In this document: one piece after another, positions 1 to 62,837 of the stretch | Layout: the number at the start of each line of letters is the position of its first letter | Position numbering within the stretch: the stretch's first letter is position 1 | Assembly: GCA_964604135.1 (NCBI GenBank) | Contig: CAZRXU010000003.1 | Span: 1-62,837, forward strand | Direction of reading: 5' to 3' | Source of the DNA: an uncultured bacterium | Lineage (GTDB): Bacteria > Fermentibacterota > Fermentibacteria > Fermentibacterales > JCC-6 | DNA length: 62,837 nucleotides | The notes under the pieces: model-generated | The model's input: the letters and a program-made list of their open reading frames with translations, nothing else | What the model was told of the DNA's origin: nothing | Databases searched by the model: none | Translations under genes and position numbers: made by a program

Positions 1-403
1 GTGAGGTAAAAAACCTGAGGGAAGCATCTCCTTTCGTTGCAGGAAGCTGAATCTGGTGTACAGGAATTCTGGAAAACCGGTCACTCTCCTGAAACAGCCG
101 TCTTGTCATGTCGCAGGTGTGCATTCCCACTATGAAGTCTGAGCAGTCTGACTGAATATCTCCCAGCAGCCCCTGCACAAGCGGACAGACATCCTGTCTG
201 ACCAGATTACCGGCAGTATCTCTTTTTTCAACGGAAACATCAACCGGTATTCTGACCGGTCTTATTCCAAGACCGGCCAGAACAGCCGGAGGAAAAGCTC
301 TGCAAACAACAGCTCCGGTATTTAACCCGGTTTTCCGAAGCGAATTAAGATGCGAAAGCTCTTTAAGATAGAGTTCTTGTACAGCTGACGAAAGAGGATG
401 CAT
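1..403 (-). CDS. 2-hydroxyacyl-CoA dehydratase (HgdB/FldC-like) family protein, 5' part only, runs off the window start
   Basis: Not in the ORF track; manual translation from ATG 403 is open to position 1: MHPLSSAVQELYLKEL...FPPAVLAGLGIRPVRIP...RQDVCPLV...HTCDMTRRLF...PVHQIQLP. The P..L.A.G..P, D.C and CD..RR pattern resembles this Fe-S family. ATG directly follows the TAG of the upstream methyltransferase. Confidence 0.6.
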   Translation of the reverse strand, partial: MHPLSSAVQELYLKELSHLNSLRKTGLNTGAVVCRAFPPAVLAGLGIRPVRIPVDVSVEKRDTAGNLVRQDVCPLVQGLLGDIQSDCSDFIVGMHTCDMTRRLFQESDRFSRIPVHQIQLPATKGDASLRFFTS

Positions 404-1204
404 CTACTGTTTAACAGCTACCAGCCTGCCCCGCCCAAACTCTCCGGCTTTAGCCTTCTCAAGCATGAAGGAGAACTCAGTTCCAAGAAAGTTGAATACG
501 TCGTAGTTCCAGTCGAGAATCTGCATTGCATCAAAATGTCTTTGTCCGGCGAGCTGCCCAAGATAACTCTGTATGTGCTCTGCCATTGTATCTGTGAGAT
601 CCACAGATTCAATGATTTTGAATCCATTGTCTGTCAGAAGTGCCTCGTATTCCTTCTGGTTAAGCATATACGGGAATTTCATTGTGTTGCAGATTCTTTC
701 TGAATCCTCTTCACTCATGCCGGAAGGTCCGATAAGCCAGTCTGTAAATGCAATTCTGCCTCCCGGCTTAAGAACCCTGGCTGCTTCCTTTATCAGCTTC
801 TCCTTGTCTTCCACATAGCACCATGTGTCTTCACCCCACACACCGTCAAATCTTTTAGCAGGATATGGAATGTCGGTCACATCACCAAGCTTGATCTCAA
901 TTCTGTCTTCAAAACCATCCGCTGCCACTCTTTGCCTGGCTCTGTCGACCATGTGAGGAGTAGCATCAACGCCGTACGCCCTAACCCCGTAAGTTCTTGC
1001 CAGAAACCGCAGACCTCCGCCTACAGCGCTGCACAAGTCAAGAACTTCTTCATCTTTTTTCCAGCCTGCAGAATCGCCTAAAGCTTTCGAACTGGCAAAA
1101 CCGCCAACGTGAATCTGTTCACCCATAATGAGTTCCCACAGCGCACCTTCAAAACCGCTGTAGACCTCCTGAACATCACTGAGTGTGTTTCCTGTTTTTT
1201 TCAC
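404..1204 (-). CDS. Class I SAM-dependent methyltransferase (sarcosine/dimethylglycine or tocopherol MT-like)
   Basis: Motif I variant VLDLCSAVGGG, GVDAT, GDVTDIPY..FDGVW, RVLKPGGRIAFTDW; GTG start with AAAGGA upstream. Confidence 0.85.
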   Translation of the reverse strand: MKKTGNTLSDVQEVYSGFEGALWELIMGEQIHVGGFASSKALGDSAGWKKDEEVLDLCSAVGGGLRFLARTYGVRAYGVDATPHMVDRARQRVAADGFEDRIEIKLGDVTDIPYPAKRFDGVWGEDTWCYVEDKEKLIKEAARVLKPGGRIAFTDWLIGPSGMSEEDSERICNTMKFPYMLNQKEYEALLTDNGFKIIESVDLTDTMAEHIQSYLGQLAGQRHFDAMQILDWNYDVFNFLGTEFSFMLEKAKAGEFGRGRLVAVKQ

Positions 1205-1577
1205 GATACATCCTTTCGCAGCTCAGGCAATCGCCTGAATTTGGATTGTACCGTCGGGGAACCTGAAAAGAACCGGGGAAATACCGTTCAGAACCTCGAC
1301 GGATTGAAGCCGGAACCGAGCCTCAGCAGTTTCTGTTCGGCGCTCAAACAGAAAACAAAATAACGGAATACCATCCTTCAGCCGATGTAACCCCACAAAG
1401 CATCACATCGGAAATTATAACATATCAAACCTGTAGGAAAACAGGAGATCACAAAACGGTGATTTACGGTGCGGCTAGTAGGGGCTTTTCATCTACCGCG
1501 GAAAACATATATTATTGTTATGCCATACTGGGTTTCTAAGTGGAGAGTTCCCCCACGCCAGTTTGGAGTTGAGTATC

Positions 1578-3626
1578 ATGACTAGAACTGTGTGTGTCTT
1601 GCTGCTGCTGTGCATGACTTCATACGGAGGTCAATTGACTTACCATGTTGATTTCCAGCATGGGAATTCTGTTGAGTACACTCACATGGGCTATTCCAGA
1701 ATTCAGTTTTCCGGTTGTCAGCCCTACGGTCAGCCGGGTGAACCTCTGCTGCCTTCAAGGGTTGTTGCTCTTGTAATTCCATCCGGAGCAGAAAATGTAA
1801 GTGTTTCAGCTGTTGCTGCAAACAAGAGGATTCTGGGCATATCCGGTGTTATACAGCCAGCTGCAGTTCCCAGACCTTTCAGCGCAATGGCTTCTACTCC
1901 GGAAGTTATCCGCGAGGATCAATCCATCTACTCTTCCAATCGGTTCTGGCCGGAAAACCGGGTTCAGAACCTGCGAACAGGCGATAAATCAGGCTTTACC
2001 ATTGTAAGTTTCCTTGTTTATCCCTACCTGTACAACCCTGTTTCCAGAGAACTTGAGTTTTCAGGATCTGTTGATGTCTCGGTGAGCTGGGACGAAAGAG
2101 CCGCCGAAGCTGTTTCTCCATCTCAGGCCGAGTTTGCTGCTGAACAATTGAAAGGCTGGATAAGTAATCCCAGGGATATTCAGTTCTGTACCCCTCTCTC
2201 CCGTGGCTTCGATTCTGTGGACTATCTTGTAATTACTTCCAGCACATACACTTCAATTTTTGAACCGTTTGTTACCTTTAAGAACGGTCAGGGCATTTCC
2301 ACTGAGCTTGTTGACATCGCCAGTATTCTTTCAGGCACAACCGGTTATGATGATCCTGAAAAGCTTCGCAACTATATAATACAAAGACACAGCACCGACG
2401 GAATCAAGTATGTGCTTCTCGCAGGAGATGAAACCGTTGTTCCGGTCAGGATGATTACTCTCTCCTGTGAAGGCTCCACCGATACTGTACCTGTTGATCA
2501 CTACTACAGCGATCTCAACGGTACTTGGGACGCCAACGGTGATCACAACTACGGTCAGACAAATGACTCTCTTGATCTTTACTCTGATATTTCTGTTGGA
2601 AGAGCTCTCTTCGATTCAGTAGATGAGGCCACACTGTTTGTGGAAAGAACCACAATGTATGAAAGCACTGCACCTGCGGGAGACTGGCAGACAACTGCAA
2701 TGCTCTGCGGAGCACTTCTGTTTGGCGATTACACAGGCGCAACAGTCTGCGACTCCATCGCTGCAAATCTTTCCTCCGGGTGGACCTTGAATAAAGCGTA
2801 TGAAACTCCCCGTTCCACCGACGGCTACACAACCCATATTCAGGTTATCAACGATGGCGCCAACTGGGTGCACTATGCCGGTCATGGAAGTGTACAGGGT
2901 GTATACTGGGGATTACCTCCGCAGGACATGATGAGCAACTCCATAGCCGCAGGGCTTGCAAATGGAAGCAAGGCGGGTATTCATCACAGCATTGCCTGTA
3001 TGCCTGGTGCGTTCCACAACGGAGAATCCTGTGCTGAAGCGTTGTGGCACAACGCAAACGGCGGAGCTGTTTCTGTCATGTTCAACACAAGTTACGGATG
3101 GGGTGACCCACCGAATGTTGGAGTAAGTGAGTGGCTGTGTATCTACCTGACAGAAGAGGTTTTTCAGAATGGAAACAATCTTATAGGCTCGGCGTTTGCA
3201 ACCTCCAAAGACCGCCGTGTACCTTTGTGGAATGGCGGTTACGACACTGAGCTCTACTGTATTCTCGACTGGCACGGATTTCATGACCCAACCCTTAAAC
3301 CCCTCACCAGTGTAACCGGAATTGAAGGGGCAGACCCGGAATCATCCCTTTCGCAGACAGTAACACTTGAAGGACCCTTCCCGAATCCTGTTGTTTCCGG
3401 CAGTTCTGTGTTTTTTGCTGCGGGGTTCGCCGGTTCTTCCGGTGATATTTCCATCTACGATGTTTCTGGAAGACAGGTCTGGAGCAAAGCCATTACAGCT
3501 TCCGGCCAGGTATGCTGGGATACTGGCAACAACTCCGGAGGCTGCAGCATTCAGCCTGGTATTTATTTTGCAAGACTGCAATCCGGTTCCGATTCGGCGA
3601 TAAGAAAGCTGATTATTACCAACTGA
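1578..3626 (+). CDS. Gingipain-like C25 cysteine peptidase with propeptide and C-terminal FlgD/T9SS-CTD-like domain
   Basis: Signal peptide from ATG 1578 (MTRTVCVLLLLC); propeptide QPGEPLLP; YVLLAGDE, DHYYSDL, DISVGR; catalytic His in HYAGHGS and Cys in SIACMPG; C-terminal PFPNP...ISIYDVSGRQV...PGIYFARL...KLII. Confidence 0.85.
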   Translation: MTRTVCVLLLLCMTSYGGQLTYHVDFQHGNSVEYTHMGYSRIQFSGCQPYGQPGEPLLPSRVVALVIPSGAENVSVSAVAANKRILGISGVIQPAAVPRPFSAMASTPEVIREDQSIYSSNRFWPENRVQNLRTGDKSGFTIVSFLVYPYLYNPVSRELEFSGSVDVSVSWDERAAEAVSPSQAEFAAEQLKGWISNPRDIQFCTPLSRGFDSVDYLVITSSTYTSIFEPFVTFKNGQGISTELVDIASILSGTTGYDDPEKLRNYIIQRHSTDGIKYVLLAGDETVVPVRMITLSCEGSTDTVPVDHYYSDLNGTWDANGDHNYGQTNDSLDLYSDISVGRALFDSVDEATLFVERTTMYESTAPAGDWQTTAMLCGALLFGDYTGATVCDSIAANLSSGWTLNKAYETPRSTDGYTTHIQVINDGANWVHYAGHGSVQGVYWGLPPQDMMSNSIAAGLANGSKAGIHHSIACMPGAFHNGESCAEALWHNANGGAVSVMFNTSYGWGDPPNVGVSEWLCIYLTEEVFQNGNNLIGSAFATSKDRRVPLWNGGYDTELYCILDWHGFHDPTLKPLTSVTGIEGADPESSLSQTVTLEGPFPNPVVSGSSVFFAAGFAGSSGDISIYDVSGRQVWSKAITASGQVCWDTGNNSGGCSIQPGIYFARLQSGSDSAIRKLIITN

Positions 3627-3678
3627 GCAGTATGCTTACAGACAGAGTTGCATGTTCCGGCTGCTAACGGAAATGTAA

Positions 3679-3713
3679 GGGCAGGGGAGCTTCTCGGTTC
3701 TCCTGCCTCTTTC
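3679..3713 (+). terminator. Probable intrinsic terminator after the C25 gene
   Basis: GCAGGGGAGC-TTCTCG-GTTCTCCTGC stem (with G-U pairs) followed by CTCTTTC. Confidence 0.55.
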
Positions 3714-3754
3714 ATAGCTTATGATTCTGCCTGCACCTTGAAAACTCAGTACTT

Positions 3755-6700
3755 ATGTCGGTTACTTTCAGTATGGAATACATCATCATGTTCGTGGCAT
3801 TTCTCTGCAATACCCCCGTTGTAACCGAGGTCTGCTCGAACCCTGTTAACGAAACAACAGGAGAGTTTGTTGAACTGTACAACGATTCCACAGATTCTCT
3901 CGATGTTTCCGGGTACTGCATTACCGATGGAGATGCTCTTGACGATTTACTCCCCTGGACCGGAGCGTTTCCCCAGAGCGATGTAATCACAGGAACCACC
4001 ATTGTTCCGCCGGAAGGGTTTGCTGTTCTTCTGGAAGAAGACTACCCGCTTGACCCCTGGCTTGTATTCCCGGCTGGAACACTGATACTCACCACAGGCG
4101 ATCACTCGATCTGTAACGGCCTTGCTGCGGCATCCGACCCTTTAACACTGTATCTTCCGTCTGGAACAGCGCAGGCCGATGCTGTTTCCAGCTTCGGAAC
4201 GCCTTTTAAATCCGATGACTGGCACAACTGCGATGACGACGGCCTCGATTCCATTCCATTCAACCCAGGAGAAGCACAGTCCCTGGGAAGGTACCCCATA
4301 AGCGGTGCCGACTGCGAAGCAAACTGGTACGCTGGGGAGCCCACACCCGGTCTTCCAACTGACACACCTCCAGACACATTTGTAATCACAGTAGATTCGC
4401 TGTTTCTTTCACAAACCGATCCCGCACCGGGCTCAACTGTTCAGCTTACAGCACTGGTTTCCTGCCGGGGCACTGTTTCACCAGATACCGGCCAGGTGAT
4501 TCTGTTTATAGACGCAGACGGAGACTCGATTGCCCAGTGGGAAGAAGTTCTTTTCACCTGCCCTGCCGGAAACCTGAATCCCGGTGAAACAGATACTCTT
4601 CAGGTGCTTTTCTCGGCCCCTGATACCGGCTGGTACCCTGCTGTTTGCTCTGCACCTGGAACTTCCGTCAGAGTACATTTCTCAACTGGAGGTGGCGTAA
4701 ATCCGGTGATTACAGAGGTTATGGCTAACCCACTCAACGAAGATCAGGAAGAGTTCATTGAGGTTTTCTACATGGGGCCTGGAGTTTTCCCCCTTGCCGG
4801 ATGCAGTTTTACAGACGGTGATGCTGTAGATATTGTTGTTGCCCTGGATGGGCCCAGGTATATAGCGGCAGGTCAGACAGCACTTATTATTGACCCGGAG
4901 TATCAGGGCACCCTTGAAATTCCCCCGGGAACGCCCCTGTTCACGCCAGCAAACACAACCCTGGGCAACGGTCTTACAACTGATGACCCGGTTCTTCTGT
5001 ACCTTCCAGGCGATCCGTCGCTGTCACTGCTTCTGTCCACTTCCGGAACTCCCCTTCTTTACGATGACCCTCTGATGTGCGACGATGATGGCCTCGACAG
5101 TATTCCCTTCAACCCAGGAGACGGCTGTTCCATGCAACGTGTTACCTCCGATGGGCCTGACGCTGAATTCAACTGGATCGCCTCACCCCCAGGAGGCACA
5201 CCGGGAGTTTATGAAGAAAACCAGGGCTGGTCAGACCTGAGCACAGACACCATCTGGGTCGACAGTGCTGTTTCAGCAGTGTTCAGCAACTGCGGTTCTC
5301 TTGACGCACAGGGTCTTTGCTCGTTCTTCTTCGACCTCGACGGTGATCTGCAGCCTTCAGCCGGTGAAACAGTTCACCAGTGTACACTAACACTGGCAGC
5401 CGGTGAAAGCGATACTGTAACTGCAGTGGTATCTCTGCCTGACAGTGGTCTTTTTGTTGCTGCAGCCACCATACAAAACTCTGCCGATACTGTTGTGTCA
5501 AACAACACACAGCACTGTTTGTTTCTGCCATACAATCCGGCGTGGCCTGTGATAACCGAAGTTCTGTGCAGCCCTTCCAACCAGGACTGCGATGAATTTG
5601 TAGAACTGTTCTTTCCCGGGCCAGGGCTTGCAGACCTAAGCGTCTTTGTGCTAACAGACAATGATTCTCAAGACAATCTTGTTCCTGAAACCACAGCTTT
5701 CCTCACTCCCGGAGGCTATGCGCTCGTACTCGATCCGGAGTACAACAGTGGAAGTATGCCTTACGATATTCCTCCGGAAACGGTTATCCTCTACCCCGCC
5801 AACACCACTATTGGAGACGGTCTCTCCGGCAACGATCCGGTACTTCTTTTTTATGATACACTGTGCGTATCCACGTACGGAACCCCCGGAAACCCGGCAG
5901 ACAGCATCCCTTACAATCCCGGCACCGACCTAAGCGTGGAAAGAATTCTGCCCAGGCTTCCCGATCTGGAAAACAACTGGTTCACTTCGCAGTGGGGTCC
6001 AACCCCGGGAGCGCCTCCGGAAGCTGTTACTGAAGGTGTTGATTACGCAGTTGTCTCTACATCAGTCAATCCTCCCATGGGCGAGGAAACCACACAGGCA
6101 ACAATTGAAGTAGATATTACAAGTACCGGTACAGATACTGTTTCACAGGGCAGCCTCACGGTCAGAATATCCATCGATGACGATGAAATCTGCAGTTTTT
6201 CTCCACCTCCTCCTGCCATGGGAGACACGCTTGCACTGCACACCGTCTGGCAGGGAACGGCTGAGGAATCGGTGGTAACAGGCAACCTGCAGTGTGCTTT
6301 GGATGTAAACCAGTCTAACAACACATCGCTTACAGTCTGGAATCCCCCGGCAACTGTATGTGTCAATGAAATTTTCTACAGTGAAACCGAGTGGCTTGAA
6401 CTGTTCAACAGTACACAAAATGTTGTTTCTCTCACTGGGTTCACCATCTCCGACCCAGCCACATCTTCACCTCTTCCCGATGAACAGCTTGCTCCCGGGA
6501 AGTACATTGTTCTTACAGCAGACCAGGAAGAGTTTCAGAATCGCTGGGGCAGCGTTACCTGCCCGGTCTTTGAACTTGACCAATGGCCCACACTCAACAA
6601 TTCAGGAGACACACTAACACTTATAGATGGTTCTCAAGTGGTTGATATGGTTCCCTACACCAGCCAGTGGGGAGGTAACTCCGGTGCAAGCCTTGAAAGA

Positions 6701-7090
6701 CGCAGCTGCAGTGTATACGGATTTATCGAGAACAACTGGGGCACATCAATCTGCAGTGGAACTCCAGGGGCTGAAAACAGTATTGGCTCCGTTTCATCCG
6801 GTGAGTTTCTAACACTGATACCAACAGTTTTCAACCCGCCTGACACTCCTCTGCGAATTGAGGTGAATCTGCCCATGCAGGCATGCAATGTTACTGTGAA
6901 AGTCTTTGATGTACGGGGAATGCAGATCGAGAAACTGTATTCCGCCATCTCTCCAGGTGAACTACTTGTTCTGGAATGGTCCGGAAACAGTTTTCCAGTT
7001 GGCAGATACATTGTCTTTGCTGAAGCGGTTTGCGCTGGTGAAAGAATCAGCGACGCACAGGTTGTGGTGCTTGCAAGGCAACTTAACTGA
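3755..7090 (+). CDS. Large secreted protein with ~4 lamin-tail (LTD) domains, CARDB/Ig-like segments and a C-terminal FlgD-like domain
   Basis: Repeated ITEV..NP...EF[VI]ELY / CVNEIFY...EWLELFN and [TI]DGD LTD motifs; repeats DDDGLDSIPFNPG (x2) and ADSIPYNPG; SLER, W....TPG..N; C-terminal VKVFDVRG..I..L...W.G...GRYIV. Confidence 0.7.
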   Translation: MSVTFSMEYIIMFVAFLCNTPVVTEVCSNPVNETTGEFVELYNDSTDSLDVSGYCITDGDALDDLLPWTGAFPQSDVITGTTIVPPEGFAVLLEEDYPLDPWLVFPAGTLILTTGDHSICNGLAAASDPLTLYLPSGTAQADAVSSFGTPFKSDDWHNCDDDGLDSIPFNPGEAQSLGRYPISGADCEANWYAGEPTPGLPTDTPPDTFVITVDSLFLSQTDPAPGSTVQLTALVSCRGTVSPDTGQVILFIDADGDSIAQWEEVLFTCPAGNLNPGETDTLQVLFSAPDTGWYPAVCSAPGTSVRVHFSTGGGVNPVITEVMANPLNEDQEEFIEVFYMGPGVFPLAGCSFTDGDAVDIVVALDGPRYIAAGQTALIIDPEYQGTLEIPPGTPLFTPANTTLGNGLTTDDPVLLYLPGDPSLSLLLSTSGTPLLYDDPLMCDDDGLDSIPFNPGDGCSMQRVTSDGPDAEFNWIASPPGGTPGVYEENQGWSDLSTDTIWVDSAVSAVFSNCGSLDAQGLCSFFFDLDGDLQPSAGETVHQCTLTLAAGESDTVTAVVSLPDSGLFVAAATIQNSADTVVSNNTQHCLFLPYNPAWPVITEVLCSPSNQDCDEFVELFFPGPGLADLSVFVLTDNDSQDNLVPETTAFLTPGGYALVLDPEYNSGSMPYDIPPETVILYPANTTIGDGLSGNDPVLLFYDTLCVSTYGTPGNPADSIPYNPGTDLSVERILPRLPDLENNWFTSQWGPTPGAPPEAVTEGVDYAVVSTSVNPPMGEETTQATIEVDITSTGTDTVSQGSLTVRISIDDDEICSFSPPPPAMGDTLALHTVWQGTAEESVVTGNLQCALDVNQSNNTSLTVWNPPATVCVNEIFYSETEWLELFNSTQNVVSLTGFTISDPATSSPLPDEQLAPGKYIVLTADQEEFQNRWGSVTCPVFELDQWPTLNNSGDTLTLIDGSQVVDMVPYTSQWGGNSGASLERRSCSVYGFIENNWGTSICSGTPGAENSIGSVSSGEFLTLIPTVFNPPDTPLRIEVNLPMQACNVTVKVFDVRGMQIEKLYSAISPGELLVLEWSGNSFPVGRYIVFAEAVCAGERISDAQVVVLARQLN

Positions 7091-7094
7091 CTGG

Positions 7095-7325
7095 TCAGCT
7101 CTTCAAAGCAGCTATTTTTTCATCCAGTTCTCTTAGTATTTTTCCGATATTGAGATGCCCGGCAATCTTCCTTGCCCTGATATAAAGCTCCAGTGCTCTT
7201 CCGGTATCACCTGTTTTTTCAAATATTTCACCGCCGGCAACAAAAGACTCCCTTGAGTTGCCGGTTCCACCAATTGCTCCGGAGCCTTGTTCAGCTCCAA
7301 CAGTGCAGGAATCAGATTTTCGCTC
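7095..7325 (-). pseudogene. Start-less 76-codon open frame with a TPR-like C-terminus (remnant or non-canonical gene)
   Basis: Open frame ...SRESFVAGGEIFEKTGDTGRALELYIRARKIAGHLNIGKILRELDEKIAALKS* with no in-frame ATG/GTG and no TTG until three codons before the stop; bounded upstream by TAA at 7326-7328. Confidence 0.35.
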
Positions 7326-8262
7326 TTAGCTTCTCCAACATGTCAGCAGTCATGTTTTCAAGGTTCCATTCCGGCTTCCAGCCCCATTCGGTTCTTGCTG
7401 CAGAATCATCAATTGTGGCTGGCCAGGTATCAGCTATTGCCTGACGGAAATCCGGCTTGTATGTAACTTCAAAACCAGGTATGTGTTTCTTTATCTCCGC
7501 AGCCAGTTCTCCTGCGGTAAACGAGAGAGCAGCAAGGTTGTATTCACAGCTGTGAACAAGTGAGCTTCTGTCGGCTTCGGTAAGATCAATGGTAGCTTTG
7601 ATACAGTCGGGCATGTACATCATGGGAAGTTTTGTGTCCTTTTTTACAAAACATGTGTAGCTGCCTTTTTCAACTGCCTTGTAAAATATATCAACGGCGT
7701 AATCTGTCGTACCACCACCTGGAAGTGTTTCAGAGCTTATTATACCCGGGTAGCGAACACCGCGTATATCAGCTCCAAACTTCTTCACATAGTAATCTCC
7801 AAGAAGCTCTCCACATACCTTTGTAACACCGTACATGGTTCTGGGCCTGAGAATTGTTTCCTGAGGTGTGTTGAATCTGGGGGTTTCAGGCCCGAATGCT
7901 GCGATGGAACTGGGAATCATTACTGTTCCCAGACCAAGTTCAACCGCAGCATCCATTATGTTTATGGAACCGTTCATGTTCACGTTCCAGCACAGAGCCG
8001 GGTGTTTTTCTCCTGTGGCACTTAAAACTGCAGCCATGTGGTAAACTGTGTTTATATCGTATTCTTTAAGCATGCTGAAAACAGCTGATCTGTCGGTTAC
8101 GTCAAGAGTGTCGCATGGTCCTGATTCCGCAAGAATTCCCTCCGGCTTCCGAATATCCGTTGCAACCACACTATCTGAACCGTATTTTCTTCTCAACTCC
8201 CCTGTTAGTTCGCTGCCTATCTGACCCATTGCACCAGTAACAAGCACTTTCTTCTGTGTCAT
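7312..8262 (-). CDS. tdh: L-threonine 3-dehydrogenase, SDR/epimerase type
   Basis: VLVTGAMGQIGSEL, HMAAVLSATGE, PSSIAAFG, YGVTK (YxxxK), PGGGTTDYAVDIF, FRQAIADTWP, ARTEWGWKP; kbl lies nearby. Confidence 0.85.
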   Translation of the reverse strand: MTQKKVLVTGAMGQIGSELTGELRRKYGSDSVVATDIRKPEGILAESGPCDTLDVTDRSAVFSMLKEYDINTVYHMAAVLSATGEKHPALCWNVNMNGSINIMDAAVELGLGTVMIPSSIAAFGPETPRFNTPQETILRPRTMYGVTKVCGELLGDYYVKKFGADIRGVRYPGIISSETLPGGGTTDYAVDIFYKAVEKGSYTCFVKKDTKLPMMYMPDCIKATIDLTEADRSSLVHSCEYNLAALSFTAGELAAEIKKHIPGFEVTYKPDFRQAIADTWPATIDDSAARTEWGWKPEWNLENMTADMLEKLRAKI

Positions 8263-8309
8263 GTAAAATTCTCCGATGAGGTAGTTAATAGTGTATCGTC
8301 ACGGCAATT

Positions 8310-9632
8310 CTAAGAACTTACACTGCGAATTTCAAGTATCCTTGTACCAACTTCTATTTCGTCAAGTTCTGTGGTGTTTTCCACCACCGCAAATACCGTG
8401 TATCGGCAGTCCAGCCGTCTCTGACTGTCAAGCATGATGAAAAACTGACTTCCTGCAGTACCCGGACCTGAATCGGCCATACCAACAACTCCCCGCAGGT
8501 AAGCTTCGGTGTTGTTTTCAGCCGGTACCGTGTAGCCAGGTCCTCCATAACCGTTGCCTTCCGGGCAGCCTGCCTGGGCAACAAATCCAGGAATTACGCG
8601 ATGAAAGTAGATTCCGTCATAAAACCCCTTTTCCGCAAGGTACCAGAAACTCCTGCAGGTTTGCGGTGCCTGCTGTTTCAGAAGTGTCATTGTAAAATTT
8701 CCTGCATCGGTAACCAGCACAAGGCGGTCAGGCACTTCCTGCAAAGCAGGTACTTCCTCGGGAAGGCTTCCCTCGTCCGGCATTGCGAAGCTTCTTCCAG
8801 TGGCATCTGCTGTTATCGCCCTGACCATCAGGTAATCATCCCTGAGCAGATAATCAACTTTCGAATAGGGAACAGTCCACCCCAGGTCCAGAAGAGTCAG
8901 AAGAGCTGATGCCCGTTTTGCGGGGTCACTGCTGTTGAACAGAGTATCTTCCAGTATTGGAACCTGCCCCACTCCCGCCAGAGACATGTGCCCCAGAGGG
9001 CCGTCTGCCGAAGCCATTTCAAGAAGCATGTCATCACGACCAGCTGCAAGCGCCGCATTCATTCTTACATAGGGTGAGGGGTCATCAAGCATATCGAAAG
9101 CAGCACCAGGATTTTTCTGAAGAACTGCATTCCTCACAGCCCAGCAGGGATCTTCAATAAAGTCAAGAACCTGATCCTGAGGAAGAGACATAGTGTAGTA
9201 ATAACGCTGCAGATCCGTGAGATTCCCTGTATTCACGTCAGGAACAGTACTGCCTGTTTCCGAACAGTAACGAAGAATGGAAGTGAGGTTTTCGCTGGAA
9301 ACAGCATCCTCTGGTACACTGAGCCCGGTTCTTCCTGCATACTCTCTCCAGAGATTCCTTGTTTCCGTATCCAGGGAAGTCCAGTTTTCTGTAACATAAT
9401 TCGCAAGGCTGCTGACAGGTTCAGGCTGAAGCTGGAAAGCCATTCTGTGAAACTGCCTCAGAATAGCAGCTTCCACAAGAGAAGGGCTTTCAGGTACAAG
9501 AAACCGATCGCCATACTCCATAAGTATAGCTTCCTGAGCAACAGGGAACGGATGTTCCTTCAGCATTGCGTCAAGGGCCTCACCAGACGACGGAACAACG
9601 GACAACATAGTAATAACTGCAGCACAAATCAT
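8310..9632 (-). CDS. HEAT-repeat plus cyclophilin-type peptidyl-prolyl isomerase
   Basis: C-terminal FYDGIYFHRVIPGFVAQAGCPEGNGYGGPGY, GVVGMADSG..TAGSQFFI; HEAT-like DPCWAVR, DPSPYVR, DDYLMVR repeats; N-terminal signal-like segment. Confidence 0.8.
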   Translation of the reverse strand: MICAAVITMLSVVPSSGEALDAMLKEHPFPVAQEAILMEYGDRFLVPESPSLVEAAILRQFHRMAFQLQPEPVSSLANYVTENWTSLDTETRNLWREYAGRTGLSVPEDAVSSENLTSILRYCSETGSTVPDVNTGNLTDLQRYYYTMSLPQDQVLDFIEDPCWAVRNAVLQKNPGAAFDMLDDPSPYVRMNAALAAGRDDMLLEMASADGPLGHMSLAGVGQVPILEDTLFNSSDPAKRASALLTLLDLGWTVPYSKVDYLLRDDYLMVRAITADATGRSFAMPDEGSLPEEVPALQEVPDRLVLVTDAGNFTMTLLKQQAPQTCRSFWYLAEKGFYDGIYFHRVIPGFVAQAGCPEGNGYGGPGYTVPAENNTEAYLRGVVGMADSGPGTAGSQFFIMLDSQRRLDCRYTVFAVVENTTELDEIEVGTRILEIRSVSS

Positions 9633-9724
9633 GTCTTCCTCCAGATTGAATGCGGTTCACCGAGAAGTAAACTATAATTCATGTTCGGTGGAATCGCCGG
9701 GTAATAAGAACTGGAAAGGTTAAC

Positions 9725-11041
9725 ATGTCAAATACAATTATTGAACAGGCACGCACGGGTAAAGCAGACAATGCTGTGCTCCTTGCGCTTAAAAATGAAA
9801 GCCTATGTGTTGAAGATGCTCTCAGGGAAATAGCTGCTGGCCACGCCGTTGTTCCGTCTAACAACACCAGAAATATCTCATCTCCGTGTATCATAGGCGG
9901 TGGAAGCAAAATAAAGATAAATGCGAACATAGGCAGTTCAATGGATCACGAGTCTGTAAAAGAGGAACTGGAGAAACTGAAGATGGCTGTTTCCTCCGGT
10001 GCACACACAGTTATGGATCTTTCTACAGGAACAGGCTGGAAAACTATTCTCAAAAGTATTACTGTAGCCAGCCCGGTTCCTCTTGGAACTGTACCTGTTT
10101 ATCAGGTCTTCGGAGTTGCCATGGAAGATGGTCGTGATGTAGCAGATGTTCCAGCTGAAGAGATTTTCTCCGCCGTGGAGGATCACTGCAAAGCCGGTGT
10201 AGACTATCTTACACTGCACTGCGGGGTTACAAGACGATCCGTGGCTCTCCTTCGGGAACAGGGGCGTAAAATGGGAATTGTTTCACGAGGTGGCTCTCTT
10301 ATGGCAGAGTGGATGGAGAAACGGGGCGAAGAGAACCCGCTGTACTCCGGTTTCGACAGGCTGACTGAAATCCTCAGGGAATACGATGTTACATTTTCTC
10401 TGGGTGATGGTCTGCGCCCCGGTTGCATCGCCGATGCCGGAGACAGAGGCCAGATTGAAGAACTTGTTTCCCTTGGAGAACTTCAGAAGAAGGCTTTATC
10501 TGCAGGTGTACAGACCATGATCGAGGGTCCGGGCCATGTTCCAATGAATCAGATAGCAGAGAATATCAGAATTCAAAAGAGCCTTTGCGGTGGAGCTCCC
10601 TTCTATGTTCTAGGTCCTATAGTCACGGATATTGCACCTGGCTACGATCACATCACCAGTGCCATAGGAGGGGCAATAGCCGCATGGAACGGAGCAGATT
10701 TCCTGTGCTACGTAACTCCGGCGGAACACCTGAGGCTGCCGGATATAGATGATGTGAGAACGGGAGTTATTTCTGCCAGGATTGCAGCGCACGCAGCTGA
10801 TATCGCAAGGGGAATTCCAGGAGCCATGGATCCAGACAACGCCATGGCTGAAGCAAGAGCGGCATTCGACTGGAAGCAGCAGTTTGAAATAGCCATGGAC
10901 CCTGTAACAGCAAGAAACTTCCGTGACGAAATACTACCGGAAGACCAGGATGTCTGTTCAATGTGCGGACATCTCTGCGCTCTTAAAACAAGCCGCAGAG
11001 CTATGATGGAAGATGAAGAACAGAAGCTTGTCCGGGAATAG
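9725..11041 (+). CDS. thiC: Phosphomethylpyrimidine synthase ThiC family (short type; a BzaA/B/F paralog is not excluded)
   Basis: KINANIGSS, TVMDLSTG, GTVPVYQ, SRGGS, SLGDGLRPG, EGPGHVP, PFYVLGP, CYVTPAEHL and the Fe-S motif CSMCGHLC. Confidence 0.88.
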   Translation: MSNTIIEQARTGKADNAVLLALKNESLCVEDALREIAAGHAVVPSNNTRNISSPCIIGGGSKIKINANIGSSMDHESVKEELEKLKMAVSSGAHTVMDLSTGTGWKTILKSITVASPVPLGTVPVYQVFGVAMEDGRDVADVPAEEIFSAVEDHCKAGVDYLTLHCGVTRRSVALLREQGRKMGIVSRGGSLMAEWMEKRGEENPLYSGFDRLTEILREYDVTFSLGDGLRPGCIADAGDRGQIEELVSLGELQKKALSAGVQTMIEGPGHVPMNQIAENIRIQKSLCGGAPFYVLGPIVTDIAPGYDHITSAIGGAIAAWNGADFLCYVTPAEHLRLPDIDDVRTGVISARIAAHAADIARGIPGAMDPDNAMAEARAAFDWKQQFEIAMDPVTARNFRDEILPEDQDVCSMCGHLCALKTSRRAMMEDEEQKLVRE

Positions 11042-11057
11042 ACATTGAGTAATAGTT

Positions 11058-12284
11058 TTAGCTTCTTACCATCGCGTCAGAGTAGTAAAGTGAAGACGGA
11101 ACTATGGGAAACTCTACCCTCGTTCTGTATACCACAAACTCGTCCGGATCCCACCTGAGACACTGGAACACCTCTGCAAGCATGTCGGAGTACTTGGGGA
11201 TCAGAGGTGTATAGGCACAGCTTGTACCCGTACCTATCATCATGGGTTTCACATCCATGGGAATTCTGTCTCTGTCTGAACGATAAGCCAGCGCACCTCC
11301 ATGGGTGTAGTAATCAAACAACATTTTGGCCTGGGGATTGCCGGACATGGTTTCCGCCATTGTTTCGTGGAAAAACAGGTCGAGAACCAGGTTCTGAACC
11401 GGGGTGTATATTTTTACCGAAACCTCGTGATGCTCTTCACCCTCTTCAGGTTTAATCGGAAAAATACCTCTGGAAACCGTTCCTGTAACTGTGTCTATCA
11501 GGTTGGTGTTTCCCAGAGGCCCGTCTTCGAGCTCGTAAACCGGGCCACAACTGTGGGAAGTAACTGTTTTCAGTGAGGGCAGTGGCATGCTGCAGTACCT
11601 TTCCAGAAAAGGCACCTTGTCCATAAGGCTGCACGTTGCTCCCGGGTCTATTGAATCTGTAAATACATGCTCTTCATGCTCGTTTCCGGCAAAAAAGCAT
11701 GGCGTATCTATAACCCATTTAACACCAGGTCTGTTTCTTCTTACATCAAAAAGACCTTTGACCTCTGCCACATCCAGCATTCCCTCTTCCATGGACGGTC
11801 CGAATATCCAGGCATCAAGCTGTGTTTCTGCCTGAAGACCCAGCAGATGACTCTGGGCATAGTACGCCTGCTTCCTCAGTGTGTTGTAAGCCTGGTCTTT
11901 TCCATCGCGGGAACTTGCCATAAGCATCATGTCCATAGACTGACGGTCTCCTGAATGTATTTCTATTATATCGTAAAATTCCTCAACGGCCTTCAATGCA
12001 ACATCAAGATAGCTCTTATCTACACCTTTTGCTTTGCAGCTTTTTATAAAACGGCTGAATGAATGCTTTCCTGGCACAAATTGTGCCGCGAAAAACAGAT
12101 CGTCTTCGTGGATTATCTTGTAAATTCTCCAGCCAAGCTTCTTGTCGAGACCCAGCACCTGATACACATCATGTGGACTGTCTACTCTTTCAGGCAATTT
12201 GCTTACAACAATACCAATGGATTTTCTTAACCCAAGTATGGTTCTTGTAACATCTTCCTGAAACCGGGTAACTACATCAGTCAT
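11058..12284 (-). CDS. Uncharacterised 408-aa cytoplasmic protein with a possible N-terminal HTH
   Basis: Long ORF with GGTGGAAAG before ATG; HDVYQVLGLDKKLGWRIYKII looks HTH-like; no enzyme motif recognised. Confidence 0.75.
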   Translation of the reverse strand: MTDVVTRFQEDVTRTILGLRKSIGIVVSKLPERVDSPHDVYQVLGLDKKLGWRIYKIIHEDDLFFAAQFVPGKHSFSRFIKSCKAKGVDKSYLDVALKAVEEFYDIIEIHSGDRQSMDMMLMASSRDGKDQAYNTLRKQAYYAQSHLLGLQAETQLDAWIFGPSMEEGMLDVAEVKGLFDVRRNRPGVKWVIDTPCFFAGNEHEEHVFTDSIDPGATCSLMDKVPFLERYCSMPLPSLKTVTSHSCGPVYELEDGPLGNTNLIDTVTGTVSRGIFPIKPEEGEEHHEVSVKIYTPVQNLVLDLFFHETMAETMSGNPQAKMLFDYYTHGGALAYRSDRDRIPMDVKPMMIGTGTSCAYTPLIPKYSDMLAEVFQCLRWDPDEFVVYRTRVEFPIVPSSLYYSDAMVRS

Positions 12285-12331
12285 TTCTTTCCACCTTATG
12301 TGTTTATCTGCTGCAGCGGTACACAGACAAT

Positions 12332-12970
12332 CTAAAATATTCCATCGAAAAGGTCATCCCCGGTTGTTGAAAGAACCTGTAGCTCCCTCTGGCCACCTGC
12401 AAGAAATATTTTTTTTTCCTCCAGTATTTCCTTTATCCGCCGGTCATTGAATGCCAGTCTTTTCTTCAAGTCTGAAGCAGTAAGAACTGTGATATGGAGT
12501 TCTCTTGCTGCTTCCCTTGAAAACTCCACTGTACATGCACGAACAGCGTCCATGGCAGTATCACCAATAACCATCAACTTCACCGGCGAATTGTCTCCTG
12601 CGATTCCGCCAGCATAATCACCGTATATGAAAGCCATTCCCAGCTCATCAACACAGCTATCCAGGTCAGTTTTTAAGAGGTCAATCAAACCTGTCGTCTT
12701 AGAAAATATTGACCTCAGCTCTTTGTATATAAGGTTGTTTGTGTTGGCTCTGTAGTGTACCTGATTGCCGACACTTACACGGGTAATTATCCCTGCATCT
12801 GAAAGGCGTTTCACTTCCCTCTGAACTGCTCCTCTTCCGCTATTAAGAAATCTGATCAGTTCAAGCAGGTAAAATGTGCGCCCGGGATTGAGCACAAAAG
12901 TAGAAAGAACCTTTCTGCGAACCTTTCCGAAAAGGCTCTCTCCTATCAATTCGTTAGGGTTATTACTCAT
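12332..12970 (-). CDS. Winged-helix plus minimal nucleotidyltransferase-fold protein with a degenerate catalytic motif
   Basis: LFGKVRRKVL...NPGRTFYLLELIR...RGAVQREVKRLSDAGII...GNQVHYRAN (wHTH), then AFIYGDYAGG...SPVKLMVIG where the family usually has YGS.A.G....SDIDL. Start placed at ATG 12970 (alternative 12985). Confidence 0.75.
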   Translation of the reverse strand: MSNNPNELIGESLFGKVRRKVLSTFVLNPGRTFYLLELIRFLNSGRGAVQREVKRLSDAGIITRVSVGNQVHYRANTNNLIYKELRSIFSKTTGLIDLLKTDLDSCVDELGMAFIYGDYAGGIAGDNSPVKLMVIGDTAMDAVRACTVEFSREAARELHITVLTASDLKKRLAFNDRRIKEILEEKKIFLAGGQRELQVLSTTGDDLFDGIF

Positions 12971-13005
12971 ATTGGGTATATTCATACCGATATGGGGTAT
13001 GTCAA
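12969..13005 (-). promoter_or_regulatory. -35 box TTGACA overlapped by direct and inverted repeats (probable operator)
   Basis: TTGACA on the minus strand at 13005-13000; plus-strand ATATTGGGTAT (12969-12979) and ATATGGGGTAT (12990-13000) repeat with a 21-bp period; CATACC-N7-GGTATG inverted repeat at 12983-13001. Confidence 0.55.
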
Positions 13006-13019
13006 TACTCCAAGTTGCT

Positions 13020-14264
13020 TCAGGATACTATTCCGTTTTCTCTTCCAACAGCAACAAATGCCTGTATTGCTCTGTCAAGCTGCTCCCGTGTATGGGCTGC
13101 GCTCAGCTGCACTCGTATTCTTGACTGCCCCAGCGCTACAACAGGATAGAAGAAACCGATTGCATAAACACCGTGCTCCAGAAGATCGTTTGCAAACTTC
13201 TGCGCCAGCACTGCATCGTTTTCGTAACCCCCGAACATAATCGGAACAATTGCGGTTTCTCCGTCGATGATGGAAAACCCAGCTTTCCTGATTCTATCTC
13301 TGAAATAGTTGGCATTCTCATGAACTCTGTCGCGCAGCGCGGTGCTTTCTGTGAGCATATCGATTGCCTTTATTGTTGCGCCAACCACTGCGGGAGACAC
13401 TGTATTAGAGAAAAGGTAAGGCCGTGACATCTGTCTGAGCCAGTCAATTAGTTCCTGCCGACCGGAAGTACAGCCACCGCTTGCACCACCAAGAGCCTTC
13501 CCGAAAGTTGTTGTTATCAGGTCAACACTGCCCATAACACCGTAGTGCTCGTGAGTGCCTCTGCCTGTTGCTCCGATGTACCCGGTGGCATGACTGTCAT
13601 CAACCATCAGCAGAGCATCGTACCTGTTGCAGAGATCAACAATCTTATCCAGTGGAGCAATATCACCGTTCATGCTGAAAACCCCATCAGTTGAAACCAT
13701 GCGATAACTGCAGCTCTGTACCTCTTCACTTGAAAGAATCGCTTCAAGACCGGGAAGATATTTGCCATCAAAACTGTATGTGCCTGTACCTGTTTGATTG
13801 TGGCTGTAGATGTACCTCTTTGCTTTGCAAAGCCTTACTCCTGAAATAATAGAAGCATGGTTCAGCTGATCTGCTATTATTGCGCTGTCTGAATCAAGAA
13901 AAGGCTCGAATATTCCTGCATTGGCATCGTAGCAGGCCGCATAGAGAATTGTGTCATCAGTACCCAGGAATTCAGATACCTTTGTTTCGAGCTCTCTGTG
14001 TATATCCTGCGTGCCGCAGATGAATCTCACACTTGAAAGCCCGTAACCCCTGCTGTCGATTGTGTCTTTTGCGGCCTGACGTATGTCGGGATGATTTGAC
14101 AGCCCCAGGTAGTTGTTTGCGCAGAAGTTAAGTACATTCCTCCTGGAACCGACTTGTATCTCTGTACCCTGTGGAGAGGTTATAATTCTCTCTTCCTTTA
14201 TAAGCCCTTCTGCTCTTCTTTTTTCGATCAGATCTGTGATATCACTGTATATTTTACGAGACAT
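13020..14264 (-). CDS. kbl: Glycine C-acetyltransferase (2-amino-3-ketobutyrate CoA ligase)
   Basis: LNFCANNYLGLS, SVRFICGTQDIH, CYDANAG, DQLNHASII, DDSHATG, TTFGKALGGASGG (PLP Lys), SRPYLFSN, FFYPVV...RIRVQLSAAH. Confidence 0.93.
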   Translation of the reverse strand: MSRKIYSDITDLIEKRRAEGLIKEERIITSPQGTEIQVGSRRNVLNFCANNYLGLSNHPDIRQAAKDTIDSRGYGLSSVRFICGTQDIHRELETKVSEFLGTDDTILYAACYDANAGIFEPFLDSDSAIIADQLNHASIISGVRLCKAKRYIYSHNQTGTGTYSFDGKYLPGLEAILSSEEVQSCSYRMVSTDGVFSMNGDIAPLDKIVDLCNRYDALLMVDDSHATGYIGATGRGTHEHYGVMGSVDLITTTFGKALGGASGGCTSGRQELIDWLRQMSRPYLFSNTVSPAVVGATIKAIDMLTESTALRDRVHENANYFRDRIRKAGFSIIDGETAIVPIMFGGYENDAVLAQKFANDLLEHGVYAIGFFYPVVALGQSRIRVQLSAAHTREQLDRAIQAFVAVGRENGIVS

Positions 14265-14377
14265 TGTGTTTCCCTTCTCTGTATGAAACAGACATTCTGT
14301 CCGGTCTTACAGACAGATACAGCCCCGATTATACAATCCCCTGAACAGGAATACCATGTACCGTTGTATCTAGCTGT

Positions 14378-14386
14378 ATTATAACA
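14378..14386 (-). promoter_or_regulatory. Candidate extended -10 promoter for kbl
   Basis: TGTTATAAT on the minus strand ~115 bp upstream of the kbl ATG; a second TATAAT lies at 14328-14333. Confidence 0.4.
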
Positions 14387-14434
14387 CGTTAGAATCTGAT
14401 AGCTCTATTCAGTTCATCAAGGTAGAACTTGCGG

Positions 14435-16597
14435 TCAGTTAAATTCAGGCCAGATTTGTGTGTAGATGTCATAGTTATGACTGACTATTTCCACATACTT
14501 CTTGGTTTCATTGTATGTGATGCGACTGAAGAACTCTTCCGTTGAAACAGTTCCCCATCCCCACCTCAGCGCATTGTGCGGCCCGCCATTGTAACCTGCG
14601 AGGGTTCCAGGCATGTCCCAGTTGAAATCTTCTCCATACCCGCTTATACACGCAGTACCGTAAAGAATGGATGTGGCCGGATCGTACAGGATGTCCGGCG
14701 TGTATGAATCCTGCCATCCGTGTTCAATGGCAACGTATTCCGAAGTACTGGGTATCATCTGAATCAGCCCTCTAGCCCCTGCTGTAGAAAAACAGTCCGG
14801 TTGAAAAGCACTCTCCTGCTTCATTATGGACCACAGTAGTTTTGGATCCATTTTGAAGCGAGCCGTTACCTCTGTAACATCATCTGTCCATGCTGCAGGG
14901 TAACGAAGCCTCCACAGTTCAAGTGGCCGATTGTCGCCTTCAAGGCTCCATATCTGCCACGCCGCAGACGGCCCTCTTTCCCAGACATCGTTCTCCAGAT
15001 AAAAATCAGCCAGTCCATATACACTGCCCACTTCTTCCTCTGCAAGGCGAAAAAGATCCAGAGCCCATTTTCTGCACCCGGCCTCAAGAAGAACAACCCC
15101 GTCAACAGCACTTTGCGGAGGAGCTGCTGCTGGCTTTCCGTTCCTGGTCATCCAGATATCAAGAGGCTCATCTGTGTAAAACAGGCGCCACTCCTGAATG
15201 CCCAGATACTGTCTGGCAAAGGTAGCTGGAAGACTGAACGGTTTGTCGCTGATAAGCCTTTCCAGCACTTCTCTTCCAGATTCATCACCCGACTGAAGCT
15301 TAAGTACTCCGTACCAGTATCTTGATGATGGTCTGTAAACACTCTGTGTCCATCTGCTGTTGAACTCGCCAAAGGCCCCGATTGCTTCGGCAGTTCTTCC
15401 AGTTTTCATAAGAGCAAGGCACCTGTAGAACTGAGCATCATCTACCGTTGTGTTTGCGGGATATCTGGCTACAGTTTCTGCAAAATAAGGAATGGACCGT
15501 TCCCAGAAACCATTCTCGGCAAGAAGGCTGCCCCTGTACCAGGGAAGATTGCTTATTCGGCTGTGGTTCGGCCATGTGTTTTCGTAGTAATCAAGCCACT
15601 GCATGGCCTGATCAACAAGCCCCAGAGCAGCCATATCACGAGCCATATAGATACATGCGTTTGCTGCATCACCGCCGTGGGGCCATTTCTCCAGATAATC
15701 ACTTAAAATACCCACAGCAAGATCATGTCTTCCGAGCCGGTCTCTGGTTCTTCCTCCTAGATAAACCACATGCGAAGGCGGAGAAACAGAATTCATCGCC
15801 AGATCATAAACCTCATTCCACAAACCGCCGCTGTAAAAAGCATCTACCACCATACTCGAGAGGGATGAATCTGCAAGAAGAGTGTCACGCAACACCTGGT
15901 ATGCTGCGGCATGTATATCTCCTGCCGGCCACAGATTGAATGAATCGACAAAGTCGTTGATACCGTAAACGCCCCGTGCCATACCCCGATAATGGTAAAT
16001 TTTTGATTTCAGTATGTCATCTTCATACTCAAAAGCCGTGTTCCAGCACTGCCGCTGCAACTGAATATCCCCCGAGCCAAGTGCGGCCCTGTATGTTGTA
16101 ATAAGTCTGTCTTTTTCTGCTGTTCCCGGCAACTCCGAATGAATCATCCACAGAAACTCCAGTGCATAGACAGGATCGGTTACCACAAGTGACTCGGCAG
16201 CCATAAGAGCTACATAATCTGGAAGAACAAACCTGCCAGCCACCAGTCCGGACATTATGTCAGGAGCAATCCTGAAACCGCCGGTTCTCAGCGCCCTGAA
16301 GGCTGTGGTCTTTCCTGGAGTTTCCAGCAGAAGCCTGGCAACAACAGCTGATTCAGAAACTGAAGCATCTGAAGCCTTTTCGGCAAGCTCTGCTCTTCTC
16401 TCTGAACCTGGCTGAAGAAGCAGAGCAGCCGACGAAAACATCAACGATGCCGCTTCTCCATCTCCTGCAAGAAGAAGTGAATCGCCTGCGGCTTCCATCT
16501 GAAAACTTCTTTCAATTCCGCTTACAGAATCCGGAGAATCCGACACAGTGCCGCAAGCTAGAATTGCAAAAAAACAGACAACTATTATCTGCTTCAA
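14435..16597 (-). CDS. Lipoprotein with TPR repeats and a C-terminal soluble lytic transglycosylase (Slt-like) domain
   Basis: TTG start, lipobox ILAC; TPR/BamD-like AQFYRCLAL, SRYWYG; SLT motifs SIMKQESAF (catalytic Glu), GARGLIQMIPST, AGYNGGP, ITYNETKKYV. Confidence 0.85.
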   Translation of the reverse strand: MKQIIVVCFFAILACGTVSDSPDSVSGIERSFQMEAAGDSLLLAGDGEAASLMFSSAALLLQPGSERRAELAEKASDASVSESAVVARLLLETPGKTTAFRALRTGGFRIAPDIMSGLVAGRFVLPDYVALMAAESLVVTDPVYALEFLWMIHSELPGTAEKDRLITTYRAALGSGDIQLQRQCWNTAFEYEDDILKSKIYHYRGMARGVYGINDFVDSFNLWPAGDIHAAAYQVLRDTLLADSSLSSMVVDAFYSGGLWNEVYDLAMNSVSPPSHVVYLGGRTRDRLGRHDLAVGILSDYLEKWPHGGDAANACIYMARDMAALGLVDQAMQWLDYYENTWPNHSRISNLPWYRGSLLAENGFWERSIPYFAETVARYPANTTVDDAQFYRCLALMKTGRTAEAIGAFGEFNSRWTQSVYRPSSRYWYGVLKLQSGDESGREVLERLISDKPFSLPATFARQYLGIQEWRLFYTDEPLDIWMTRNGKPAAAPPQSAVDGVVLLEAGCRKWALDLFRLAEEEVGSVYGLADFYLENDVWERGPSAAWQIWSLEGDNRPLELWRLRYPAAWTDDVTEVTARFKMDPKLLWSIMKQESAFQPDCFSTAGARGLIQMIPSTSEYVAIEHGWQDSYTPDILYDPATSILYGTACISGYGEDFNWDMPGTLAGYNGGPHNALRWGWGTVSTEEFFSRITYNETKKYVEIVSHNYDIYTQIWPEFN

Positions 16598-16755
16598 CTG
16601 GAGCCTGTCCGGGAATAGACATTGAGCAGTAGCGCCTCACGGACGAGATGGAAAGCATGCCGATTAGAGGAGAATAGCAGCGCTATTTGACGATGATTGG
16701 CGTGTTTTGCAGCCGTTCGTGTGGTGTCTAATGCCGATGTTGTATTTTCGGTCAT
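16594..16755 (-). CDS. Putative 53-aa small protein bridging two genes
   Basis: ATG 16755 to TGA 16594 (MTENTTSALDTT...VYSRTGSS); fills the gap, starts 3 nt after the upstream stop, and its TGA overlaps the TTG start of the slt-like gene. Confidence 0.3.
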   Translation of the reverse strand: MTENTTSALDTTRTAAKHANHRQIALLFSSNRHAFHLVREALLLNVYSRTGSS

Positions 16756-16758
16756 GCT

Positions 16759-18174
16759 CTAGTTTTTTTCCTCCTGACCGTAACCGGCCAATTCCTCTTT
16801 AATATCTGGATGTTCAGGAGCGCTGCGTAGAGAACTCTCCAGCAATTCCACAGCTTCTGCATGTTTACCGACGGCAGCGTATGCCCGGGAAAGAGCAATC
16901 ACGGTTCTTACAGACATATCTGTTTCCGGAATAGCATTCTTGAGAAACTCTATGGTTTCTTCTGCTCTGTCTGTTTTTACCATAAGCATACCGAGACCGG
17001 ACACTGCCAGTTCAAGATCTGGTGTTATCTCCAGTGCCTTGCGGAACAAGCTTTCTGCCTCTTCCATCTCCTCCATGGCAGCTTTGAGGTGAGCGGTGTT
17101 GCACAGAAGCTCAGAGTTCTCCGGGTCCAGGTTCAGGGCCTGGCTGAAAAGAGCCTCGGATTCTGTGTACTCCCCGCGGTTGAAGTGGCCAATTGCTCTG
17201 GTATTCAGATCTGTTACCCTGTTCTCTTCAGCCCTGTCCACAAACCTTGCAGTAAGATCAACCATCTGATTTGTCATATTCGTGTTCATCTTCAAACCCT
17301 TTTCAAGCTCTTCCTTGATTGACTCAAGAGATTTGCCGGATTCGTTGATGTTTTTCTCGGTTTTGTCTAGCATCGCACCTGTGTTTTCAGACAGGGTTTT
17401 TATTGCTTCGGAAAGGTCTCCACCCATCTTGTCTATCCTGTCCGGGACGGCTTTCACAACCTCCAGAACCTGTACCCCTGAAGATGCCAGCTGTTCTTTT
17501 ACCTCTGCCATACCTGTTGTAATGGTATCGATATACTGTCTGTCACTGGACGTTTTCAGTATTTCTTCAAGTTTGTTGTAAACCTCAGTGAGTTTGTTCT
17601 CTACTGTCTCCATGGGGTTCGAAGAATCAGACTCCTTCAGTTTTTTAAGAGAATCACTCATCTCTGAGGGAAGCTTCTCAAACGAAGCGGAAAGACCCTC
17701 AAGAATAGGTTTCAGGTCGTCCATCGCCACTGTTTTTCCCACTGCAGCCGACACTGCATCAATCTTCTCGATCACAGGAGCCATATCTATGATAGAGGCC
17801 GTTTCGCCGCCACCTGTCTCTTTGATGGATGGGAGAATTTCGTTTGAAAGAACTGTCTCAATAGCTTGCAGTTTTTCAACAACAATATCAGATACTCCGG
17901 AACTATCCGGTGCTGTTTCAGAAGGCTTCTTCTCCAGTACCGCTTTCAGCTCGTCAAACTTTTCCAACAGGGGAGTCATGTCGGCTGCAGCAACTTCTCC
18001 AGACTGCTTCTGTTCTTCTGCTTTCAGTGCTGGAGCTATATCATCTGCGAGAACAGAATGAATAGCATCCATTTTTTCTCCCAGTACTTCTATTTTCCTG
18101 CCAAGCCCCAGCACCACTTTCCCAAGCTCCATAAGGAGCTGCTCTGTGGTCAATCCAGCGGAATTTTCAGCCAT
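16759..18174 (-). CDS. Coiled-coil/helical-repeat protein with C-terminal TPR repeats
   Basis: Heptad-rich N-terminal ~310 aa; TPRs RAIGHFNRGEYTESEALFSQALNLDP, AESLFRKALEITP, AVELLESSLRSAPEHP; GAGGA RBS. Confidence 0.8.
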   Translation of the reverse strand: MAENSAGLTTEQLLMELGKVVLGLGRKIEVLGEKMDAIHSVLADDIAPALKAEEQKQSGEVAAADMTPLLEKFDELKAVLEKKPSETAPDSSGVSDIVVEKLQAIETVLSNEILPSIKETGGGETASIIDMAPVIEKIDAVSAAVGKTVAMDDLKPILEGLSASFEKLPSEMSDSLKKLKESDSSNPMETVENKLTEVYNKLEEILKTSSDRQYIDTITTGMAEVKEQLASSGVQVLEVVKAVPDRIDKMGGDLSEAIKTLSENTGAMLDKTEKNINESGKSLESIKEELEKGLKMNTNMTNQMVDLTARFVDRAEENRVTDLNTRAIGHFNRGEYTESEALFSQALNLDPENSELLCNTAHLKAAMEEMEEAESLFRKALEITPDLELAVSGLGMLMVKTDRAEETIEFLKNAIPETDMSVRTVIALSRAYAAVGKHAEAVELLESSLRSAPEHPDIKEELAGYGQEEKN

Positions 18175-18187
18175 GTTTTCCTCCTAT

Positions 18188-21100
18188 TTATTTAATATTA
18201 TACATTATCATTTTGATAGAATTGCCAGGCAACGAATCAGCGGTTACAGACTGAACACTCTCCGGGTGTTTCTCGGCCAGAAGCCTTGATACTGCATTGG
18301 CTTCTTCAAATGCCCCCATATACCTCTGGGCATAATCAAGTCTGTAAAGAAATGAAGGGTCGCCCGTTCTGGCGTATGCTCCCCGCCACACAGAGCAGGC
18401 AGCCACCCTTTTCCCAAGCCGCCACAGAGCCTCACCAAGAGACATCGAGTCTTCAGAAACATCTGTTGCAAGAAACACCTCGAAAGCTCTGTCATTCCGA
18501 AGCAGTGCTCTGGCTGAATCAGATTCAGAATCGCGTTTTGTTACCGCATCCCTCAACTTGTTCAGAAGTTCAGAATCACCTCTGGCAAACATAAATGCTT
18601 CAGAAATCCTGCCGGCCATCAACAAAAGCTCCACAACCTGCTGAACGCTAAGAGAACCGTCCTCGTTGGCTGTGGGAATGAATATGTCAACAATTTTACC
18701 TGCAGCTTCACGGTTCTGCTTAGAACCGTTTTTTAGTATATCGAGGGCAAACACAAACAGTTCATCGGTAGACTTGCATCTGACCAGCATATCAACTGCC
18801 GAAGATACTTCCGCGCTGTCTGACTTTCCAGCCCCGCCCGGGAATAGCAGAGCAACAGATTCCGCAGCCTGTTCACAATGAGAACACCGCTTCAGAAAAT
18901 CCATTCTATACTCCCGGTTATCAACAGCATCCTGCAGAAGAGCTTTTGATCGATCGACCCCAAGCTCAGCAAGAGCCACTCGTATGCTGTGAGCCTGCCT
19001 GAGATGTCCATTTTTCATAGCCAGTATTTCCAGATGTTCCAGTGCGTCTGCATTCCCAGACTCTCTCCAGTTGCGCATAGGCCCATCCAGCATTTCTGCA
19101 GGCAGCGTGATACCTTCGGGTAACTCCCGGTAAACAAAACCTTCCGCATTACTGAAGGAAAGCAGAAGAAGCATACCCAGTGTATCGTCGCCTGTTGGAA
19201 GAGCGGCAATCTTTTCCGCCAGCTCAGGTTTTATACACAAAGCTCTTGAAAGTACAGTTGAAGCGTCAAAGCCCTCTACGAATTTGATTCCCAGCTCTGC
19301 GGCAAATACCATACCGTCTGCATATCCATGCTCAACACAGTAATCGATACCAGCTTGAACAAGGTCAACAGCAACATCAGGGCTGCCCTCAACTGCTGTT
19401 CCTGCCGCTACCCTGTATCCCTCTGGATCACCAGCAAACAATCTGGCAAGAGCAAGACTTCGCTGCAGTACCGAGGAACCTGGAACCTCAACAACTGCAC
19501 TCTCTAGATATTCAAGAACAGCCTGCTGATCAAGGAACGAATTCAGTGTTTCTGCAGCACCGGAACTGTCATCTGTCTTCAACTGAGCCTGCGCCAGAGC
19601 AATCGCCATGGCTGAAGAAGCCTTTCCCGACTCAAGGTACTCGGAGAGAACTTCCCTGGCCAGTACAGCAGTTCTGTCGGAAGCCGCAGCTTTTGTAAGA
19701 AATTCGGTTGCCTGCTCCCCTTCGCCAGCCGCGAGCAATTCACAACCGCGAACAAGCTGGGTAATGTCATCACCTACATTGCCCACACCCTTAACGGAAG
19801 AAGCTGCAGTACCCGGCATTCCCCGGTCTATAAAATAGCTCAACCGGAAAAGCACAGTTTCGCCATCGGAGTCGAGAACAAGTTTGGAAGCCAGTTTATC
19901 CATCCAGTCTTCAATACCGCTGGAAGCCATGACAGGCAACAGCTTTTCCACAACTTTGCCCTTGCCGCTCTTGTTCAGAGTTTCAAACAGATCTGCCGGT
20001 TTCATAGCAGATATGGAAGAAAAAGGCAGAGCAGATATCATGCTGGTTACCCTTTCCACAAGGCCAGAGTCAGAAAGAGCTGCCGTAAAATGTGCGGTGG
20101 AATCTTTCAGGTTTCCTGCATAAATATTTGAAGCAGCAACCACCAGTTCCCCTGCTGGCGACCTGGGAACAAATCCTGACGCGAGAACTTCTTTCCCGCG
20201 ATCACGCAGGATCTCCCGGTCATAAATTTCCAGAAGCCCGTTGTCTTTGACCTCTTCTCCGACCAGAAGCAGTTCCAGCCAGTCTGAAGCAGAATCAGCC
20301 CCTTTGCCTGTTTTGTAACCTGCGGCTGCCCTGAGCCTTCTCAGCTCGTGGTGTGTTCCCATGAGGTCATCAAAATTTGCTAAAACCGATACAATATCCT
20401 GCTTCGATTTAATATCTTGTCTGGCTGAGAGATGCTTCAGTGTGGCAGCGGCTTCTCCGCCTCTCTTGTCTATCAGAAGAACAACTGCCAGCAGGGTTAG
20501 AACTGCAGCACTTGTTCTGTCGCGCTTCAGAAGTTTCTGAATCTGTTCAAGAACCCACTCCGGTGTCTGCCTGGCGCTAAGCCCCAGCACCTCTACAGCA
20601 TCTTCCACCGCACCTTTGTTAACAAGAAATTCTCCCAGTTTCCCGGAAATAAGCCCCTCCCTGTCTACACCGGAATTAATAAACTTTCTGCAGGTTTCCA
20701 CAATGGGAGAGTCGACCACATCATCACACTGAAACGCCCTGTCAACCGAATCTAGAGCCTGCGTATTCTCTCCCCTTGCAAGCCTGAGACGGGCCTGAAG
20801 AAGGTGTACTCTCGCGTGACCGGAAGCGCTTATTACAAAGTGCGTTACAGCCTGCTCCAGCATGGAAGTATTACCGTGCTCGTCTATAAGATCGTCCAGA
20901 ATAAGACTGGCATCATCTGGTCTTCCACTGGCATTGATCAGCCTTGCCAGTGAAACTCTGGCCCTCGGAGTCTGATCGGCATGAAGAAGATCCTTCTCTA
21001 CAAGGGCGATAGCCTTGTTTACGATATCAACTTCCGCATCAAAAAGGCTGGGCAGTTCTGCGATGGCCCTTTCCGAGTCTCCTATTGCGGTAAGCACCGT

Positions 21101-21736
21101 TATTCTCTTCAAATTCACACCCATGTCGGTACCGCCGGTTCTGGCAGCTATCCAGCCACTTAGCCTTGCAAGACTTTCTTCCGGGAATCTGCATCTTTCA
21201 GCGGAATCCACCAGAACATCCATAGCGGCACCGGGATCTCCCCTGTGCAACTGAATAACAGCCCATGCAAGAACTCTGTCTATACTCGAACCCAGTTCTC
21301 TTCCAGTAACCCCGTCCAGAGTCTGAAAAGCACTTTGAACGGATTCGGCAAAACGACCCACCGTTAGTTTCTCTGTTCTTCCCAGCAACTCAATTAAACC
21401 GTTGAAATCCCTCTGGTGAAGCCTTGTACGCCAGATAACCCGAAGCAGTTCAATTGATCGGGGAAACTGAGACTGCTTTTCTTCCAGAAGCCGGGAAACA
21501 TTCATCCTGAGATCAGGATGTGTTCGCATAATGTTCTCACCAATTCTTCCACCCAGATCCGGGTGACCAATATCCATAAGAAATGGAACCAGTTTCATCG
21601 CCACTTCGTGGTCTGTCAGAAGCAGATCAAGGTCTTCCTCAACCATGACCGCTGCCTGGTCAACCATATCGCTTGCAGCCAGATCCTGAATTTTCTTAAA
21701 CGCTCTCTGTGATTTTGATCCGAATAGAAATGCCAT
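18188..21736 (-). CDS. 1182-aa all-helical solenoid/TPR-like protein of unknown function
   Basis: Long ORF, Ala/Leu-rich helical repeats (LARLINASGRPDDA, LARGENTQAL, LWRLGKRVAA); no signal peptide, TM segment or enzyme motif seen. Confidence 0.75.
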   Translation of the reverse strand: MAFLFGSKSQRAFKKIQDLAASDMVDQAAVMVEEDLDLLLTDHEVAMKLVPFLMDIGHPDLGGRIGENIMRTHPDLRMNVSRLLEEKQSQFPRSIELLRVIWRTRLHQRDFNGLIELLGRTEKLTVGRFAESVQSAFQTLDGVTGRELGSSIDRVLAWAVIQLHRGDPGAAMDVLVDSAERCRFPEESLARLSGWIAARTGGTDMGVNLKRITVLTAIGDSERAIAELPSLFDAEVDIVNKAIALVEKDLLHADQTPRARVSLARLINASGRPDDASLILDDLIDEHGNTSMLEQAVTHFVISASGHARVHLLQARLRLARGENTQALDSVDRAFQCDDVVDSPIVETCRKFINSGVDREGLISGKLGEFLVNKGAVEDAVEVLGLSARQTPEWVLEQIQKLLKRDRTSAAVLTLLAVVLLIDKRGGEAAATLKHLSARQDIKSKQDIVSVLANFDDLMGTHHELRRLRAAAGYKTGKGADSASDWLELLLVGEEVKDNGLLEIYDREILRDRGKEVLASGFVPRSPAGELVVAASNIYAGNLKDSTAHFTAALSDSGLVERVTSMISALPFSSISAMKPADLFETLNKSGKGKVVEKLLPVMASSGIEDWMDKLASKLVLDSDGETVLFRLSYFIDRGMPGTAASSVKGVGNVGDDITQLVRGCELLAAGEGEQATEFLTKAAASDRTAVLAREVLSEYLESGKASSAMAIALAQAQLKTDDSSGAAETLNSFLDQQAVLEYLESAVVEVPGSSVLQRSLALARLFAGDPEGYRVAAGTAVEGSPDVAVDLVQAGIDYCVEHGYADGMVFAAELGIKFVEGFDASTVLSRALCIKPELAEKIAALPTGDDTLGMLLLLSFSNAEGFVYRELPEGITLPAEMLDGPMRNWRESGNADALEHLEILAMKNGHLRQAHSIRVALAELGVDRSKALLQDAVDNREYRMDFLKRCSHCEQAAESVALLFPGGAGKSDSAEVSSAVDMLVRCKSTDELFVFALDILKNGSKQNREAAGKIVDIFIPTANEDGSLSVQQVVELLLMAGRISEAFMFARGDSELLNKLRDAVTKRDSESDSARALLRNDRAFEVFLATDVSEDSMSLGEALWRLGKRVAACSVWRGAYARTGDPSFLYRLDYAQRYMGAFEEANAVSRLLAEKHPESVQSVTADSLPGNSIKMIMYNIK

Positions 21737-21741
21737 GACAC

Positions 21742-23148
21742 CTACTCCGGTTTAATGATCAGGTTTTCACCAATTGATAATGCTGCTGAATCCTTGTTGT
21801 TTAGTTCCATAATCTGTTCTACGCTGACTCCGTATCGATTGGCAAGCGTCCACATCGAATCGCCTGCCTTAACTGTGTGCGTGACCACACTGTCTGCCCG
21901 CACTATTGAAACAGCCCCAGCCTCTTCAGAAGGTGTACCCCTTAAGAGAAGCTTCTGCCCGGGATGTATCACCGCTGCTGTAGACATATCGTTCCACAGG
22001 GCTACCTCTCTGGAAGATACTCCAACCGAGGCCCCGATTCCACCAAGGGTATCTCCGGATCGTACAGTATACTGAAAAAAGCCGGCACTGACGGCAGCAC
22101 TTGAATTCACTGGAACTCTGGTGCTTTCCGGCAACAGAATGTACCCGCCGGAAGGGGGCAAAGATGAATTATTCGCATCCATAAGATCGTTTACAGCGAT
22201 ACCTGTAGCCTGCCCAATAGATGTCCATGAATCACCGCTCTTTACCATGTATCTGTCTCTTGGAATAGACCACGCAGCTTGAAACGCAATCGAAGCCCGG
22301 AGTGTTGGCACAACTACTTCCCAGTTTCTTTGTCCTGCAGGTGTTACCTCTCTTAAGAAGCCCCTGTTGTGCTCTGCCAGGAATTCAGGGTCTATACTGC
22401 TCTCTGCAGCCAGCAGTCTTAAATCAAGACCTGGTGGAACCAGAATTACAGACAGTGCCGGTTCAACCGATTCCAGCTGACGGATGGCCAGAAGGGCCGC
22501 AGAGTACCTCGGAACAAAAGCATCCGTCTCTCCCGGAAGCTCGATCATTCCGTACTGCCTTCTGGTTGCATTGGAGATAGCCCTCTGTACAACCCCCTCA
22601 CCACAGTTGTAGGCGGCAAGAGCCAGATGCCAGTCATCAAACATTCGATTCAGATACAACAGATAATTCGATGCCGTTCTTGTGGAAGCTGTCCAGGAAT
22701 AACGTTCATCAACCTGGTCTGTCATGTTCATTCGAAACTGCCTGGCTGTTCCGCTCATGAACTGCCACGGCCCGGCAGCACCCACCCTTGAGTAATCGCC
22801 GACATAATAGTTGCTCTCAACCCAGGGCAGCGCAGCCAGGTCAGGTGGTGCTCCCTGGCTTTTCAAAAGAGCTTCCAGCAGCAGCACAGTTCCATCATCC
22901 GCCGGACACCCTTCCGGAGTGTAGTTAAGATCGCTGAGGTGGGGGGCATACAATGGGATAGTTCCAGACGGCTCAACTCTTCCAGAGGAACCGGAAAGAA
23001 CAGGGAACACCGGCCTTTCTGAATACAGAGTAACTTCAGGAATCGTCTGTGATCCTGAAGTTACAACAGCAGCATCCGATGAATCATGAAGCCTGATGCC
23101 CGAACACGACGAAAAGAACAATATTACAGCTGTTGTCTGAAAACACAT
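21742..23148 (-). CDS. MltD-like lytic transglycosylase lipoprotein with three LysM domains
   Basis: LPWVESNY (catalytic Glu), AAGPWQFM..TA, DERY, LALAAYNCGEG; LysM YMVKSGDS, YTVRSGDTL, HTVKAGDSM. Start moved to ATG 23148 (MCFQTTAVILFFSSC, lipobox-like) to avoid overlap with asd. Confidence 0.85.
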   Translation of the reverse strand: MCFQTTAVILFFSSCSGIRLHDSSDAAVVTSGSQTIPEVTLYSERPVFPVLSGSSGRVEPSGTIPLYAPHLSDLNYTPEGCPADDGTVLLLEALLKSQGAPPDLAALPWVESNYYVGDYSRVGAAGPWQFMSGTARQFRMNMTDQVDERYSWTASTRTASNYLLYLNRMFDDWHLALAAYNCGEGVVQRAISNATRRQYGMIELPGETDAFVPRYSAALLAIRQLESVEPALSVILVPPGLDLRLLAAESSIDPEFLAEHNRGFLREVTPAGQRNWEVVVPTLRASIAFQAAWSIPRDRYMVKSGDSWTSIGQATGIAVNDLMDANNSSLPPSGGYILLPESTRVPVNSSAAVSAGFFQYTVRSGDTLGGIGASVGVSSREVALWNDMSTAAVIHPGQKLLLRGTPSEEAGAVSIVRADSVVTHTVKAGDSMWTLANRYGVSVEQIMELNNKDSAALSIGENLIIKPE

Positions 23149-23175
23149 TAGCCAGCCAGCCAGAGAGGTTATGAC

Positions 23176-24144
23176 ATGCTGAAAATTGGAATCGTCGGGG
23201 CAACCGGTCTCGTCGGTGATAAAATGATTTCCGTACTTCAGGAGAGTTCCCTTCCCGTCCATGAGTTAAGGCTCTTTGCAACGGCAAAAAGCACCGGTCA
23301 AACTGTGTTGTTCCGGGGTCTCCCCCATACGGTTGAAATAATACAAAAAGCCTCCTGGGAAAAGGGCATGATTATTCTCGGTGCAACTTCGTCCGAGGTT
23401 GCGCGAAAGTGGGTTCCGAAAGCTCTTCTGGCAGGCGCCAGTGTAATAGATAATTCCTCGGCATACAGACTGGACGCAGACGTTCCTCTGGTTGTTCCCG
23501 AAGTTAACCCACAGGCTGTAACAGGTAATCACAAACTGATCGCCAACCCCAACTGCTCCACAATACAACTTGTCATGGCACTGGGTCCTCTAACTGCTGT
23601 CGCTCCTGTGGAATGGGTTTCAGTCGTTACCTACCAGTCTGTTTCGGGCAGCGGCAGAGAAGGCATAGCTGCACTTGAAAGGCAGGAGAACAAAACACCG
23701 GAGGTAAATTCGTTCCACCGAAATGTGCTGTGCGAAATAGGAACGCCGGAGCCTTCGGGATACACCGGAGAAGAAATCAAGCTTATTAAGGAAACTCCAA
23801 AGATACTGGGAGTGAGTTTTCCGGTTTATCCGTCCTGCGCAAGGGTTCCTGTGGTAACAGGTCATACTGAAAGCGTAACTGTAAAATTCAAGCAGCCGGT
23901 TTCTGCAAAAACGGCAAAAAGAACCCTTGAAAAAGCCCCGGGAGTAGATGTACAAAGCCTGGGTTGCCAGCCTGTTCAAGTAGAGGGAACAGACCGCACA
24001 GTTATTGGAAGAGTAAGAAACCATCCTGCCGATGACACGATTGTTCAGTTCTGGGTAACCGCCGACAATGTTCGGAAAGGAGCAGCTCTGAATGCTGTTC
24101 AAATTCTTGAACTCGTGGCGAAAAACACAACCGGCTCTGCGTAA
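23176..24144 (+). CDS. asd: Aspartate-semialdehyde dehydrogenase
   Basis: IVGATGLVG, VIDNSSAYRL..DVPLVVPEVN, IANPNCST (catalytic Cys), TYQSVSGSG, RVPVVTGH, DNVRKGAALNAVQI. Confidence 0.93.
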   Translation: MLKIGIVGATGLVGDKMISVLQESSLPVHELRLFATAKSTGQTVLFRGLPHTVEIIQKASWEKGMIILGATSSEVARKWVPKALLAGASVIDNSSAYRLDADVPLVVPEVNPQAVTGNHKLIANPNCSTIQLVMALGPLTAVAPVEWVSVVTYQSVSGSGREGIAALERQENKTPEVNSFHRNVLCEIGTPEPSGYTGEEIKLIKETPKILGVSFPVYPSCARVPVVTGHTESVTVKFKQPVSAKTAKRTLEKAPGVDVQSLGCQPVQVEGTDRTVIGRVRNHPADDTIVQFWVTADNVRKGAALNAVQILELVAKNTTGSA

Positions 24145-24154
24145 ACAGAGCCGG
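24131..24154. terminator. Hairpin terminator between convergent asd and zinc-ribbon genes
   Basis: Perfect 9-bp stem CCGGCTCTG-CGTAAA-CAGAGCCGG overlapping the asd stop; followed by TTGTGTTTTT on the minus strand. Confidence 0.65.
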
Positions 24155-24179
24155 CAGTAATAAACAATAACTTCTTCCT

Positions 24180-24869
24180 CTAAAGGTCGAGATCTCCATC
24201 ATCGAGAAGATCAAATTCATCGTCATCACTCTCATCATCAAGAGCAGCACCGCACTCTTCGCAAAAGAGCTTCTGAGGTGGATTCACGTGCTCGCATGTG
24301 GGACATGTGACTGATTCATCATCTGTTTCTTCTAAATCAATATCGTCTTCATCAAGATCAAGTTCGTCAAGACTGTCATCGTTTGAAGGTTTTTGTGCTA
24401 CTACCTTTGGCGCACCACCTTTGGCAGCCTTACCCTGTGTAGCTTCTTCAACATCTCTGAGAACCTTCTTCAGGTCTCCCAGTTCTGCACGGAAACTGTC
24501 AAGTTCGCCTGATGTGTTGTTTCGTTTTTTAACCGCAGCATCAAGATCCTTCTGGAAAGTAGGATCGTTTTCATCGTGCTCGCGAAGCCTTGCCCTGATT
24601 TGAAGCTCTTCAACAAGATCAGATTCGTTCTGATGCTTCTGTTCAAGCTCATTGATCTTCTTTGTAAGATCGTTGACTTTGCCCTCTAAAGAACCTTTTT
24701 CAGCACCAAGCTTGCCCAGAACTTCATTAAGCTGATTATCGTAGTCGCCCTTGATTCTGGAGTAAACCCTCTGGTTAGTCTCCGCCCTCATGGTTTCAAG
24801 ATTAGACAGCCTTTCGGCAAGTTCCGTACGTCTCGCCAGGAGATCCTGGATCTTCCTTTCCAGCGCCAT
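24180..24869 (-). CDS. Coiled-coil protein with acidic linker and C-terminal zinc ribbon
   Basis: ATG 24869 after GGAGG; long heptads; CPTCEHVNPPQKLFCEECG; acidic tracts DDSLDELDLDEDDIDLEE and DDESDDDEFDLLDDGDLDL. Confidence 0.75.
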   Translation of the reverse strand: MALERKIQDLLARRTELAERLSNLETMRAETNQRVYSRIKGDYDNQLNEVLGKLGAEKGSLEGKVNDLTKKINELEQKHQNESDLVEELQIRARLREHDENDPTFQKDLDAAVKKRNNTSGELDSFRAELGDLKKVLRDVEEATQGKAAKGGAPKVVAQKPSNDDSLDELDLDEDDIDLEETDDESVTCPTCEHVNPPQKLFCEECGAALDDESDDDEFDLLDDGDLDL

Positions 24870-24930
24870 TACCCCTCCATTCTCAATTACCCGTTTTTTC
24901 AACAATCACCATACACTGCGATATCTTTCT

Positions 24931-25923
24931 TCATTTTCCAGTGGATGTCAAGGAGAGAACAACAGAAGCAATTGAAGCAAGAGCATCAGATCCTGTCTTC
25001 AGAGCATAATCCGCAGCGGCGAAACACTCTAGTATTTCAGAAGTTGCATAGTTCACACGCCTGACTGCCCGGGTCTCAACAGTCCTCCATACAAACGATG
25101 GAATACCCAGCCTTTTTGCTGCAGCCTGCGTTGATATACCGCTTTGAAGCAATTCTCTGGCTGCTGCAGTCTGCCTCCACTGACTGTAAAGAAGCGCCAG
25201 CAACCTTATAGGCTCTTCTCCCGAATTTATAAGCACAGAAAGAGAACTCATAGCTGCCCCCTTCTTCCCGGAAAGAACCTCTGCTGTGAACTGAAATGCA
25301 GTAGCCTCCGCTGAACCAAGCACTGCGTCATACACCCCTTGAGAATCAACAACGGACCCACTTCCGTGGTACAGGGCAGTGCGTTTTACAACATCCCCAA
25401 GCCTTTCCAGCTTTCCAGACGCAATGGCTTCCGCAGCCTGAGATCCATCCCTGGTAAAAGAAATTCCTTCTTCCGCTGCTATAGTTCCCACCCATTTCCA
25501 CATTCTGTCTGCAAAAGGCTCCCAGCACACAAAAGCTGTTCCTGCCCGCTCCATTTTTGTCATGAACATGTTCGACGGTTTCCTTCCTGCTGTACGGCAG
25601 AAAACGATGTGTTCAAAACCACCGGAGACTATCCCGTCTAACTCGCTCTTCTGAGCCCTGGAAAGTTTATCGACCTCACCAATTACCACGAACTTTCCCG
25701 GGCTGAAAAGTGACGCCTCGCTGAACAGTGCTGAAAGATTTACCTCTTTCAGATCGTCAGGGACAATTCTAACAGGCTCAAAAGACAGCTCGACCCCACG
25801 GCTGCAAAAAACATCCAGAAGCCGGTTGGACTGATAGTATTCTTCCCCAGACACTACAAACAAATCTCCTGGAGATGCAGATTTCACTTTCTTCATCATC
25901 TCGGCAAAGTTCTTGACTATCAA
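24931..25923 (-). CDS. holA: DNA polymerase III delta subunit
   Basis: VVSGEEYY, SLFSPGKFVVI, W...A.EEG..F...G, ATAFQF..EVL, GEEPIRLLALL, ADYALKTG. Confidence 0.8.
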   Translation of the reverse strand: MIVKNFAEMMKKVKSASPGDLFVVSGEEYYQSNRLLDVFCSRGVELSFEPVRIVPDDLKEVNLSALFSEASLFSPGKFVVIGEVDKLSRAQKSELDGIVSGGFEHIVFCRTAGRKPSNMFMTKMERAGTAFVCWEPFADRMWKWVGTIAAEEGISFTRDGSQAAEAIASGKLERLGDVVKRTALYHGSGSVVDSQGVYDAVLGSAEATAFQFTAEVLSGKKGAAMSSLSVLINSGEEPIRLLALLYSQWRQTAAARELLQSGISTQAAAKRLGIPSFVWRTVETRAVRRVNYATSEILECFAAADYALKTGSDALASIASVVLSLTSTGK

Positions 25924-26004
25924 TTCTCAGCACCTCTCGGGTATTGCCCCTTGAACAGCATTTTGCTTATTTTCCACCCTCAATTCAACAGAGGGGATCC
26001 TTTA

Positions 26005-27852
26005 ATGTTAACCTGGTTCAGAAACAATGCAAAGATATTCCTTATCGCCGTCGTTGTCATCTTCGTTGGCATGATTTTTTTCCAGTGGGGGCTGGGAGGT
26101 GTCCAGAACATTGAAGTTGACAAGCTTGTTGTTGGTACTGTAAACGGAACAGGGCTTCAACCCGCATCATACGACGCTGTCCGCGATGAAGTTTACAACA
26201 ACATGAAAAGTCAGATGCAGCAGATGGGAGACCCTGATCCGGAAAACCACCTTGCACTGATGTTCAACGACATAAACAACTCTGCCTTTGATATTCTGGT
26301 TGACAGAACGCTTCAGAATGAATACCTGAAGCAGCTGGGGTGGGAACCGGTAAAGCCTTCAATTGCACAGGCTCTTCTTAAAACCCAACTCCAGATATTT
26401 GGTATTGAAGATCCCGATGGTTACATGAAAGAATACGAAAATGACCCCAATTACAGATCAACCCTGTACCAGTTGATTGCCCAGGCAGACAGGGCCATGT
26501 TTGGAGCCGCAGTTTCCCTGGAAAACATAATATCGGCAAACGAGGTCGAGTTTCTCCTGCAGGATGCTATGACATCGGTTTCTGCAAGATACATCCCGTT
26601 CAACTCTTCTCCTGAGATTCCATCACAAGATGAGCTTGAAGAGTTCTACAATGCAAACACTGATCTCTTTGTGTCATCTCCCGGAGCAACGATAAGATAC
26701 GCCACATTCTCTATTCAACCAACGCAGGAAGATATAGAAGCAACCCTTGCCATGGTCGATTCTCTTGCCCTAAGCGGTACAGGAATGCCAGATACTTTCT
26801 CGGTCACCAGAGCCCAGCTTGCCGGGTTCTCGGGCTGGAATATTGATCTCTCCACCGGTGACCTGTCGGAACCTTTTCTTGCGGCTTCCATGAATCAGAC
26901 TTCAATGATGGCCGGGCATTCCGTGGAACTGCTCTCTGTGAACAGTACAGTTGAAGACACCACAGAAGGAAGTGATACTCTTACACTTGTTCACTGGGAA
27001 ATACCTCTGTTCCCCGGCTACAGAACTGTGAGAGAAGCTTTCTGGGATCTTGAGGAAAACGCCGAATCAATTCTTGTTACAGAAAGCCCAGTCTACGATC
27101 AGCAGTCTCTGGTCGACTACGGCGAAATTGCAATAAGCATAGAGACTACACCGTCGGCTACTGTTCCCCAGGCCCTGATCTCTTTTGCCACTGATTCCAT
27201 CTGGACAGACACTATTGGACCTGTATTCTATGTACCCAGTCTTACCACGGGATACCCCGCCCTCATGGTAGCAAGAAAGCTTGAAGAAATTCAAGGAGGG
27301 CAGTTAAGCCTTCAAGAAGCTCTGGACAGCAATGCAATACTGCTTGAGCTCTACACACAGAGGCAGCAGGATGAATCCTTTGCCATGGCTTCCAGTGCTC
27401 TGTCCGGCATTGAAAGCAGCGGGCTAAGCCTTGATGAATGGGCTGCAGCAGAATCTCTTGAGATTTATGACACGCAGCAGTTCAACCCGGTATCGGTAAG
27501 GCAGTGGGCCGGGTCTGAACAGTCTGCATACCGGGGTCTTCTCGGATGCAAAGACTTCGCTGATGTCTCTCTTCTTGCAGACGAATTCACTGTTCAAGGT
27601 CCGTTCAGCAACAATGGAGTAACCTATCTTGCAGAAATCATCAGCCGCACTGACGCGCAGATTCCTGAAAACAGATCACAGCTTGCAGGTTTCTATCTCT
27701 CGGTTCAAAACAGCCATAACCAGGTTTTCTTCGGCAGACTGATGGCATCCCTGCGTAGCAACGCTGACATACAGGATCAGAGAGGCCAGTACTACAACAC
27801 CATGGACTCTCTCAGAGCAGACTACGCTGCCACCCACGAAGCCCAGCAGTAA
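26005..27852 (+). CDS. SurA N-terminal domain / PpiD-like periplasmic chaperone
   Basis: MLTWFRNNAKIFLIAVVVIFVGMIFFQWG N-terminal anchor typical of PpiD, VGTVNG, EEFYNANTDLF...IRYA; AGAGGGG RBS. Confidence 0.7.
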   Translation: MLTWFRNNAKIFLIAVVVIFVGMIFFQWGLGGVQNIEVDKLVVGTVNGTGLQPASYDAVRDEVYNNMKSQMQQMGDPDPENHLALMFNDINNSAFDILVDRTLQNEYLKQLGWEPVKPSIAQALLKTQLQIFGIEDPDGYMKEYENDPNYRSTLYQLIAQADRAMFGAAVSLENIISANEVEFLLQDAMTSVSARYIPFNSSPEIPSQDELEEFYNANTDLFVSSPGATIRYATFSIQPTQEDIEATLAMVDSLALSGTGMPDTFSVTRAQLAGFSGWNIDLSTGDLSEPFLAASMNQTSMMAGHSVELLSVNSTVEDTTEGSDTLTLVHWEIPLFPGYRTVREAFWDLEENAESILVTESPVYDQQSLVDYGEIAISIETTPSATVPQALISFATDSIWTDTIGPVFYVPSLTTGYPALMVARKLEEIQGGQLSLQEALDSNAILLELYTQRQQDESFAMASSALSGIESSGLSLDEWAAAESLEIYDTQQFNPVSVRQWAGSEQSAYRGLLGCKDFADVSLLADEFTVQGPFSNNGVTYLAEIISRTDAQIPENRSQLAGFYLSVQNSHNQVFFGRLMASLRSNADIQDQRGQYYNTMDSLRADYAATHEAQQ

Positions 27853-27877
27853 TCCTGCGAATACAATTCCATTCGAT

Positions 27878-27903
27878 AAGCCCCTGCCAAAAGGCGGGGG
27901 CTT
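27878..27903. terminator. Bidirectional terminator between the surA-like gene and the ABC permease
   Basis: AAGCCCCTGCC-AAAA-GGCGGGGGCTT hairpin between convergent genes. Confidence 0.65.
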
Positions 27904-27927
27904 CTTGCAACAGTGTTCGGTTGCAAA

Positions 27928-28860
27928 CTAAAGACGGGGCTTCCTTATCAGCAAATACAGAAAGAAAGGTCCGCCGAGGAGAGACAGAATAACGCCAATA
28001 GGGAGTTCGGCGGGGGTTACAACTACCCTCGATAATATGTCTGCCCAGATCATCAGAACAGCTCCGCCAAGGGCTGATAGTGGAAGAAGCCTTCTGTAAT
28101 CACCGCCAACAAGCCGCCTTACCGTGTGTGGAACGATCAGCCCTACAAAACCCACAGGCCCCACTGCTCCCACAGCCCCTCCTGCAAGAACCGCAGCGGT
28201 AACAAGAAGGAAAAACCTTTCACGAACAGTGTTTACACCCCGTGACTCGGCCACCTCTGTTCCAGTAAGAAACTGGTTGAGCGTACCGGTTTTCATCATG
28301 GCGGGAATCATTCCAACAACCAGGAATGGAGCAAGAAACAATATTCTTGTGTATCCCGCCACTGCCAGGTCACCCATCATCCATCTTACAATCTCCACCA
28401 GACGGGATGCAGGGCTCATGTACTCAATCAGCAGCAGAACAGAGGCCCCTAGAAGGTTCACAGTTACACCTGCCAGGATCAGGTTGGAATGATCCCGTGA
28501 GCCCCGACCGGCAAGAAACCAGGTAAGTGTTGAGGCAGCAAGAGCCCCGGCAGTACTGGACAGGTATACAAGAAACACAGGCATAGCAACACCGGACAGT
28601 ATGATAAACCCTGCTGTAACCCCTGCTCCGGCACTTATTCCCAATGTGTAGGGTGTAGCCAGCGGGTTTCTAAGCACAGCCTGAAGAATACACCCGGACA
28701 CAGCAAGGCTGGCACCGGCTGTAATTGCAAGAAGAATTCTTGGAAGCCTCAGGTACACTATCACCTGACTGGAAGCCTTCCACCCAAGCGGTCCTGTAAT
28801 CAAAGACAGTACAATACCAAAAGCGGCAAGAACCAACAGAACTCCCAGAGTTGTTTTCAC
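27928..28860 (-). CDS. BtuC/FecCD-family ABC transporter permease
   Basis: LRLPRILLA...GASLAVSG..LQAVLRNPLATPYTLGISAGA, GPVGFVGLIVPH, PAELPIGVI...GGPFFLYLL; GTG 28860 overlaps the upstream TGA. Confidence 0.9.
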   Translation of the reverse strand: MKTTLGVLLVLAAFGIVLSLITGPLGWKASSQVIVYLRLPRILLAITAGASLAVSGCILQAVLRNPLATPYTLGISAGAGVTAGFIILSGVAMPVFLVYLSSTAGALAASTLTWFLAGRGSRDHSNLILAGVTVNLLGASVLLLIEYMSPASRLVEIVRWMMGDLAVAGYTRILFLAPFLVVGMIPAMMKTGTLNQFLTGTEVAESRGVNTVRERFFLLVTAAVLAGGAVGAVGPVGFVGLIVPHTVRRLVGGDYRRLLPLSALGGAVLMIWADILSRVVVTPAELPIGVILSLLGGPFFLYLLIRKPRL

Positions 28861-29645
28861 GATGAGCCGCCGGGAAAAACAATCCATCCGCTGTCTGGTG
28901 AACTTCGCTTTACTTCAATAGGCGTGTTGTACACTCTGGAAAGAAGATCTCCGGAACTGAATACAGCTTCTGGCTCCCCAAAGGCGAGAGACCTGCCTGC
29001 CGAAAGAAGCAGAACTCTGTTAAATGCGTTGCCGGACATCTCTATTCTGTGTGTGGTGGCCAGTATGATGATTCCAGTTGCCGCCAGATCAGAAAGAAGC
29101 TTCCACAACTGTGCGGCATGGCCGTAATCCAGTGACGAACCAGGCTCGTCAAGAAGAATAACATCAGTTTTCTGGGAAAGAACAGCAGCAAGATTCACCA
29201 GACGGCTCTCGCCGCCGGACATCTCATCTGTAAACTTCTGCGACAGATGACCTGCTCCAACCATCTCCAGAGCCTCCTGTGCTATTTCAATATCTTTCAC
29301 GGAATCATTCGACCATGCAGTTCTGTGTGGATACCTTCCCAGCAGAACGGTTTCAATGGCAGTAAGCCCTGTCGGAACAGGCGGGGACTGGGGAAGGTAG
29401 GCAATTCTCCGGGCTCTTTCGGTTCTTTTCATAGAGTGAATATCAACAGTGTCCAGAGCAACCAGACCTGAACTGTGAATTCCGGGAAAGCACAAAATAC
29501 CTTTCAGAAGCGTGCTTTTCCCGCTGCCGTTGGGTCCAATTACTGCGGTTACGCTTCCCTCTGCAATTTCCATAAATACACCGGAAACTGCGGTGGAATC
29601 TGCACTGTAGCCCACACTCAGATTCTTTACTGTCAGTTCAGGCAC
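28857..29645 (-). CDS. BtuD/FecE-family ABC transporter ATPase
   Basis: Walker A GPNGSGKST, RARRIAYLPQ, signature MSGGE, Walker B ILLDEP, H-loop ATH. Confidence 0.9.
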   Translation of the reverse strand: MPELTVKNLSVGYSADSTAVSGVFMEIAEGSVTAVIGPNGSGKSTLLKGILCFPGIHSSGLVALDTVDIHSMKRTERARRIAYLPQSPPVPTGLTAIETVLLGRYPHRTAWSNDSVKDIEIAQEALEMVGAGHLSQKFTDEMSGGESRLVNLAAVLSQKTDVILLDEPGSSLDYGHAAQLWKLLSDLAATGIIILATTHRIEMSGNAFNRVLLLSAGRSLAFGEPEAVFSSGDLLSRVYNTPIEVKRSSPDSGWIVFPGGSS

Positions 29646-30478
29646 TGTGCTATTCCAACAATGAGCTCGTGCAGTCGAGCCCCTGGAACAAGTACATAAT
29701 CACCTGTAAGAACACGAACGTTGGTGTCTTCAAGCCCGCTTTCTCTCCAGAGATCAAGGTTCGTTTCTCCGGTATGGTAGGGGTCCATAATTACAATGCG
29801 GTCGGGGGCCAGAGACAGTATGCCCTCTACGGATACCGCGGGATAACTGCCAGCTTCCGGAGCTGCTGTTACACAGCCCATACCGCTTATGATATCGGCG
29901 AAAAAGGTTCCCTGTCCCGCTACTGTTGCTGAACCGTCTGCATCAAGGAATACAACAATCATTACCCGAAGAGAATCCTGTGCCAGAATACTGTAAAGAG
30001 AATCAAGCGTTGTTTCTATCTCTTCTCTGAAACCGCCGAAGTCTGCCTCGGGATACAGGTTTTCAATGGTGTCACAGGAGCTGTACACATCAGCAAGTCT
30101 GTCGAATGAATACTGATAATAAGGAATACCAAGGCGCCCTGAAAGATCCTTCAGAGACTGATTGGTTCCAATAACATGAATCGAGGTTGCCCCCAGTGCT
30201 GTTATCATCTCCATTGAAGGCGTAAGGAAATCTCCCACCACAGCAAGATCCTGCACTTCCGGGGGCCATGTGGAAAACCGGTCTACTCCGGCAACTCTGT
30301 TCCATGCTCCCGACACAAAAAACATTTCAGTAAGTGACGGCCCGAACACAACTGCAGCTGTATCCTGGCTGGTGAGTTCTTCCTGAGATGTGTTTTGCTC
30401 GCTTTGTTCACTGCAGCCACTCAGTAACATCAAAATCGCGGAAACCGTCGCGAAGTGCTTTAATAGATGCCTTTTCAA
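29633..30478 (-). CDS. BtuF-like helical-backbone substrate-binding lipoprotein (cobalamin/iron complex)
   Basis: TTG 30478 gives MKRHLLKHFATVSAILMLLSGC (lipobox); PSLTEMFF..GA..RVAGVD, PSME.I.AL, TF..DII..MG, PAVSVEGIL.LAPD, PGARL. Confidence 0.8.
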   Translation of the reverse strand: MKRHLLKHFATVSAILMLLSGCSEQSEQNTSQEELTSQDTAAVVFGPSLTEMFFVSGAWNRVAGVDRFSTWPPEVQDLAVVGDFLTPSMEMITALGATSIHVIGTNQSLKDLSGRLGIPYYQYSFDRLADVYSSCDTIENLYPEADFGGFREEIETTLDSLYSILAQDSLRVMIVVFLDADGSATVAGQGTFFADIISGMGCVTAAPEAGSYPAVSVEGILSLAPDRIVIMDPYHTGETNLDLWRESGLEDTNVRVLTGDYVLVPGARLHELIVGIAQCLN

Positions 30479-31388
30479 TCTGTCTTGTCCTTTCCACAGA
30501 TAGCCCAAGAACTTCTGCAATCTCTGCCAGCCTATGTGTGTCGCCGTCGAGCAACCCGTAGCGCATTACAATAATGAACTTTGCCCTGCTGTCCAGTTTG
30601 CCGAGTGCATCTTCCACCATTTCGTTGAGTGGAATTGCTCCCGGATCCGGAACATCAGCAGCCAGCTGTTCTTCCAGAACAAGCCCTTTTTCTCCCACAG
30701 GAGTGTGTATGGAATCAACCACTTCAGAAAGACTTAGCAGAATAGACCAGTCCATCTGCCCGCCGGTCTCCGTCTCTATTTCGTGTGGTGCCGGGTATCT
30801 CCCTTCCGCAGCGGCAAAATCATCAATTATCTCTCTGAGGTATCTGCCCCTTCTAATAACATTGGCAGGTACCCGTACCAGCCTGTGCTGCCTCTCCAGC
30901 GCCAGAAGCACCTTCTTTCTGATACGGATAAGTGCATAGCTCAGGAACCCCTTGCTTCCGGAAAAGTCAAATCTTCTTACCGCGTCTAGAAGACCTACGC
31001 ATCCCTCCTGAACAAAATCCATTTCCTCCAGAGCGCCGGGGCTTCCTCTTGTGTACCGTCTGACGACGATAAGCACAAGACGAAGATTCCCCTCCACAAG
31101 CTCGGACTCGGCATCAAGAAGGGCATTGATGTTTTTGTTGGCTTCCTCTGTCAATACCGGATCTGTGATATTTTTCAGTTTCTGCCACAGTTTTTTCTGC
31201 ACCTGCGTCCAGTCTACCCTGCCTGTGTATTCCTTTTCCATATCCAGAAGTTTCAAAAGCTTCAGTCTGGTTCTTTTGATTGTTTCCGCCAGCTGCGATC
31301 TTCTTTCCCGCGTTGATACATCGGTTGTATCCACCACAGAACTGAATCTGTTTCTGGTGTCAAAAGCGACCTGTTTCTTACCGTTCAT
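30408..31388 (-). CDS. Atypical sigma70-family (RpoD/RpoS-like) sigma factor
   Basis: Region 2 LVEGNLRLV...DFVQEG.VGL..AV.RFD, RLVRVP, region 3 SIHTPVG, region 4 MRYGLLDG...LAEIAEVLGLSVERTRQIE; directly after dnaG. Confidence 0.85.
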   Translation of the reverse strand: MNGKKQVAFDTRNRFSSVVDTTDVSTRERRSQLAETIKRTRLKLLKLLDMEKEYTGRVDWTQVQKKLWQKLKNITDPVLTEEANKNINALLDAESELVEGNLRLVLIVVRRYTRGSPGALEEMDFVQEGCVGLLDAVRRFDFSGSKGFLSYALIRIRKKVLLALERQHRLVRVPANVIRRGRYLREIIDDFAAAEGRYPAPHEIETETGGQMDWSILLSLSEVVDSIHTPVGEKGLVLEEQLAADVPDPGAIPLNEMVEDALGKLDSRAKFIIVMRYGLLDGDTHRLAEIAEVLGLSVERTRQIEKASIKALRDGFRDFDVTEWLQ

Positions 31389-33090
31389 CTTCCGCTCTCA
31401 TGTCCACAAATTCCTCTAGAGCTATTGCCTTGCGCTCTGGATCCGAACTTGCAAGATCTTCCTGTAACCCCCTAAGCCTGGGGAGCTCTCTTCTTTTCCT
31501 TGTTATATCCCTCTTCAATTTCTGAACCTCCGGCAGTGGGACATTTTCCAGAACCCCTACGATATCTGCACAGTCGGCAGATAAATCCTCGGAAAGTTCA
31601 CCGATAACCACAGAAGTAAAACCAGTGCTGATCTGCTCTTTGAATGCGTCAAGAAGCCTGACAGCCCGATCTGTTGTTAAGTCACCAGCTCTCAGGAATT
31701 CTATAAAGTCACTGTTGTAAACCCCTCCTGCTGTGGCTACCTTCAGTATTACGGCATCTCCGCTTCCGAGACTATCTGTGCTCCGGCTGATATACCTGGT
31801 GCGATCTTCGGAACTCCTGATTTCATCACCCTTCTTTGCAAGGGCATCCCTGGAATAGCCGGTAAATTCTTCAACTTTCTTCTGAAGATCTTCTTCCACC
31901 AGTGGATTGGAAGATGAAACCGCCACCTCAAGAAGTCGTTCTGCCAGCCTCGTTCTGTTCGGCCCTTCCGGCAGTTTTCCATCGATAAGAGACACGCAAA
32001 ATGAAACAGGGTCATACGCAAAATTTAGAAGCTCCTCGAAAGCGTTCCTACCCCGGTTCTTCACAAAATCATCGGGATCCATTCCATCAGGCAGCCTGAT
32101 CACCAGAGGGTATGCTCCCTGAGCCAGCAGCTTTTCCGCTGCCTTTACGGCAGCTTTTCTGCCGGCTGAATCACCATCGTAGCAGATGTACTGTTTTTCC
32201 GCCATACCCATGAGATTTTTTGCCTGCTTTTCCGTAAGGGCGGTTCCACTGGTTGCAACAGTCTCAGAGTATCCTGCAGAGACAAGCCTTGCGTGGTCAA
32301 AATAACCCTCGACCAGAATAGCAATCCCCGATTGTCTTGCCTTCTTCTGTGCACTGCTGTACCCGTACAGAAAAGAACCCTTCCTGTAGATAACAGTTTC
32401 TGGACCATTCAGGTACTTTGGAACAGCATCTCCAAAACCCCTTGCCCCAAATGAAACAACTCTTCCCCTCCTGTCGTGAATGGGAAAGGTGAGTCGCTCT
32501 CTGAAACGATCGTATGGCTCTCCCCTGTCTGTAATAACAAGACCGGCATCACTCATAACTGAAACGGAATAACTAAGACTCCGAAGGTGTTTCAGAAGGG
32601 CGTTTCCCCCTGGTGCATACCCTATTCCTATTCCGGTTTCCTCCGGGTCTATGTCTCTTTTTTTAAGATAGTCTCTTGCCTTGCTTCCAGCAGGCCCGTT
32701 AAAGCACTTCCTGAAGAACTTCTGGGCATCATCAACAACATCAAACAGCCCCTTTGACAGCCCGGCGGATAACCTGCCGCCTCCTGAACCTTTCCTCAGG
32801 GTAATACCGGAGGCCTCTGCCAGTTCCTCCAGAACTTCCGGGAACTCCAGATTTTTTCGGGCCATAAGAAAATTGAACACATCTCCGCCAGCACCGCATC
32901 CAAAACACTTATAGGTTCCAGTCGCCGGAAAAACAATAAAACTGGGGGTTTTTTCTTTATGAAAAGGACACAACCCTTTCCATGTGTTACCTGACCTTTT
33001 TAACTCTACATACTGCTGAATAACAGACACTATATCTGTAGAACCCTTAACCAGCTCTACCTCATCGCTGTTGTACGCCACAGAATTCAC
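31378..33090 (-). CDS. dnaG: DNA primase
   Basis: CHC2 finger CPFHKEKTPSF...CFGCG, DRFRERLTFPI, PKYLNGPET, Toprim LVEGYFD and CYDGDSAG, DPDDFV. Confidence 0.95.
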   Translation of the reverse strand: MNSVAYNSDEVELVKGSTDIVSVIQQYVELKRSGNTWKGLCPFHKEKTPSFIVFPATGTYKCFGCGAGGDVFNFLMARKNLEFPEVLEELAEASGITLRKGSGGGRLSAGLSKGLFDVVDDAQKFFRKCFNGPAGSKARDYLKKRDIDPEETGIGIGYAPGGNALLKHLRSLSYSVSVMSDAGLVITDRGEPYDRFRERLTFPIHDRRGRVVSFGARGFGDAVPKYLNGPETVIYRKGSFLYGYSSAQKKARQSGIAILVEGYFDHARLVSAGYSETVATSGTALTEKQAKNLMGMAEKQYICYDGDSAGRKAAVKAAEKLLAQGAYPLVIRLPDGMDPDDFVKNRGRNAFEELLNFAYDPVSFCVSLIDGKLPEGPNRTRLAERLLEVAVSSSNPLVEEDLQKKVEEFTGYSRDALAKKGDEIRSSEDRTRYISRSTDSLGSGDAVILKVATAGGVYNSDFIEFLRAGDLTTDRAVRLLDAFKEQISTGFTSVVIGELSEDLSADCADIVGVLENVPLPEVQKLKRDITRKRRELPRLRGLQEDLASSDPERKAIALEEFVDMRAEDER

Positions 33091-35420
33091 CCCCTGAGCA
33101 GTACTATAGATGCCCCGGCTCCACCCTCTTCAGGCGAAGCAATTGTCACGCTCTCAAGCCTTCTGTCATGTCTGAGCCAATGGGTTATTCCCTCCATCAG
33201 CCGACCCTTCCCGTGTACAACTCTGATTCTTTTCAGACCAACTGCAACACAATTATCCAGCTTTATATCAAGTTCGGCAATGGCTTCGTCAACTGTCATT
33301 CCAAGAAGATCAGCTTCCGGGCTTTCCTGTATTGTCTGATACTCCGAAGACCCTTTCCTTTCCTCCTGAGGAATGTCAATTTTAATGAGACCATTCAATT
33401 TCTTTTTTACAAGAACAGAACCAATTCTAACCATTGCTGTAGAGCGACCCGCCTTTTCCACAATGCCGGGAACGGACCACCCTTCAATCATTACACTGTC
33501 GCCTGTATGAATATCTGAAGCAATGCCTTCCAGCTCTGCATTGCTTCCAGCAGATCTTTCACTTGCAGCTTCCTCAGTTGCCAGCTCACTGAGCATTTTT
33601 CTTGCCTTCCGCCTGTCTGCCGGTGAAGGAGAGTTGGCAATGGAAACCATCAGGGAATCCGCTCTGGACTGGATGCTCTTCAGTGTCCGGGTTTTCTCTT
33701 CGTCTACTGCTGCTATTTTCTCCACCAGACTGGCTCTTGTCTCCCGGAGCTGTTTTTCCAGGTGTTTTCTGCTCTTTCTGGCGTGTGTTCTGTCCTCGGA
33801 AAGATTCTTTATTTCTGCCAGACGCTTTTCCTCCAGTTCCCTAAGGCTGGTAACAAGACTGTCAAGACTGAAGGAATCACCTGCGAGACTGGATGCCTTC
33901 TCCAGCATTCTTTCTGGAAAACCAGCCATAGCAGCAGCTTCAAGGGTACAAGACGCTCCCGGAATATCCGGTACAAACTTGAAACCAGGAGTGAGAGACT
34001 CTGGATTGAAAGACATTGATGCGTTGTAAAATCCCGGTTTTTCCCCGGCAAGCAGTTTTAACTGCCCCATGTGCGTACTTACCAGGCACCTGACACCTGA
34101 ATCAGCCAGTTCTTCAAGAAAAACAACAGCAAGTGCGGCACCTGTAACCGGATCTGTTCCAGCTGCCGGTTCGTCAATAACCGCCAGTGTTTCGGAATCA
34201 CCAGACACAAGAATATTTTTCTGTTCTGACAGCCGCGCAGAGTATGTGCTAAGATGCATGTCTATAGACTGATTGTCTCCCATTGAAACCATTACTCTGC
34301 GGAAAAACGGCATTGAAGACCCGGAACCTGCGTGAACACCAAGCCCGCATCTGGCACAGATTGAAGCAAGTGACAGAGCTTTGAGAAGAACGCTCTTTCC
34401 ACCGGCATTGGGCCCGCTGATAATAAGAACACGCCAGTCTTCAGTTAGCCTGACTCTGCTCTTTACCACCGAATCCGGGGACAAGAGCGGGTGTGCCAGG
34501 TTGTGCAGATCCATCTGCCCTTCATGTGGAAACACTGTGCTGAAGAAAGTGTGATACCTGGCTCTGGCAAACACTGCATCGAGCCCGCTGAGTATGGAAA
34601 TACCCCTCTTTATCTCTTCAAGTCTTTCCCGCACTGCCAGTGTTGCCTCGCGAAGTATTCTTCTCCGCTCCTGCTGGAGATCAAAAACAGCTTCCTGCAA
34701 CTCATTCCCCGCCTCAACCAGCTCTGCCGGTTCTATAAACAGAGTTGCCCCGCTTTCAGATCTGTCGTGAATCAGCCCCTTAACAAGTCCTCTTTTCCCA
34801 GAGAAAACTGGAAGAACATACCTTCCGGACCTCATTGTTGGCGGGGAATCCCGCAGAATTCCCTTCCCGGCCAGCCGCCCTGAGATTTTTGAAAGTTTTG
34901 ATGCGAGTGATGCTCGAAGACTCTGAATTTTCCGGGAAAGCTTCTTAAGTTGCGGAGATGCGTCTGCAGCCAGTTCCCCCTCTGAAGTGGTAATACGCAG
35001 CAGTTGCCTTGAAAGACCATCCAGAATTGGAATACCGCTGATCACAGAGTCAAGAATTCCCGATACGGTGCTGGAAACACTGTTTACTCTGTCTGAAAAC
35101 ACTTTCATGTCACAAAGCATTCCACCTGTTGACCTAAGATGGACAGGTTCAATAGCAACAACTCCGGTATCAAGCTCACTTACCGCATCTATAATACCCT
35201 GTAAGTTTGAAACAGGTGGTTCAACACCTGCGCTTAGAAGCTCTGCAGCGTGCAGGGTCTCATTCATAAGAACCCCGGCATCGGATCTGTTTTGCGAAGG
35301 AAGAAGCTGTGAAACAAGAATTCTTCCGGATCGACTGCCGGCATAATTCTGAACAACCTCCAGAATTCTGAAAAACTCAAGCCGGGAAAGATCCTGATTT
35401 TCAGTCACCAGCGCTGACAC
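33087..35420 (-). CDS. mutS2: MutS2 (endonuclease / collided-ribosome rescue factor) with C-terminal Smr domain
   Basis: RSGRYVLPV, HDRSESGATLFIEP, ISGPNAGGKSV, IDEPAAGTDP, STH, PGASC, Smr DLLGMTVDEA...VVHGKG...GGAGASIV. Confidence 0.92.
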   Translation of the reverse strand: MSALVTENQDLSRLEFFRILEVVQNYAGSRSGRILVSQLLPSQNRSDAGVLMNETLHAAELLSAGVEPPVSNLQGIIDAVSELDTGVVAIEPVHLRSTGGMLCDMKVFSDRVNSVSSTVSGILDSVISGIPILDGLSRQLLRITTSEGELAADASPQLKKLSRKIQSLRASLASKLSKISGRLAGKGILRDSPPTMRSGRYVLPVFSGKRGLVKGLIHDRSESGATLFIEPAELVEAGNELQEAVFDLQQERRRILREATLAVRERLEEIKRGISILSGLDAVFARARYHTFFSTVFPHEGQMDLHNLAHPLLSPDSVVKSRVRLTEDWRVLIISGPNAGGKSVLLKALSLASICARCGLGVHAGSGSSMPFFRRVMVSMGDNQSIDMHLSTYSARLSEQKNILVSGDSETLAVIDEPAAGTDPVTGAALAVVFLEELADSGVRCLVSTHMGQLKLLAGEKPGFYNASMSFNPESLTPGFKFVPDIPGASCTLEAAAMAGFPERMLEKASSLAGDSFSLDSLVTSLRELEEKRLAEIKNLSEDRTHARKSRKHLEKQLRETRASLVEKIAAVDEEKTRTLKSIQSRADSLMVSIANSPSPADRRKARKMLSELATEEAASERSAGSNAELEGIASDIHTGDSVMIEGWSVPGIVEKAGRSTAMVRIGSVLVKKKLNGLIKIDIPQEERKGSSEYQTIQESPEADLLGMTVDEAIAELDIKLDNCVAVGLKRIRVVHGKGRLMEGITHWLRHDRRLESVTIASPEEGGAGASIVLLRG

Positions 35421-35471
35421 AATCTATCTCCAGACCACTGCAGCCACCGGGAATTCGCTGGGCTTCAGATA

Positions 35472-36557
35472 CTATCTGCGTTTTACCTTGAATGAGTGCA
35501 GTTCTTCCATCTTCTTGAGAAATTCCTTCTCACCGCGTTTAACTTTCGAGGGAACATAAATATCTATCTCGACAATCAGATCACCGCGCCCCCGCCTGTT
35601 AAGCCTGCCCATCCCCTGATGTTTTATCTTAAGCCTCGTACCGGCAGATGTTCCACTGCCAACCTTCACCACCGTTGAGTCACCGTCTGGAAGGGGAATT
35701 GTAAACTCTGCCCCCAGTACAGCCTGAGGATACGAAATTGTCAGAGAGTAAACGAGATCATCTTCTTCCCGCACGAATGAACCGTAGTCGATTTTGTTGA
35801 TAAGCAGCTTCAAGTCCCCTGGAACGCCACCCTGTCCAGGATGATGCCCCTGCCCCCGCAACCTTATGTAGTGGCCCTTTGAAAGACCTGCAGGGAGATC
35901 AACAGCAATGGTAGACTTCTTTTTTTCGTAGCCCTTTCCCCTGCAACTTGAGCAAAGCTTTCTGGGAATGCTTCCGCTGCCTCTGCATGTGGGGCATTTG
36001 CTTACAGTTCGGAAACTGCCCAACAGTGTATTTCTTACAGATGCAACCTGTCCGGAACCTTTGCACTGTCTGCAGGTATCCGACCCTGCTTCAGGGTCTG
36101 CCCCTGTACCGGAACAGCTGCTGCATGAAACATTTCTCTCTACTTCTATTTCCTGCCTGCCGCCAAGAACTGCATCCTGAAGATCCAGATTAACCTTTAC
36201 AACGAGATCTTCGCCTCTGATTGCCCCGGAACGGGAACCGCTAGACGCAAAACCGAAATTTTCCATAAACGCCCGCAGAGCATCATCGAGACCAAACCCG
36301 CTAAAGATGTCTTGCATACCACCCATACCACCGAAAGACCCGGCAGGCTCGGTGGTACCGTAACGATCAAAGGCATCCCTTCTTGAAGGGTCGCTTAGTA
36401 TTTCATACGCCTTTGCAGCCTCTTTAAACCGCTCTTCAGCCTGATGATCACCGGGGTTTCGATCCGGATGATTCTTCATAGCAGCAGCACGGTAGGCCTT
36501 CTTAATTTCTTCCGGGGACGCACCTCTGTTTACGCCCAGTACTTCGTATGGATTCAT
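35472..36557 (-). CDS. dnaJ: Chaperone DnaJ
   Basis: J-domain NPYEVLGV...IKKAYR...HPDRN; G/F region; four CxxCxGxG repeats; C-terminal GDLIVEI. Confidence 0.95.
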
Positions 36558-36617
36558 GGGGCGAAATATAACAACCGCAGAGAGGAAAAAACAAAATGAA
36601 CGCCGAAGAAAACTCTG

Positions 36618-38489
36618 CTACTCAGGATTATTCTTCTCTGTATCAACTTTTGTTATGGAATCAAGAAACTCTGAAGCAGCGTTATCTTCATCTGTTTCAA
36701 ACACTTCAACAAGTTTTGAAATCGAGCCGTTCAGCTGCCGAACTTCATCGATGGCATTTTCCAGGGCCAGTGAATCATCTCCATCGCGTAAAACCTTAAG
36801 CTTCTTGGTCTCTCCGTCGAGTTCTTCCCATGAGCCCTTGTCCAATTCCTCCCGGGCAATCTTTAGTGTTCTGGAAGCCCTGTAAATAACTTCATCCGCT
36901 TCGTTCCGAAGGCCTACAAATTTTATTCTGATCTTATCCGCATCGGCATTGGCTCTGGCTTCCCTGCGAAGCCTCTCTATCTCTGAACTGCTTAAGCCGC
37001 CGCTGGGGTTAACCTTAATACTCTGCTCCTGGCCAGTGGTCGTATCCCTGGCGGAAACATTAAGAATTCCACTGGCATCAATCTCAAAAACAACTTCAAT
37101 ACGGGGTTCACCGCGTTTGGCAGCTGCAATTCCCCGCAATTCGAAGGTTCCCAGGCTTCTGTTACCGTCAATAACTTCCCGCTCGCCCTGAACCACATGT
37201 ACACCAACCACAGACTGGTTATCGCTGGCAGTTGTAAATATCCTGCTGTTTCGAGTAGGGATAGGGCTGTTTCTTCGAATAATAGGGGCAAGAACGCCGC
37301 CGAGAGTTTCAACGCCCAGAGTCAGCGGGGTAACGTCTATAAGAACAAGATCCTTCCTCTGACCGGAAAGAACCGAACTCTCAATAGCTGCACCAAGCGC
37401 CACAACTTCGTCGGGATTAACCGATTGAGCCGGTTTCATTCCAAAGAATTCTTCGACCAGCTTCTGAACAAGAGGAATTCTTGTTGAACCTCCCACAAGA
37501 ACAACATGGTCAAGCTCTTTGATCTTCATCCCTGCATCTTCCACAGCATCTCTGCACAGTGGTATGGTTTTACGGATCAGCTCACCTGCAAGTTCCTCGA
37601 ACAGCTTTCTTGTAATGGTTATTTCCAGATGAACAGGTCCGGATTCGCCGGTGGCGATAAACGGCAGATTGATATCGGTTTCCTGGGTCATGGACAGCTC
37701 GCACTTTGCCCGTTCAGCAGCCTCTCTAACCCGTTGCGGTGCTATGTTATCTGTTGACAGATCTATTCCCGTTTCCGACTTGAACTCACTCATTATCCAT
37801 TGAACAAGCTTCGTGTCGAGATCATCACCACCAAGACTTGTATCTCCCAGAGTAGCTTTTACCTCAAAAACACCATTCAGCACCTGCAAAACACTTACAT
37901 CAAATGTTCCGCCGCCAAAATCGTAAACAACAAGTTTTTTCTTGCCTTCCGGCTCGATAAAGGCCAGTGCGGCAGCGGTGGGCTCGTTAAGAACCCTTCT
38001 AACTTTGAATCCTGCAATTCTGCCTGCAGCCTTGGTTGCCTGACGCTGAACCTCATTGAAATATGCTGGAACTGTAATCACCGCATCGGTAACCTCTTCA
38101 CCCAGAAACTCCTCTGCTGTGTTTTTAAGCTGCTGCAGAATAATTGCCGATATTTCCGGTGGTGTGTACACACGATCCATGATTCTAACGGCAGCATCAC
38201 CGTTGCTGTTTTCAACTATTTCATAAGATACATCATTCACGTGGCTGGCAACCTCAGCATAACGACGCCCCATGAGCCTCTTTATACTGTTTACCGTGTT
38301 TCTTGGATTGGTAATGGCTTGTCTTCTGGCCACAAGGCCAACCAGTCTTTCTCCCTTTGCAGAAAACGCCACCACAGAAGGCATGACCCTCGAACCGCTC
38401 TTTGATTGTATAACTGTGGGGAGCCCGCCATCGCTGAAGGCGATGCAGGAGTTCGTTGTTCCAAGGTCAATTCCTATGGTTCTTCCCAT
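36618..38489 (-). CDS. dnaK: Hsp70 chaperone DnaK (possibly a secondary paralog)
   Basis: ATG 38489 after GGAGG; [76 protein letters not shown]. Confidence 0.93.
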
Positions 38490-38586
38490 ATCAAATTCCT
38501 CCAGTAAAATAACCTGGCCTTGTAAGCAGTCAAACCCCGGTAACAACAAATTCTGTCGTGACAACCGGGCTGTTAATCATCTGGAA

Positions 38587-38615
38587 ATAGTATCGCATAC
38601 ATCGTGCAGTGTCAA
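38587..38615 (-). promoter_or_regulatory. Sigma70-type promoter upstream of dnaK
   Basis: TTGACA-N17-TACTAT on the minus strand; the -35 box overlaps the mtnA stop codon. Confidence 0.7.
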
Positions 38616-39631
38616 CCTCGCCATTCAATGGTGTTCGGTGCTGAAATTACTCCCTTCTCGCACACGATGGAAGTAATTAATTTAACAGGAGTAACGTCAA
38701 ATGCAGGGTTATAAACACCAACACCATCAGGTATGATCTTTTCCCCTCCACAGACAGCCAGCTCTTCTCTGCCCCTCTCCTCTATTTCGATAGAACTTCC
38801 GTCAGCAGCTTCCGGATCAAATGTGGAAACAGGTGCCACTACATAGAAAGGCACACCGGCCTCAAAAGCCGCCAGAGCCAAGGGGTATGTTCCTATTTTG
38901 TTGGCAGAATCTCCATTCATGGCTATTCTGTCCGCACCTGTAATTACAGCATCAACAGCTCCTGTCAGAAGCAGCGAAGCAGCAGCAGAATCAGGAAGAA
39001 CCTTCACAGGAATACCTGCCTTGTGCAGCTCCCACGAGGTAAGTCTGGCCCCTTGAAGAAGCGGCCTTGTTTCATCGGCGAAAACACCGGAGAGAATTCC
39101 CCTGGAAAAAGCTTCATAAATTACTGAAAGAGCTGTACCAAGACCTGCCGTTGCGAGCCCTCCGGCATTACAATGGGTAAGAACAGTACACCCCTCGGGA
39201 AGCAGATCAGCACCCAGATTGCCCATTACCCTGCTTGCCTCCAGATCTTCCCTGAATAGCTTTTGAGCGCTGATCAACAGACGCTCTACAGCATCAGATT
39301 TCGATATTGAAGAAAGTAGAATCTCTCTCTGAATATCGAGACAGTGAAACAGATTTACAGCAGTGGGTCTTGTTGAAGCGAGCAGATCCAGCTGGCTGCT
39401 GCATTGCTTCACATACTCGGATGATTCCGGAGTTTCCATGGCGGCGATAACAGCACCGTATGCCGCCGCCACACCAATTGCCGGGGCCCCACGAACTGCA
39501 AGTGTTCTGATCGCTTCTGCAAGCACTGTTGTTGATTTACAAAAGATATATGTTTCTTCCGAAGGAAGAAGTCTCTGATCCAGTAGCACCAGATGATGAT
39601 CACGCCACTCAAGGGTTGGAACGGGTATCAC
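38612..39631 (-). CDS. mtnA: S-methyl-5-thioribose-1-phosphate isomerase
   Basis: LDQRLLP, VRGAPAIG, TRPTAVNL, LTHCNAGGLAT.G.GTAL, DETRPLLQGARLTSWEL, GADRIA.NGD.ANKIGTY, NPAFDVTP. Confidence 0.95.
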   Translation of the reverse strand: MIPVPTLEWRDHHLVLLDQRLLPSEETYIFCKSTTVLAEAIRTLAVRGAPAIGVAAAYGAVIAAMETPESSEYVKQCSSQLDLLASTRPTAVNLFHCLDIQREILLSSISKSDAVERLLISAQKLFREDLEASRVMGNLGADLLPEGCTVLTHCNAGGLATAGLGTALSVIYEAFSRGILSGVFADETRPLLQGARLTSWELHKAGIPVKVLPDSAAASLLLTGAVDAVITGADRIAMNGDSANKIGTYPLALAAFEAGVPFYVVAPVSTFDPEAADGSSIEIEERGREELAVCGGEKIIPDGVGVYNPAFDVTPVKLITSIVCEKGVISAPNTIEWRG

Positions 39632-40176
39632 TTCACACCACCGGTATTAAGAATTTCCTCACAAACCTGCACGATATCGGCAGGTTCCACCATTCTGCCT
39701 TCTCCGGTGGTTCCGCATGCAAGGCTGCCGGAAACGGGGCCTGCAAAACTGACACCCCGGGAATGAAGAGTTTTCACATTTTCCTGAACAGCTGGATTGT
39801 TCCACATTCTAGTATTCATTGCCGGCGCAATCAGAACCGGTGCTGAACAGGCTAAAAAAGATGTGGTAAGAAGATCGTCAGCAAGACCACAGGCAGCTCT
39901 CGCAAGAAAATGAGCAGTTGCCGGAGCAATAACCATCAGGTCTGCATTGTCTGTAAGGGTGATATGGGGAATGGAATCGCCAGAAAATGGTGAAAACATA
40001 TCTGTGTAACATGGTGTTCCGGAAACAGATGAAAGCTGCACTGCAGTAACAAACTCTGTGGCGGCCCTTGTTAGTATGCAGTTTACCGTGTGACCCGACT
40101 TCCTCAGCAGTGAAGCAACACTGACAGCCTTAAAAGCAGCAGCACCGCCGGTTACTCCAAGAAGGATTTCAGCCAT
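39628..40176 (-). CDS. coaC: Stand-alone phosphopantothenoylcysteine decarboxylase (CoaC flavoprotein domain only)
   Basis: ATG 40176 (TGATG overlap); ILLGVTGG.AAFK, IAPATA..LA..A.G.ADDLL, APAMNTRMW, LACG..G.GRM; ends at ~182 aa with no CoaB domain. Confidence 0.85.
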   Translation of the reverse strand: MAEILLGVTGGAAAFKAVSVASLLRKSGHTVNCILTRAATEFVTAVQLSSVSGTPCYTDMFSPFSGDSIPHITLTDNADLMVIAPATAHFLARAACGLADDLLTTSFLACSAPVLIAPAMNTRMWNNPAVQENVKTLHSRGVSFAGPVSGSLACGTTGEGRMVEPADIVQVCEEILNTGGVK

Positions 40177-40943
40177 CAGTTCCCTTCCTCTCTGTTTTTT
40201 CGCCCGATCTCGTTTATTCCGAGCAGTGTAAGTTCCGGGCATATCCTGAATTTGTTCCTGCATTTATCTCCAAGAGCGGTTCCCCACCCTCCAGTAGCCC
40301 ATAGTTCTGGAGCAGAGTCCAGCTCGGACGAGATCAGGTCTATGATGTAATCAGCTGCACCAACGGCGCTGAAAAGAACGCCTGACCTGATTGCGTCTGC
40401 GGTTGTTCTTCCCACAACGCTTTCAGGAAACGAAAGATCTATGGGGTTCAGTCTTTCAGCCTTCTTAAACAGCTCCCCGGCAGATGTTCCCACCCCGGGG
40501 CTTATTGCCCCTCCAAGATACCTTCCTCTGCTGTCGATCACATCAAAAGTTGTTGCTGTTCCGAAGTCCACCACAATGGCGGGAAGCTTACCGGATATTG
40601 CTGCAGCAACAGCGTTAGCAAGCCTGTCCGGCCCTATTTCATGGGGATACCTGTAGCTTAGTTCAATTCCGGCTGTGGCAGAAGACACATCTACCGGTGT
40701 AATTTCCAGCCATTTCCTGCACATGTTGATAATTGTGTGGTGAACCTGGGGAACAACGCAGGCAAAGGCAACATCATCAGGTTCAGAATAATTCTCTCCC
40801 CGAAGAAGTGCCTCTGTGTAAATTCTGAACTCATCAGCAGTCCACCTCTGGGTTCTGATTCTCCACTGCTCCAGAAGGCTGTCGCCTTCAAAAAGGGCAA
40901 GTGCTGTTTTCGTGTTTCCCACATCAATAGCAAGTCTTCTCAT
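40176..40943 (-). CDS. coaX: Type III pantothenate kinase
   Basis: LAIDVGNTKT, EIGPDRLANAVAA, IVVDFGTATTFD, YLGGAISPG, VGRTT..AIRSG, ATGG. Confidence 0.93.
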   Translation of the reverse strand: MRRLAIDVGNTKTALALFEGDSLLEQWRIRTQRWTADEFRIYTEALLRGENYSEPDDVAFACVVPQVHHTIINMCRKWLEITPVDVSSATAGIELSYRYPHEIGPDRLANAVAAAISGKLPAIVVDFGTATTFDVIDSRGRYLGGAISPGVGTSAGELFKKAERLNPIDLSFPESVVGRTTADAIRSGVLFSAVGAADYIIDLISSELDSAPELWATGGWGTALGDKCRNKFRICPELTLLGINEIGRKNREEGN

Positions 40944-41815
40944 TTATCTTCCTTCGTGTACAACCAGTCAAGACCAACGTCCGATGACTTTACCGAGTGA
41001 GTCAGCATACCAACGGAAATACCATCAACCCCTGTTTCCGCCACAGCGCGAACTGTTTCCAGCGTAATTCCACCAGAAGCTTCAAGGTATATACCGGTTT
41101 CCGCAGCCAGCAGGACTGCTTTCCGAAGCTGGTCTGCTGACATGTTATCAAGAAGAATCCTGTCAGGTTCAAGGGGAATAACAGCCTGCAACTGAGCCAC
41201 AGAGTCAACTTCTATTTCAAAGGGAATATTCCTTCTGCGCAGTCTTTCCACAACAGGCGCAAGACTTTCGGCACCACCTGCTGCAGCAAGGTGGTTGTCT
41301 TTCAGCATAGCCATATCCGCAAGCGAAAACCGGTGGTTTACCCCCCCTCCCATACGAACTGCATACTTTTCAAGTGCCCGCATACAGGGAGTTGTTTTTC
41401 TGGTATCGAGTATTTCAACACCTGTACCTTCGCAGATTCGAACAAACTTCGCGGTTTCAGTTGCAATACCGCACAGCCGCCCGAGGATGTTAAGAAATAT
41501 CCTCTCGCCGCGAAGTATCGACGCAGCCGGGCCGTAGATGCCGGCAATATTCCCGCCAGCCCCGATACTTTCCCCCTCTTCAGCAAAACTCTCTACCCGG
41601 ATGCTTCCCGGTATCAGGGGAAAAACTGCTGATGCAAGTTTTACACCTGCCACCACAATGTTTTCCCTGGCGTTAACAATGCATGAAACCGTGGTGTTAC
41701 CCGATTCGGCCAGTGCACCCGAAGCCTCATCATCCAGCGCTCTATCTTCAAGCACTGCATTTTTTACCAGCACTTCAACTACAGCAACAGGATCAGTCCA
41801 GTCAACAGAATTCAT
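40940..41815 (-). CDS. nadC: Quinolinate phosphoribosyltransferase
   Basis: ILRGERIFLN, ILDTRKTTP..RALEKYAV..GGG.NHRF.L.D..MLKDNH, IEVDS, ILLDNM, EASGGIT, ISVG.LTHS. Confidence 0.95.
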   Translation of the reverse strand: MNSVDWTDPVAVVEVLVKNAVLEDRALDDEASGALAESGNTTVSCIVNARENIVVAGVKLASAVFPLIPGSIRVESFAEEGESIGAGGNIAGIYGPAASILRGERIFLNILGRLCGIATETAKFVRICEGTGVEILDTRKTTPCMRALEKYAVRMGGGVNHRFSLADMAMLKDNHLAAAGGAESLAPVVERLRRRNIPFEIEVDSVAQLQAVIPLEPDRILLDNMSADQLRKAVLLAAETGIYLEASGGITLETVRAVAETGVDGISVGMLTHSVKSSDVGLDWLYTKEDK

Positions 41816-43227
41816 TAAATCCCCTTCGCAATACCTGTGTTCCCGTAAACAACAGTACCGTTTTTCATTGTTGTCTCAACTGCAATACCTTCCAGGTTCT
41901 CAAATGGGTTACCGGAAAGGAAGATCATGTCTGCTACCCTGCCTGCTGCCAGGGGAACTGCCAGATGGGCCAGCCCGGATATAGAAGCAGAACTCAGAGT
42001 GTACGCGTACAGCGCCTCGTGAACAGACAGCGACTGGCTGTTTGCTCTGTGGTGTACTGCACCGGAAAGGCCGAAAAGCGGGTCAAGCGGCATACTGTCA
42101 CTTCCAAAACCAAGCCTGAAACCGGAATCAACCACAGTTTTGAAAGGATTCAGCGCGGCAGCCCGGCCAGGTGTGAGAACTCTGTCATACATTCCGCCAG
42201 GTTTTTGCCATCTTTTTACAAAGTTGGGCTGCATACTGAAAATATGGTGTTCCCTACTCCATGTTCCAGGCCACGCGCGAAGCAGTTCCTCTGCATGTTC
42301 AACCCGTACACTGAACCCGTGCCCCAGTGCTTTAAAAACCTCACCGGAAACACGGTCAAGCTGTTGCAGTGCTTCCCCGCCAATGGCATGAACCGCTGCC
42401 GAAAGACCCAACTCGCCGCAGCGAAGAAGCAATGAGAAAAGCATGCTGTCGGAATAATTTAATACACCTGCAGTTCCTGCACCGAACGAACCGTCAAGAA
42501 ACAACTTGACAGTCTGCACAGACAGTCTGTCTTCAGGAAGATCATCAACGCTTTCCACTGTCACGGCCACACTCCTGTCCAGCCGGGAATCAGATTTTAG
42601 AACAAGCTCTGCGCCGTGTGACGATTCGAAAGAGCAGACACCTGTAACTCCGCATGCGAATATTTCAGATTCCACATCAGAAACCGCACCGGCAAGAACA
42701 CTGTCAGACAGAGGAAACAAACTCTCGAAATTCAACACAGGCCACTCCTGCAACACACCGGTTTTCCTGTTTACTCCCGGAACGCTGTTCTTAAGAAGTT
42801 GCAGCAGTGCCGAGTTTGCCAGAGCAGTGTGCCCGCACACACGACGCAGAAACACCGGAATGCCACCGCTTGCCGCGTCAAGCTGAGCAAGGGTTGGCAG
42901 TTCACCATTCTTCCAGCCGCTCTCGTCGAAAGACTCACCCCTGATTACAGTGCCGCCGGCTACAGGTTCAGCAGACCACACAACAGACAGAAGTTCTTCG
43001 GCGGAACGAACCCGGGACAGATCTAAAGAGGCCTTCTTCACAACCATCCATGTGAGGTGTGTGTGGGCATCCACAAATGAGGGCATGGCAAATTTACAAT
43101 CAAAAGTGCCTGAGGGAGAACAGTTCTGTATCGATGAAATTACCCCGGAATCATTGATAAACACAGAGACATTCGAAATACATGAACCTGTTCCTGTCCA
43201 CAGATTGCGACAGTTAATTCTCTGCAT
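41815..43227 (-). CDS. Amidohydrolase family 3 (YtcJ-like) metal-dependent hydrolase
   Basis: PSFVDAHTH, RRVCGHTALANS, KLFLDGS, VHAIG, RVEHAE, SMQP, FGSD.P..P, YT..SA, GRVADM..L..NP. Confidence 0.85.
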   Translation of the reverse strand: MQRINCRNLWTGTGSCISNVSVFINDSGVISSIQNCSPSGTFDCKFAMPSFVDAHTHLTWMVVKKASLDLSRVRSAEELLSVVWSAEPVAGGTVIRGESFDESGWKNGELPTLAQLDAASGGIPVFLRRVCGHTALANSALLQLLKNSVPGVNRKTGVLQEWPVLNFESLFPLSDSVLAGAVSDVESEIFACGVTGVCSFESSHGAELVLKSDSRLDRSVAVTVESVDDLPEDRLSVQTVKLFLDGSFGAGTAGVLNYSDSMLFSLLLRCGELGLSAAVHAIGGEALQQLDRVSGEVFKALGHGFSVRVEHAEELLRAWPGTWSREHHIFSMQPNFVKRWQKPGGMYDRVLTPGRAAALNPFKTVVDSGFRLGFGSDSMPLDPLFGLSGAVHHRANSQSLSVHEALYAYTLSSASISGLAHLAVPLAAGRVADMIFLSGNPFENLEGIAVETTMKNGTVVYGNTGIAKGI

Positions 43228-44074
43228 TGCGGGTATCCTGAATGTATTTAAACATCAGATCAATGATCTCGCTTTTTACCTCAAACTTAAAATAGGTATG
43301 GTTACCCCTGCGCTCAATTTCACTTACCCTTCCCCTTATCTCTGCCTTTACAAAACCGTATGGAGGGGAGGGGCCATCGGCGAATTCACTGCTGTCTGTG
43401 TTGGGATCCTTTATTTCCCTGGCTTCAATATCGGTGGGGTTGCTGAAACTGAACCACTTTTTAAGCAGTATATAGTTACCTCCAAGAATAGCTGATCTTG
43501 ACGGGAAGTGAACATCAATCACAGTAGTCGAAACAATCTTACTGTTCCCTTTCTTAAAAAGAACAGCCTGATTTCGTCCAGCTGATTTCGCATTGTACAA
43601 AGCCTGATCGGAACAAACTATCAGTTCTGAGCCTGCAACTGAATCTGTTGAAGCCACTCCCAGAGATATCTGAACTGAAAGAGGCTGTTCCTCCCCTTTT
43701 ACAATAGCCTTTACCGCAGAGTTTTCCACAACAGAACACAGTCTCGCAGCAGTAGCCAACCCCTCTGGCCCTGTGGTGTTAAGCATCAGAACAGTAATTT
43801 CCTCTCCCCCGTAGCGGTATGCCTCTCCTCTGAATTTTACTGCCTCCCTGATCAGTGCAGACACATGCCTTAAAACCTTGTCTCCAATGTCATGGCCATA
43901 CTTGTCGTTGAATTTCTTGAAGTGGTCAATGTCTATCATTATGGAACACACAGGCAACCCGGCTGTACCCATTGATCTTAGCAGCACAGGCAAATCATGA
44001 TCAAGCATTTTTCTGGGTGGAAGCCCGGTTACAGTATCAAGCTCGACCATTCTGGGAAAACAAACTCTGTCCAT
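43214..44074 (-). CDS. Diguanylate cyclase (GGDEF) with an unrecognised C-terminal domain and no N-terminal sensor
   Basis: DTVTGL, IMIDIDHFKKFNDKYGHDIGDKVL, YRYGGEEI, ISLGVA, SDQALYNAKSAGRN; no RxxD I-site (RGEA). Confidence 0.9.
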   Translation of the reverse strand: MDRVCFPRMVELDTVTGLPPRKMLDHDLPVLLRSMGTAGLPVCSIMIDIDHFKKFNDKYGHDIGDKVLRHVSALIREAVKFRGEAYRYGGEEITVLMLNTTGPEGLATAARLCSVVENSAVKAIVKGEEQPLSVQISLGVASTDSVAGSELIVCSDQALYNAKSAGRNQAVLFKKGNSKIVSTTVIDVHFPSRSAILGGNYILLKKWFSFSNPTDIEAREIKDPNTDSSEFADGPSPPYGFVKAEIRGRVSEIERRGNHTYFKFEVKSEIIDLMFKYIQDTRNAEN

Positions 44075-44127
44075 AAAGCCTCCGGAGGGGATTAATTACC
44101 AGTAATAATAACCCCAAAATACAGGAA

Positions 44128-44170
44128 TCAACAGGTGGTTGTTGACCGGCTCAACTCAAATGGGTAGAGT
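44128..44170 (+). promoter_or_regulatory. Sigma70-type promoter of the lipoprotein array with a palindrome over the -35 box
   Basis: TTGACC (44142-47)-N17-TAGAGT (44165-70); TCAACA-N6-TGTTGA inverted repeat at 44128-44145. Confidence 0.55.
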
Positions 44171-44217
44171 TCTCTCTGGAGAGTCGTCTCGGGAATGAAA
44201 CGGGAAAGGAGTTCACC

Positions 44218-44994
44218 TTGAAAAATCAGCTTACGGTTTCTGTCTTTCTCCTCCTGGCAGTTGCGTGTATCGGATGGAACAGTGACCAGAGAGAAGTTGT
44301 TAACAGTTACAACGCGTTAACAAATAATGCTGCCGATGAGAACTGGCATGCTCTTGTCCGCGGTTTGTCTGATGAAACAGCAACTCTCCTCGACGAAATC
44401 GCAGAAATCTACACTGCCGCCGGAGCTCCCTTCAACAACCAGGGCGAGAAACTGCTTGCTTCTCTTGTTTCAGAAACAGATTTTCTTGTGTTCTCTGACA
44501 TTGTGATATCTGTTGAATTTCGCAATGAGAAAGCATACCTTGTTTCGGGAGAGGGCAGCGATGCCACGGTATACACATTCATCAAAGACGACGGCAGATG
44601 GAAACTGGATCTCGTTCAGGATCTCACGCATTACATCAACGAAGCCATGGAAGGAACCGGGCTACCCAATAACGATTCCGGCCAGACTGATTCACCCACA
44701 TACATATCAATCGGCAGTGGCAACTGCGAGTTAGCCTTAAGAAACGATCTCGAAAATCTCTCCATTTGGAACGTGTACTGCTCACCAAGCAACAGCGACT
44801 CGTGGGGTGAAGACTGGCTGCAATCAAGTATTCTGGGCACAGGAGCAGAAATGGGAATCTGGCTGGACAGCGGTGTTTACGATATTAGGGTTGTAGACTC
44901 CGGCGAACATGTGTACACGCTCTGGCAGATTGAACTTGACGAAAACGGAGCGTTCTGGCCGGTAACAGCCCTGGATCGGGATGAAGCAAACTAA
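44218..44994 (+). CDS. Lipoprotein: NTF2/DUF4878-like N-domain plus one copy of the acidic ~90-aa array domain
   Basis: TTG after AAAGGAG; lipobox VAC; YTFIKDDGRWKLD; C-terminal NDLENLSIWNVYCSPS..DSWGEDWL...GVYDIRVVD...W.V. Confidence 0.75.
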   Translation: MKNQLTVSVFLLLAVACIGWNSDQREVVNSYNALTNNAADENWHALVRGLSDETATLLDEIAEIYTAAGAPFNNQGEKLLASLVSETDFLVFSDIVISVEFRNEKAYLVSGEGSDATVYTFIKDDGRWKLDLVQDLTHYINEAMEGTGLPNNDSGQTDSPTYISIGSGNCELALRNDLENLSIWNVYCSPSNSDSWGEDWLQSSILGTGAEMGIWLDSGVYDIRVVDSGEHVYTLWQIELDENGAFWPVTALDRDEAN

Positions 44995-45970
44995 CAGCGT
45001 ACCGAAAACCACTGCTCCAAAAACCGTAAAGCTCATAATACCACTGATTGTGCTGGTTGCTGCTGCTGTATTTCTCCTTGAGCAGAACACAGACGAAAGC
45101 ACAAAACTCATTTTCGTAACAAACTCACTTCCCGATGTTGCTCTGAACAAGATTCTGCCGGATGGTGGAACTGCAGACCTTCTTGAGAGTGATCTCAGCC
45201 CGGGCAAAACAGTTCAACTATCTGTTGCTGCCGGATGTTCAGAACTGACCGCATCAGATTCTGACGGAGGAGTGTACCGATTCAGCGTAGCATCCGCAGA
45301 CTCTGCTGATACCCTTCGAGTACAGATATCTATGGCAAATCGCAACACATTCGAACATATTACGGAGTCCGGGGGAGAATTCTACGCAGGAGCGGGAGAA
45401 TGCACCGTAATAATTACCAACGGGTTGATGTGGCATGATATCTGCAGCATCACCGTTACCAGAGATGAAGATGATTCTGCGAACAACTCGAATATACTCG
45501 AAACCTTCTCTATTCCTTCCGGGAAAGCGCTGAACACCAGAGTTCCCCGGGGCAGCTACACGGTTAATGCCACAGATGACATGAATAATCACTACAGCTG
45601 CAGAGTATCACTGACCCTGCCTGATCAGACAGCTGCAATATGTAACATCACGGAAAACTGCCTGTTGTTGACTATGAAGAGTTCTGGCTCTGGAAGCAGC
45701 AGACTGATTCTCTGCAATGCCCTCGGAGACTGGATAGTTACAGGTCTTTACCACAGAAACTCCGGTACAGAGAACTGGAGTGAAAACCATCTGGCGGCTT
45801 CCTGCATTGAGCCCAAGGAAATGTACTCTCTTCTGCTTGACCCGGGAGTATACGACATAAGAATAGTGGACGAAGACAACGACAGTTACACAAGGCACGA
45901 TATTGAAGTATCTGATGCGGGAAGCAGATGGAGTATCTCCATGGCTGATCTCGATCATTTTGTTCCGTAA
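44981..45970 (+). CDS. Membrane-anchored protein with three copies (two degenerate) of the array domain
   Basis: N-terminal TM LIIPLIVLVAAAVFLL; TNSLPD..., TNGLMWHDI..., CNALGDW...WSENHL...EP...GVYDIRIVDEDNDSYT...W.ISMADLD. Confidence 0.75.
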   Translation: MKQTNSVPKTTAPKTVKLIIPLIVLVAAAVFLLEQNTDESTKLIFVTNSLPDVALNKILPDGGTADLLESDLSPGKTVQLSVAAGCSELTASDSDGGVYRFSVASADSADTLRVQISMANRNTFEHITESGGEFYAGAGECTVIITNGLMWHDICSITVTRDEDDSANNSNILETFSIPSGKALNTRVPRGSYTVNATDDMNNHYSCRVSLTLPDQTAAICNITENCLLLTMKSSGSGSSRLILCNALGDWIVTGLYHRNSGTENWSENHLAASCIEPKEMYSLLLDPGVYDIRIVDEDNDSYTRHDIEVSDAGSRWSISMADLDHFVP

Positions 45971-46086
45971 CACAAGTGCTTCAATGAGCATGCAGGGTTT
46001 ACCTGAGAGGTATTCTGCCTTATTTTACGAAGCAGTGTAGCACAGCAGTGTCAGTGGTTGGCATTGCTCACACAGATGGAGGGATA

Positions 46087-46413
46087 ATGAAGAGGTTTTT
46101 AGTATTGCTTGTTGTTGCTCTTGTTGCAACTGTTGTTTCCGGCTGCGGTGGCGGTGTACCGGTGAAAATTACAAACGATCTTGGTGCATGGAACATTGAA
46201 GAGATTTACATTGATCCGGCTGAAAACGGCGAATGGAGCATCAACCGCATTAGTGAAAACATGAAACCTGGCGACGACATAACAATCAGTATTGCCGCTG
46301 GCACATACGACATCCAGATTGTCGATGAAGACGGCGACTCCTACACACGCTGGGAAATTGAAATTGGTTCAGACGGATACGACTGGGCTGTTTCCATTTC
46401 TGACATAGACTAG
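46087..46413 (+). CDS. Lipoprotein with a single array domain
   Basis: ATG 46087 after GGAGGG; lipobox VSGC; TNDLGAWNIEEIYIDP...PGD...GTYDIQIVDEDGDSYTRWEIEI...YDWAVSISDID. Confidence 0.8.
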   Translation: MKRFLVLLVVALVATVVSGCGGGVPVKITNDLGAWNIEEIYIDPAENGEWSINRISENMKPGDDITISIAAGTYDIQIVDEDGDSYTRWEIEIGSDGYDWAVSISDID

Positions 46414-46641
46414 AATTTCTGCATTACAGTTTCAGCACTGCTAAAACAGGCGGTGGTGTATCTGTTGTGTTGCCACGGCAGACACAAGATGAATAGATCA
46501 GTGTGTACCGCCAGGTTACAAAGTCGGTTCAAGCTGCATCCTCTGGTGATTTCTATCCGCAGCGGTCTTTACTCGGCTGCTGTGTTCCCTTATTGTCTTC
46601 TGTTCGGTGTGGTATTTTTTGAAAAACAAAAGGAGGGAAAG

Positions 46642-47577
46642 TTGAAGAAGTTTAATCTTGTTTTCGCGCTGCTGGCTCTGCCGGTACTGTTTCTTGCCTG
46701 CGGCAGCGGCGAGGCACCAGCAAACGACGCAACTGAAGAGGTCGAGGATGTAACTGTTGAGGCTACCATAGTCAACGGTCTTGAAGACTACGAAATAGCA
46801 GAAATCTGGATTGACCCGTCAGACGGTTCCTGGTCAGAGAACCTTATTACAGAAAACCTTCTCCCCGGAGAAGAATTTACAGTAACTCTTGACGAACCCG
46901 GTAGCTACGACCTCTGGGTTACAGACGAAGACGGTGATACCTACACAAAGTACAACATCGAAATTGACGAGAGCGACTACGAGTGGGAAGTTGTACTGGA
47001 AGACGGAGACTGGAATGTTCCTGAAACCACAGTAACCATCACGAACGGTCTTGGCGACTGGACAATCTATTTCGCATACTGCGACTACTCTTCGTCAGAC
47101 AGCTGGAGTGAAGACCGCCTTGGTTCCGAGGTTCTCGAGCCCGGCGAATCTATTTCTTTCACTGTTGATGCCAACGACAACTACGACTTCAAATGTATTG
47201 ATGAAGACGACGATGAATACTTCATGTGGGATGTCTGGGTAGGCGAGGATGGCTTTGAATGGAATGTGCAGCTTTCCGATATGGATACCAGCGTTGAGGA
47301 ACCCCAGGAAGGTGATGTTCCCATCACCATCCACAACGGTCTTGGCGACTGGACGATCTGGTATGTCTACGGTGACCCGAGTGATGGGCCCCAGGGCGAA
47401 GACCGCCTTGGTACCGAACTCATTGAGCCAGGTGAGGAATTCACTTTTTACGTTCCTGCCGGCAGCACCTACGACCTCAGGGTAGAGGACGAAGACAGCG
47501 ACACCTACACACTGCGTGGCATTGAGATTGCTGAAGACGGTTACTACTGGGAAGTTGAACTCTCCGACATGGACTAG
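46642..47577 (+). CDS. Highly acidic lipoprotein with three array domains
   Basis: TTG 46642 after AGGAGG; lipobox FLAC; three NGL...PGE...YD....DED.D.Y...W.V.L.D.D units. Confidence 0.85.
   Translation: MKKFNLVFALLALPVLFLACGSGEAPANDATEEVEDVTVEATIVNGLEDYEIAEIWIDPSDGSWSENLITENLLPGEEFTVTLDEPGSYDLWVTDEDGDTYTKYNIEIDESDYEWEVVLEDGDWNVPETTVTITNGLGDWTIYFAYCDYSSSDSWSEDRLGSEVLEPGESISFTVDANDNYDFKCIDEDDDEYFMWDVWVGEDGFEWNVQLSDMDTSVEEPQEGDVPITIHNGLGDWTIWYVYGDPSDGPQGEDRLGTELIEPGEEFTFYVPAGSTYDLRVEDEDSDTYTLRGIEIAEDGYYWEVELSDMD
47044..47412 (+). repeat. Intragenic DNA direct repeats marking a domain duplication
   Basis: AACGGTCTTGGCGACTGGAC(A/G)ATCT at 47044-47068 and 47335-47359 (24/25 identical); GAAGACCGCCTTGGT at 47110-47124 and 47398-47412. 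Confidence 0.8.
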
Positions 47578-47597
47578 GCTCACGCCCTAATTCATTT

Positions 47598-47626
47598 AAC
47601 AGGGGGCAATCCTGCCCCCTGTTTTT
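47598..47626 (+). terminator. Intrinsic terminator inside the array
   Basis: Perfect 11-bp stem AACAGGGGGCA-ATCC-TGCCCCCTGTT followed by a T run. Confidence 0.8.
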
Positions 47627-47647
47627 GTGTGCAATGAAAGGAATTGT

Positions 47648-47974
47648 ATGTCGAAACTGGTAATTGCAGCGTTTTTCATGTTTCTCGTTGCAACTGGATG
47701 CTACGACCCGGCAAAGGTCATCGTCACCAATGGACTGGAAAACAGGAATATAGAGTACGTATATGTCAGCAGTAGCTCCGAGGAAGAATGGGGCACAAGC
47801 AATCTTCCGAACTGGAAAGTGCTGAAACCGGGAGAGTCCCAGGAAATAACCGTTCTTCCGGATACATACGATTTACAGGCTGTTGATCAATACGGGGAAA
47901 CATACACGATATGGGATATTGAAATAGATACAGAAGACTACGAATGGGAAGTAGCTCCATCAGATATAGACTGA
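47648..47974 (+). CDS. Lipoprotein with a single array domain
   Basis: ATG 47648 after AAAGGA; lipobox ATGC; TNGLENRNIEYVYVSSS..EEWG..NL...LKPGE...YDLQAVDQYGETYT...YEWEV..SDID. Confidence 0.8.
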   Translation: MSKLVIAAFFMFLVATGCYDPAKVIVTNGLENRNIEYVYVSSSSEEEWGTSNLPNWKVLKPGESQEITVLPDTYDLQAVDQYGETYTIWDIEIDTEDYEWEVAPSDID

Positions 47975-48025
47975 CGGAATAAAACAGAGTCGTTCGGGTA
48001 AAACTGTTGAAGGGGGGCCGCATTT

Positions 48026-48649
48026 TTGAAGAGAAAAACATCTCTATACCTGATACCAGTTATCTGTGTTGCGCTTTTAGCGAGCTGTATGGAGAAAGCA
48101 CCTCTGGTTATAACAAACGGTCTTGAAAACTACGATATCACCTGTGTATACATCAGCAGGGGCACAGACAGTTTCTGGGGCACAAACCATCTTCCCGGTG
48201 TAGATATTTTAGCTCCAGGCCATGAGGCTGAAGTAATGGTCAGGCCAGGTGTGTACGATCTTCAGGTTACTGACGAAGACGGAGACACCTATACGCTTCA
48301 AGACATTCGCATTGGCGCAAACGGGTTTAACTGGACAGTTACAATGGATGGTATTGATCTGGCAACAGCAGTTCAATACGCCGGACATTGCGCCGTATCA
48401 GTTACTAACAGCCTTCCAGACCAGAACCTCGATGGCATCTGGCTGTCGCCCTCAACCGGCGGTGACTGGGGAAGCAATCACATCGACGGAGAGGTTCTTT
48501 ACCCAGGCGACACATACACAGCTTATGTAACAGCTGATACCTATGATATCCATGTAGAAGACGAGTTCGGAAAAACCTACACCAGGTGGGATGCAACTGT
48601 GAACAGCCAGGGCTACACCTGGCAGATTACCATAAAAGACGCAGACTGA
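48026..48649 (+). CDS. Lipoprotein with two array domains
   Basis: TTG start; lipobox LASC; TNGLENYDI...FWGTNHL...YDLQVTDEDGDTYT and TNSLPDQNL...WGSNHI...YDIHVEDEFGKTYT...W.I..KDAD. Confidence 0.8.
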   Translation: MKRKTSLYLIPVICVALLASCMEKAPLVITNGLENYDITCVYISRGTDSFWGTNHLPGVDILAPGHEAEVMVRPGVYDLQVTDEDGDTYTLQDIRIGANGFNWTVTMDGIDLATAVQYAGHCAVSVTNSLPDQNLDGIWLSPSTGGDWGSNHIDGEVLYPGDTYTAYVTADTYDIHVEDEFGKTYTRWDATVNSQGYTWQITIKDAD

Positions 48650-48654
48650 ATCGG

Positions 48655-49497
48655 CTAATCACCAGCGGAAAACAGAGGAAGGCGAACTGTCATGGTTGTT
48701 CCGCTGCCCTCTTCGCTTTCAGCATTTATCGTTCCCCTGTGAACTTCTACTATGTGTTTCACCATTGAAAGCCCCAGCCCAAGACCGCCGTCGGGATTTC
48801 TCTTTGCCTGCTTACCTCTGAAAAGGAATGCAAACACATGGGGAAGATCCTCAGCCGATATTCCCATTCCGGTATCTTTAACCTCAACAACTACATCAGA
48901 ACCCTCAGAAAAAACACTCAGGTAAATACACCCTCCAGTTCTGTTGTACTTGAATGCGTTAACGCACAGGTTCTGTACAACTCTCCGGAGGAAGCTCTCT
49001 CTTCCGCGCACAGGAAGAAAAGGCTCATCTTCCGGGTAGGAAAACTTGAAGCATATGCCCTTTTCTATGAACATCAGTTCCATGAGTTCATGCACACTTC
49101 TGCATACCTCAAGCATGCTTACTTTCTCGCTAAGCTCTGAGGCATCCGTTTCGGAAAGATTGCCAAGAACCATGATATCGCTAACCAGCGGAACAAGCTC
49201 CTCTGCCCTTTTCCTTGCCCGCCCTATCATCCGCAGTGAGTTCTCCGGATTCTTCACGTAACCGATTTCCACTGCGTGAAGCAGGCTTACAATGGCAGCG
49301 ATCGGAGACTTCAGCTCGTGCCCAAGTATCCGCAGCACCTCTCCCGCAGTGGGTTCGTCTCCGCTCAGTGCGTCTTCAAGCTCGTCTGCAATACCAGACA
49401 GCTCCCCCAGCATCCCTGTGTTGCAGATACACTCCTGCCCTGCCTGCTGCAGTATCCCCTGCACCTTCTTAACCAGTTCCCACGGCTCGTGCTTCAT
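48655..49497 (-). CDS. Orphan cytoplasmic histidine kinase (HisKA plus HATPase) with no obvious sensor domain
   Basis: H-box ILGHELKSPI, N-box NLCVNAFKYN, G1 DTGMGI, F-box FAFLFRG, G2 GLGLGLS, SEEGSGTT. Confidence 0.9.
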   Translation of the reverse strand: MKHEPWELVKKVQGILQQAGQECICNTGMLGELSGIADELEDALSGDEPTAGEVLRILGHELKSPIAAIVSLLHAVEIGYVKNPENSLRMIGRARKRAEELVPLVSDIMVLGNLSETDASELSEKVSMLEVCRSVHELMELMFIEKGICFKFSYPEDEPFLPVRGRESFLRRVVQNLCVNAFKYNRTGGCIYLSVFSEGSDVVVEVKDTGMGISAEDLPHVFAFLFRGKQAKRNPDGGLGLGLSMVKHIVEVHRGTINAESEEGSGTTMTVRLPLFSAGD

Positions 49498-49803
49498 AAA
49501 TAAGAGACCTCCATAGTATTGCTACCAAAACGGGTGTCCTGCACTCAACCTACAGACGAAAACACTTTCCAGCGAAAAATCGTACCGTAATCTCCCCTTA
49601 ATCAAGCTTCGTTCGCTGGGTCTTTTCCTTCTATTCCAGTCCTGTAGTCTGCTTATCTGTACAACTCTGAATCTAATCAAATCGGTATTCAATCCAAAAA
49701 CAATATCTCGCTTTATCTGTAATATTGTTTTTCGGAACCAGGAAGATATATTCTACATTGTTTTCTGCTAAAGGCAATATTTGACCACTTGGAGTTTGTT
49801 GAT

Positions 49804-50976
49804 ATGAATGACAATCCTGACGAATTCATTGTTTTTGGGAAGCCGGAAATTCTAGCAGCTGAGATAGAAGAGGTTGAAGCTTGTTTGAAATCAGCATGGC
49901 TTGGTACAGGCCCCAGAGTTGCACGGTTTGAGAGTAGCTTTGCCGCATACAAGGGTGTAAATACTGACAAAGTAGCTGCTGTTAATTCCTGCACCGCCGC
50001 GCTTCACATCAGCATGATTGCATCCGGTCTGGGTAGTGGCGATGAAGTAATTACAACGCCGCTAACTTTCTGTTCAACAGTCAATGCCATTATTCACTCC
50101 GGAGCCACTCCTGTTCTTGCCGATGTTGATTCAGTAACCATGAATATTTCGCCTTCAGAAATAAAAAAGGCAATAACTAAAAAAACAAAAGCTATAGTTC
50201 CGGTTCACTTCGCCGGACGACCTTGTGAAATGGATAAGATTCTGGACATCGCTTCCGAATTCAACCTCAAAGTGATCGAAGACTGTGCACATTCAATCGA
50301 GGGTGAATTCAAGGGGAAAAAGTGCGGAACAATGGGCGATTTCGGGTGCTTCAGCTTCTATGTAACAAAAAATGTTGTTACCGGAGAAGGTGGAATGATT
50401 GTTGCAAAAATCAGTACCGACATTGAGCGTGCAAAAGTGTTGGCCCTCCACGGCATGACAAAGGATGCATGGCATCGTTTTTCAGACGCTGGATACAAGC
50501 ACTACCAGGTGGTCGAGTGCGGCTTCAAATACAACATGATGGACATTCAGGCAGCAATTGGTATTCACCAGCTTGCCAGAGTAGACAAAAACTGGCAGAA
50601 GCGGAAACGCATATGGAACCTGTACAGAAATTCTTTCCGTGATCTGCCGTTGATACTTCCGTCTGAACCGGCAGAAGACACCCGACATGCCTACCATCTG
50701 TTTACTCCTGTAGTTGATTCGACCAGAACCAGTTTAACAAGAGATGAAGTTCTTGATTCTCTTACAGAACTGGGAATTGGTACAGGAGTTCACTACCTGA
50801 GTATACCGGAACATCCATACTACCAGGCCAGATTTGGATGGAAACCGGAGACCTGGCCTGTGGCAAAGGTAATTGGCCGTACAACTTTCAGCCTTCCTCT
50901 AGGTACTTCTCTGACGGATTCCCAGGTGAGCAGAGTTATCAAATCTGTGAAGTCTGTTTTCGAATTTAGCAGATAA
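49804..50976 (+). CDS. DegT/DnrJ/EryC1/StrS sugar aminotransferase
   Basis: AVNSCTAALH, GDEVITTP, IVPVHFAG, IEDCAHS, FSFYVTKNVVTGEGG (PLP Lys), GFKYNM.DIQAA, GVHY, LPL. Confidence 0.92.
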   Translation: MNDNPDEFIVFGKPEILAAEIEEVEACLKSAWLGTGPRVARFESSFAAYKGVNTDKVAAVNSCTAALHISMIASGLGSGDEVITTPLTFCSTVNAIIHSGATPVLADVDSVTMNISPSEIKKAITKKTKAIVPVHFAGRPCEMDKILDIASEFNLKVIEDCAHSIEGEFKGKKCGTMGDFGCFSFYVTKNVVTGEGGMIVAKISTDIERAKVLALHGMTKDAWHRFSDAGYKHYQVVECGFKYNMMDIQAAIGIHQLARVDKNWQKRKRIWNLYRNSFRDLPLILPSEPAEDTRHAYHLFTPVVDSTRTSLTRDEVLDSLTELGIGTGVHYLSIPEHPYYQARFGWKPETWPVAKVIGRTTFSLPLGTSLTDSQVSRVIKSVKSVFEFSR

Positions 50977-50988
50977 GCAGGTGTCATT

Positions 50989-52152
50989 ATCAAAATTGTT
51001 ATTGTAACAACTTCGTTTCCAGAGAGCACAACTCCGCCTGGAAGCGAGGCAGCAGGCTCATTTGTCATGGATTTTGCGATTGCTCTTTCCAGAACCTGCG
51101 AAGTCACCGTAGTAGCCCCGTCTTTGTCTTCTGCTGGAAATCACTCAATTGGCAGCATCAGCATCCGGAACTACAGAGTTCCTTCGCTGCCCCTGTCTTT
51201 GCTCAAACCCAATAACCCATTGTCAATACTAAAAATACTGCAAACCTTGAACAGCGGTTTGAAAACACTGAGGAAAACTGTTGAGCATCTGAGACCGGAT
51301 CACATTCTTGCCATGTGGTCGCTGCCTTGCGGATACTGGGCAGCGAATGCCTCTGCCGGAACAGGCATTCCGTTCAGCACATGGTCGCTGGGAAGCGATA
51401 TCTGGAGTATGGGCAGAATTCCAGTGGTGTCTTCAGTTCTCAAATCGGTTCTTCGGGCCGGCGAGCACAGATTCGCAGACGGCTACGAGCTTTGCTCCGA
51501 TGTGGAATCAATTTGTAAACTACCGTGCTCTTTTCTTCCAAGCACAAGAATGCTGAACCTGCCGCATTCAGCACCCCCTGAAAGAGAAGTACCTCCATTC
51601 AGGCTGGCATTTCTTGGCAGATGGCATGTTAACAAAGGAATTGATCTGCTGCTTGAAGCACTCGAAAAACTTGATGAAGATGTGTGGAATCGTATCGAGT
51701 TGTTTTCCATCTACGGCGGTGGACCAATGGAGAAACTGGTTCATCAGCGCTCCCGCCTGCTGATAGAAGATGGAAAACCCCTGAAGGTTGGCGGCTACCT
51801 TAACCACCAGGAAGCTGTTGCGCTCTACATGAACTCTGATTTCCTTGTAATACCTTCAAGAATTGAAAGTATTCCTCTTGTGTTTTCAGATGCGCTGCAG
51901 TGCAGTTTGCCTGTTGTTACCACACCGGTGGGCGATATGCCCCAAATACTGAACAGCTTCGCCTGCGGAATACTGGCCGATGATACTTCGGCTGATTCCA
52001 TTGCCCAGGCAATCAAACAGGCAGTTTACCACAAACAAACCAGCTTCCTGCCGGGAATAGCGCTTGCGAACAAATCATTCTCCACCGAGGCTGCATGTGA
52101 AACATTCCTGTCTGCGATAACTTCCTCCGCAAACTACCCCGCCAGGGAATAA
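50989..52152 (+). CDS. Glycosyltransferase family 4 (GT-B)
   Basis: KIVIVTTSFP N-terminus upstream of the listed ATG, HILAMWSLPCG, LGSDI, AFLGRW..NKGIDLL, LVIPSRIES.PLV..DAL...PVV.T.VGD. Start placed at a non-canonical ATC (see findings). Confidence 0.85.
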   Translation: MKIVIVTTSFPESTTPPGSEAAGSFVMDFAIALSRTCEVTVVAPSLSSAGNHSIGSISIRNYRVPSLPLSLLKPNNPLSILKILQTLNSGLKTLRKTVEHLRPDHILAMWSLPCGYWAANASAGTGIPFSTWSLGSDIWSMGRIPVVSSVLKSVLRAGEHRFADGYELCSDVESICKLPCSFLPSTRMLNLPHSAPPEREVPPFRLAFLGRWHVNKGIDLLLEALEKLDEDVWNRIELFSIYGGGPMEKLVHQRSRLLIEDGKPLKVGGYLNHQEAVALYMNSDFLVIPSRIESIPLVFSDALQCSLPVVTTPVGDMPQILNSFACGILADDTSADSIAQAIKQAVYHKQTSFLPGIALANKSFSTEAACETFLSAITSSANYPARE

Positions 52153-52353
52153 CTGTCGCATTCTGCTAGCTCTTTCAAACCCCATCGGCGTTACTGGTTC
52201 AATTACATAGCGGTGCTATGCGCATAAACCAGTGCCTTGCTGGAGTTCAGAATACCGGCGCATCATATCGAAATATTAAGGCGTACGGAGTACTAGGTCA
52301 GCAAGAGATATTAAAACACATTGAAAACCTTCGCCAAGTCTCTCCACCTTGTT

Positions 52354-53313
52354 CTACTCTTTCCCTGTAAGCCTGTTTTCTTTATCGTGTGATGATTCAG
52401 CAACCCTGCACCATATCCATGCAACCGTAAGAATGAGTAACTCACTCACAGTCAGAACAACTCTGCAGACAACTGACAGAATTAGCGCTTCCGAAACAGG
52501 CATCATGTAAGACAGAAAATATGCCAGTGCGCCGTCTCTTACCCCTAGTCCACCGGGAACAAAAAACACAAGAAGGTTTACTGCTCCCGAACCTGCGTAT
52601 GCTCCTATAACAAGCGGAATACTGGAAATCGCCAGTGGTTGAATAGATGATATTACCAGATAGAACCCGTACCCGCTCTGCAGGAAGGCGATCAACCCGA
52701 GTGACATGTATTTCATCATACATACGGGTTTAGGCCACTCCTTTATTTCATCTCTTTTCAGAATTCTGAGAGTTCGGTTTGTAAACCATTTGGGGAAACC
52801 TGTACTCAACACAACAACCCCGACTGGAACAACCAGATAAGGAAGAGTATTTAGTTCTGTGTTGTCTGTGATGAAAGTCCACCCAAACAGAAAAAACACA
52901 AGGAACACAGACAGCGTTACTATGGCATTCTCAAGAAAATACGCCGTGGCAACTCTCTCTTTTGAAAGGCTGTGCCTGTTGTAGTCGGCAACCCTGGATG
53001 CCAGAACAAACACAAAGCCCGGAATGTATCTTGCAAACTGAGAAGCAGACCACTTAAGCAAAGATACCCTGAATGGAAGCTGCATACCGAATTCCCTCGT
53101 AAGCAAATGCCAGACAAGAGCGATATACAGGTACGAAGTAAGCATAAGCACAAATCCGGCAGCAAAAACAGGAAGCTTTATGGAAAAATCCATTTGAGAA
53201 AACTCAGACGAGTAGCTGAGCATCACCTTCACAAAAAAGAAAACCGCTACAGGCACAAGCACCCTTCTTAAATACCTGTACACCACAGAGAGTTTGCGGG
53301 TATTCAATTCCAT
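52354..53313 (-). CDS. Lysylphosphatidylglycerol-synthase TM / UPF0104 flippase-like membrane protein
   Basis: About 8 hydrophobic segments; SQFARYIPG; FFVPGGLGVRDG signature; R.VLT.SE. Confidence 0.8.
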   Translation of the reverse strand: MELNTRKLSVVYRYLRRVLVPVAVFFFVKVMLSYSSEFSQMDFSIKLPVFAAGFVLMLTSYLYIALVWHLLTREFGMQLPFRVSLLKWSASQFARYIPGFVFVLASRVADYNRHSLSKERVATAYFLENAIVTLSVFLVFFLFGWTFITDNTELNTLPYLVVPVGVVVLSTGFPKWFTNRTLRILKRDEIKEWPKPVCMMKYMSLGLIAFLQSGYGFYLVISSIQPLAISSIPLVIGAYAGSGAVNLLVFFVPGGLGVRDGALAYFLSYMMPVSEALILSVVCRVVLTVSELLILTVAWIWCRVAESSHDKENRLTGKE

Positions 53314-53320
53314 TCAGGTC

Positions 53321-54325
53321 TCACTTTCTTCCCGGCTTAAACTTGTTGTATAAACTCGCAACAGCCGGAAGACTCAGTACCCAGATAAGCCCATCCATTA
53401 TCCTGCACATGACGGGATTCAGGTTTGCCTCAAGAACCGGAACATCCACAACAGAGGATCCCCATTTTGTTTTGTATCGAAGTAATTCAGTATCTCCGGG
53501 ACTGGTTGCACCATAATCAAAATGTGATACACCAGCTGCCTGAGCATCACTGACAGCTGTGTAAAACAACAAGTCGTTTGCGCTGTGTTTTCGGAAGTTA
53601 TAGTTCATTCCGCCATGCAGATAGTATGCCCAGCCGTTGGAAACAACAACTGCAATGGCAGCAATGGCCTGGTTTTTATAACAGGCCATGTAGTACAACA
53701 AGCCACCTGACCTGCCCGGGGATTCAAACAGATTGGTGAAGTAGTTCAGCGAGTATTTGCTTGTACCCGTGTTTCTGCTCATAGACTGCCTGTAAAGGGA
53801 ATAAAAATCATATATTTCCGACAGGCTTGAAGCCCGCCTTACTTCAATACCATTTCGGATTGCCCGCTTTACCCCCCGACTTCTTTTTGAATTAAGATGA
53901 GTCAGCAAGTCATCACCTGCGAAGCTTGTCAGGTTCAGTACCGGTATTTTTATTGGCAGTTCATGATACAATTCGTGGTGCAGAGAGTGGTCAGGAAGGG
54001 GCTGTATGCGTATTCTATGCACTTCTTTATTCTTAAGAAATGCAGGAAGCATGTTCAGCAGTTCAGTAACCCCGACACTGGACCCAAGTACACCACCGTA
54101 GGGCACAGCAGAGTAGAATACTTTGAATGGCCCTCTTGTGAAAACATAACCCGGGCACACCGCACACACATCATTACCATCCAGACATGAAATACAGAGG
54201 GGGGCTGCATGCAATCCGTCGGCTGCACTGAGGATCCAGGTTGAACTGAAAAAAACAGATGATGTAATGGGTGAAGCAACACTGTCCCATCCTTCGAGAT
54301 TCAAATCGTACGATTCGAGTTTCAA
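53321..54325 (-). CDS. FemAB/GNAT-family (BioF2-like) acyl- or aminoacyltransferase
   Basis: YGG, R.VKRAIRNGIEVR, FY.LY..SM.R, AYYLHGG, ANDLLFY..V..A...G...FDYG, LLRYKTKWG. Confidence 0.75.
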   Translation of the reverse strand: MKLESYDLNLEGWDSVASPITSSVFFSSTWILSAADGLHAAPLCISCLDGNDVCAVCPGYVFTRGPFKVFYSAVPYGGVLGSSVGVTELLNMLPAFLKNKEVHRIRIQPLPDHSLHHELYHELPIKIPVLNLTSFAGDDLLTHLNSKRSRGVKRAIRNGIEVRRASSLSEIYDFYSLYRQSMSRNTGTSKYSLNYFTNLFESPGRSGGLLYYMACYKNQAIAAIAVVVSNGWAYYLHGGMNYNFRKHSANDLLFYTAVSDAQAAGVSHFDYGATSPGDTELLRYKTKWGSSVVDVPVLEANLNPVMCRIMDGLIWVLSLPAVASLYNKFKPGRK

Positions 54326-55125
54326 GCGTTTTCTCCGTGATGCATTGAATCCTGTTCAGAGGAAGCTGATACTTCTTCTACAGGCATTTTTGAATAGTAA
54401 TAGAGAACATCGTAGTAATCCCACCTCGACAGACTTCTGCCTTTTCTGACAGCAAGCTCGTGTTCAGCAACAGGAATTGTATATCTGGCGGGTATAAGAC
54501 CATATCTGATTCCAAACCATACAGGCAGGTATCTTCCCTTTCGAACAGGGTAAACTCTGGTTTTCTTAAAACCTGCTTCCTGCAACTCCCGGTCTAGCTC
54601 GCTGATCGTTCTGAAAACCTTGTGGTCTTTGTGTGAGAACGAGTGTTTTCTCTTTGTATGCTCTATCAGAAGAATAGAACCTTCCGGCTTGATAACTCTG
54701 AATAACTCCTTTAGAATAGCTTTCAGGGCAGGAGGATCTGTAATATACATCAACACACCTACGGAAGTAACAAGATCAAAAGCATTGCTTGCTAAAGGCA
54801 GGTTCTTTCCATCAAACAACACACACGGGTGCTTGTGCGCGTTATGTACAGATAAGCCAATACGCAACAGTTCTATTGAGATTTCAATACCTGTGGTCTG
54901 ATGACCTAGCCCGTTAAACCATCTTGATCTCTTGCCGGTTCCACATCCAAAATCAAGAATAGAAAGATTCTGTCTATCATGCAAACATCGGCTAATCGCC
55001 AGATTTACCAGAGTTTCAACATACTGGTTTTTATGGCCTTTTTTATCTCTGGCATCAATCATCGAGGCTTCACCATACACGGTAGCCAGATTATTCCACT
55101 GGGTTCTGCTGTTGTGTTCAGGCAC
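54322..55125 (-). CDS. Class I SAM-dependent methyltransferase
   Basis: ILDFGCGTG, GIEIS, LPLASNAFDLV, VLMYI, FRVIKPEG; AGGAGG RBS. Confidence 0.85.
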   Translation of the reverse strand: MPEHNSRTQWNNLATVYGEASMIDARDKKGHKNQYVETLVNLAISRCLHDRQNLSILDFGCGTGKRSRWFNGLGHQTTGIEISIELLRIGLSVHNAHKHPCVLFDGKNLPLASNAFDLVTSVGVLMYITDPPALKAILKELFRVIKPEGSILLIEHTKRKHSFSHKDHKVFRTISELDRELQEAGFKKTRVYPVRKGRYLPVWFGIRYGLIPARYTIPVAEHELAVRKGRSLSRWDYYDVLYYYSKMPVEEVSASSEQDSMHHGENA

Positions 55126-55450
55126 TTGTACTATTTCCTCCTGTACGATAATTGGTTAGGTATCAGATTGTTGCCCTATACCGCCACACTGTACCCACTA
55201 TACGAAAGAACCATCCTGACTCATACATCTGTTGTTCTTTGAACTCATCTGCATATGAACACCGCCAATGCTGAACCTGTGGAACAAATATCATAGAATC
55301 CCTGTGTTTTGCAAGCCCGCAGAAGCCTGTGAACAAACACAGAGGATCAGATGAACCTTCCCCAAGGGAGCTTGTCATTTTCCAAATCAACTCTCTTTCC
55401 CGTGCATACTGATATCAATTATACTAAGTGCTGGCCCTACACGGATTGGA

Positions 55451-56371
55451 GTGATTGTGTTCCTGTTGTTCCTGCATCTGCTCTGTAATTTCAATTTCCT
55501 TGACCATCCAGACAGCGTTGATGTTACAATTAATAATCAGTTGGGCACGAGAAACATCACAAGTGCAAGCTATATTTTGCCCAACTCGGATCACCTGAGT
55601 ACTGTACACTTACCGCATCCTCTGCTTCCGGAAAACACGATGACTGTAAGAGTTCCTTACGGATACATAAACAGGCTTATTTTCGAAACAGAAGATGGTA
55701 CTGTGTATACAACAAACGGATATCCTGCATCCACCAATCCGGAAACCATCTCTATTTCTCTTGCAGACAAGGAATTCGGAGGGCTGTTTGAGAGGATCTA
55801 TGGCATTTACCCTGTTGCTGTACGAAACTCAACAGATGTAAATGTAGTCTCTGTATTTCTGCAGGGTGATTCCGTTCCCTGTACAAATCTACTTCGCCAC
55901 AATGTTCTTCTTCCAGACGAGATTCTTCGCGTCTGGCTTGACTCTGGTATTACAGCACAGTTATCTGCAATAGATCTGGAAGGAAATACATCAACACCGA
56001 TTACGATCACTGCGCCAGCCCCCGACACATTGTACAGAATTACTTCGGAGTTATTTTTTAGCAACGGCAACGAGATTGGCTACAACGGATCATCACCTGG
56101 TTCATGGGTTGTTAATTGTATTACCCTTGACGATATAGTACAGGTTGAGGCGTTTTCTTCTGAAGGATTGTTACTTGACGGCCTTGATTGCTCTTCCTCA
56201 CCACTTTCTACATGGGACAGAGTTTTTGTAATGCACCGCATACCTGTCGGCTATATTGTCTGCACTGACTCTGAAGACAGAACTTACTCGGCCAATAATG
56301 CTGACAGCATAACCGGAGCTTTTATCTTTGGCGATCTCAATCTTGATTTTGGTTTTGGCTTTCCAGAATGA
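55451..56371 (+). CDS. Secreted protein with about three degenerate copies of the array domain
   Basis: Short hydrophobic N-terminus; VTINNQLG..NI...LLPE...V.V...TEDGTVYT; VRNST...LLPDE.L.V.LD...AIDLEGNT; VCTDSEDRTYS. Confidence 0.6.
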   Translation: MIVFLLFLHLLCNFNFLDHPDSVDVTINNQLGTRNITSASYILPNSDHLSTVHLPHPLLPENTMTVRVPYGYINRLIFETEDGTVYTTNGYPASTNPETISISLADKEFGGLFERIYGIYPVAVRNSTDVNVVSVFLQGDSVPCTNLLRHNVLLPDEILRVWLDSGITAQLSAIDLEGNTSTPITITAPAPDTLYRITSELFFSNGNEIGYNGSSPGSWVVNCITLDDIVQVEAFSSEGLLLDGLDCSSSPLSTWDRVFVMHRIPVGYIVCTDSEDRTYSANNADSITGAFIFGDLNLDFGFGFPE

Positions 56372-56380
56372 GGTATATGA

Positions 56381-58237
56381 ATGCTTGACTGGATGAATCC
56401 TTTATCATTTTTTCAAACGATTATCAAAGTATCTGTTGTTTGGGTAGCCTTTTACGGGGCCGGATCTGTTGTTGAAAAGTACACAGGAATAAAGAAACTA
56501 TTTCCTCTGCTGCCCAGAGAGATATCCGGCATGCTGCTTCTCTTTTTTGTTGAAATACTGCTATCTCTTTTTGGAGTAATGAACAGAACCTTTGTGCCAA
56601 TACTCCTGTTGCTTTTTGCAATACCGGGAATGCTTCTATTGTTAAAAAAAGCAAGACATATTTTGGGAACTTACAAGTTTTCACTGACCGGGTTGCTGGG
56701 CTCTCTCTTCTTGCTTTTTGTTGTTATAATTAACCTGACTTATGCCTCGGCGCCAAACCTGGGGTTCGATGATCCACTAATTACATATGCTGTTCACCCA
56801 GACAGATGGTTAAACAGCGGTCAGATTCACTGGATTGAAGAAACGGCGTTCTCCGGATTTCCGCTAACATACGAAATGATAGCAGTATGGCCTGCTTCTC
56901 TTGCCTCAGACAGGCTTAATCAGTTAAGTGTTTTGCAGATTTTTCAGATGACTATGCTGTTTATCGCGCTTTTCAGGGGTATGCAAATAATCGAGATTAA
57001 GAAAAAGCTGAGGATACCTGTTGCAATTACCGTTCTTCTATGCTCACTGCTCTATTACTGGTCTTCACTTGCTAAAACAGACACAGCAGCCATTCTGTTC
57101 AGCACTATTGCACTAACGTCAGTCATACGGGAAATATCTGATCGGTCGCTTAAACCGTACACTTCCTGGTTTGCCATGGGCCTGGCCCTTGCAACAAAAC
57201 AAACGTCACTGGTTGTTCTGCTTCCATTTCTTCTATACGGCGGTTATCGTATTTATAAAAACAGATTAAATACTATACTAACTGCACTTTCGTGTCTTCT
57301 TTTGTTTCCCGCTGCTTTTGGCCTTCGAACCATGCTAAAAACAGGCAGCCCTACTTATCCTGTACATCAAATAGATTTTTTAGTAAAAGACGAGTGGAGG
57401 CTTACTCAACCGCCTGAGGAAATGCAGGAATGGAACAATAGGACTTCAGATATATATTCTGAATCAGATTACAGTCCATTGAAGAATATTGGTATTTTTC
57501 TAATTAGTTTCGAGGGTATTCTTTTTATAATGCTCGGAGGACTGGGGATTGCACTTAGCAGGAAAGATAGAAGCTGGTTTCTAGTTATACCTGTCGTTGC
57601 ATATTTTGTAGCAGCTATTTTTGCGTTCTGGCCACCCTGGTGGGGGGCAAAATATGCAATTTTAATATTTCCTTTTGTCGCACTTCTCGGCGCAAAACTC
57701 TTGCAGCCCAGCAAGACGTTTTCTACAGTGTATCTTTTGTTTGTTATGATTCTGTCTTTTGTTCTGCCCGGTTACATAATACGTTCTGAGATGTTCTATT
57801 CAGGGCACTTCAAGCTCTCTATGGCAAAATCTGTTCTCTCCGGACACTGGGACGATACAAGTGGTTTTCAATACAACATAACATCTTCCGAGGGTATGAC
57901 TCAGATGTGGCTGAACAGCAGTCTTACAGAGAACAGTATTATTCTCTCGCTTCACGAAGAGAAGCGTTACTTCTGCGATCATCAGGTTATTGTTGGGTGG
58001 AGATTCCCAAAGACGCTGCCTCTTTATCTTGATAACACGCTGGAAGATGAATGTGCCATACTCGACAATATCGGTGTGGAATACGTAACATTTTACAGAT
58101 CAGATCCGTGTGTTGCACAATTGGAAAACAAGCTACTGATACTCGACCACATAGGTAACGATGACATTCTAGAACCTATAATAACGGTTTCTGATGGCTA
58201 CCTAGTATGCAGGTACAATTCGCCTCTGGAAGAATAG
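56381..58237 (+). CDS. Polytopic GT-C / ArnT-like membrane glycosyltransferase
   Basis: More than 10 TM segments; first loop FDDPLITY..HP..WL..G.I; FP..YEM; KTD; GLALATKQ; KTGSPTYP; soluble C-terminal domain; visibly AT-richer DNA. Confidence 0.6.
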   Translation: MLDWMNPLSFFQTIIKVSVVWVAFYGAGSVVEKYTGIKKLFPLLPREISGMLLLFFVEILLSLFGVMNRTFVPILLLLFAIPGMLLLLKKARHILGTYKFSLTGLLGSLFLLFVVIINLTYASAPNLGFDDPLITYAVHPDRWLNSGQIHWIEETAFSGFPLTYEMIAVWPASLASDRLNQLSVLQIFQMTMLFIALFRGMQIIEIKKKLRIPVAITVLLCSLLYYWSSLAKTDTAAILFSTIALTSVIREISDRSLKPYTSWFAMGLALATKQTSLVVLLPFLLYGGYRIYKNRLNTILTALSCLLLFPAAFGLRTMLKTGSPTYPVHQIDFLVKDEWRLTQPPEEMQEWNNRTSDIYSESDYSPLKNIGIFLISFEGILFIMLGGLGIALSRKDRSWFLVIPVVAYFVAAIFAFWPPWWGAKYAILIFPFVALLGAKLLQPSKTFSTVYLLFVMILSFVLPGYIIRSEMFYSGHFKLSMAKSVLSGHWDDTSGFQYNITSSEGMTQMWLNSSLTENSIILSLHEEKRYFCDHQVIVGWRFPKTLPLYLDNTLEDECAILDNIGVEYVTFYRSDPCVAQLENKLLILDHIGNDDILEPIITVSDGYLVCRYNSPLEE

Positions 58238-58251
58238 CTACCTTTACACAC

Positions 58252-58278
58252 AAAAGCGGGGGGTGACCAGCACCCCCC
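58252..58278 (-). terminator. Terminator after pilA (possibly bidirectional)
   Basis: Perfect 8-bp stem GGGGGGTG-N5-CACCCCCC followed by GCTTTTG on the minus strand. Confidence 0.7.
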
Positions 58279-58300
58279 ACACAAACTAAAACACTTTTGA

Positions 58301-58663
58301 CTAGTGAGAATCACGCCAGCTGGTAATACCATCGGAGATATGACCGTGGCTTCCAGCAGAAGTGCTGTTAGCACACTGAATGTTGAATACAAGTGATGTT
58401 GAACCAGTAAAAGTGTAAGCAGTTCCTCCGCCTCCTGGACACTCTACACCGTCCATACCGATGGAGTCCATAACAGTTGTGTACTCATCATGATCGGCAT
58501 AGTAGATAACTTCCTGGCCTGCAATTGTGCGCATGTTGGCACGGCAGGCGTTCCTTCTGGCGCTCTCGGAAACATCGCTGAACTTAGGTATTGCGATAGC
58601 GGCGAGGATACCAATGATTACCACCACAATCATCAGCTCAATGAGGGTGAAACCTTTCTTCAT
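58301..58663 (-). CDS. pilA: Type IVa major pilin candidate
   Basis: MKKG/FTLIELMIVVVIIGILAAIAIPKF class III signal with Glu5; AAAGGAG RBS; own sigma54 promoter and terminator; downstream of pilC-pilS-pilR. Confidence 0.85.
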   Translation of the reverse strand: MKKGFTLIELMIVVVIIGILAAIAIPKFSDVSESARRNACRANMRTIAGQEVIYYADHDEYTTVMDSIGMDGVECPGGGGTAYTFTGSTSLVFNIQCANSTSAGSHGHISDGITSWRDSH

Positions 58664-58715
58664 TATATTCTCCTTTCAAGAGAATGGGTTAACTGCGGCA
58701 CACGCTACTTATAGA

Positions 58716-58732
58716 AGCATAATGAGTGCCAA
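58716..58732 (-). promoter_or_regulatory. Sigma54 (-24/-12) promoter of pilA
   Basis: TTGGCACTCATTATGCT on the minus strand: GG-N10-GC with a TGGCAC -24 box, directly downstream of a sigma54 activator gene. Confidence 0.75.
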
Positions 58733-58802
58733 AGCCATTATGTTCTATATTTCATATATATCCTATTAAACACACACACAAAGGGATTGCTTTAAAAATG
58801 TA

Positions 58803-58815
58803 TTGCATTCTGCAA
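58803..58815. promoter_or_regulatory. Palindrome, candidate PilR upstream activating sequence
   Basis: TTGCA-TTC-TGCAA perfect inverted repeat about 100 bp upstream of the inferred pilA transcription start. Confidence 0.45.
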
Positions 58816-58819
58816 GACA

Positions 58820-60202
58820 TTACTTTAGGTTCCCTTTTTTGTACCTCTCAAGGCGGCGGTGAAGGGTTGCTTCATTAATACCAAGCATTTTTGATGCTGT
58901 CCGCTTTTTGCCTCCGGCTTTCTTCTCCAGAACATAAAATATCCAGGCCTTTTCAATTTCCGACAAAACAGGAAGCTCTGAAACATCGTTTGCAAATGCA
59001 GGATTTTCTGCTGGAGATATATCATTTGGTTTTCTGCCGGACAGAAACCCTGGAAGCTCGTCAACCTGTACTGTACGCGTGCTGGACATTACGCAGACTC
59101 TTTCTATAAGGTTCTGCAATTCTCTTACATTGCCTGGCCATTTGTACAGCTTAAAAACATCCATAGCCTCCTGCGAAAGCTCTTTACCAGGGTAGTTGCC
59201 GCTTTCCAGAAAGTGCTTAACAAGCAGCGGAATATCTTCCTTTCGCTTCCTCAAGGGGGGTACATACAAAGGCAGAACATTCAGCCGGTAATACAGATCC
59301 CTGCGAAAAGTGCCCTTCTCAACCATTTCCTTAAGATTGCTGTTTGTGGCACATATAAGCCTTCCCTGGAAGGGTTTTGTAGCGGTGTCTCCAACTGGCC
59401 GCACCTGTCTCTCTTGAATAGCCCTGAGCAGCTTAACCTGAAGATCTTTGTTCAGCTCGCCAATCTCGTCAAGAAACAGCGTTCCCCGGCCGGCTGCAAT
59501 CATCAAACCCTCTTTGTCTCTGTACGCCCCGGTAAATGATCCCTTCCTGTGACCGAACAGCTCACTTTCAAGCAGATTAGGCGAGAGACTACCGCAGTTA
59601 ATACCTATGAAAGGATCGTCTTTTCTGATGCTGTTGTTGTGTATGGCCTTTGCTATAAGCTCTTTACCGGTACCGCTTTCACCTGATATAAGAACAGTAC
59701 TGGGCTGGTCGGCAACTTTCCTTACCATTTCCAGAAGTTTTATTATTAACGGTGACCGGCCTACAATGCCCTGGAAGTTATACTCTTTGCTGAGTTTCTG
59801 CTTCAGTGCCCTGTTTTCAGCTGTAAGCCTTTTCTCTCTAACTGCCTTTTCTATCGCAGCAAGCATCTGACTGGTCTTAAATGGTTTTAACAGATAATCT
59901 GAGGCCCCCTGCCTTACTGCCTTTACTGCTGTGTCGATGCTGGAAAAAGCAGTCATCAGAATGCCCGCTGCATCCGGGTGAATTTCCCTAATTCTGGCAA
60001 ACAGCTCAAGACCGCTCATTGCCGGCATTCTGATGTCTGATATAAGCACATGAACAGGGTTGTACTCACCCCACTTCAGAGCATCTTCCGGGTGTGAAAA
60101 ACACTTTACAGTGTACCCGCTCTGCTCCAGAAGAACACTTAGCCACTCAACCATGGACTCTTCGTCATCAACCAGAAGAATTGAAAGGTCTCTTCTATCC
60201 AT
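58820..60202 (-). CDS. pilR: Sigma54-dependent response regulator (NtrC/PilR type)
   Basis: REC ILLVDDE...SDIRMP..SG; AAA+ GESGTGKELIA, ESELFGH.KGSFTGA, LFLDEIG, RRDLYYRL, WPGNVRELQN; Fis HTH; ATG 60202. Confidence 0.88.
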   Translation of the reverse strand: MDRRDLSILLVDDEESMVEWLSVLLEQSGYTVKCFSHPEDALKWGEYNPVHVLISDIRMPAMSGLELFARIREIHPDAAGILMTAFSSIDTAVKAVRQGASDYLLKPFKTSQMLAAIEKAVREKRLTAENRALKQKLSKEYNFQGIVGRSPLIIKLLEMVRKVADQPSTVLISGESGTGKELIAKAIHNNSIRKDDPFIGINCGSLSPNLLESELFGHRKGSFTGAYRDKEGLMIAAGRGTLFLDEIGELNKDLQVKLLRAIQERQVRPVGDTATKPFQGRLICATNSNLKEMVEKGTFRRDLYYRLNVLPLYVPPLRKRKEDIPLLVKHFLESGNYPGKELSQEAMDVFKLYKWPGNVRELQNLIERVCVMSSTRTVQVDELPGFLSGRKPNDISPAENPAFANDVSELPVLSEIEKAWIFYVLEKKAGGKKRTASKMLGINEATLHRRLERYKKGNLK

Positions 60203-61802
60203 AAACTCCCTGCCCTGCAACTGGAAGCTTTATGGTGAGTACAGCTCCCCCCTGATTTAAATTATCTGCTTCTATGGTACCCTTGTGTTCATTCACTATC
60301 TTTTTCACAATGTAAAGCCCCAGACCTGTTCCGTGATCTTTTGACGTTTCGAATGGTTCCCAGATTTTCTCGATAAAGCCCTCTGGAATACCAGATCCAT
60401 TGTCTTTTATTGTGATCTTTACATAGCGGCCGTCTTCGGTATTTGATACTTCAATAGCTACCACTGGCTCCGACACGCTGCTTAAGGCCTCAACAGAATT
60501 ACGTATAAGATTAAGAAACACCTGGCTGAGCCGCACTCTGTTGCCGAACACCATTGAATTACTGTCTGAGCGAGATATTTTCAGTGAAACACCTCCGGCA
60601 AAACCGTGCGTTGCACTTTCAACACTGTCTGTTACCACACTGCCCGCATTTATTTTCGAGAACGGGAAATCTGAACTACTTCTGGAAAGAGACAAGTAGC
60701 CTTCAATAAGCTCGGATACCCGCCTCGACTGTTTTTCTATAAGGGAAGCCATCTGTTCTGTTTTCTCGCGGTCAAGATCGCCACCGGCAAGAATCTGAGC
60801 AGCACCACTCATTGAAGCAAGGGGGTTTCTGATCTCATGAGCCATTGTGGCACTGAGCTTTCCAATAAGGGAAAGCTTGTCTCGCTCTTCCAGAGCAGCC
60901 TGGGAATTCCGCAGTTCTGTGGTGTCTGTTAGAATTACTATCGCCCCGCCTGTGTCTCCGTAGTGGCTGAATCTGCATTCAATTACTTTCTCATCAATAA
61001 CTATATCTATTCGCGGCGGAAAGTCTTTGTTTTTAAGAAACCCTTTAACTATTTCACCCAGCTGTGAATCAAGCATCGGTTTGTCGGTTTCAAGCAGTTC
61101 TGCTGCAGCAGGATTGCTGCTTACAACATCACCATTTGAATCTACTACTACAACACCGTCATGAAGGTTGTCGAGTATGTGTCTGCTTCTTGCCCTTAGC
61201 TCCGCCAGGTTATTCAACACCCTCTGAAGGTGCCCGCTTTCCGTGTACAGAGACTGGGCAAGCATGCCTGAAGCAATTCCTGAAGCAACGAGTAGAAGCC
61301 CGTTTATCAGTACTCTAAGCGCTATATAAGTAACCGATATTTTCAGATAACCGCTTTTTACCAGTGTTGCAAGAAGAGGGCTTAGTGTTGTTTTTAAACC
61401 TGGAACATTTATTGCAATTAAAGAGAACGCTGTTGCGAGAAGTATGTTTGTTCCAGCTGCAATAAGCCCACCCGATACCCCCAGATAGAACCCGTATGAC
61501 AAAACGTGCACCACAAGAAAAGGCATGAACGGGCCGTCAACTCCGCCGCTGACATAGATGATCAGGCTCAGAAGGAAGGAATCTGTAAAAAGCAGAAACC
61601 AGTAAGGCTTTCTGCTCTTTGGATTATTCTTCATGTAGTGATTTGATATGAAAAAACTCAGAAATACAACAGCAACCACGCTGCCGTAGGTAATGGTAAA
61701 CTCTTTCTGGTGCATGGTAAGAATACCGGAAAGAGACAGTATGCCAAGAACGGAAAGGCGCCCCACCTGAAGCCAGGTGCGGCGCCTTTTACTTACAAAC
61801 AT
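60195..61802 (-). CDS. pilS: Membrane sensor histidine kinase with PAS domain (PilS type)
   Basis: Multiple N-terminal TMs with VSGGVDGPF; PAS ILDNLHDGVVVVD; AHEIRNPLASM; QVFLNLIRNS; DNGSGI; GTGLGL. Confidence 0.85.
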   Translation of the reverse strand: MFVSKRRRTWLQVGRLSVLGILSLSGILTMHQKEFTITYGSVVAVVFLSFFISNHYMKNNPKSRKPYWFLLFTDSFLLSLIIYVSGGVDGPFMPFLVVHVLSYGFYLGVSGGLIAAGTNILLATAFSLIAINVPGLKTTLSPLLATLVKSGYLKISVTYIALRVLINGLLLVASGIASGMLAQSLYTESGHLQRVLNNLAELRARSRHILDNLHDGVVVVDSNGDVVSSNPAAAELLETDKPMLDSQLGEIVKGFLKNKDFPPRIDIVIDEKVIECRFSHYGDTGGAIVILTDTTELRNSQAALEERDKLSLIGKLSATMAHEIRNPLASMSGAAQILAGGDLDREKTEQMASLIEKQSRRVSELIEGYLSLSRSSSDFPFSKINAGSVVTDSVESATHGFAGGVSLKISRSDSNSMVFGNRVRLSQVFLNLIRNSVEALSSVSEPVVAIEVSNTEDGRYVKITIKDNGSGIPEGFIEKIWEPFETSKDHGTGLGLYIVKKIVNEHKGTIEADNLNQGGAVLTIKLPVAGQGVYG

Positions 61803-61811
61803 AGGGTCTGC

Positions 61812-62837
61812 TTACCCGCCGACAGTCTGAATCATGTCGAAGATTGGCAGGTACATTGCCACCACAAGAAAGCCAACAAACCCGCCGAGAAACACTATCA
61901 TAATAGGCTCGATTGTAGAAGCCATACCGTCCACCAGTACCTTTACCTCTTCATCGTAAAAGTCGGCAACTTTAACCAGCATCTCATCAAGCCCGCCTGT
62001 TTCTTCGCCCACGGCAATCATCTGTGTAACCATGGTTGGAAACACACCGGATTCTTCAAGCGGCCCTGCAATGTTCTCTCCTCCGGAAATACTTACCCTG
62101 GCTTTCATGATTGCATCGCTTATTACCCTGTTACCTGCAGTTTTAGCTGTAATATTAAGACCGTCCAAAATAGCAACCCCTGATGAGGTAAGCGTTCCAA
62201 GAGTTCTTGTAAAACGGGCGATGGACATCTTTCTGTTTATCTGCCCGAACACAGGAAGAGAAAGCTTAATTGTATCAATAACCTTCTCTCCGCTGTTTGT
62301 TTTATAGTACATATTAAATGCGAATATTACTCCACCTATGCCCAGAAGAATGAATACTATGTAATGCTGTACAAACTCCGACATGTCTACAACCATCTGG
62401 GTCATTCCAGGAAGTTTCCCGCCCAGATCTTCAAACATCTCCTGGAAAATAGGAATTACGAAAAGAAGCATGGCAAGTGTTGCTACAAGAACAACAACAA
62501 GAACAACAACCGGATACATCATGGCACTTTTTATTCTGGACTGAAGTGAGGCAGCGTCTTCAAGATAGTCTGCAAGCCTTGCAAGAATGGTATCCAAAAT
62601 ACCACCCTGCTCTCCGGCGGCAACCATATTCACGTAAAGCTCGGAGAACACCTTCTTGTGCCTGCCCAGAGACTCTGCCAGAGTTCCACCTTTTTCTACA
62701 TCGTTGGTGACTTCGACTATGATATTTTTAAAAACCTTGTTCTCCTGCTGCCGCCCAAGAATCTGCAGACACCCCACCAGAGGAAGACCGGCATTTATCA
62801 TAACGCTGAACTGCCTGGTAAAAGTAGACAGCTCTTT
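61812..62837 (-). CDS. pilC: Type IV pilus platform protein PilC (GspF family), 5' end outside the window
   Basis: Frame open to the window edge: KELSTFTRQFSVMINAGLPL, FSELYVNMVAAGEQGG.LD, AMMYP, ARFTRTLGTL..SGV.IL, MIAVGEETG.LD.ML, IEP.MI, YLPIF. Confidence 0.92.
   Translation of the reverse strand, partial: KELSTFTRQFSVMINAGLPLVGCLQILGRQQENKVFKNIIVEVTNDVEKGGTLAESLGRHKKVFSELYVNMVAAGEQGGILDTILARLADYLEDAASLQSRIKSAMMYPVVVLVVVLVATLAMLLFVIPIFQEMFEDLGGKLPGMTQMVVDMSEFVQHYIVFILLGIGGVIFAFNMYYKTNSGEKVIDTIKLSLPVFGQINRKMSIARFTRTLGTLTSSGVAILDGLNITAKTAGNRVISDAIMKARVSISGGENIAGPLEESGVFPTMVTQMIAVGEETGGLDEMLVKVADFYDEEVKVLVDGMASTIEPIMIVFLGGFVGFLVVAMYLPIFDMIQTVGG

What the first reader, a model, noticed from the sequence alone, without database searches (positions are those of the whole stretch)
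30408..31388. Sigma factor in the dnaG-rpoD slot lacks the promoter-melting tryptophans
Seen: the 326-aa sigma overlaps the dnaG stop, as rpoD normally follows dnaG, but has no region 1.1 and a degenerate 1.2. Region 2.3-2.4 reads FLSYALIRIRKKVLLAL (YALIR at 30938-30924). Established: group 1/2 sigmas carry FSTYATWWIRQAITRAI, with the WW dyad and Gln needed for -10 recognition and melting. Region 4.2 (VERTRQIE) is kept. Inference: an altered-specificity sigma, an activator-dependent sigma, or a core-sequestering decoy; the housekeeping sigma probably lies elsewhere.
Basis: partly seen in the sequence, partly recalled or inferred. Interest (0 to 1): 0.7.

Follow-up and report, generated by a model that had tools for sequence, protein, structure and literature searches.

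The report
RpoD-slot sigma without melting tryptophans
In one branch of the uncultured phylum Fermentibacterota, the sigma factor gene sitting where the housekeeping rpoD normally sits has long replaced the two near-universal promoter-melting tryptophans with the Ile-Arg pair of flagellar-type sigmas, under purifying selection, so these bacteria may start much of their transcription without the tryptophan wedge.

Summary
ORF 30408-31388(-) encodes a 326-aa sigma-70 protein whose start overlaps the dnaG stop by 11 nt. It reads F-L-S-Y-A-L-I-R-I-R-K where sigma70 has F-S-T-Y-A-T-W-W-I-R-Q.

This is not decay. The change is fixed in 18 species-level genomes (Sabulitectum clade, the "S form"), with dN/dS about 0.1 overall and 0.03-0.06 in region 2.

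The main new result is orthology. All 50 Fermentibacterota species genomes found share the order dnaJ-mutS2-dnaG-sigma-binding protein-ABC ATPase-permease. Each holds exactly one phylum-type sigma (motif MD.[VLM]QEGC):
- 27 genomes: a 390-490-aa WW form (L).
- 18 genomes: the 326-aa I-R form (S).
- 5 genomes: a sister F/C/Y-V form (S').
- No genome has two forms.

So the WW protein is the ortholog in other genera, not a housekeeping copy elsewhere. I-R-x-R is the arrangement described for group 3 sigma28, but the rest of the protein is RpoD-like. S genomes conserve classical TTGnnn-N18-TAnnnT promoters.

Unresolved: I could not list all sigma genes of an S genome, so an unrelated canonical RpoD cannot be excluded. 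The slot sigma also evolves unusually fast across the whole phylum.

Verdict: a new variant of a known kind. It would be surprising if it proves to be the principal sigma.

The parts
30408..31388 (-). Sigma factor gene, 326 aa (the 'S form' of the Fermentibacterota slot sigma)
   Evidence: ORF. Pfam r2 and r4 hits. Best solved-structure matches are group 1 SigA over residues 93-320. 44 ortholog clusters at 50-91% identity. dN/dS 0.09-0.14.
31248..31361 (-). Residues 10-47: putative degenerate region 1.2 (two helices); inferred
   Evidence: Conserved pattern in alignment A1. Predicted helices 12-21 and 27-47. Foldseek aligns about 320-350 columns with SigA chains that lack region 1.1. No Pfam r1_2 hit, and the N-termini are not aligned by hhalign.
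30879..31112 (-). Region 2 (residues 93-170): core binding 2.1-2.2 with the phylum-specific EEMD.VQEGC motif, and the rebuilt 2.3-2.4
   Evidence: Alignment with E. coli RpoD, RpoS, RpoH and FliA and with 39 Fermentibacterota sigmas. dN/dS 0.03-0.06.
30924..30929 (-). Codons I154-R155, at the position of the W433/W434 dyad
   Evidence: R155 is nearly invariant in the S form. The same I-R pair occurs in P. aeruginosa sigma28 as I79/R80 (PMC12784957).
30639..30878 (-). Region 3 (residues 171-250), including 3.0 'RLVRVPANVI' and a group-1-like 3.2 'TPVGE'
   Evidence: phmmer alignments to SigA. hhalign to the L form. No Pfam r3 hit.
30444..30626 (-). Region 4 (residues 255-315) with recognition helix S-V-E-R-T-R-Q-I-E
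   Evidence: Pfam r4 at 44.6 bits. E299, R300, R302, Q303, I304 and E305 are invariant.
31378..33090 (-). dnaG (DNA primase); its stop overlaps the sigma start by 11 nt
33087..35420 (-). mutS2 (MutS domain V plus Smr domain), part of the conserved gene block
35472..36557 (-). dnaJ, first gene of the likely dnaJ-mutS2-dnaG-sigma transcription unit
   Evidence: Pfam. Synteny.
36565..36594 (-). Conserved promoter-like site TTGTTT-N18-TATATT ending 7 nt before the dnaJ ATG, with no Shine-Dalgarno (probable leaderless start); candidate promoter for the sigma operon
   Evidence: Conserved in all S genomes examined (17 distinct contigs) across 50-90% protein identity. Coordinates.
29633..30520 (-). 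Periplasmic binding (lipo)protein gene of an ABC transporter; its 5' end overlaps the sigma 3' end
   Evidence: The overlap is conserved in S and S' loci but absent in L loci.

Best explanation
Identity (shown). The 326-aa protein is a working sigma factor and the positional ortholog of the RpoD-like sigma that follows dnaG in every Fermentibacterota genome found.

History (shown). In the common ancestor of the Sabulitectum clade (S) and a high-GC sister clade (S'), this sigma lost the roughly 150-residue insert between regions 1.2 and 2.1, and it lost the W433/W434 dyad. In S the dyad became [I/V/M/F]-R followed by I-R-[K/R].

Mechanism (inferred).
- It still binds core through region 2.2 (D..QEG).
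- It reads a TTG-type -35 through the unchanged E585/R586/R588/Q589 equivalents. The R584 equivalent is lost, which fits variable bases after TTG.
- It captures -11A on the retained Y430 equivalent.
- It nucleates unwinding without a tryptophan wedge. Instead it uses Arg155 and Arg157 as sigma28 uses R80 and R82, with the -12 pair kept closed.
- This should give lower intrinsic melting power and stricter promoter requirements.

Role (inferred). No genome with this form has the WW form, so it most likely acts as the principal, or the only RpoD-type, sigma of these bacteria. It would read the classical TTGnnn-N17/18-TAnnnT sites conserved upstream of dnaJ, of a SurA-like gene and of dnaK.
For: - Synteny and exclusivity: an exact-motif scan of GTDB species genomes plus tblastn found 27 L, 18 S and 5 S' assemblies. 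All have dnaJ-mutS2-dnaG-sigma-PBP-ABC-permease, and none has two forms.
- Shared derived motif EEMD.VQEGC (N409 to C) in S and L, against canonical DLIQEGN.
- Neighbour-gene tree: S 100%, S' 100%, S+S' 90% bootstrap, so a single origin.
- Purifying selection, and invariant DNA- and core-contact residues.
- Overall RpoD-likeness: best NCBIfam and PDB matches are group 1, then RpoS, then SigF and FliA; Foldseek's top matches are SigA chains.
- The I-R-x-R motif equals the sigma28 arrangement, where R80 contacts -12G and R82 is important for transcription. E. coli FliA aligns in the same register.
- Long-form searches never return a protein named Sabulitectum.
- Promoters: S upstream regions are enriched for sigma70-like bipartite sites (z=5.6 against mononucleotide shuffles). 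Conserved footprints lie at dnaJ and the SurA-like gene, and TTGACA-N17-TACTAT lies before dnaK.
Against: - I could not list all sigma genes of any S genome, so a canonical RpoD elsewhere is not excluded.
- The slot sigma evolves about as fast as DnaG in the whole phylum. The ratio of region 2-4 divergence to DnaG divergence is about 0.9-1.0, against 0.53 for the single E. coli/Ktedonobacteria calibration pair. That is atypical for a housekeeping sigma.
- Even the L form scores only 195-240 bits on RpoD models whose cut-offs are 354 or more.
- S' has V, not R, at the W434 position, so the sigma28-like Arg is not general.
- Q437 to K/R would be expected to favour C at -12 (mutant data cited in the preprint), yet the conserved footprints have T there.
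- Whole-window counts of TGnTATAAT and of TTGACA-N-TAnnnT do not exceed shuffles.
- The sequence tree does not resolve the deep position of S.
Confidence: 0.55

Rival explanations
1. The dnaG-adjacent sigma of the whole phylum (L, S and S') is a fast-evolving, lineage-specific alternative or primary-like sigma. A separate canonical housekeeping sigma, for example an FCB-type sigmaA, lies elsewhere in every Fermentibacterota genome. Loss of the W dyad then only narrows the regulon of a non-essential sigma, as in group 3 and 4 sigmas.
For: The slot sigma diverges as fast as DnaG and MutS2. L and S score far below the curated RpoD cut-offs. The classical TAnnnT promoters with T at -12 in S genomes are what a canonical sigma would read. 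Alternative sigmas commonly lack melting residues (background cited).
Against: The L form has a weak region 1.2 hit (E=0.012, below Pfam's cut-off), a long insert before 2.1, the WW dyad and Q437, and it sits in the rpoD slot. No intermediate-scoring paralog appears between the L family (356 bits or more) and unrelated RpoDs (258 bits or less). No second sigma lies in the 62.8-kb window or in any fetched locus. This rival was not directly testable here.
Confidence: 0.35
2. The protein no longer directs initiation on its own. It is a core-sequestering decoy, or a sigma that needs an activator or remodeller to open DNA.
For: Several region 2.3 residues implicated in melting are lost: W433, W434, and the Y425, R423 and K426 equivalents (roles as summarised).
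Against: The DNA-recognition residues of 4.2, the Y430 and R436 equivalents and region 3.0 are invariant or nearly so, and region 2 has the lowest dN/dS; a decoy would not need them. Sigma28 works with the same I-R-x-R arrangement. No partner gene is conserved next to it.
Confidence: 0.07
3. Sequencing or assembly error, or a decaying pseudogene.
For: None.
Against: Same length and motif in 18 independent assemblies and 44 protein clusters. Intact ORFs, except in one error-prone assembly (MJAN01), where many genes are broken. dN/dS about 0.1.
Confidence: 0.01

Closest known systems
Group 1 primary sigma (RpoD/SigA), especially the short forms without region 1.1 in the FCB superphylum (Bacteroidota sigmaA)
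   Same: The gene follows dnaG. The architecture is 1.2-like N-terminus, then regions 2, 3 and 4. Core-binding 2.2, 3.0 (R.VR.P), 3.2 (TP.G) and the 4.2 recognition helix are present. Best HMM, PDB-sequence and Foldseek matches are group 1.
   Different: No W433/W434, Q437, R423, Y425 or K426 equivalents. N409 is replaced by C. The R584 equivalent is lost. It scores 98 bits on RpoD_Cterm against a cut-off of 354. No profile detects region 1.2.
Long-form (390-490 aa) Fermentibacterota sigma of Aegiribacteria, Fermentibacter and relatives
   Same: Same genomic slot and gene order. Shared EEMD.VQEGC motif. 35-41% identity over regions 2-4. The two forms are mutually exclusive across genomes, so they are orthologs.
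   Different: The long form keeps ST[FY]AVWW[IV]RQ, a weak region 1.2 hit and an insert of about 150 residues. Its gene does not overlap dnaG or the binding-protein gene.
Group 3 sigma28 (FliA/WhiG/SigD)
   Same: The W dyad is replaced by I/Q-R, followed by I-R: P. aeruginosa I79-R80-x-R82, E. coli FliA Y-A-V-Q-R-I-R, and here Y-A-L-I-R-I-R. The E420 equivalent is D in both.
   Different: The whole-protein score on FliA_WhiG is 71.6 against 189.6. It has a longer N-terminus and a group-1-like region 3.2. No G-A-[IM]-x-D follows R-I-R. It lies next to dnaG rather than in a flagellar context, and no flagellar or FlgM genes were noticed among the annotated neighbours.
Group 2 primary-like sigmas (RpoS, cyanobacterial SigB-E, actinobacterial HrdA-D/SigB)
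   Same: Similar length and no region 1.1. They are the next best HMM and PDB matches.
   Different: Group 2 sigmas keep the WW dyad, as E. coli RpoS does, and they coexist with a group 1 paralog. No such related paralog is present in S genomes.

Membership tests
Group 1 primary sigma (RpoD/SigA) | Curated RpoD family profile score above cut-off | tested here: not met
   TIGR02393 scores 97.7 bits against 354. The best RpoD-type model, TIGR02997, scores 110 against 384.5.
Group 1 primary sigma (RpoD/SigA) | Region 2.3/2.4 with the conserved aromatic set including W433/W434, and Q437 | tested here: not met
   I154, R155 and K158 occupy these positions; Y430 and F427 are kept. Fixed in all S orthologs.
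Group 1 primary sigma (RpoD/SigA) | Regions 1.2, 2, 3 and 4 all present | tested here: inconclusive
   Pfam finds r2 and r4. Regions 3 and 3.2 are seen only in pairwise alignments to SigA. Region 1.2 is suggested by a sequence pattern and predicted helices, but no profile hit exists.
Group 1 primary sigma (RpoD/SigA) | Gene immediately downstream of dnaG (common, not universal) | tested here: met
   11-nt overlap with dnaG. Conserved in all 50 Fermentibacterota genomes.
Group 1 primary sigma (RpoD/SigA) | The essential sigma that reads most promoters | not testable with these tools
   This needs a full sigma inventory of the genomes, transcription start maps or biochemistry.
Group 2 primary-like sigma | Coexists with a related group 1 paralog in the same genome | tested here: inconclusive
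   No second phylum-type sigma in 18 S and 5 S' genomes. Unrelated sigmas could not be enumerated.
Group 2 primary-like sigma | RpoS family profile above cut-off, with the WW dyad kept | tested here: not met
   TIGR02394 scores 96.5 against 378.7. The WW dyad is absent.
Group 3 sigma28 (FliA/WhiG) | FliA_WhiG profile above cut-off | tested here: not met
   TIGR02479 scores 71.6 against 189.6.
Group 3 sigma28 (FliA/WhiG) | W dyad replaced by x-R, with the following I-R retained | tested here: met
   I154-R155-I156-R157 aligns with E. coli FliA Q-R-I-R and with P. aeruginosa sigma28 I79-R80-x-R82 (PMC12784957).
Group 3 sigma28 (FliA/WhiG) | Flagellar or chemotaxis gene context, or a FlgM partner | tested here: not met
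   The neighbours are dnaK, dnaJ, mutS2 and dnaG upstream and an ABC transporter downstream. Only part of the window was annotated.
Fermentibacterota slot sigma (this report's grouping) | Motif MD.[VLM]QEGC in region 2.2, and position between dnaG and the binding-protein gene | tested here: met
MzaA (MZA anti-phage system sigma) | NF041931 profile above cut-off | tested here: not met
   101 bits against 800, covering only the C-terminal sigma part of the model.

The most novel reading that the evidence does not exclude
The S and S' clades, 23 of the 50 known species-level Fermentibacterota genomes, have no sigma with the tryptophan dyad at all. They run housekeeping transcription, from classical TTGnnn/TAnnnT promoters, with an RpoD ortholog whose wedge is Ile-Arg (S) or Phe/Cys/Tyr-Val (S'). 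That would be the first natural primary sigma without the W433/W434 dyad. It would show that the dyad, which is retained even in the most reduced endosymbionts, is not indispensable for general promoter opening.
Probability: 0.4. Interest if true: 0.85.

Novelty: new variant of a known kind. Interest (0 to 1): 0.66.

Why it matters
The W433/W434 dyad of region 2.3 is treated as a near-universal part of how primary sigmas open the -10 element. The endosymbiont survey read here reports that even extremely reduced genomes keep it.

This finding offers a natural and ancient experiment. The same gene, in the same slot, exists with the dyad in 27 species genomes and without it in 23, and the loss happened once.

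If the W-less form is the principal sigma, it gives a direct system to ask three questions:
- What replaces the wedge?
- How does promoter architecture adapt? Conserved classical and leaderless promoters are already visible.
- Does reduced melting power tune global promoter stringency?

If it is instead a lineage-specific alternative sigma, it still shows an RpoD-type scaffold converging on the sigma28 solution (I-R-x-R). That is useful for understanding and engineering sigma specificity.

Tried and rejected
- Second sigma in the window: tblastn with both forms found none, and there are no tRNA or Rfam hits.
- Extending the window's contig with the look-up of encoding contigs: one end protein is not on record; the other gave only short Logan and ENA contigs.
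- Sigma inventories in the Hyd24-12 and Sabulitectum genome papers: no usable supplements.
It still showed that the best non-phylum matches are FCB primary sigmas.
- Sequence-only NJ tree: S is monophyletic, but the deep nodes are unresolved (Fermentibacterota monophyly 15%), so orthology rests on synteny, exclusivity and the shared motif.
- P0229, a 314-aa 'VQEGC' sigma with N-W: suspected to be a hidden Fermentibacterota paralog. It is an orphan nearest to an Actinomycetota SigB. Rejected.
- P0056-P0083 (284 aa, 'YATDWILQ'): considered as a possible housekeeping sigma of the phylum. There is no link to it.
- k-mer enrichment in upstream regions: only Shine-Dalgarno-like and AT-rich words.
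- Whole-window counts of TGnTATAAT and TTGACA-N16-18-TAnnnT: not above shuffles.
- RNA-seq evidence: only four DNA metagenome runs hold the locus.
- Recombination with a FliA gene as the source of the I-R-I-R motif: rejected, because the sequence after the motif (K-K-V-L-L-A-L-E) is unlike FliA (G-A-M-L-D-E-L-R) and close to the L form.
Full report
WHAT IS THERE

The ORF at 30408-31388 on the minus strand encodes 326 residues. Pfam finds Sigma70_r2 (residues 97-169) and Sigma70_r4 (261-313). The gene upstream is dnaG (TIGR01391 at 371 bits), and the two genes share the 11 nt ATGAACGGTAA.

Further upstream lie mutS2, dnaJ and dnaK. Downstream lie a periplasmic binding protein, an ABC ATPase and a permease. 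All are on the same strand.

I aligned the protein with E. coli RpoD, RpoS, RpoH and FliA, taken from NC_000913.3. F148-L-S-Y-A-L-I-R-I-R-K-K-V-L-L falls on sigma70 F427-S-T-Y-A-T-W-W-I-R-Q-A-I-T-R, and YALIR is encoded at 30938-30924.

One addition: region 4.2 keeps the E585, R586, R588 and Q589 equivalents but has lost the R584 equivalent (V here; I, A or T in orthologs). One caveat: no profile detects region 1.2. It is suggested only by a conserved sequence pattern and by two predicted helices.

NOT AN ERROR, NOT DECAY

A database search returned 44 ortholog clusters of 317-335 residues at 50-91% identity. Those that carry a name are called Candidatus Sabulitectum, phylum Fermentibacterota (formerly Hyd24-12).

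In a 30-sequence alignment the motif G-F-x-[STA]-Y-A-[LVI]-[IMFV]-R-I-[RK]-[KR] is fixed, and R155 is nearly invariant. Nei-Gojobori dN/dS between orthologs is 0.09-0.14 for the whole gene and 0.03-0.06 for region 2.

The window's DNA is held by epibiont and hydrothermal-vent metagenomes.

THE KEY RESULT: IT IS THE ORTHOLOG OF A WW-BEARING SIGMA, NOT AN EXTRA COPY

The next-best database hits are 437-464-aa sigmas from Candidatus Aegiribacteria and Fermentibacteria. They keep ST[FY]AVWW[IV]RQ, and they share with the 326-aa protein the unusual region 2.2 motif EEMD.VQEGC, where the canonical sequence is DLIQEGN.

I scanned one genome per GTDB species for that motif. The scan gave 44 stretches, all from Fermentibacterota, and never two forms in one assembly: 27 assemblies have the long WW form (L) and 16 have the short form (S). 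A protein-based scan had already found 18 S assemblies.

tblastn shows the same gene order around both forms: dnaJ-mutS2-dnaG-sigma-binding protein-ABC ATPase-permease.

A third form (S') reads Y-A-V-[FCY]-V-I-R-R, is 317-328 aa long and comes from genomes of 62-67% G+C. It occupies the same slot in 5 further species genomes, none of which has the L form.

A neighbour-joining tree of the concatenated flanking proteins (1968 columns) gives S 100%, S' 100% and the S+S' split 90% bootstrap support. So the dyad, and the roughly 150-residue insert between 1.2 and 2.1, were lost once. That loss happened in the ancestor of 23 of the 50 known species-level genomes.

A profile search with the L family returned about 57 clusters named Aegiribacteria, Fermentibacteria or Fermentibacterales, and never Sabulitectum. 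Nothing scored between that family (356 bits or more) and unrelated RpoDs (258 bits or less).

The WW protein is not the housekeeping sigma 'elsewhere' in this genome. It is the same gene in other genera.

WHAT KIND OF SIGMA IT RESEMBLES

Overall the protein is RpoD-like.
- The best NCBIfam models are of RpoD/SigA type (110 bits). RpoS follows at 96, SigB/F/G at 78 and FliA/WhiG at 72. All are far below their cut-offs.
- The best solved-structure sequences are group 1 SigA (104 bits), then RpoS (76), SigF (58) and FliA (49).
- An AlphaFold model (pLDDT 69) matches SigA chains over about 320-350 columns.
- Regions 3.0 (R-L-V-R-V-P) and 3.2 (T-P-V-G-E) are of the group 1 type.

The dyad region is a different matter. 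It has the group 3 arrangement. In the P. aeruginosa sigma28 open complex, W433 and W434 are replaced by I79 and R80. R80 is conserved in group 3 sigmas and contacts -12G, and R82 (the R436 equivalent) matters for transcription (PMC12784957). E. coli FliA aligns as Y-A-V-Q-R-I-R in the same register as Y-A-L-I-R-I-R.

The residues after the motif follow the L form rather than FliA, so this is convergence and not a transferred segment.

Loss of the second tryptophan is rare among RpoD-like proteins. Of the 140 nearest representatives in an exhaustive search, 115 have WW and most of the others keep W434. A survey of extremely reduced endosymbionts reports that all of them keep the essential aromatic residues.

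HOW IT PROBABLY WORKS

Shown:
- The core-binding residues D..QEG are conserved.
- The Y430 and R436 equivalents are conserved.
- N101 and L104 of region 2.1 are conserved.
- The 4.2 recognition helix is conserved.

Inferred:
- The -35 element is read as TTG, with relaxed downstream bases because the R584 equivalent is lost.
- -11A is captured on Y151.
- Strand separation is nucleated by R155 and R157 instead of a tryptophan wedge, with the -12 pair left closed as proposed for sigma28.
- The result would be lower intrinsic melting power and stricter promoter requirements.

PROMOTERS IN S GENOMES

Upstream regions of S loci score higher for bipartite sigma70-type sites than mononucleotide shuffles do (z=5.6). 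Two sites are conserved across S genomes that are only 50-70% identical in protein sequence:
- TTGTTT-N18-TATATT (36594-36565, minus strand) ends 7 nt before the dnaJ ATG and has no Shine-Dalgarno, so it is probably a leaderless start.
- TTGCCC-N18-TATTTT (25944-25973, plus strand) lies before a SurA-like gene.

dnaK is preceded by TTGACA-N17-TACTAT. L genomes also carry TATATT upstream of dnaJ. So some sigma in S genomes reads classical TAnnnT -10 elements.

The TTG-only conservation of the -35 elements fits the S region 4.2. The T at -12 does not obviously fit a K/R at the Q437 position, given the mutant data summarised.

WHAT REMAINS OPEN

I could not enumerate the sigma genes of any S genome with the tools at hand.

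Two facts keep the rival explanation alive, namely a canonical housekeeping sigma elsewhere in all Fermentibacterota:
- The slot sigma's regions 2-4 diverge about as fast as DnaG and MutS2 within the phylum. The ratio is 0.9-1.0, against 0.53 for the single E. coli/Ktedonobacteria calibration pair.
- Even the L form scores only 195-240 bits on RpoD models.

S-L pairs are only modestly more diverged than equally distant L-L pairs (0.65 against 0.56-0.58). So there was no dramatic acceleration on the S stem.

VERDICT

The feature is real and ancient, and selection maintains it. It is best described as an RpoD-lineage sigma with a group-3-style melting module, which is a new variant of a known kind.

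I put about 0.9 on orthology with the WW form and on a fixed, functional loss of the dyad. I put about 0.4-0.5 on it being the principal sigma of these bacteria. A decoy, an activator-dependent sigma or an artefact are all unlikely.

Noticed in passing
window 36558-36594 (-): All S-clade genomes conserve TTTTGT..N18..TATATT followed by 7 nt and then the dnaJ ATG, with no Shine-Dalgarno. This looks like a leaderless dnaJ mRNA. S' (L152) instead has GGAGG before dnaJ, and L genomes carry TATATT 55-100 nt upstream.
   Followed up: partly
window 30408-30520: The 5' end of the binding-protein (lipoprotein, LLSGC lipobox) ORF overlaps the 3' end of the sigma gene by up to 113 nt in another frame. 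The overlap is conserved in S and S' loci and absent in L loci. The true start codon of the binding protein is uncertain.
   Followed up: partly
window 38587-38615 (-): A perfect -35 and a good -10 (TTGACA-N17-TACTAT) lie just upstream of dnaK. The listed dnaK ORF probably starts about 29 codons too early, because the HSP70 domain begins at residue 30.
   Followed up: no
window 25944-25973 (+): TTGCCC-N18-TATTTT lies upstream of a SurA/PpiC-like gene (probable ATG at 26005, preceded by AGAGGGG). It is conserved in L009, L011 and L017.
   Followed up: partly
P0056-P0083 (proteins): A family of 284-aa sigmas from ENA metagenomes has regions 1.2 to 4 but reads Y-A-T-D-W-I-L-Q, with W433 replaced by D and R436 by L. 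This is another RpoD-like lineage with an altered dyad, of unknown origin.
   Followed up: no
window 1515-3626 (+) and 3755-7090 (+): A C25 (gingipain-type) peptidase with a Por_Secre_tail sorting domain, followed by a 1111-aa protein with lamin-tail domains. This suggests a type IX secretion cargo pair, in keeping with an FCB-superphylum organism.
   Followed up: no
P0226: A 1692-aa protein matches the sigma profile in 14 separate stretches, the best being region 4. It may be a repeat protein built of sigma region-4-like helix-turn-helix units.
   Followed up: no
L018 (MJAN01000017, Ca. Sabulitectum silens JCC-6): mutS2, dnaG, the sigma, the binding protein and dnaJ all appear in several frames. 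This looks like an error-prone assembly rather than gene decay.
   Followed up: no
Fermentibacterota loci L102-L144: Across the whole phylum the dnaG-adjacent sigma (regions 2-4) diverges as fast as DnaG and MutS2. That is unusually fast for an RpoD-type sigma.
   Followed up: partly
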